From positions 16,492,001-16,556,000 of the forward strand of contig OZ024751.1 of the NCBI GenBank assembly GCA_964016885.1: DNA of 64,000 nucleotides. Reading direction: 5' to 3'. This DNA comes from Eledone cirrhosa. Taxonomy: Eukaryota. The position numbers and the translations under genes were made by a program. Below, one piece after another: positions 1 through 64,000 of the stretch; position 1 is the stretch's first letter, and each line of letters begins with the position of its first letter. The notes under the pieces were generated by a model, which ran no database searches, was not told where the DNA came from, and saw only the letters and a list, made by a program, of their open reading frames with translations.

Positions 1-120
1 ATCCAGTTTATGAAAGATTTTGCATATAACTTTTCTAATTTCTTATGATTAGTCTAGATTAATATTCTTTCTACATCAGTTAAAATTGAACAAAACAAAG
101 ACATAAAAAATAATTTACAG

Positions 121-217
121 AACGTTCCTCAGAATAAACCCCGTGAAAATTAAGGAAAAATTTCCACATACACGAGCACAGCATATCTCCAATGGTTTAT
201 TAGATATTTTCAACACG
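121..217 (+). CDS. Candidate internal exon of unidentified host gene (xTFLRINPVKIKEKFPHTRAQHISNGLLDIFNT)
   Basis: Acceptor TTTACAG ends at 120; open, non-repetitive frame; weak donor ACG|GTGTTG; ends in phase 0, compatible with the next candidate exon. Confidence 0.35.
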
Positions 218-694
218 GTGTTGTGGCAGTACATTATAATACAGAACACGAATAACAATTTACAATTCAATGACAAATAGAAAATTAGCTTTGGAGCCTT
301 GATTACTTGCGTAATACAAAGCTTTCTACAGACATAGAAATACACCACACATCACATATAGTATAAGAAATACAAGTTAAGTGTTAAAGAATTTAAAACT
401 ATGGGGAATATATCTGTAGCTGGTACAAACAACATTCGTTTATTTCCTTCGTTACCTACATAAAACTCGGTTAAAGTGTCCATATATTAGATGAGGGTGA
501 GAATGTCGAGAAATATTATTGGACGTAGGAGTACTTTCATAAGGAAACATGATAAATCTTCCATAACTACTCTTAAACTCTAAACGTGTGGTGTTTACAT
601 TAAAGACGCACACACACACACACACACATACACGTATAAAAAGAAATACAAGTACATTATGAATATGTACGATGTGTTTCTTCTCTTACATTCT

Positions 695-839
<145 letters not shown>

Positions 840-2003
840 TATATATATGAATGTAATCTGAGTTTGTCGAATATTAATAATAATATTCGATTCGTTTACA
901 ATTATGCAAATAAGCCTAATTTTTAAAGTCATGTCAGTAGCATGAGCCCTTCATTCTTGCTCTTGTGTTGGCATCTAAACAGAACTGCAGACACTAATGT
1001 TTCTGGGTATCACCCTTCATCAGTACAGTTCTCTGTTGAACTGCCAAACTGTCAGAGCTAGTGAAAATATATGCTATTTTCAAAAATACACAGTGACTGA
1101 TCGGCCTGATTTGCATATTAGCAGACTGGCTGGCCAGTCAGATCGGCATATTGGCAGATCCACTGCTCAGCCAGATTTGCATATCAGTAGACTGGCGAGT
1201 CAGTTTCTTGTATACGAGCAATCAATGGACGGCTTTGCCATATTCAAATATAGAAGAAAAAGATTTTTGCTCTACATGGCTGAATACAATAAATGTTATC
1301 GGAGTTTTTCGAATATTAAGAACAATATTCGATTCGTTTGCAATTTTGCAAACAAGCCTTATTTTTAAAGCCATGTCAGTAGAACGTACCCCTCAATCTT
1401 GCTCTTGTGTTGGCATGTGAACAGAACTTATATATATATATATATATATATATACGGGGTAACAAATTATTGTTATAGGTAGTCCACTTAAGTGTAGTCC
1501 AGTTATGGTACTCCGGGTAATGGATGATATCAACGCTTGGCTAAGTTTGACTCAACAAGGCGTTTCCATAGTGATGTTGCGGGTACGCTGTAATTCCTAT
1601 GTTGTAAACACTTGGAGTAATAATAAGTCAGGAAAGAAGAGGGACACGGTTTGCAATACAAAAAAGGTTTTTAATCTCATTGCTAACAATTGTTTCTCTG
1701 AATTGATAGGTCAAGAGATCGCTACCCGCTTGTTTTCACGTTATTCGATCACCAATACAAAGTTATAACCAGTCAATCCATCTGAGCTTGATTCTCACAA
1801 GCACCGATGAATTGACTGGTTATAACTTTGTATTGGTGAGCGAATAACGTGAAAATAAGCGGGTAGCAATCTCTAGACCTACCAGTTCAGAGAAACAATT
1901 GTCAGCAATGAGATGAAAAACCTTTTTTGTATAGCAAACAGTGTCACTCTTCTTTCGTGATTATATATATTTTTATATATATATATATATACTCTTGTGC
2001 GAT

Positions 2004-2049
<46 letters not shown>

Positions 2050-2066
2050 ATATATATATATAAAAA

Positions 2067-2194
2067 GGATCGATCGACTTTCGTCAAATCGGACCGAGGG
2101 AACAATGTTTCCGTTGATCTTTCCAATTGCTAATACTATCTATCGGTCGCAACTCCAGGTAGAAAGAACAACGTGAAATAAAGTGTCTTGCTCA
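2067..2194 (-). mobile_element. Partial SINE family A, tail type 1
   Basis: Reverse complement of the 3' half of 12716-12935. Confidence 0.8.
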
Positions 2195-2345
2195 AATCTA
2201 AATCGCAACTCATAACAACAATACGGCACAATTATTTCACCTCAATCGGCCCTGCTCTCTTCAACATCACACCAGGACACGTCAAAACAGTTCGCCAGGT
2301 GGTGCTATTAAGTTAGACATGGCCTGGGCCAATACTGGCCAAAAC
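2195..2345 (+). mobile_element. Short CR1/L2-like LINE ORF2 3' fragment
   Basis: HNYFTSIGPALFNITPGHVK resembles the GPxLFNxLPxxIR end motif. Confidence 0.35.
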
Positions 2346-2381
2346 ATTTCAAAGTTATTCAAAGTTATATATATATATATG

Positions 2382-2424
<43 letters not shown>

Positions 2425-2572
2425 ATATATATATGTATATATATATGTAGGAGGTGAGTTTTATTGTAGTACAATAAAGCAATGCAGATATCGGATAAGA
2501 AGCACTCTACAGTTTGTGGGACTGGAGTATGCATAATATAAGATCAAAAGATGGTTAAAGGAGTTCCATATA

Positions 2573-2639
2573 TTTTATTATGCGCATTTCAAAAACAAAC
2601 ATCATCAAACAATAATATTTGCGTTTTCATCAGATAAAA
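2573..2639 (-). ncRNA. Minimal hammerhead, inverted copy
   Basis: Reverse complement of 2765-2831 with 1 difference. Confidence 0.8.
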
Positions 2640-2764
2640 CAGGAGAACATGATATGAAGGCTAAAAAACACTTGTTGATAGTGCAGTTTTAAATCAACAT
2701 ATCATGTTGATTTAAAACTGCACTATCAACAAGTGTTTTTTAGCCTTCATATCATGTTCTCCTG

Positions 2765-2831
2765 TTTTATCTGATGAAAACTCAAATATTATTGTTTGAT
2801 GATGTTTGTTTTTGAAATGCGCATAATAAAA
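2765..2831 (+). ncRNA. Minimal type I hammerhead ribozyme
   Basis: TTTTAT-CTGATGA-[stem II CAAATATTATT/GATGATGTTTG]-GAAA-TGCGCA-TA-ATAAAA. Confidence 0.8.
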
Positions 2832-2867
2832 TATATGGAACTCCTTTAACCATCTTTTGATCTTATA

Positions 2868-3966
<1,099 letters not shown>

Positions 3967-4142
3967 TGTTCCCATCCCTTTCTGTTTTCGTTTATCTGAC
4001 CGGTAGTAGCATACTATAAACTTTAGCCACGTCACTCCAGGGCGACCGGCTGAGGTTGAAGGAACAGAATAGCGGTCGCCCTCGGGTCCTCGATTTTCAG
4101 CCCCATGGATTTTATCTATTACATTCACGTATTATATTTCGA

Positions 4143-4200
4143 AAACCTGATGATATCACCGGATTCATACGGAACCCGGTCATTGAAATGATCATAGTAT
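4143..4200 (+). ncRNA. Minimal hammerhead with weak stem I
   Basis: CTGATGA-[ACCGG/CCGGT]-GAAA-TGATCA-TA. Confidence 0.55.
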
Positions 4201-4417
4201 AATAAACCTTTCAAGGATTTACACAAATCTAGCCTCCTGTCATTTCATTATAATATTTAACTCCGTAACAGCACCACCAACTACAAAAAAAAGACGGTTG
4301 AACTGCTTTACGTTGAGTACTCTCTATATTATTGCATTACGATTGACCATACGGAATAGACCAGCTCTATACAGTGGTGAACCTCAAACCTGAATATATA
4401 TATATATATATATATAT

Positions 4418-5324
4418 AAAGAAAAAGGGATGAAATCGAAAATGCAACTGAAGTCTTATTTTTTTGTTTTTTTAAATATATATATTTATTTGGTTCCTTT
4501 ACCGGGTTCGCAGTTCTTCTGCTTTTCAAAAGGTGAGTTGAGATGGAGGGTCTGTGGTTTTTCTCACATCTGGTTGGTCTCTAAATGTTACTTGTTTTAT
4601 ATGGAAAAAGTGGCTCGAAAACCAGGTTTTTCGAGAAGTAATTTGATTGGTTTGTCAATAATTATAATAAATTTCGCGCCAGCTCGCGTTACAATAGTTC
4701 TTCAAATAAGAGAGGGGGGGGGGGTTGTCACAGGTTGTTTTTTCATATATGAGTGTTTGAATTTCTTTTTACTTGAAAAAATGAGGCTCACGAAGGCTTT
4801 TTTTTGGTTGGTTATAAATGAAATTTGGCTGTCACGTGAACAAGTTTTCATTACATTTTTGCGCCCTTATTTGGAAAACTATTTTGTAGTCTTTATAGTG
4901 AATGTTATGACAATGGAGAGATAGTGGTCAAAGGAAAAGGGATTGGGAGAAATGTTCTGGTTCAGTGAATATGGCCAGCTGTCAGAGTTCAGGTGTCAGA
5001 GTTCAGATTTTCTATTGAGACTGAAGATATGTGTTTATTTGTGTGCTTGTGTGTGTGTATATGTGTGTGTGTGTGTATTGGAAGATGATTCTATTGGTAG
5101 AGATGGGGGAGGGAGTTGTGTGTGTGTGTATATGGGTGTTATGTGTGTGTGTGCGAGTATGTTAGATAGAGAGAATATATATTTTGTGTGTGTGTATATA
5201 TATATGTGTGTAGGAAAGTGGTTCTATTAGTAGAAATGGGGAGGGTGTTGTAGGTGTGGGGGTTGTTATGTGTGTGTATGGGTATTATGTGTGTGGGAGT
5301 ATGGTTAGCATGTTAAGATGAAGA

Positions 5325-5361
<37 letters not shown>

Positions 5362-5905
5362 GTGTGTGTGTATGTGTGTGTGTAGGAAAATGATTCCTTT
5401 AGTAGGAATATTTTTGAATGAACATATCTTCCTGACTTTTTCGTGTTTGCTGTTGTATTGCCAGTGCAAACGTATGTTTAAGGTTTATTTAGTTCGGGTT
5501 TTTATTTTCTAAAGTAGGTGTTATGTGTGTGTGTGTATGTCATATTGTGGTGTTGACATAATGTATATTAAACCTTATTTAATGTTGGTCCATATTTTTG
5601 AATAAACATATTTTCCTTATTTATTCGCATTTGTTCTGTTGTATTGTTAGCGCAAAGGTAAAATGGGAAGACTTGGAATTTGGGTGTCTTATTACTTGCG
5701 CAAATGTCTAGATATGCACTTAGTGGTATCTGTCTCGTGGTTGGATCTCGTAATTGTTGGCGATGAACTGTCATTCTGTTTCTGAGTGTGAGTTTAGTTG
5801 TGTCCTATATAATCTTCATTGCATCCTTTACATTTAATGGCATAAATTAGATTTTTTGATGAGCAAGTGAAGTGATTTTTTACAGTAAAATTTTGTCCTG
5901 ATTTA
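4418..5905 (-). mobile_element. 3' end of a Penelope-like element (Neptune-type GIY-YIG endonuclease, 3' UTR, hammerhead-bearing terminal repeat)
   Basis: Minus strand 5568-5880: HFTCSSKNLIYAIKCKGCNEDYIG-(frameshift)-LRNRMTVHRQQLRDP...KENMFIQKYGPTLN; terminus 4418-4570 matches 60535-60830. Confidence 0.85.
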
Positions 5906-5914
5906 AATGTATAC

Positions 5915-5967
<53 letters not shown>

Positions 5968-6190
5968 GTTAAGGCAAATGGCTGAGTGGTTAGAGAATTT
6001 GATTTACAATCATGAAGTTGTGAGTTTGATTCCTGGACCGGGAGATGCGTTATGTCTTTGAACAAGACACTTTATTTCATGCTGCTCCATCCACCTGGAG
6101 ATGCGACCGATAGATAGTATTAGCAATTGGATAAACCAACGGAAACATTGTTTCCTTGGTCCGATTTGACGAAAGTCAGTCGTCTGTCTA
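5968..6190 (+). mobile_element. tRNA-derived SINE, family A, tail type 1
   Basis: Box A TGGCTGAGTGG, box B GAGTTTGATTCC, CORE-like CAAGACACTTTATTTC; homologous to 12716 and 38491. Confidence 0.85.
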
Positions 6191-6570
6191 TATATATATA
6201 TTGTACAATGAAGATTCATTTTACTTTAACCCTTGATATATTAGGAGAAGAATCTTAACGTTTCAGACGCTAGTACTTCATCAGACGATATAATGAGAAA
6301 TAAAAGAATAGAAAGATAGACGATTCTGGGAAGTGTTTAAATTCTGTCTCGTACTGGGAGGCTCACAGGCCTGTGACTACATCTCGTATATATATATATG
6401 ACTATATATATATATATGTATATATATAAAATATATATATATATATCGCACAAGAGTACTCGATACTTTGGGTAGTAGAGTGGGTAATAGGAAAAGAGTC
6501 AGGACCCCAACGGCAGAGCTCAAGCCGTTTCAACGGCTATTTCTGGATTCTGCCGTCGGTGTCCTCACTC

Positions 6571-6643
<73 letters not shown>

Positions 6644-7140
6644 AGTATTGAATTTTCCGTTGAAAATTGAAAAAGCCATAGGAGTGAAGAGTGGTCTATG
6701 TAAGTACCAGAGCTAAATTTTATGTATAATAAACAATACAATATAATTACCTCATTACCAGAGGTTTCCCGAATAAGATTGTATTCGTCTTATTCGGGAA
6801 ACCTCTGGTAATGAGGTAATTATATTGTATTGTTTATTATATATATATATATATATATATATAATCATATCAAACCTCAGTCCACCATTTGCCTCCGTCA
6901 CGGAACCATAGTTCAACTAAGCACTCTTGCTATATTAACACATTTTGAACTGCTTAACTTCAATGACTTTCCTTGTAAATAACATTATTTTTTCTCCCAC
7001 ATTGACTTTTTCTGTTCTACATTATGCACGTTTTTTTTCCTTTTTCTTTTTTTCTTTTCACTTCATAAACCTTGTTAACATTATTCTTGCTGTACCTTCT
7101 GTTTAACATGTGCGACACCACACTAGTACATTTCACTATC

Positions 7141-7177
7141 ATTTGATAATGCAGAAAAATGCTGAAACCGGTAATAG
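7141..7177 (+). ncRNA. Hammerhead-like motif, U3-A8 variant
   Basis: AT-TTGATAA-[GCA/TGC]-GAAA-CCGG-TA-AT; short stem I. Confidence 0.5.
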
Positions 7178-7364
7178 ACAATAATTAAATAGATAAATAG
7201 ATAAATAAATGCCATTGTTAAATAATAAATAAATAATACCTTAACACTTCGTACAAAGTAAAATATTTCGTTTTAATCATTTTCTAACTCAGAAAAAAGA
7301 GAGAGAGAAACAAAAAAGGAAAAAAAAAATGTTTTCTTCCTAATAATCGTCTCTTTCTCCCTGT

Positions 7365-7436
<72 letters not shown>

Positions 7437-8210
7437 TGAGAGAGAGATAATGAAAGTCTGAGAAATAAATATAGACAGTAAAAAAAAAAAAGTAGTTAGA
7501 GAAGACAGATATATAGATATCGTCTAAAGAAAGACAATTAGATATGCAAATATATAGACATCGTCTAAAAAGAGGATGTAATTAGCTTAATATATATACT
7601 TTCGCCCAAATCACGGTAAAATAGTGAAATAGATGTATGTAATTAAATGTCTATTGTAAAACCAAAATTATAATTATAACAGCAAAACTCTCTATAAGAA
7701 CACCATGCTGTTATATGTGATTACTGAGCAGATTTATCGACTGAATATACTGGCGTTTATTTAAACATTATTCACGTAGTTCACTTGTCTCCATTCATTT
7801 ATTACAAAGCACAGATGCATATATATTATTATTTTTCCAAAATGGCGGACTGAATACATACTTTACTTTCGTTTTTTCCTCTTCGCACTATCTATCATTT
7901 TATACCATCTAATATTTCTCATTCTATCTTCCGATGAAGGACTAGTGTTCGAAACATAAATACTCTTTCCCTACTATATCTAGTATTAAACTAATACATT
8001 TTTTCACTATGCTGTGTTGTTTGCTTTGTTGTTTCCATTTAATTTTCACTAACACCCTCCACACCACACCCACACACACAGAAACACACATACACACAGA
8101 CACACACACACATACAAAACACACACACACACACATACACAAACACACCCACATATACTATATTAGCTATAATATAATTGAATAAATTCGGAGATGTTAA
8201 CATTAAACAG

Positions 8211-8258
8211 AATCACTTGCGGTACATGAACCAGGAAACTACAGTTTGCCGGATGAAG
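8211..8258 (+). CDS. Candidate 48-nt exon (NHLRYMNQETTVCRMK)
   Basis: TAAACAG acceptor, weak AAG|GTGTAA donor, phase 0-0, GC-richer island in AT-rich DNA. Confidence 0.3.
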
Positions 8259-9121
8259 GTGTAACCCTTCAATCATGGGAAATGCTGTTATTCTTTTTTC
8301 GTTAAATTAAAGCTGATATCTTACAACTATGATGTTAGAATGTACGAGACCACCCGTGACCCGTCGGGTCACGTTCCCTTCAAAATATATTTTTAAAATC
8401 ATGTTCAGTTAAAAATAATTTTAAATAATTAAAATATACACAGACATTAACAAATCTCGCTGTAGAACAACTCTAATCCATGAATATGAATACAATAAAA
8501 CCAAGTTACAATCCATTACTATAACTAACTAAAAATATTCAATACAAACATTAACTAAAATATAACTTAACATATGTAATGGATGGAAATCAGCAACATT
8601 CATATTCTCCACACATACAAATTTGAACTATACAGAAACTCTCATCGCTTTACATCCTCCATAATACACTAACATATTCGCTTAAAGTGCTTGTATTTTA
8701 TGTAATACCTTGCCATACAGTACTCATATATACCTAATACATTTGCTTGTTTCCTTCCAATATATATGACTAACGCATGTACAATCTCTACACGCTTGAA
8801 TATATACTACTCTCAATGCCTCTTTAATTATTAGACTATTCTATTGTATTATCTGTCGCATGTATTCCACTCTGTGCTTTTAATTTTAATTTTAATATTA
8901 ATTCGAATTATTGTACAATTCTCGTATAATATATGTCGCATCCATTACACTCTATATATACTAAACTGTTGTTCACAACATCAATATATATATCTATATG
9001 CTTCTTCAGTTGAATAGGAGGTTAATTATATGTACAAGCAGAGCAGAGTATAATACTATATGAATCAAGGTATGTGATCTCGTCTCCGATTCCGAATCGG
9101 AGACGAGATCACACACAGAAG

Positions 9122-9200
9122 CATATCTGACGATCTTTCGATTTCAGAGTCAGGTTCGATCGTTCCTTGAGCTGTTCGCTAGTGAAACGTATGTAATATG
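9122..9200 (+). ncRNA. Minimal hammerhead
   Basis: CATAT-CTGACGA-[long, imperfect stem II]-GAAA-CGTATG-TA-ATATG. Confidence 0.65.
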
Positions 9201-9248
9201 TCATTAAATATGTTATGGTGCAACACTGACTCTTTGTTCCCTTAATCC

Positions 9249-9306
<58 letters not shown>

Positions 9307-9317
9307 TCTGTGTGTGA

Positions 9318-9382
<65 letters not shown>

Positions 9383-10029
9383 AATGTATATATAACAGAG
9401 TTTTGTACCTTGCTTGAGGCATTGCTGAATAGAAAACACAAATTTAAATAATTTTGAAAACGAATCAATGCATTAGAAAGAAAATTAAATCGCTAAGATA
9501 ACTAACTAATTTTACATTAGTAAATAAATGATCCCAAATATTTAAAAACCCATCATCTAAGAAGTATCCCAAGGAGTTGACTTGTTTGAAAGGCAGGTTT
9601 AAGTTAAAATAAATGAAAAGACGTTAAAATGTCTGTAGAAAAGTCTGTGATATATGCATGTGTGCGTGAATGTAAGGATGCTTAATGGGATGTTTGTATG
9701 TAAATTTATGTATTGAAAGGCGTGTGCAAATATGTATCTATATATATATAGAAAGAGAGATATTAAACAAATTGAAATAATAGAAGTAAGCTTTATTCCC
9801 TCGTTCTGTTTTACTGCCTTTTGTTTTCAAATTCTAGCTACCTGATGGGGTCGTAGCTGTTGCATAACGGTTATCACCGAAATATATATAACAGCGACTA
9901 TGATTAAACGAAGTTAATTTTAACCTATTAACTTCCACTTTTTGTTTATAAGTATACTCGGGATTAAACAGACCCAGTTGTGCACTACCCTGCATACTGT
10001 AGTTTCGGTAATTAACCAACACATACTCG

Positions 10030-10112
<83 letters not shown>

Positions 10113-10269
10113 TATACATATATTATATACATATATATATATAAGTGTATATATATATGTAAATATATATATATGTATGTATATGTATGTATATATATAT
10201 GTATGTATATACATATATATGTGTATGTATACCTAAATACATATCTATCTATGTGTGTGTATATCTTTA

Positions 10270-10350
<81 letters not shown>

Positions 10351-10806
10351 GTATGTATATGTAAAAGGTAAACAGAAATAACAACAAAATCGGTAGAGTA
10401 TATGGAGGGTTTATATTACGTTAACGTTTGATATAGCATATATATATATATTTCATATATATAAATATATATATATTTAACTGTATACACGTATATATAC
10501 GAAAAACAGACCTAGAACAACACCACTGGGGTATGATACAGTACAATGAAGATATATATAAGCTTATCACTTGGTGATGTTGAAAAAAGGTTTTAACGTT
10601 TAAGACGATAGTGTTTTGCCAGAAGACAGAATGGGAGATAGAAACAATAGAAAGATTATGAGAAGAGGAACTAACGGATAAAAACGGGAAAAAAAATCTA
10701 CTGTAAGAAAGCACGTGTGTATTTTTTAACCAGAAATAGAGAGAGGAAGAGAAGAAGTGAGAGGGGGAAGAGAAAGAGAGGGGTAATGGAGAGATAGAAA
10801 GATAGA

Positions 10807-11131
10807 TTTCTTTATTAGCCACAAGGGCGCAACAAGAAAGGGGACAATACAAAGACATGCCGGGGATTTTACATACAGTCGTGTAAAAAATATAAAAACA
10901 AACAATTTCAACAATCGAAATCCCCAATAGGGGGGAGGCGCCACAAATGGGTTGTTTAATACCCCGTCGATAGAACAACCCTCAACTCAAGGAGCGTGTT
11001 GTGCAAGTGCTCCTTTCTTCCTTTTGCTCTCTTCCTCAACCTACAGGCTTATAAACAGAGAAGGCCCAATCACTCGGGCCATTTTCGCTTCATTCACCCA
11101 CCTTTCAGTAAATTTACTGGGGTGCAGTGCC
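10807..11131 (-). mobile_element. Second, diverged 3' end of the Tx1-like LINE in (GATA)n
   Basis: Minus strand LHPSKFTERWVNEAKMARVIGPSLFISL* is homologous to 24020-24110; same GTGGCTAATAAAGAAA end. Confidence 0.75.
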
Positions 11132-11132
11132 T

Positions 11133-11184
<52 letters not shown>

Positions 11185-11307
11185 TACTGTTGTTACAAAA
11201 GAAAGAAAAAGCCTATGAACAGAACATGGATGGTGAGTATTTATATTAACCATTTAATTTAATCCTTTACTATCAGGGGTTTCTTAACTAAAATATTTCT
11301 AAATAAT

Positions 11308-11497
11308 TGTTTCTACTTTAGGCACAAGGCCAGCAATTACCCAGTGCATTACTGGTACTTTATTTTATCGACCCCGTAAGGATGAAAGGCAAAGTCAACC
11401 TCGGCGGGATTTGAACTCAGATCGTAAAGGGACGTAACTATGCTGGAAAGCATGGCGTCCGACCCTCTATTGATACTGCCAATCAACAGCCCTTAAC
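11308..11497 (-). mobile_element. tRNA-derived SINE family B with 15-bp TSD
   Basis: Box B GAGTTCAAATCC on -; ATATTTCTAAATAAT at 11293-11307 and 11498-11512. Confidence 0.88.
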
Positions 11498-12457
11498 ATA
11501 TTTCTAAATAATAGTGGGCTATGAGAAGAGTAAAACATGGTGGATGAAAAGTTTAGGGGCCTATGTTACTAAAGGCTTCCATTGGTTGGCTCGGATCATG
11601 TGCTGGTGTTGATAAGTCATCGACTCTACCAAGATGTTTGTATCGCTCTGGCACGATTATTCTCAGTTAAATTCCGGTGACATCGGATATATGATTTCAT
11701 TGACTTCCTATTGGCATCAACTAGTCTGGAGCGCCTTCTACTCTGTATACCGAGGTCCCTGGGGGGGGGGGGGGGGTCGAAAATTTGTATGACATTTATA
11801 GTGTCCTTTTGTACGTGAGATGTTTAAGCTGGTTTCAGCTGTCAGTACATCATGCTAGTATTATATATATGTATATAAATATATATGAATATGTATAATA
11901 TATATATATATATATGTATATATATATGAATATACATATATCTGAATATGTATAATATATATATATATATATGTATATATATATGAATATACATATATCT
12001 GAATATGTATATATATATGTATATATATATATATATCTGAATATGTATATACATATATATGTATATATACGTGAATATGTATATATATATATATATCTGA
12101 ATATGTATATACATATATATGTATATATACGTGAATATGTATATATATCTGAATATATACATACATATATATGTATATATATACATGAATATATATATAT
12201 ATATATATCTGAATATGTACATACATATATATGTATATATACATGAATATATATATATATATATAGTTTTAATATAGATGAGATTCTACAGGACTAGAAC
12301 TGTTTCATTCATTTGAAATCATCAGGAATCCTGATGATTTCAAATGAATGAAACAGTTCTAGTCCTGTAGAATCTCATCTATATTAAAACTGTTATACTC
12401 TGCTATGTATTGAGTACCTTACTTACTGTGGTTACCTCCGATTCAACCCGGAATAAC

Positions 12458-12666
<209 letters not shown>

Positions 12667-12667
12667 C

Positions 12668-12715
<48 letters not shown>

Positions 12716-12718
<3 letters not shown>

Positions 12719-12935
12719 AGGCATGTGGCTGAGTGCTTAAATAATTGGATTCACAATCTTGAGGTTGTGAGTTCGATCCCTGGCCCAGACGATGCGTTAT
12801 GTCTTTGAGCAAGACACTTTATTTCACGTTGCTCCTTCTACTTGGAGTTGCGACCGATAGATAGTATGAGCAACTGGAAAGACCAACGGAAACATTGTTT
12901 CCTCGGTCAGATTTGACGAAAGTCGATCGATCCCC
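12716..12935 (+). mobile_element. SINE family A, tail type 1
   Basis: Same A/B boxes and body as 5968-6190. Confidence 0.85.
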
Positions 12936-13007
12936 CCCGAAAAAAAAATATATATATACATATATATATATATATATGTATATATATATGAATATATATA
13001 TATATGC

Positions 13008-13099
<92 letters not shown>

Positions 13100-13221
13100 A
13101 TATATGTATATATATATATATATATGAAGTAATTCCGTCGGAAAAGTCCAGGAAAAAAGAGTGCTTTATGTAGGTAACAGGGCTTAATAGTTATGTAATA
13201 AACAACATAAAGCCATTATTC

Positions 13222-13275
13222 CATTTACCAGTGGTTTCTTAAAAGCAAATAATTTTGCTTTCAATCATCAGAATG
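13222..13275 (-). ncRNA. Minimal hammerhead
   Basis: CATT-CTGATGA-[TTGAAAGCAAA/TTTGCTTTTAA]-GAAA-CCACTGG-TA-AATG. Confidence 0.8.
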
Positions 13276-13353
13276 AAAAAATCCTGGTCTATTTATTGAT
13301 ATTGGATTCAATATCAATAAATAGACCAGGATTCAATATCAATAAATAGACCA

Positions 13354-13536
13354 GGATGTTATCCGGCCCAAAGGCTTTTGAGGCTTTGAGCTGTTTGATG
13401 GCTTCTTTAAGCTCAGGCATGGTGAAAGGAGAGGTGTTGATTCCTAAAGGGTCTGAAACCTGAACGGATGGCAGTTGATAGTTATCAGGGAGTCTGGCCT
13501 TTCATTTTAAAAACCTTCTAGGGAAAAAGGCCAGAC
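13354..13536. mobile_element. Detached, rearranged 5' part of the same RTE ORF
   Basis: 13354-13500 on - reads ARLPDNYQLPSVQVSDPLGINTSPFTMPELKEAIKQLKASKAFGPDNI; 13501-13536 on + reads FHFKNLLGKKAR; GPDNI continues seamlessly into PTLIWKD at 14698. Confidence 0.85.
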
Positions 13537-13726
13537 ATACATATACGTATACAGATGTACAGTAGTATGTATATATATATATACATACATGCACACATAT
13601 ATATATGTACGTATGGATTACCGAACATTTATTAGAATGCTCGGTGTGTTTGTAAACAAACATCCCGAATTAAACCGTACATTGTTTAGCACCATCGTTG
13701 CTCTTTTGTTCAACACTGACAAAGGA

Positions 13727-13769
13727 ACGATGTACTAGTTTCAAGCTTATTAGCTATCGTCAGCACCGT
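13727..13769 (-). ncRNA. Minimal hammerhead
   Basis: ACGGTG-CTGACGA-[AGCT/AGCT]-GAAA-CTAG-TA-CATCGT; second copy at 46778-46813(-). Confidence 0.8.
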
Positions 13770-13974
13770 ATACCTTCCTGCCAGATGATTGAACGTCTGA
13801 AAGTATATACCTTCCTTATGCATATTAACGGCTGAGCAGCCTAATTTGCATATCGAGTGAGTTAATCGGCCGGGCGCACCGAAATCGATAAACGGAAAAA
13901 ATGAAACGAAATTTCATTTCTCACTCTTAGTACGGCTGTTACTTAAATATAAGTATGTGCAGACACGTAAAAAG

Positions 13975-14006
<32 letters not shown>

Positions 14007-14697
14007 ACAGACGGGCACACACACATATATATATATATATACATATTTATATATATATATATATGCATATTCATATATATGCATATATATACATATTCAT
14101 ATATATATATTGTTATACTTGGGGAGGGTCATATTGTTGTAATAATATTGCCAGAATTAATAACAGAACACACTCATTGGTTGGTTGGTTTTCGCTTCTG
14201 TATCTTTTATATCAGTTAATTTATTCGGTCCTCAATGTTTACCATTGACTGACCAACGGTCAAAAATACAGATATAATATAGATATACACACATATATAT
14301 AGCCTAACAAAGTTCTTTCGTTGCACATCTGCAACATCGTCAGTGGTGCTATTATGTTGTATTGTATATTTACGACACCTTTATTTAATCTGTTTATGTA
14401 TTTATTTTTTTATTTTTGTCTTCTCCGCGCATGCGTTTGCGCGTGTTTCGTGTTTGGTGTGTGTTCGCGTTTGGGTGACTGTGTTTTGGTTATTGTATTA
14501 TAGCATGTTTACTAGTGTGTGCTTATATGTGTTTGTTGTTATTGTGCTTGTGTATATATTTATTTATTTATATTTCTCTTAAGTCAGTATTGTTTGTTTG
14601 GAAGTTGTTATTCCATCATTTTTTCTGTTTAGCTTTGGCCTTTTAAGTTCTATTTCACTCGCCTCTCTGATTTGCCGATCTGCTGGGTCATTATATA

Positions 14698-42939: not shown

Positions 42940-43147
42940 AATTTATAAACAACCATCTGGTTGTGGAACCAACCAAACAAACGGAAATTTATAAATTCCT
43001 AAATTTATAAATTTATTATAATAAATTGAAGTGAAAGCAACTGGTGCGTGTGTTTCTTATTGGCAACATGACCCACCCAAAGTATAACAATATCGGTTTC
43101 AACACACGTTTTCAGATAAAGAATCTTGCTAAACAAATTCAGAAACG

Positions 43148-43199
<52 letters not shown>

Positions 43200-43457
43200 T
43201 AATATGAAAAGAGTCAGGACCCCGACAGCTGAGCTCCGGCTGTTTCGACAGCTAGACCCGTCGGGGTCCTGACTATTTTTATATTACCCACTCTACTACC
43301 CTAAGTATCAAGTACTTTAGTTAGCTTTGGTCCACCTGGTATCTTACCACTCTTTCTTTGTTATATATACTATAATAAAGGTTTGGTAGAAATATCCAAT
43401 GATAAGAGCACTGTCCACAGGAGGAGTTAAGTATAAATAATTACAACAGTGACATAA

Positions 43458-43507
43458 ACAAGTAGTTAAGTTTCATTGGGTTCTGGAGCCCAACTCATTC
43501 AGCCCGT
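43458..43507 (-). ncRNA. Hammerhead-like motif with CTGAATGA core
   Basis: ACGGG-CTGAATGA-[GTTGGG/CCCAAT]-GAAA-CTTAAC-TA-CTTGT; the opposite arm has palindromic CTTAAG. Confidence 0.6.
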
Positions 43508-43580
43508 CGCAAGAAAAAAAAAGAATTGGGGTCCAGAACCCCACGAAACTTAAGTACCTGTTTATGACACGGTTGTAATT

Positions 43581-43623
<43 letters not shown>

Positions 43624-43627
<4 letters not shown>

Positions 43628-43908
43628 TCCCTCTGATGCACAGGTCTGGACAAGGTTTATTTGTGGACGACCTGTAGTCACCCATGCATACCAGTCTCCC
43701 TTCTCCGCACCACCGATGATGTCCAGGGGAAAGGCAATCACCGATACAGCTTGGCACCAGTGAGGGCGCAGTTCATTTCTACAGCTGAATAAACTTGAGC
43801 AACGTGACATAAAGTGTCTTACTTAAAGACACAATGTATCACACGGTCCGAGAATCGAACTCACAATCTTTCAATTGCAAGCCCAACCCTCTAACCAGTA
43901 AGCCATGT
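43624..43908 (-). mobile_element. SINE family A, tail type 3
   Basis: Same head and core, third tail; diverged tail copy at about 51150-51330(+); head-only copy 36836-36922(-). Confidence 0.8.
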
Positions 43909-44125
43909 CTATATATATATAACTTCGATATCTTAATAAATTATTAACGATGATAATAGTAAGAGGCGTGAGGTATAGTTATATGGTTAAAGAGTGTGCT
44001 TCAAAAACACGTGGTTTGGGGTTCAGTCCAACATCTTTGTTGACTTATGTTATATTTTCGGGTGGACACCCGAAAGTATAGCATATGTGAAACTTTGGAG
44101 ACGGTAACTATGCAAAAGCCCATTG

Positions 44126-44198
<73 letters not shown>

Positions 44199-44357
44199 TA
44201 TTAGGATTGGTGCTCCGATGTATACATGAATGTATGTATAGTACATTTGGAAATATACCGTGTGTTTTGCCAAAAATACTATACATACATTCATATATAT
44301 ATATATTTACAGTAAGGGGTCAAGTCGCGGTTAAGCACTATATGTATGCAGATGTAA

Positions 44358-44396
<39 letters not shown>

Positions 44397-46063
44397 TAAA
44401 ATAACAGATTAAAGTTTAAGCAAAGAATCGCTACTTTCACCCTTAACGGGATCTTCTGAAACTAAAAAAGTCAATATATATATATTATTCTACTATATAT
44501 ATATATATATATATAATTTCTACAAAGCGGTCCTCCACTACCGTCGAAGTCTAATGATAGAAATCAGTAAAAAAAGTATGTAGAAGTCTTGCATATGTTT
44601 TCGAGACTAAATTCTTTAAATGAACCTCAAGATTTACCGGTTCTATATTTTAACGATCTTGGTAATATCTTTTAGGTTGAAAAACAAATATGACTTCATA
44701 AGAATTTGAATTCATAATGCAAAGATGAAAAATAGCTATCACACAGTATTTACTCGACCTTCTAACAGTTCTGATAAATAATAATGGTTTCTAGTTTAGG
44801 CACAAAGTCAACAATTCTGGTGGGAGGGGAAAATCGATTAAATTGAACCAAGTGTGTTATTGATTCTTTATATTATCGACCCCGTAAGGATGAATGTCAA
44901 AGTGATGAATAATAAGGATTTCTGATTTAGCCATGAGGTCAACGATTTTGCGAGAAGGGAAAGTCGATTAAATCGACCCCAGTGTGTTCCTGCTACTTTA
45001 TTTTATCAACCCTTTATGGATTAAAGGCAAAGCGATAAATAGTAATATAAATGGTAAAAGATATTGTAGTGTTTCGACGATGAGTGTTCTGGTTGTATAA
45101 TCAATGGAAGAAGCTGCTCGTGAAATTGGCTGGGCATTCAACAGACACGTGTACCCTTAACTTAATTCTCAGGGGGATTCAGTGCTTCACTGACAGGCTG
45201 TTTGACAAGGACGGCCCGTTTAAATTACAGGTACAAAGGATTTATTCCAGCTGACCAGACTGGAGCAACGTGAAATAAGGACACTACAGACCGGCGACTC
45301 AAACTCACGAATTCTCAACTAATTCACTCACTTTAATAGTTCTTGTAGTATAGATTATTGGCGGCGAATTGGGAGATTCATTAGAACGGCACTTAGAATG
45401 CTTTGTGGTATTTGTTTCGGCTCTCTCTCTGCCTTCTCGAAGTTTGAATCCCACCGAGGATTTTCTTTTTCTTTTGCGTTTCATCCTTTCGTGGTCAATA
45501 AAAAAATTACTGGGATCAATTTATTTACTATATCTCTTTCTTACTTCCTTTCTTTCATTCGCCCTTTTCCCTTCCCCAGATGAAATTTCCTGTGCTATAG
45601 TAAGTACAGAAGAAGGAAGGGATAATACGCTCCACCGAGTTTAAAATGCCTAAGACACGCTATATATCATTTCAACTCCTCTACGTTCGCTTCAGATGTT
45701 ACGGGTCCATACATCCATATAATATAACCTTTTACTATCTCCATAACAAATGATCGATTAAAGTCAAACTTTAATATAATTAAAGAACATCGAGGAATAA
45801 GACGCCTAAGTAGGACAGCTAGACTGGACTTTACAGTAAAGCAATCTTCGATCCATTTGCTATTAGTTGCAGAGATTTGCTTGTCAGTTGAACATGTATA
45901 AAGCTGGCCCCTGGTATTTTATTGTTGTAGGTGAAATAGCTATGATCTCCACGTAATCCATTATAAAATTTGATTTTAATAATCTAATGGAAGAGAGAAA
46001 AAAATGGAGTTCATTGAGTAATATAACAAGAAGAAGAAAAATCAATCTCTTGCCAATATGGAG

Positions 46064-48706
<2,643 letters not shown>

Positions 48707-48709
<3 letters not shown>

Positions 48710-48935
48710 AACTGAAATCTTAGAAGAAGTAAATTAAAAGATAAAATGGGATACTCAAGAAACCTCACAAGCCTTTATGGAAACAAAAATATGTCGATGC
48801 TAGTATGTATGAAGAAGAAGGTCATGTGTTGTGCATCTACATGTCGAGAAACACCAATAGTTGTATTAAAAAGAACTGTTTCTACAACGGTAACACATGT
48901 CGAAATTTGAAGAAATAACTAAGATCAAATAAGTG
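48707..48935 (+). pseudogene. Degenerate PLE GIY-YIG C-terminus
   Basis: Remnant IKWD...KIC..MYEEE...LKR-like pattern across frameshifts. Confidence 0.45.
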
Positions 48936-49089
48936 GAAATATAAATAAATCACGTATGCTTATTCAATATATGAATGTTATTTTTTATAAAATCACCAAC
49001 ATAAAAATATATATTATAATAACTGAGAAAAAAAAAACGATATTATAAATGCAGTAGGTGTGAATTATAATAAAACGAAGAGTAAAATG

Positions 49090-49162
<73 letters not shown>

Positions 49163-49255
49163 AATATATATAATAATCGAGAAAAAATAAGATATTATTG
49201 TAAATACATATGAAGAACAGTCTTTGAACTTAAATACAGAAAATTACCTATATAT

Positions 49256-49353
<98 letters not shown>

Positions 49354-49778
49354 ATAATAATAATCGAGAAAAAATAAGATATTATTGTAAATATATATGA
49401 AGAACAGTCTTTGAACTTAAATACAGAAAATTATCTATAACTTTTAAATCAAAAATCAGCCAAAAATATACTATACCCAGCTACCCTTTGACAAAACCAC
49501 TGTGAAATTGTATTAAATCGCTAAAGAACGTTGGATTAGAGTATGAGAGTTAGAGGGGGAGGAGATAGAGAGAGGGTACATAGAGAGGGGGGGGGGCTAG
49601 AGAGATAGATTGATAGAGAGAGAACGAGAGCGAGAGAGAGTGTGTGAAAGAGAAGGCGATTGAGAGATACAGAGATATATTTATTATAGATAGATGGATA
49701 GATAGATAGATAGACAGAAAGAGAGAGGGAGAGAGTGAGTGAAAGATATATATATATGCTTTACTGAACTTCTATCTC

Positions 49779-49821
<43 letters not shown>

Positions 49822-52800
49822 GTATATATATATATATAGAGAGAGAGAGAGGGAGAAGTTCAGTAAAGCATACTATGTTTCAATGAAACGATTTGTATTG
49901 TTACTCATTCTTGTTAGAGAATTTGTATTTCTTTTTTACACATATGATATTTCAATATATAATATATTCTATCACTACAGCTACAATCTTCATCACTTAA
50001 CCTCAACCATATTTCTATATAATTGAGTGGAGCTTCTAACTTTACCAGTGTTTCTCCGATCATTACTATTTGGGGTATAGTTTGAGTTAGTCAGTTCACC
50101 TAAATGAATATTAATATTGCTACTTTAATTGTAATTTTCCACCACTTAACATCAAACATTTAACTGTAGCTCAAAGACGTCTCATTAGCTAACTTCCAAG
50201 ACAAATTTAACTAAATGAAGATATACGTTTTCTAAGTCTCAGCTTGCGTATGGTTTGTTTAACGAGAAGAAAGATTTCAATAGACATGTCAGCAGAAGAA
50301 TTTCTTTGCAATTCGTTAGCAATGCCTTGACACGAAGGTGATTTATAAATGACACGGATTTGACAGATATATTCCTAGAGAGAAATGGAGTCAAACAGAG
50401 TTGTGTTATTTTTCTGGGGATATGCTGCATCAAATACATTTTAAGAACTCACACACATCTTCAATTCAGAAGTACCATGACGCTATTCATATTATGTATA
50501 GAACAGGGAGAAAACAGTTCAACATGAGTGTTCTGATCTAAGTGCATCAACGCTCTGTTAATAGTTAGTGTAAAAATAAAGTTGAGATCACGTAATAATC
50601 TTTCGTTAAATGAAATACAAGAATTTTTGCATTACTGACAAATAATGCAAATTCCATTTTATTGCGAATAATGGAAAATTGTAGAAGTAGAAAATTTCGT
50701 TTTGCGGCAATTACTTTTCTTGTTAAAGATAATTAGATCAATAAAATGAGCTCTGTATTTGAGCTGCAAAAGTTGTTATGGTGGTAATCAACTGGTGCTC
50801 TTGTCATGGTTTAGCTGCAGGGTACCATTGAGCAAGTAGAACTTGGATCAAAGATTGTTCAACTATGACTATCTCGTCTTTGTTTTTTATGTGTTTCGAA
50901 TCCAGACCTTGTTATCCATCATGTTATGTTTTAGTGGTTTGATATAAGGAAGTTTGACAGCATAGTGTTACCGTCGTCGACTTACGGTCGTTAATAATTT
51001 GTAAGAAAAGCTTAGTATCAAAGGAGTGCTTAGTCGTTACTGTGTTTAGCTCAAGACAAATATCTATAAATTTTAGTTCGAGTGTTCGATTCATGAACCG
51101 ATCGATGAATTTTAATAGTGAGCAACATATTTTTATTTCACGTGACTCAAGTCTACTCAGCTGGGGAAATTGAGTTGGCACGACATGATACCAAGCTGTA
51201 TAGGGTTTTTTTGTTTTTCCCTTGAACAACTTTGTTGGCGTGGAGAGAGAAGGCAGGTAGGCGTAAGCGAATGCTGGTCGTCCTCAAAATTACCTTGGCC
51301 AGGTTTGCGCCAAGGAGAATAAAATTCCAAGCGCAAATCGATGGTCAATTACAATTGAAGCTGGCCGTAAGCAATGTTTGTGTTTAAGCTATAGCAATTG
51401 TTTTGGTGACGAAGTAGCAGAGTTTTTAGAACATTAGATTGAATGCTTTGCAGTATCCATTCTATCTATCGGCATTCACAGTCAAGGACAACTTTGCCTT
51501 TCATCATTTCTAGATCGACAAAAGTACTGCAGGTTCAGTACTAAGTACTTTCTCTTTCTCGCTTCCCTTTTATTTTTTTCTCACTCACATTCCCTATCTT
51601 TATCTAGAAGAAATCGGTTACGATCAGATCTGATGAGGGAGGGACTCCGCCAGGTTTTAAAGGCTCAGGGCATACCGTAAGTCTCCGTGATACACATACG
51701 ACTCCATTGAGATTTACGGATTCACGGATGAAATGATGGATTGTTATGTTAACCAATAATTAAGTGAATATGCTGGGTTCTGTATCTGAGAGATTATAAA
51801 ATGTGTATGTATACAAAACGATTGGTCTTATGAAAACTTTGATGTACCAGTGATACATGTATGTATAACGAGTATAATATGAACTAAATAACCTTCTAAA
51901 TAAATTGCTACATTGATAAACAAATGCAAATTGATATCCAAATGCAAATTATCTTGAAACAACTTCTGAAGGCTGAAGACTACGTAATATATGTGAGTAG
52001 CGAGTTAGGCTAACGATCTTAAGTTCATGTGTTCCATTTCGCGTGGGCTCTTGTGCCTTTAGGAAAACACTTTATTTCAGGTCACTGCAGTCCACTCAGC
52101 TGGAAAAATAGAACTGAGTTGTATCTGAAATTTGAAGGGTCGTCAATGTCTCATTTGCGTTACACTGAATCTTGCTGATGACTAAGTTACGGTTACACGT
52201 GTTTGTGAAATGCACAACCAATTACACGTTAATTCCTCGGACGGACTGTTCCAGTTGTCTGAACAACTAGAACATTCGCCATCGGAACCGATCGAGGTTT
52301 CACACATAATAAATGGGTTGACACTTCCTACTAAGTGGGTAGCAGTCAGAAATGCCAATCAAAGACTTATTTAAAACATTTCCCCTACGTTATAAATGTG
52401 TTGAGAACCAAAGATCCAATCTTCGAATGTAATAATGCTTTCTGAATTAGATATAAGGCCAACATATATTTGTGGGAAGGGACAGTCAAGTAAATCGACA
52501 TCAGTGTGCTATTTTTACTTTATGTTATCGATCCCTTAAAATGAAAGGCAAAGCTAATCTCGGCATGGTTTGAACTCCGGACGTAAAGAGGCATAACTCA
52601 ATACCACAAAGCATGTTGTCCGACCCTCTACCAGTACTGCTAATTCACCGTCCTCTTCAAATGTATTAATGATTTCTAATCTAGGCTTAAGTCCAGAGCA
52701 TTTGATGGACTGAGAAAGCTGATTATACCGAATACAGTGTTGAAGTTCTTGATACTTTAATTTATCGACGTCAGAAGAAGGAAAGACAACGTTAATCTCA

Positions 52801-52859
52801 GTGGGACTTTAACGCAGAATGTAGATGACTCCCCTTACTTCATATTGCAAAGCAGTTTA

Positions 52860-55800
52860 GCCGACGTTCTAACGTGTCTGACAACCCATCGCCGTCTTCT
52901 TCAAATGCAATAATGATTTAATACCGACCGATATAGGTGATAGGAAAATCGTAGGCGTAATTTCTAATTTAGACACAAACCCAAGAATTTGGAGGGGAGG
53001 AGTCAGCCAGAATACTTCCGCGTTGAATGTTGCAGATTGGAGTTTCAATCTTCGCAAAGTTCAGCGGGAGTTTGAAACTGGAATGAGCGATGCGACCTCC
53101 GTAGAGAAGAGTCGCTGCAATTCCAGAGGAAGCAACGGCCAGTGCGATCCAACTGTTCTTTCTCACCGTTGTTCTTTCTCACCGTTTCTCAAGTGGTTGA
53201 TGACGAATGTCTTTCCCGTGCCTCCTGGAGCATCAACGAAGAAGAGGCCACCCTTGCTGGTTGTCACATCATCAACAATGGTGTTGTAAGCCAGTTGCTG
53301 ATCATGGATCAATTTGGGTTCGTTGGTATTAATAAACTCATGAAGAGCACTGATCTTGTAGCTCGTCTCGCGGAGAAGCTCTGTAGACGTTGACCTCTGG
53401 ACACTCCTGTCAGGAGCAGGTAAGCTGTAGTGACTTAGAGGCCTACCACCAATCCCCAGGACACTATTTTCAAGACAAATCAGCGCCTCATTGAAAACGA
53501 CATCGTATGTTACGTTCGGATATTGTCTGCGTGTGCGGTGGAGGATGTCCTCAGCTAGACTTCCGCAGTGGTTGTTCCACAGTGCGAGAGGGTCGGCGAG
53601 ATCGCAGTTGTGCAGCAAAAGAGCAAAAAGTGTTCGCAGCTGAGAAGGGACTTTAGCAGTTGCTGCTTCTTGCAGGGTGAGGTGCCAATGGCTGTCATCG
53701 TGTAACATACCACGCATCTGGCAAGCCAAACGGTAAGTGGAACATTGATGGCCATTGATGGTTCTCAGATCTTGGAAAGACTGTGGTCCTCTAATCTCGA
53801 ACAGGAGCATTCTTAGGAAGAAACACTCGAACTGAGTCGGATGGACGCTGTAGACCCTTCCAAGAACATCTGCTGACTTGATCTGAGGGTGTCCTTCCAC
53901 TGCTTTGCCAGCCTATCTACGCTACCACAATCGGGTTGGTCTGTTCCGTGTGTAGAAGCGGGGAAGTTGCCAATAGAAGAGTGTTTGTGCGAATTCGTCT
54001 TCTTGGCAGAGCTTGAAAAAGCCCGTAGGTGTTGTATTCTTCGGTGGTTCTTGAACAATTTGAGCAGCCTGTTCTGGATGGAAGAAAACTCTCTGGCCAT
54101 TTTCGAGATGCACTGCCAGGTGCTCGACTGCAGGATGGCGTTCATGAAGTGGGAATCCGAGAATTCCCCACATGGACCATGAACCATTTGAGTTCTGATA
54201 ACGTCGAACAGCCTCTGGGTTTCTGCAGGATCAGTGAGTTCAGCATTTATCAATGAGTCAATCTGGGAAGGACGGATTTTCTCGATTAGCCAGATTAGAA
54301 TGTGGGCATGGGGAAGTCCACGTTTCTGCCACTCAATGGTGCACATATCACATCGTGTTGGTCCAAAGATTTCTTACTTCGTTAGGATTGACATGAGCTT
54401 CATAACTTTCAGACGGAATACTCTTGCAATAAGGTCATGACGGTGAGCGGACGTTTGGCCAGGAAGGAGTTCACCAGTTATTTCATACACTTTGGGTTGC
54501 ATGTGAAGGTGATGAAAAGGTCGGGACAGCCATAGTGCCTCACGTATGTCATTGCATCTTGAGTCTTCTCATGCACATATCGAGGACTTCCTGCGAAGGT
54601 GGAAGGGAGGATGACCAACTTACCAAGCTCGTGGCCATGTCTGGCATCATTGTTCACAGCATCACGAAGGTGAGCCTAGTTGTCAGCTCGAAGTTCCTTC
54701 TGATGCCTTGCAGTATAAGCAAGGCGTTCACTCTCTATCTTGGCATACATGTCAACGACAAACTGGTGAAATAGATCGCGTGCTCGGTGAAGATGATCGA
54801 AGTTGTTTGAACGAAGCATCAGGTGAAAGGCATAACAATCCATCACAGATACTTTCTTGTTTGTTGGCTCACCATTAGATCCAGCTTTGACAAAGCAGCC
54901 AGTGGTATCCATGCTCCCCTCTTGTGTACAGAAGTGGGTACTGAAGGCCATCGTATGCTTTGTTGGTGTCGGGAGTTTTTTTTAGACCTTCATCACGATG
55001 TCGGATGACTATATCACGCTTTGCCCCGATGTGACCAGCAAGGACAGCTGCAGCCTCTGCAACAGCTGGAGCATTGAAGCGTCTACGATGCTCACAAGTT
55101 GGAACCTTGTCAGGGTGTATAACAATGTCGAACATTTTGGCTGGAGGGTTTTCAATGGCGAATTTAAAGTTTTGAATCAGCCTGTTTGAGACACTTAACA
55201 TGTCCTGTAACTGGCGAATGTTTTCAAGTCTGGTTCCTGAGATGGCTCGATGGCGACGTATCGCTTGTGAATCTGCATCTCCAATGAAGTAGATTTACAA
55301 AAACTTGTAGTCTTCTCCCGACAGGGGTAGGAGACTTCCAATCGTGTGGTACATTTGGCCCTGTACTTTAAATCTGGACATGTATCCGCCATGATTAACT
55401 TCCTTTTCGGCTCCGAAACTCGTCATTTGAAAGCAGCTATTGTAACTCCTTATGTTTGCAAGGAAGTGACGGCTATCACCGCTCTGGCCTGAGAAGAGAC
55501 TTTTGAGCTGTTCCAAAGGGCAAGTGAGTAGGGGCAAACTGATTTTGCCTCCACTGCACCACATGCCTGGCACCTACCTGTGCCACTTGAGAGCTTGACA
55601 ATGTGGGAAAATAGTGTTCATGGATCCAAGTTCAGAAGCGATAGAATAGTCGACGGTCGAGTCATATCGAAAGGCTGAACCGGCGGTTTTAGGGCATCTC
55701 TGACTTGTTGACCAGCAGTGTAGGCTTCTCTGATAGGTCCAACTGTCAACCGAAGTTGTTTCTCTCTCACCTGTAGAATAATTTAAAAAACATTATTTGC

Positions 55801-57515
55801 TCATTACAGTTCCTTTCAAAACTCAATCCTACCGCTAGTCGTAAAATATTCGACCATCTCCAAATGTCCTACTCCAGTGTATGTATTATAATGAAGCGGA
55901 TTTTTGGGGCCTATATCAATGTTCCCATCGATTATGATACTATTTTCTTAATAAGCAGCCAAATTATACTTCTGAAGTTCGACAGTTTTACTGAATATCT
56001 GTAGAAAAAACTCAAAATATTTGACAAATGAAACTGTTGAAACATGGAAAATCTATTTACTTTTAAAGGAGTTACCTTTGGAAAAGTCCATTTTGGAAAT
56101 ATAATATTTCGTTGTGCCGAAAGATTGGGACTCAAGATGCACTGTTAAATTATCAATGCTCGGCTCAACAAAAATCTAATGTGGAGGCGCATGTAGAAGC
56201 TTTCTATTGATAGCTGAACTGAACTGTTGATAGCGCTGTTTGATGCGACAAATTTATATACCAGAACAATTAACGTACAGGTTAACATTGTTGACCTGAT
56301 ATAAAATCTTTGACAACATTTTGATTACTGTAGGCAAACAAATATTGATGACTGCCCTGTAATGAATTTGCTCAGAATTTTTGTGCTTATGCCCTCTTAA
56401 ATATTGGACTCAGTTTGGCAAGGACCTATATGGCACACTGCTGCTGTAATGCAATGTGGATGCAAACAGCTTGTGAAATCACCTGCTCTAATCTGGCTTC
56501 TTCTGTCTGAGTTGCTCTCCTGCCTTTGCACGGGACCTCAGTTGCTGAAGGCGAGACTGGCGCTGCTCTTGAGACTGGGCTGATCGAATTGCTCTCGCTT
56601 GAGTCTTCATCTGCTGAAGGCGACGTTCATGATCATCTTCAGACTCTCTTGCTCTAGTAACATTTTTTCTTCTGGAAAATCTAATCTTGCGACCAGGCTG
56701 GGACCTTTTGTGTGGCATTGCGGCTCTGTCTGTGCTTTCGTGAAATAAATATGTTTTTGTGTATGTAAAAATATCTGTGCGCGGGGACATAGAAATTGTC
56801 GGGCTGGACACCCGATCGCGCTGTTAAACCACTAGGAGTGAAGGACCCCTAGCCTTTGTCAGGGCATTCTTCTAGGAGAAGCCAACTCAGGAAACTGGGA
56901 TAACTCTGATATAAAAGCTGCGGCTCAGTAGTTCCCGATGATGTTGATCTTTTCTTCTTTTCGGATTAGTGGGATTGGCTCAGTGCACAGTCTTTCCTCA
57001 CTTTAAAAAATATCTTCGGCCAGGCTGGGACCTTTTGGGTGGCATATCAGCTCCGTCTGTGCGTTTGTGTATGCAAAAGTATCTGTATGTAAGTTTAAGC
57101 AAATGCAAAAATATATGTATTTAAGTTTAAGCAAAGAATCGCTGCTTTCAACTTTAACGGAATTTTCTGAAACTAAAAAAAAATCAATCTGTGAACGCAG
57201 AAGTAAATTTTTCGAAAAAAGTTTTCTAATGCAGACAGGCAGACATACTGAGACATATAGCTATGTATCATCTAAAAAGACACTAAAAAAAGGTGAGGAA
57301 TGACGTATAACCGGAAGTGTTGACATTTGAAATTTTAAAGAAGTAAATATTTAAATGATGTCTTTAATCTTTTCACAAAATTCAGTAGACAAAAATACCC
57401 TCACTTTCTTACTTGGAAAAAGTTACATCTATGGTGCAAATTTGGTGCTGTTTGGTCCAGCCGCTTGGCAGAAAGTTTGTTACTTACATACGGTCGTCAG
57501 CATTGTAGTATATAT
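52860..57515 (-). mobile_element. Decayed autonomous Helitron (Rep-helicase), 3'-truncated
   Basis: N-terminal MPHKRS...EQRQSRL; CSGGKI; NIRSYNSCFQMTSFG; HRRRFNAP; QFVVDMYAKIESERL; YGCPDLFITF; HUH motif EWQKRGLPHAH; Pif1 Walker A DAPGGTGKTF; VASSGIAATLL.GGR.AHS; many frameshifts; 5' boundary approximate. Confidence 0.92.
55771..56482 (-). other. Putative intron in the Helitron Rep-helicase gene
   Basis: CAG|GTGATT donor and TTATTCTACAG acceptor bound an AT-rich gap between coding-like segments. Confidence 0.6.
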
Positions 57516-57838
57516 ATATGTATATATTTGGCTGACTAAACGCACACGCGAAATTTTCTTTAAAAACAATTTTGACACGCACGTACGTGGATCGAACATA
57601 CGATGTTAACATCACGTGTTCATCACCGTAGCCTCTATCACACTCATTTTTGCTGTAGTAAAGCATAGTAAAAATGATACGTAGTAGATTGAGCTAATAA
57701 TCGAAACGCCTTCGAGGAAATCTAAGAATTCCTTGTTACACACATTCTGAACCACACATATAGTAAAGGTTCTATCAACTTTCCTGTGTTCAACTCTTTC
57801 TTTTTGCGTGTATCTCTTTCTATAGCTGTGTGTATTAG

Positions 57839-57869
<31 letters not shown>

Positions 57870-58418
57870 CTACGTACGTGTGAGATAATGTCGATGTGCA
57901 TTGATATGCGAGCATGTATTTATTTATATGCTTGTGTTGTTACGTACGTGTTTATACGCACGCACTCAAACGCACACACAAATGCATACACACATGCATG
58001 CAAACACACATATACATTTATATAAAAGCCAGCAATTACCCAGTGCATTACTGGTACTTTATTTTATCGACCCCGTAAGGATGAAAGGCAAAGTTAATCC
58101 CGCCGAGGTTAACTTTGCCTTTCATTCTTACGGGGTCGATAAAATAAAGTACCAGTAATGCTCTGGGTAAATTTCTGGCCTTGAGCCTAAAGTAGAACCA
58201 ATTATGTATTATATATATATATACAGAGATTATATATATTTATATATATTATGTATTATATATATGTATATATTATGTATTTTATATATGTATAGATTAT
58301 ATATTATGTAGTATATATATATATATATTATGTATTATATATTTGTATATATTATGTATTATATATATATGTATATATTATGTATTATATATATATGTAT
58401 ATATTATATGTTATATAT

Positions 58419-58490
<72 letters not shown>

Positions 58491-58620
58491 GTATTGATAT
58501 ATATATGTATATGTATATATATATATGAATATATATATATGTATATATATATAAATATATATATATATACATATATATATATTCATATATATATATACAT
58601 ATACATATATATATCAATAC

Positions 58621-58662
<42 letters not shown>

Positions 58663-58926
58663 CATAATATATAACATATGTGAGAGAATATGCTCCGAAA
58701 TGATTAGACGTGTCCATCGAACCTGCGGGTCCAGAGTCAGACCTATCCACACAATGATTGCGCCTGCGCCTCGAACCGTCCGCCGGCGAAACAATTGTAA
58801 CACACATTAAATTGAGTTCAGATGTATGAATGATTTTTCGTTTTCTATTATATCATACTCTGCTGTGTCAGAGCATAGAGTGCTCAACCGACATACCGCC
58901 TATGGAAGCATCTTGGCTACCATCAG

Positions 58927-58960
<34 letters not shown>

Positions 58961-59082
58961 GTAGGAGGTGAGTTTTATTGTAGTACAATAAAGCAATGCA
59001 GATATCGGATAAGAAGCACTCTACAGTTTGTAGGACTGGAGTATCCACAAGTGTTTTTTAGCCTTCATATCATGTCCTCCTG

Positions 59083-59149
59083 TTTTATCTGATGAAAACA
59101 CAAATATTATTGCATGATGATGTTTGTTTTTGAAATGCGCATAATAAAA
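59083..59149 (+). ncRNA. Minimal hammerhead, same family as 2765
   Basis: Core and stems I and III identical; changes confined to stem II and its loop. Confidence 0.8.
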
Positions 59150-59179
59150 TACATGGAACTCCTTTAACCATCTTCTGTT

Positions 59180-59230
<51 letters not shown>

Positions 59231-59833
59231 TGTATATATTGAGTTAGGAACTCAAAATAGTCTCTTACAACAAAATAGCTCTAAGAAAGAGATATTTCTG
59301 AGCCGTATATTATAATAGAATATAAAAGAGAAGCGAACACAGATATATAGATATATGTGTTCAAATCGTAAGGGACCCGATTCGCTAAGGTGAAAAGAAT
59401 ACTAACTATAGACAATTGGGTTCGCTTGTCTCAATTTAAGAAGAAATTAAGAAAATAAATACAAACCGGAATTGTGGTAACTACCAATTACCCAGACAGC
59501 TTGTTATTGTTTCGCAAAGTTAATTGTGAATAGAAATACTAATCCAAGTTCATCAGTCGGTGATGAATTAGTATCCTAGACACAGCTATGTATGCTATAT
59601 ATAAAAAATAAAACAGCGCACGTGGCATCCTAGCGAGTCTCACAAACCCACACCACTAGAAATAGCAGCCAGGCTTACTCGACATTTGAAATAGCTCAAC
59701 AAATTAACGGACCCGAATATATTTTATGTATATATTGAGTTAGGAACTCAAAATGGTCTTTCACCTTAGCGAATCTGGTCCCTTACTATTTGAACATATA
59801 TATCTATATATCTGTATTCCCTTTTCATTTATA

Positions 59834-59866
<33 letters not shown>

Positions 59867-59950
59867 CAAGGGAATGTAAACACAGAAAATATCTTAAAAA
59901 ATGATAATAAATAATTAAAATGTATTAATTACATATAGGACACATACTTT

Positions 59951-59988
<38 letters not shown>

Positions 59989-60354
59989 AATGTATGTGTC
60001 CTTATGTAATTAATACATATGTAATTAATACATATATAAATATATATATATATTAGATATCTCTCCAAATAGCCAGGGGCTTCGTAGCTCTCTCCGGATG
60101 TACAGATTCATTATATATGTATATATATATATATATAATGAATCTGTACATCCGTACAGAGCTATAAAGCCCCTGGCTATTTGGAGAGATATCTAATATC
60201 ACTTATATTTACGATACAATAATAAATGGGAGATAGAAGGGAATAAGAAAAATAAATGAAGCAAAAGAAACAAAAATTGTGAAAAACAGTCAGAACTAAA
60301 AAACAGAGCTACACACACAGACACACACATATATATGTATACGTACACATATAC

Positions 60355-60476
<122 letters not shown>

Positions 60477-60720
60477 GTGAGGTTTTTTTTACAAAATGAA
60501 AAATAACCGAGGTGTCCTACACGAGTGAAAGTATAAAGAAAAAGAGATGAAATCGAAAATGCAACTGAAGTCTTATTTTTTTTTTAAATATATATATTTA
60601 TTTGGTTCCTTTACCGGTTTCGCAGTTCTTCTGCTTTTCAAAAGGTGAGTTGAGATGGAGGGTCTGTGGTTTTTCTCACATCTGATGTGAGAAAAACCAC
60701 AGACCCTCCATCTCAACTCA

Positions 60721-60758
60721 CCTTTTGAAAAGCAGAAGAACTGCGAAACCGGTAAAGG
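60721..60758 (+). ncRNA. Minimal hammerhead, U3-A8 core variant
   Basis: CCTT-TTGAAAA-[GCAG/CTGC]-GAAA-CCGG-TA-AAGG; inverted copy 60608-60645; copy 4496-4533(-). Confidence 0.7.
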
Positions 60759-60830
60759 AACCAAATAAATATATATATTTAAAAAAAAAATAAGACTTCA
60801 GTTGCATTTTCGATTTCATCTCTTTTTCTT

Positions 60831-60893
<63 letters not shown>

Positions 60894-61444
60894 TTTCTGA
60901 ATTTGTTTAGCAAGATTCCTTATCTGAAAACGTGTGTTGAAACTGATATTGTTATACTTTGGGAGGGTGATGTTGCCAATAAGAAACATACACACACCAG
61001 TCGCTTTCACTTCAATTTATTATAAATTTCCGGCTGGTTGGTTGGTTGGTTCTATAACCGGATGGTTGTTCATATATTGTCAAAGTTCTTTCGTCACTCA
61101 TTCTGTGACCTCTTCAGTGACTGGGGATTCTTTTCTTAATTTTTTATTTTGTGCCTCTCCTTTGTTTTGTCCTACGCCATCTTGTTTGGCGTAGGACAGA
61201 ACAAAGGAGAGGCCCAAACAAAGAAAAGAATCCCCAATCACTGAAGAGGTCACAATGTGTGACGAAAAAACTTTGACAATATATGAACAACCATCACGTT
61301 ATAGAACCAACCAACAGAAAATGTATAATAAATTGAAGTGAAAACGACTGGTGCGTGTGTTTCTTATTGGCAACATGACCCTCCCAAAGTATAACTATAT
61401 ATATATATATATATATATATACAGTATATATATACTTATATGTA

Positions 61445-61488
<44 letters not shown>

Positions 61489-61640
61489 GCCATTGTTAAT
61501 TAATAAATAAATCAACTAATACCTTAACACTTCACACAAATATTTCGTTTTATTCATTTTCTAACCCAGGAAAAAGAGAGAAAAAAATAAAAAGGAAAAA
61601 ATTATATTTTTCTTCCTAATAATCGTCTTTTTCTCCCTGT

Positions 61641-61715
<75 letters not shown>

Positions 61716-61737
61716 TATTGCATATACATACATATAT

Positions 61738-61786
<49 letters not shown>

Positions 61787-61825
61787 GCTTATGGTCCACC
61801 TGGTTCCTTACCACATTTCCTTCGT

Positions 61826-61897
<72 letters not shown>

Positions 61898-61921
61898 TAT
61901 ATACATACACACACATATATA

Positions 61922-62021
61922 CAGGGTGTCCACCCAAAAATGTATACACAAATGTTGTCCATTCTTATAAATATTGGCTGTACATGTAATGAAAGTGTAT
62001 ATACATTTTTGGGGACACCCT
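61922..62021. mobile_element. About 100-bp Tc1/mariner-type MITE
   Basis: TIRs CAGGGTGTCC..AAAAATGTATA / TATACATTTTTGGGGACACCCT in TA context. Confidence 0.75.
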
Positions 62022-62300
62022 ATATATATATATATCGATAGGGTATTGTAAAATACCAGGTGGACCATAACCCACCAGAGTACTCGATCCTTGTGGTAGT
62101 AGAGTGGGTAATATGAAAAGAATCTAGCTCCTGAAACGGCCAGAGCTCAGCCGTCGGGGTTCTAATTCTTTATATAGATTAAAGTTTAAGCAAAGAATCG
62201 CTGCTTTCACCCTTAATTTGGTCTACGGTTCTTATACATCTGATATATATTCATCCTTATCGAGCCCTCTTTGGATTTTAGTCTGCAAATTTATTATTAT

Positions 62301-62346
<46 letters not shown>

Positions 62347-62650
62347 TTTCTGAATTTGTTTAGCAAGATTCTTTATCTGATAACGTGTGTTGAAACCGAT
62401 ATTGTTATACTTTGGGAGGGTCATATTGCCAATAAGAGGTCACAGAATGTGTGACGAAAGAACTTTGACAATATATAAACAATCATCTGGTTGTGGAACC
62501 AACCAACCAACCGGAAATTTATAAATTCCTAAATTTATAAATTTATTATAATAAATTGAAGTGAACGCAACTGGTTCGTGTGTTTTTTATTGGCAACATG
62601 ACCCTCCCAAAGTATAACAATATATATATATATATAAATTTCTATATACA

Positions 62651-62770
62651 AATACTACAAGAGAATATTATTACTTCTTTATTTCCTTCAGTGGTGGGTT
62701 GATATCGATTAATACTACAAGAAAATATTATTTCTTCTTTACTTCTTTCAGTGTAGGGTTGATATCGATT
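62651..62770. repeat. Two-copy 60-bp tandem duplication
   Basis: AATACTACAAG...GGGTTGATATCGATT twice. Confidence 0.85.
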
Positions 62771-63170
62771 GAATCCACCATATATACGACCTGTAGATGG
62801 GGGATTTTTTATGGGGGGTGGGGTGGAATAGTGTTTACTCTCTTGAAGTTGTATAGAAAATAAAATTCGAACCGGTACCATCGTTTGATCTGAGAATGCA
62901 GGTAGAGGTACAGAAGTTTAAAAAAAAATGTTACGTAAGTTGTCTTTACACCGTTCTTTTACGCAACTGTTGCATAGTAGCTGCCAAATGTTTTGAATAT
63001 GGTAACTTTTCTTTTGTTTCAGAAAGATAGTTTGATGTTAACTAGTATGAATGCATTACAGCAAATTGACTTTAGAATAGGCTTTAGAAAATCGTACAGT
63101 ATGTTCACTAGGTACTCGGTGGTTCGCGTAGATCTCCTGTCAGGTTAAACGTTGACCTTTAGTCCTTCGA

Positions 63171-63462
63171 GTGAAGGCATGTGGCTTTGTGGATAGAGTA
63201 TTCGGCTCACAATCATAAGGTTGTGAGTTCGATTACCGGCGATGTGTTGTGCCCTTGAGCAAGAGAGCAAGACACTTTATTTCAGGTTGCTCCAGTTCAC
63301 TCAGCTGGCAAAAATGAGTTGTGTCACGCTGAATCTCCCTGAGAGTTGCGTTAAAGTTACGCGTGTCTGTGGAATCCTCAGCCACATGCACGTTAACTTC
63401 ACGAGCAGGTTGTTATGTTGATGGTATCAACTGGAACACTCGTCACCGTAACCGCCAGTTAC
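63171..63462 (+). mobile_element. SINE family A, tail type 2
   Basis: Same tRNA head and core, different tail; diverged copies at about 37140-37370(-), 45075-45310(-), 52000-52300(+). Confidence 0.8.
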
Positions 63463-63889
63463 GTTACAGTCATTCGAGGTCGATAAATAAAGTACTCTTT
63501 CCATAGTGACGTTGATTTGTTCTCTATAGGTCTCTCGTTCTAACTCTTTAATTGAAATAAATTGCCCGTGTCTAACATTGATAAGAATGGGCTCCACCGG
63601 ATTCAAATACATACACCAGGCTGCATACCCCATCCATAGGCGCCCTTACTACTTCCTCGGGAGCACAGATTGCTTGGGGTACCAATTTATAATCTGACAG
63701 ATTCCCCTCGGGATGGAATCTTTGCCAGGTTCCTCAATCTTGTAGAAATAGCAGCCAAATTCCTCTCAAACAACACCCTATCGTCCTTACATGAGGATAC
63801 ATATCTAAATATGTAATATATAATTATACACACACAGACACACACATACACACATATATATATATATATCCAGGGTACATTATAAAATA

Positions 63890-64000
63890 TGGATTAGCAG
63901 TATCGGTAGAGGGTCGGACGCCATGCTTTCCAGCATAGTTATGTCGCCTTACGATCTGAGTTCAAATCCCGCCGAGGTTGACTTTGCCTTTCATCCTTAC
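63890..64000 (+). mobile_element. SINE family B, cut by the window end
   Basis: Reverse complement of about 33106-33215. Confidence 0.85.

What the first reader, a model, noticed from the sequence alone, without database searches (positions are those of the whole stretch)
2447..2868. Shared insertion architecture: tailed arm plus inverted tail-less arm, both ends in (TA)n
Seen in about 20 islands (2447-2868, 6655-6840, 12266-12460, 18200-18600, 20445-20865, 24550-24995, 25030-26068, 33617-33805, 42720-43148, 43370-43581, 58961-59183, 60472-60832, 60892-61395, 62344-62620 and others). One arm runs to a fixed family-specific end with a 50-130-nt unique tail. The opposite, inverted arm starts at a fixed internal TA-rich site just before that tail. 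Only the central junction varies. Established: PLEs often have inverted 5' pseudo-LTRs and 3' tails, and some prefer microsatellites. Inference: both strands of a cut (TA)n target prime reverse transcription at two defined RNA positions and the two cDNAs are joined, a programmed form of twin priming.
Basis: partly seen in the sequence, partly recalled or inferred. Interest (0 to 1): 0.82.

Follow-up and report, generated by a model that had tools for sequence, protein, structure and literature searches.

The report
Penelope insertions primed from both ends
These lopsided mirror-image pieces in TA repeats are truncated copies of Penelope-like jumping genes in an already described layout, but their two ends fall at fixed points, in one clade just before two copies of a small conserved hairpin motif, which likely means that both cut DNA ends start copying one RNA at two marked sites.

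Summary
All 14 listed islands, and about 13 more, have a tailed arm plus an inverted tail-less arm. Both ends lie in (TA)n in 25 of 29 islands, against 1 of 15 SINE-type controls. The islands are pseudo-LTR stumps of Penelope-like elements (PLEs): hammerheads lie on the tail-3' strand, and Hydra- and Neptune-type protein remnants are in the window. The layout is published (PMC3846280, PMC8557442), as are two RT start sites bounding the tail in vitro (PMC11167929). Reads from three other samples pile up at both family ends and repeat some fold-back joints. Not found in my searches: a bulged hairpin motif just 3' of both start sites. In marine Hydra-type relatives 18 of 27 end rows lie within -4 to +6 nt of one of its two copies. 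Either arm can be the longer, and single tail-less arms occur, which favours two-ended priming over fold-back. Corrections: tails are 39-168 nt, some junctions are fixed, 10 of 27 arm pairs are nearly equal, and two insertions end off-site. The mechanism is inferred; no assay was run. The scan has noted this before in this genome and others.

The parts
2447..2535 (-). Family A, island A1: unique tail (3' end of the RNA sense strand at 2447, 'site 2')
   Evidence: same end in A2 at 58961
2504..2528 (-). Bulged hairpin motif RCTC-stem-loop-stem-NN-GAGY at the start of the A1 tail
2536..2700 (-). A1 tailed arm body (pLTR); reads from other samples break into (TA)n at 2533/2536 ('site 1')
2571..2641 (-). 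Type I hammerhead in the A1 tailed arm (8-bp stem I, palindromic helix III region)
2701..2703 (.). 3-nt centre between the head-to-head arms
2704..2868 (+). A1 inverted tail-less arm, 99.4% identical to the other arm over 165 nt, ending at site 1 in (TA)n; hammerhead at 2763-2833
58961..59183 (.). A2: tail-only arm (58961-59045, minus) joined at site 1 to a 138-nt tail-less arm (plus); the arms do not overlap
24552..24995 (+). E1: inverted tail-less arm, tailed arm, hammerheads in both arms, hairpin 24912-24934
42720..43148 (+). B1: short tail-less arm, long tailed arm with hammerhead at 42897
60892..61397 (-). B2: near-equal arms (7-nt centre from the tailed arm)
62345..62620 (-). B3: tailed arm runs 38 nt past site 1, tail-less arm 190 nt, 4-nt overlap at the junction
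36236..36268 (+). B6: 25-nt tail-less arm joined to the last 16 nt of the tail
12266..12460 (+). C1: palindrome turning just 5' of the hammerhead core; hairpin 12397-12415
33617..33805 (+). C2: same turning point as C1; tail end in (CA)n
35221..35350 (+). C4: 12-nt tail-less arm, short duplication, tail
18952..19141 (-). D1, one of nine copies of short family D (others 6447-6578, 20940-21102, 23340-23476, 28890-29009, 32646-32757, 43198-43361, 61789-61825, 62036-62172); hairpin at the tail start
6644..6838 (-). F1 (family also at 13126-13300 and 17184-17309)
18200..18601 (-). G1: near-perfect palindrome with 39-nt tail
60471..60832 (-). G2: arms 100% identical over 149 nt, 1-nt centre, hammerhead variant with U3-A8
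4419..5915 (-). G3: single 1.5-kb tail-less arm ending at G site 1, with a frameshifted GIY-YIG endonuclease C-terminus of Neptune type at 5570-5915
20435..20869 (-). H1: 167-nt tail, hammerheads in both arms, hairpin 20593-20554
25032..26068 (-). I1: long tailed arm, 176-nt tail-less arm
43370..43582 (-). J1
1455..1968 (-). K1: 168-nt tail, hairpin 1618-1550, 7-nt centre
59227..59838 (-). L1: 80-nt tail-less arm plus more than one ~496-nt unit; hairpin 1 at 59303-59278 after site 1, hairpin 2 at 59713-59677 after the internal copy of the tail end (site 2, 59728)
34853..35061 (-). N1: near-perfect palindrome with 97-nt tail
26302..27000 (.). Hydra-type ORF inversion: RT N-terminal piece with DKT (minus, 26302-26780) joined to the CxCX5C linker (plus); the RT arm ends in (TA)n at a site inside the ORF

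Best explanation
The islands are 5'-truncated insertions of endonuclease-bearing Penelope-like elements and their short non-coding derivatives, likely built when both 3' ends of a cut (TA)n repeat prime reverse transcription on one RNA at two fixed UA-rich sites and the two cDNAs are then joined head to head. Shown: the layout, fixed family ends, hammerheads on the tail-3' strand, (TA)n flanks, and a conserved bulged-hairpin motif (RCTC...NN-GAGY) after site 1 in seven window families and after both end positions in Hydra-type relatives and family L. From the literature, for another clade: both strands are cut and extended, and RT starts at two sites that bound the tail. Inferred: each hairpin is a binding site that places an RT (perhaps one subunit of a dimer) so that copying starts a few bases 5' of it, helped by 1-5 nt of pairing between the self-complementary TA primer and the UA-rich site. 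Also inferred: arm lengths record where each RT stopped. The site-2 copy halts at or soon after site 1 (tail-only arm), or both run to a shared RNA 5' end by strand displacement (near-equal arms), or the site-1 copy stops early (long tailed arm). Host end joining with 0-4 nt overlap and second-strand synthesis would finish the insertion.
For: Either arm can be longer: tail-less by more than 10 nt in 8 of 27, tailed in 9 of 27, near-equal in 10 of 27 (lengths entered by hand). In A2, B6, D4 and F3 the tailed piece stops at or inside the tail, so the tail-less arm had no cDNA to copy. Reads show the same type of joint (2477/2700, 2515/2606, 59329/59748). A 1.5-kb tail-less arm without partner exists (G3). 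In 78 metagenome Hydra-type loci the hairpin's 3' half occurs two or more times in the leader in 33 of 53 loci, against 2 of 53 in ORF windows and 8 of 53 antisense. 18 of 27 end rows lie -4 to +6 nt from a hairpin start, 7 at copy 1 and 11 at copy 2. The inner stem pairs in 125 of 153 cells, against a shuffle mean of 82 and maximum of 102. In family L the tail end piles up at 59728, just before a second hairpin that is an exact motif in the family's contigs (C>G at 59712 in 37 contigs). Near-equal arms exceed permutation (10 observed, mean 3.1, 4 of 20000 reach 10). C1, C2 and metagenome locus L001 turn just 5' of the hammerhead core, as expected for a shared RNA 5' end. In vitro precedent: PMC11167929.
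Against: No biochemical test. Palindromes can lose their centres after insertion, so asymmetric islands may come from symmetric fold-backs (own knowledge). Near-perfect palindromes fit self-priming too (proposed in PMC3846280). PMC11167929 reports no difference in start site between strands, which does not predict one tailed plus one tail-less arm. The tails do not fold better than shuffles (z from -2.5 to +1.4, only one of 15 below -2; the hairpin is often not in the minimum-energy fold), so the structure rests on covariation among related sequences. Families B, G, I, J, N and P share the layout without an exact motif, and F has only 1-mismatch versions. Two insertions end off-site (17323-18189 right arm; 26302). 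9 of 27 end rows are not at a hairpin (mostly cross-family references), and the loci are not independent.
Confidence: 0.62

Rival explanations
1. Fold-back: one cDNA is primed at site 2, folds on itself, copies itself back, stalls before the hairpin at site 1 and is joined to the other TA end by microhomology; later central deletions make the asymmetric forms.
For: 10 of 27 islands have centres of 10 nt or less, more than chance. In B2 and G2 the centre belongs to the tailed arm. It explains by construction why no island has two tails. Self-priming was proposed from palindromic junctions in PMC3846280.
Against: 8 of 27 islands have the longer tail-less arm and 4 have no overlap between arms. 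G3 is a tail-less arm alone. In C1 the tail-less arm is 2 nt longer. Centres of 1 nt (C1, G2) are too short for a hairpin loop. The same motif follows site 2, which must be an RT start. Element 3' ends in relatives occur at both sites.
Confidence: 0.17
2. Mixed: both sites are true RT starts, but the two arms come from two RNA molecules or two RNPs acting independently (dual priming), with fold-back making part of the perfect palindromes.
For: Minimal hammerheads act as dimers (PMC4209133) and the PAc protein is predicted to be a dimer (PMC11167929). Single arms from either site exist.
Against: Independent RNAs would not stop at nearly the same base in 10 of 27 islands and should sometimes give two tails or none; I saw neither among the PLE-type inverted islands. 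B2 arms share subfamily changes absent from B1 and B3 (read by eye).
Confidence: 0.13
3. The endonuclease makes staggered cuts in a double-stranded or hairpin DNA intermediate at site 1 and site 2, and the cut product is integrated; the tail is a resolution scar.
For: Stated as the likely origin of the tail in PMC8557442. The D. virilis endonuclease needs the tail sequence for recognition (as summarised in PMC11167929). Both sites are AT-rich.
Against: PMC11167929 maps the tail ends to RT start sites on RNA. Depth decays 5'-ward from site 1 as in truncated reverse transcripts. The motif covaries as a single-strand hairpin.
Confidence: 0.07
4. Assembly or amplification artefact, or MITE-type DNA transposons.
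For: Short-read data cannot span whole islands. One TA-flanked inverted-repeat element at about 61920-62025 looks like a Tc1/mariner-type MITE (label recalled).
Against: Arms differ by up to 15%. Ends are family-specific. The same fold-back joints recur in raw reads of three samples (59384/59391: 43, 46, 42 reads; 59329/59748: 103, 133, 118). Hammerheads and PLE protein remnants are present.
Confidence: 0.01

Closest known systems
Insertion units of endonuclease-bearing PLEs with an inverted 5'-truncated pLTR and a one-sided tail (Arkhipova et al. 2013, PMC3846280; Craig et al. 2021, PMC8557442 Fig. 2)
   Same: Head-to-head inverted copy, tail on only one of the inverted pLTRs, palindromic junctions, 5' truncation, hammerhead in the pLTR, no visible target duplication in microsatellites.
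   Different: Tails here are 39-168 nt against the published 30-40. Most islands are pLTR stumps without ORF. The papers explain the shape by self-priming or endonuclease resolution, not by two-ended priming.
Hydra clade of C-terminal EN+ PLEs (PMC8557442), including Hydra-1_Obim, Hydra-2_Amil, Hydra-1/2_Ajap, Hydra-1_Crog
   Same: (TA)n targets, canonical hammerheads, DKT and CxCX5C motifs (window 26302-27000). The hairpin motif is visible by eye in 4 of the 6 new Hydra consensus sequences in the supplement (one a variant), twice before the start codon in Hydra-1_Ajap.
   Different: The passages and supplement parts I read do not mention the hairpin. The motif-bearing window islands are not physically linked to a Hydra ORF, so their assignment rests on the shared motif.
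Poseidon element of Anolis carolinensis (PAc), in vitro (Frangieh et al. 2024, PMC11167929)
   Same: Two internal RT start sites that bound the tail; both target strands cut and extended; AT-rich targets; predicted dimer.
   Different: Different clade. No strand difference in start site. No product with two joined cDNAs shown. Start sites were described as lacking homology to the target, whereas here both sites are UA-rich and overlap the TA target by 1-5 nt.
LINE-1 twin priming and dual priming (described in PMC2837659)
   Same: Second target strand primes internally on the RNA, giving an inverted piece joined head to head with little microhomology.
   Different: In L1 the internal site is a chance annealing site and the result is an inversion with deletion. 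Here the site is fixed per family and the arms usually overlap, giving palindromes.
Neptune clade PLEs
   Same: Family G links to a C-terminal GIY-YIG piece 74% identical to a 772-aa protein with DKG and a CX4CXXC linker; same layout.
   Different: Its tail has only half of the Hydra-type motif, so the signal, if any, differs.
Animal non-LTR retrozymes (bioRxiv 10.64898/2026.07.22.740005)
   Same: Non-coding hammerhead units derived from PLE pLTRs; family L has a ~496-nt unit present in more than one copy.
   Different: Retrozymes are defined as tandem arrays with a hammerhead in each unit; the islands are mostly inverted sub-unit stumps.

Membership tests
EN+ Penelope-like elements | PLE-type RT with GIY-YIG endonuclease in one ORF | tested here: met
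   Family G only: its arm continues into an endonuclease C-terminus matching an RT-EN protein. A Hydra-type RT and linker lie at 26302-27000 but are not joined to a tailed island. Other families have no ORF in the window.
EN+ Penelope-like elements | Type I hammerhead in the pLTR, on the sense strand | tested here: met
   Descriptor hits on the tail-3' strand in 22 of 36 arms (14 without mismatch, 8 families) against 2 antisense, both with a mismatch. Rfam showed no hammerhead among the 150 rows listed of 521.
EN+ Penelope-like elements | Inverted 5'-truncated copy with a tail at one end | tested here: met
   27 islands
EN+ Penelope-like elements | Partial tandem forming direct pLTRs | tested here: met
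   L1 (59230-59263 repeated at 59726-59759) and 17393-17621/17877-18102; direct pLTR repeats in many metagenome loci
EN+ Penelope-like elements | Target site duplication or empty allele | not testable with these tools
   Flanks are (TA)n, no genome is held, and reads do not span islands.
Hydra clade | DKT motif and CxCX5C linker | tested here: met
   Met for the fragment at 26302-27000 (definitions). Not testable for the non-coding islands.
Hydra clade | Motif-bearing islands (A, C, D, E, H, K, L) are mobilised by a Hydra protein | tested here: inconclusive
   They share the hairpin motif and its offset from element ends with Hydra-type loci, but no island is joined to a Hydra ORF.
Hydra clade | Placement in an RT phylogeny | not tested
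   No tree was built; the window RT piece stops before motif A.
Neptune clade | C-terminal GIY-YIG with CCHH and a CX2-5CxxC linker | tested here: inconclusive
   Seen by eye in the homologue P0163; the window piece starts after the linker; Nematis not excluded.
L1-type twin priming | Second primer anneals at a variable internal site; inversion with deletion | tested here: not met
   The internal site is fixed per family and arms overlap in most islands. It works like twin priming but is not the L1 form. The two off-site cases fit the L1 form.
MITE / DNA transposon | Symmetric terminal inverted repeats at both ends of a constant-length element | tested here: not met
   One-sided tails, variable lengths and 5'-ward decay of depth

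The most novel reading that the evidence does not exclude
A PLE protein dimer docks on two tandem hairpins of one RNA and uses each as an anchor, telomerase-fashion, to start copying a few bases upstream from each end of a cut (TA)n repeat. Programmed two-ended priming is then the normal integration route of PLEs, the tail is simply the spacer between two anchors, and short non-coding RNAs hitch-hike by keeping the hairpins.
Probability: 0.4. Interest if true: 0.75.

Novelty: new variant of a known kind. Interest (0 to 1): 0.5.

Why it matters
How PLEs form inverted pseudo-LTRs and one-sided tails is named as an open problem in PMC8557442 and PMC11167929. A short RNA motif a few bases from both end positions gives a direct handle: move or break one hairpin and one start site should move or vanish. 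If it holds, it links the tail, the inversion and (TA)n targeting in one mechanism for the retroelements closest to telomerase. It would also explain a large class of repeats (about 14% of this window) that annotation tools could take for MITEs or microRNA hairpins. The layout itself is not new.

Tried and rejected
No genome is held for this window, so genome-wide copy alignment and empty-allele tests were not possible. Rfam gave only sub-threshold microRNA-type hairpin hits in the rows shown. Pfam found nothing in the Hydra pieces, the 39-aa endonuclease piece or P0026, and only one weak unrelated hit in P0001. The word-index protein search missed the RT piece; the HMMER search found 1007 relatives. 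A 19-sequence alignment was too loose for a locus search; a 6-sequence one worked. No RNA holder was listed. Folding energy gave no support for the tail hairpin. Hammerhead cleavage as the source of arm ends is rejected: cut sites lie about 20-80 nt 5' of site 1 and arms run through them. The 'goes back 496' joint comes from my choice of a permuted unit and is not evidence of a circle. The 3' tail end of family A could not be read because the stretch ended there. Paper searches for PLE twin priming or a start-site hairpin listed nothing that states either. The library lacks most subscription papers, and Evgen'ev and Arkhipova 2005 and Arkhipova 2006 were not read. The PAc sequence file (.gbk) could not be read and its supplementary figures came through only as text fragments, so I could not test whether PAc has paired signals. 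The killifish Neptune and octopus repeat papers had no passage on this layout. No structure or complex prediction was run.

Full report
Setting. The window is AT-rich animal DNA with 157 merged (TA)n runs and 106 islands between them. No genome is held for it. An earlier scan note calls the genome an octopus; I did not test this.

Observation. Window-wide self-comparison finds the inverted arms without assuming TA flanks. All 14 listed intervals have the layout. I measured 27 two-armed islands in 13 sequence groups and read two more by eye. Where self-alignment found both arms, tails are 39-168 nt and arm identity is 85-100%. Both ends have at least four TA units within 20 nt in 25 of 29 islands, against 1 of 15 SINE-type copies; the islands were partly chosen by their TA flanks. 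Mapping copies on one reference arm per family shows fixed ends. B tail-less arms stop at the same base in 5 of 6 copies and B tails within 1 nt in 4 of 4. A, G and C tails or inner ends agree within a few bases, and D tails reach the same base in 6 of 9 alignments. The inner site overlaps the TA target by 1-5 nt (read).

Independent reads. Raw RAD reads from three samples of another study, and contigs of one further sample, were laid on two stretches. For family A the (TA)n loose ends at 2533 and 2536 make up 492 of 2035 and 510 of 1823 partly laid reads. For family L the tail end at 59728 takes 526 of 2345, 645 of 2428 and 773 of 2351, and depth drops from 400-600 to 14-19 beyond it. Opposite-strand joints lie at varied places, and two of them recur in all three samples, so they are inherited rather than library chimeras. 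These are amplified short reads and RAD stacks; amplification-free long reads were not available.

Identity. A hammerhead descriptor hits the strand on which the tail is 3' in 22 of 36 arms, 14 without mismatch in 8 families, against 2 imperfect antisense hits. This fixes the RNA sense and places the arms head to head. The G-family arm at 4419-5915 runs into a frameshifted GIY-YIG C-terminus that is 74% identical to a 772-aa RT-endonuclease protein with DKG and a CX4CXXC linker, which points to Neptune type. At 26302-27000 an RT piece with DKT is inverted against a CxCX5C linker, the Hydra-clade marks given in PMC8557442 (passages). The islands are therefore PLE pseudo-LTR stumps, many probably from non-coding derivatives.

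What is in print. PMC3846280 (passages) describes an inverted pLTR with a 31-bp tail on one of the inverted copies and reads the palindromic junctions as self-priming. PMC8557442 (passages; supplement parts 1, 2, 52, 53 of 59) draws the same layout, lists (TA)n targets for Hydra and Naiad, and ascribes the tail to endonuclease resolution. PMC11167929 (parts 1-2 of 4) shows in vitro that a Poseidon protein cuts and extends both strands and starts at two internal sites that bound the tail, with no strand difference. Twin and dual priming of L1 are defined in PMC2837659 (passages). I also saw passages of PMC4209133, PMC8969392, PMC2377424, PMC13282606, PMC12602865 and bioRxiv 10.1101/2024.12.14.628481, and parts 1-2 of 5 of the retrozyme preprint. 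Searches listed no paper that proposes twin priming for PLEs or a hairpin at the start sites; the library is partial.

The hairpin. Comparing tails of families A, C, D and E suggested a motif RCTC-stem-loop-stem-NN-GAGY. A window scan gave 25 exact hits against a mean of 8.1 (maximum 18) in 30 shuffles, including tails of H, K and L that had not been used to define it, each a few bases 3' of the inner end. Earlier scan notes then gave me two leads, the Hydra link and a second copy after the tail end, and I tested both. The motif is visible by eye in Hydra-2_Amil, Hydra-2_Ajap, Hydra-1_Crog (variant) and twice before the start codon of Hydra-1_Ajap. In 78 Hydra-type metagenome loci, exact hits number 39 in 17,746 nt of leader, against 3 antisense and 13 in 163,058 nt of ORF. 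The 3' half occurs two or more times in 33 of 53 leaders, clustered near -107 and -45. Of 27 rows where a copy of the leader stops matching, 18 lie -4 to +6 nt from a hairpin start, 7 at the first and 11 at the second; two of the 11 are one insertion. The other 9 are mostly cross-family mismatches. Inner positions pair in 125 of 153 cells, against 82 in shuffles (relatedness not controlled). In the window, island L1 holds more than one unit and shows the second hairpin right after the internal tail end; contigs show the exact motif there. Against: tails fold no better than shuffles, and families B, G, I, J, N and P have the layout without the exact motif.

Mechanism. A single cDNA that folds back must leave the tailed arm at least as long as the other. 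Here the tail-less arm is longer by more than 10 nt in 8 of 27 islands and the tailed arm in 9, while 10 are near-equal (hand-entered lengths). In four islands the tailed piece stops at or inside the tail, and G3 is a 1.5-kb tail-less arm alone. With the same motif at the same offset after both sites, the simplest reading is two RT starts, one for each cut end. Near-equal arms are more frequent than permutation gives (4 of 20000; 35 of 20000 for the ten longest), which argues against two unrelated truncations. It fits one RNA copied twice up to a shared 5' end; C1, C2 and locus L001 turn just before the hammerhead core. The same class also fits self-priming, and later deletions could create the asymmetric class, so fold-back keeps 0.17. 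I saw no double-tailed or double tail-less PLE palindrome among the inverted islands. That is expected if one RNA offers each site once, and it is not explained by the PAc assay.

Verdict. Real, PLE-derived, layout known. The programmed two-ended priming is likely (0.62) but inferred. The paired hairpin is the part I could not find in print and is what makes the model testable. The scan has reported the same reading from other pieces of this genome and from other genomes; those notes are leads, not support. New variant of a known kind; interest 0.5.

Noticed in passing
window 3963-4393 and 58660-58946: Two further TA-bounded islands carry the exact tail hairpin (4260-4318 and 58857-58881, plus strand) with no inverted arm found; probably single tailed arms of two more families.
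   Followed up: partly
window 17323-18189 and 59863-59953: Family P: a hammerhead-bearing unit of about 480 nt in partial tandem. One arm ends inside hammerhead stem II rather than at a family site. Its tail has a different hairpin and is the only one that folds better than shuffles (z -2.5).
   Followed up: partly
window 26302-27000: Hydra-type ORF inversion whose RT arm ends in (TA)n inside the ORF, an ordinary L1-like twin-priming shape.
   Followed up: partly
window 60595-60660 and 60705-60770; 4480-4545: Family G hammerhead has U3-A8 in place of C3-G8 in the core.
   Followed up: no
window 61176-61195: The B2 palindrome turns just before a CAAGATGGCG stretch that resembles a YY1 site (recalled), a possible transcription start.
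   Followed up: no
window 60054-60211: A palindrome with (TA)n in its centre instead of only at its ends; family and orientation unresolved.
   Followed up: no
window 58025-58182: Fold-back palindrome made from a SINE-type repeat, not flanked by (TA)n on its left side.
   Followed up: no
window 61920-62025: Short element with terminal inverted repeats in TA that looks like a Tc1/mariner-type MITE (label recalled).
   Followed up: no
window 14671-16131: 486-aa non-LTR reverse transcriptase remnant (Pfam RVT_1) followed by a (GAT)n tail.
   Followed up: no
window 52000-56800: Broken PIF1-like helicase reading frames, probably a Helitron remnant.
   Followed up: no
window 2864-3962, 21103-23339, 46069-48705: Very long TA-based arrays (1.1-2.6 kb); the first two abut PLE islands. 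Whether insertions seed or merely hit long arrays was not tested.
   Followed up: no
L001 704-960: Metagenome Hydra-type element with an inverted tailed arm starting in (TA)n before hairpin 2, joined to a full-length copy that begins just 5' of the hammerhead core.
   Followed up: partly

Follow-up and report, generated by a model that had tools for sequence, protein, structure and literature searches.

The window analyzed here is a stretch of 64,000 nucleotides of contig OZ024751.1 from Eledone cirrhosa (assembly GCA_964016885.1). Its letters are AT-rich (31% GC) and rich in microsatellites, and the genome measures 3.0 Gb. The features considered below are listed in Table 1. The central one is a palindrome near the end of the window, which is a head-to-head pair of 5'-truncated 3' ends of a Penelope-like element (PLE) of a family named here F1. 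It is bordered on either side by (TA)n tracts, and both arms align with the full-length F1 element of locus L014.

Table 1. Hammerhead motifs and associated element fragments in the window
Feature	Position	Strand	Remarks
F1 copy, longer, 5'-truncated	4415..5918	-	GIY-YIG ORF end, about 1 kb of 3' UTR, hammerhead, (TA)n
F1 hammerhead copy	4496..4533	-	GAAC in place of GAAA (A15.1 altered)
GIY-YIG endonuclease C-terminal fragment	5571..5907	-	Two frames; last 76 aa 95% identical to L014 protein
F2 U3-A8 hammerhead motif	7141..7175	+	UUGAUAA, GAAA, CCGG, UA; stem I 2 bp
Inverted pair of F4 3' ends	18232..18607	both	92% identity between arms
F4 U3-A8 motif	18452..18487	+	Family GCAA (A13C); extra G12A in this copy gives ACAA
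Hydra-type Penelope element	26373..28100	RT N-terminal piece -, CxCX5C endonuclease piece +	Inverted junction; C3-G8 hammerhead motif at 28017
F3 U3-A8 hammerhead motif, decayed	33389..33430	-	CCAG here; F3 family has CCGG
Longer palindrome arm	60456..60684	-	Complete element 3' end, then (TA)n; 92% identity to L014 element 3' end
Palindrome	60532..60834	both	303 nt, perfect, single centre base unpaired
F1 hammerhead motif, other palindrome arm	60608..60645	-	Letters identical to the motif at 60721
F1 hammerhead motif	60721..60758	+	Sequence and predicted fold

The plus-strand F1 motif reads CCTT / TTGAAAA / GCAG-AAGAA-CTGC / GAAA / CCGG / TA / AAGG. Stem I consists of 4 bp (60721-60724 with 60755-60758), the core from U3 to A9 occupies 60725-60731 (U3 U4 G5 A6 A7 A8 A9), and stem II, with 4 bp and the closing pair G10.1-C11.1, extends over 60732-60744. 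The GAAA at 60745-60748 (G12 A13 A14) is followed by the palindromic ACCGGU (A15.1-CCGG-U16.1) and A17, and the cut is predicted 3' of A17 (60754). Both F1 copies named here by the first-pass annotation, 60721 and 60608, are present; being the arms of one palindrome, however, they record one insertion event and not two. The palindrome is a dead, 5'-truncated, inverted product, and its motifs are remnants of inverted 5'-truncated insertions of the kind described as typical of such elements (PMC8557442). In a transcript running across it, the motif would be hidden within a 151-bp hairpin. Because the two motifs lie on opposite strands and face apart, a single transcript could not yield a double-hammerhead dimer from them. 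A pyrimidine-rich run and a CAG lie 5' of and inside the motif (60700-60740) and speculatively recall a 3' splice site, like that of Drosophila virilis Penelope, whose intron terminates at helix I (PMC4209133).

All six sites cited in the first-pass annotation are present in the window, with corrections to the letters of three. The copy at 4496, given as GAAA, reads GAAC. A CCGG-type stem III holds for all the families but not for the copy at 33422. The ACAA at 18455 had been read as a GAAA that has changed; it is the family state GCAA with a G-to-A change at a CpG, that is, a decayed copy. The minus-strand F4 motif at 18383 has ACAA too, and its core is one A short. One copy had been described as attached to a Neptune-type GIY-YIG ORF, and this is borne out: the endonuclease fragment ends 1,042 nt upstream of the core at 4529(-), on the same strand. 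Rfam hammerhead models gave no match at E<=10 in 60690-60800 and none in the window among the matches listed (150 of 381). Rfam miRNA matches in the window were set aside as hairpin artefacts under the gathering scores.

The 3-8 Watson-Crick pair is U-A in all four families, F1 to F4. The remaining hammerhead core (U4 G5 A6 N7, A9, G12 A13 A14) is intact in F1, F2 and F3. G10.1-C11.1 closes stem II in F1, F3 and F4; in F2 the G-C pair comes after a basal U.U, U-A or U.C, of which U.U is frequent. A15.1-U16.1 and the palindromic helix III ACCGGU are followed by A. Helix I as read has 4 bp in the palindromic F1 copies of the window, 3 bp in the other F1 subtype and in F4 (three A-U pairs), and 2 bp in F3 and in F2, the family at 7143, where only two contiguous pairs occur. 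In their flanks F1 and F4 have diverged by about 1 change per site. Over the same distance the motifs differ only at position 13, in a stem-II pair where G-C has become U-A by compensation, in the loop and on the 5' side of stem I; the palindrome and the unpaired U4, G5, A6, A9, G12, A14 and H17 are retained. This comparison is good evidence that the F1-F4 motif has been under long constraint, and does not establish that catalysis today is the constraint.

Situated in the pLTR, the motif is in sense orientation to the RT/GIY-YIG ORF and follows it at a distance of about 0.45-1.4 kb. The protein of L014, a longer F1 copy, matches Pfam RVT_1 and GIY-YIG, both over cut-off. The motifs of F2, F3 and F4 are found downstream of related ORFs, 48-65% identical to F1 where the pieces are better preserved; the endonucleases used for the tree below are 48-59% identical to F1. 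A C-x4-C-x2-C linker is present in F1, F2 and F4 and is partly degraded in the F3 copies. The linker CX2-5CxxC is a signature of Neptune and is found in Nematis too (PMC8557442); the carriers of F1-F4 are classed as Neptune-type by this linker motif alone, which Nematis shares. Insertion ends in (TA)n and inverted pairs were seen, as for the Neptune clade of EN+ PLEs.

In an endonuclease tree of 22 fragments, F1-F4 fall into a single group together with one further element of unsettled position among them, and F4 is sister to F2 with modest support (84/97). The four families recognized in the first-pass annotation are one related group and do not provide four independent tests. The double change from C3-G8 to U3-A8 probably occurred once, in the ancestor of F1-F4. 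No C3-G8 outgroup was found within the Neptune-type group, where the nearest outgroup element (L106) has a 3' UTR broken by another repeat, so that we infer the direction and the single origin of the change.

In a further family, F6, the core is again U3-A8, stem II is GCCC/GGGC and stem III is CGTACG; the endonuclease upstream of it is of the Hydra type (CxCX5C) and has a long open frame. When F6 was constrained to form a clade with F1-F4, the AU test on the 22 endonuclease fragments rejected the grouping (p=3e-8). U3-A8 is present on two separate element clades in this genome and, by the literature, in Cercyon of Schistosoma. A recurrent origin of U3-A8 is the simplest reading; as the elements have no stem in common, transfer of the motif from one to another is unlikely. 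C3-G8 motifs lie 3' of Hydra-type fragments in the window and at L013, a link of adjacency at these two places (26851 to 28017 in the window). The tree label Hyd_CG_L160 was not accepted as a proven Hydra-type C3-G8 case, its ORF and motif being on opposite strands.

Genome-wide pattern counts were compared with those of reversed patterns or reversed sequence. The F1-type U3-A8 pattern gave 15,594 matches (control 0), far beyond what chance would give. TTGATAA with CCGG, mainly F2 and F3, gave 2,335 (control 2), and the F4 pattern with GCAA fixed gave 11,113 (control 0). About 29,000 U3-A8 motifs with a CCGG stem are thereby counted in the genome. With the same stem, U3-G8 gave 192 matches (control 38), C3-A8 241 (control 25) and C3-G8 115 (control 162). 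The patterns do not share one spacer length or final base, and the U3-A8 total is a sum over separate patterns and not the yield of a generic one; ratios between counts are therefore approximate. Palindromic insertions are counted twice in every case.

Cores with a mismatched 3-8 pair are rare and have the character of single copies in decay. Those among the matches listed are mainly single changes of F1-F3 or unstructured, and two small recurrent C3-A8 motifs among them have no clear stem II. In F3, 36 copies have U3-G8 versus 564 with U3-A8. On a tree of 30 copies of each kind, 21 changes were counted versus a shuffled mean of 20.2, and 364 of 500 shuffles were as low. The idea that U3-G8 marks an intermediate subfamily in the evolution of F3 was rejected, the copies being scattered on the tree and their proportion 6% versus a background A-to-G change of 3.7%; they are decay after insertion. 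L217 and L218, which combine C3-G8 with an F1-type stem, are old single copies, one of them at a rearranged junction.

Beyond the CCGG stem, 8,043 sites (control 494) matched a pattern with 3=Y, 8=R and another, longer stem III. By hand count, the first 100 of these listed comprise 48 U-A, 47 C-G, 4 C-A and 1 U-G, and represent roughly four families with C-G and five or six with U-A. The window and 400 kb taken irrespective of motif, 464 kb in all, were also scanned for the structure; there were 24 matches, of which 16 were C3-G8, 7 U3-A8 and 1 other; the reversed sequence gave 0. The earlier statement that C3 and G8 are replaced together holds genome-wide as covariation at the family level, single-change cores being rare, and independent variation of positions 3 and 8 was not seen among families.

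F4 is the second-largest family. With positions 12 and 13 left free, its pattern has 11,516 matches in the genome, and GCAA is found in 11,113 of them (96.5%). Lacking the invariant A13 of GAAA, F4 is a hammerhead-derived variant and not a consensus member, and as F1, F2 and F3 have A13, C13 is derived in F4. The family is young, and full-length, nearly intact copies exist. At six long F4 loci the longest alignments are 94-97% identical, and 13 of 13 motifs have GCAA under a pattern that also permitted GAAA. In the full-length copy L189, two pLTR motifs separated by 4.8 kb flank open frames of 455 aa and 654 aa plus the endonuclease; from the predicted cut site of the upstream motif to the first ATG is about 190 nt. 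The 455-aa frame (L189:4707-6071(-)) precedes and overlaps the RT frame and has no Pfam match. A similar frame is present in L193. This frame, which may belong to one ORF broken in L189, sets F4 apart from the elements described in PMC8557442. An older GCAU/CUGU subtype was considered as a GAAA sister of F4 and rejected, as it groups with F1. One GAAA copy that was checked groups inside F4 and is revertant-like.

A13C is either tolerated in the F4 core, or cleavage is dispensable for the spread of the element; the second is more likely. Judged from the sequences, A13C most likely lowers or abolishes cleavage in F4 without halting its spread. Its fixation in the second-largest family argues against strict selection for catalysis. 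Selection for catalysis had been deduced from the double change in several families; F1-F4 probably represent one change, and F4 has fixed A13C, so that this deduction is overstated. The independent evidence for covariation comes from other families such as the Hydra-type F6.

The best explanation, which we regard as probable, is that these motifs are minimal type-I U3-A8 hammerheads in the terminal repeats of Neptune-type PLEs and likely act as weak, dimer-only ribozymes that process tandem RNA. Two motifs on one tandem transcript would pair through the ACCGGU palindrome into a double hammerhead. This would cut slowly after A17 and release unit-length or re-ligated RNA, whereby RNA ends would be set or circularisation enabled. 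U3-A8 would have arisen once in the F1-F4 ancestor and separately in the Hydra-type element, and A13C would have been fixed later in F4. This role is the one proposed for other elements of the kind, and for the present motifs we infer every catalytic step. Metazoan PLE hammerheads are reported to have low activity, and that as dimers only (PMC4209133).

In the modelled F1 dimer the double hammerhead has -21.1 kcal/mol with the core open and -22.5 kcal/mol with a U3-A17 pair, and two monomers have -15.0 kcal/mol. Only in F1 does the co-fold prediction have this structure as its minimum, and there with U3-A17 closed. The hammerhead dimers of F2, F3 and F4 are modelled at 8-12 kcal/mol above the co-fold minimum owing to their weak stem I. 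The C3-G8 control L161 was disregarded in this modelling, as its stem III is not palindromic. Residue 17 is mostly A in F1-F4 and F6; U3 can therefore pair with A17, a pairing that closes the core and that the model prefers by 1.4-2.2 kcal/mol. This pair resembles the C3-G17 pair presumed to be inhibitory (PMC3884650). Additional U3-A8 families with a longer stem III (CAATTG, CGGCTG) and C17 were observed at L103:3181(-), L132:4528(+), L166, L172 and L163, and no linked ORF was found for them. Being free of U3-A17 competition, they are better candidates for activity.

The first-pass annotation held that U3-A8 preserves the 3-8 pair. This is correct for the pairing but need not carry over to the rate, given the modelled U3-A17 alternative and a full pairwise double-mutant scan of a type III hammerhead, in which only G3-C8 restored activity and other double mutants of the region were low (PMC9901934). 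U3-A8 ribozymes are stated elsewhere to have been shown active in vitro previously (Perreault et al. 2011, PMC3088659).

A reading that we consider unlikely is that the motif no longer cuts and persists for a structural or protein-binding role, in ACCGGU dimerisation, in RT recognition or as a promoter or splice signal, with U3-A8 and A13C as stages of relaxation. It accords with the fixation of A13C in a young family with full-length copies, with the weak stem I and the modelled closure of the core by U3-A17, and with the lack of U3-A8 rescue in the scan just mentioned. All copies inspected span the cut site and end tens to about 200 nt past it, usually in (TA)n; the RNA that was reverse-transcribed had thus been uncut or re-joined there, and this too agrees with a motif that does not cut. 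Craig et al. 2021 term the function of PLE hammerheads unclear and describe Naiads, elements without canonical hammerheads, also at very high copy number (PMC8557442). The retention of the unpaired U4, G5, A6, A9, G12, A14 and H17 against about 1 change per flank site speaks for the probable reading of weak ribozymes instead. So does the 3-8 pair, which is relevant only in the active hammerhead fold (PMC3088659) and yet covaries in unrelated families.

It is also doubtful that F4 is a working hammerhead with a re-wired core, more than 11,000 copies bearing three core changes (U3, A8 and C13). Here C13 would be accepted because residue 17 is A, the C17-A13 contact being swapped to C13-A17 with U3-A8 assisting. 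The 13-17 contact has been described (PMC7092961), and F4 has three loop subtypes that each keep the remaining core bases, a stem II of 4-5 bp and the palindrome. Among 2,214 contigs of run X2 on F4, chosen irrespective of the core, no alternative letter reached 10% within the motif, versus 11 polymorphic places in the flanks in run X2 or X5; this contrast is not significant (about p=0.17 with 39 of 261 bases, by our estimate). In run X6, 34 nt of the motif region were covered, and run X1 provided two contigs. A small C3-G8 family with GCAA (about 16 of 41 matches, whole-pattern control 33; e.g. C1:302796350) is a second case of A13C and has mostly C17, which indicates that C13 needs neither A17 nor U3-A8. 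Core substitutions typically cost 10- to 1000-fold (PMC7092961), and A13C may have arisen anywhere on the long F4 branch.

Chance, or decay of ordinary CUGANGA hammerheads through C-to-T and G-to-A mutation biased towards AT, is very improbable: the window has 31% GC and no transitions are commoner than these two (about 7.5% each in F3), but double changes exceed single ones about 100-fold and U3-A8 is the state of entire young families with controls near zero, so that copy-level decay is refuted, and mutational bias may explain why the swap was to U-A instead of G-C.

The U3-A8 swap itself is already published. Natural C3-G8 to U3-A8 covariants were reported as rare, with several examples, by Perreault et al. 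2011 (PMC3088659); here the same double change characterizes entire dominant families. The text consulted of that paper lists A6C, A6a, U13a and U15.1-A16.1, and not A13C. In PLEs, Cervera and de la Pena 2014 (PMC4209133) reported about 1,300 U3-A8 matches with UUGAUAA and UUGAAAA cores (UUGAWAA), which their first descriptor had missed and a new descriptor retrieved. The motifs in the window share with the metazoan PLE hammerheads described there, including Cercyon of Schistosoma mansoni, the type I form, the pLTR location, the palindromic short helix III and an apparently short helix I. Shared likewise are opposite-strand pairs 100-700 bp apart and the prevalence of truncated single copies. 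They differ from that account in copy number (more than 20 times higher, about 29,000 versus about 1,300), in usually lacking an additional base between 9 and 10.1, in their CCGG insert and A17, in their Neptune-type and Hydra-type carriers, and in one family with fixed A13C. The legible rows of its supplement alignment all have GAAA (one AGAAA), unlike the GCAA of F4.

C-terminal GIY-YIG domains, (TA)n sites and tandem or inverted 5'-truncated copies are shared with the Neptune/Nematis-type and Hydra-type EN+ PLEs of Craig et al. 2021 (PMC8557442). By the linkers given there, F1-F4 have CX2-5CxxC and F6 has CxCX5C without that linker. Canonical hammerheads were reported for these clades with a cuganga/gaaa descriptor, which would miss every U3-A8 family found here. 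The claim that CUGANGA-based searches overlook these motifs is upheld, and it extends to Rfam. U3-A8 motifs rank with the most abundant hammerheads of the genome, with about 29,000 on the CCGG stem and about half of the first 100 matches listed of the second class. Since they are abundant on two unrelated clades, standard descriptors overlook a large share.

No description of A13C as a family state was found in the literature text searched, and by that text the A13C of the family at 18455 is not previously reported. The remaining value of the observations lies in the scale, the second clade and the A13C family of 11,000 copies. Whether PLEs need their hammerheads is described as an open question in the field (PMC8557442). 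F4 with A13C and its relatives F1 and F2 with A13 are matched natural families that bear on it, F1 and F4 being young and abundant. If F4 is dead, it is a natural experiment in which a Penelope element with C-terminal endonuclease spreads without cleavage. If it is active, it has an undescribed catalytic core that CUGANGA/GAAA searches miss.

Several further features were observed in the window. A fragmented Helitron with Pfam Helitron_like_N and PIF1 helicase matches lies at 52900-56800 (-). An open non-LTR reverse transcriptase frame of 486 aa is found at 14671-16131 (+), with an RVT_1 match at E=1.7e-28; it is presumably RTE-like. More palindromic hammerhead-like pairs of other families, mainly C3-G8, are present at 2608/2796, 12325/12331, 20700/20766, 40333/40342 and 61117/61241, and in some of them the centre of the inversion lies no more than a few bases from the core. 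A repeated motif CTGAWAA...GAAA-CCGA-TA with a very short stem II occurs at 60924, 62377 and 43115, at one end of a common element. It is probably a deletion derivative of a hammerhead, and it also recurs among the genome C3-A8 matches listed.
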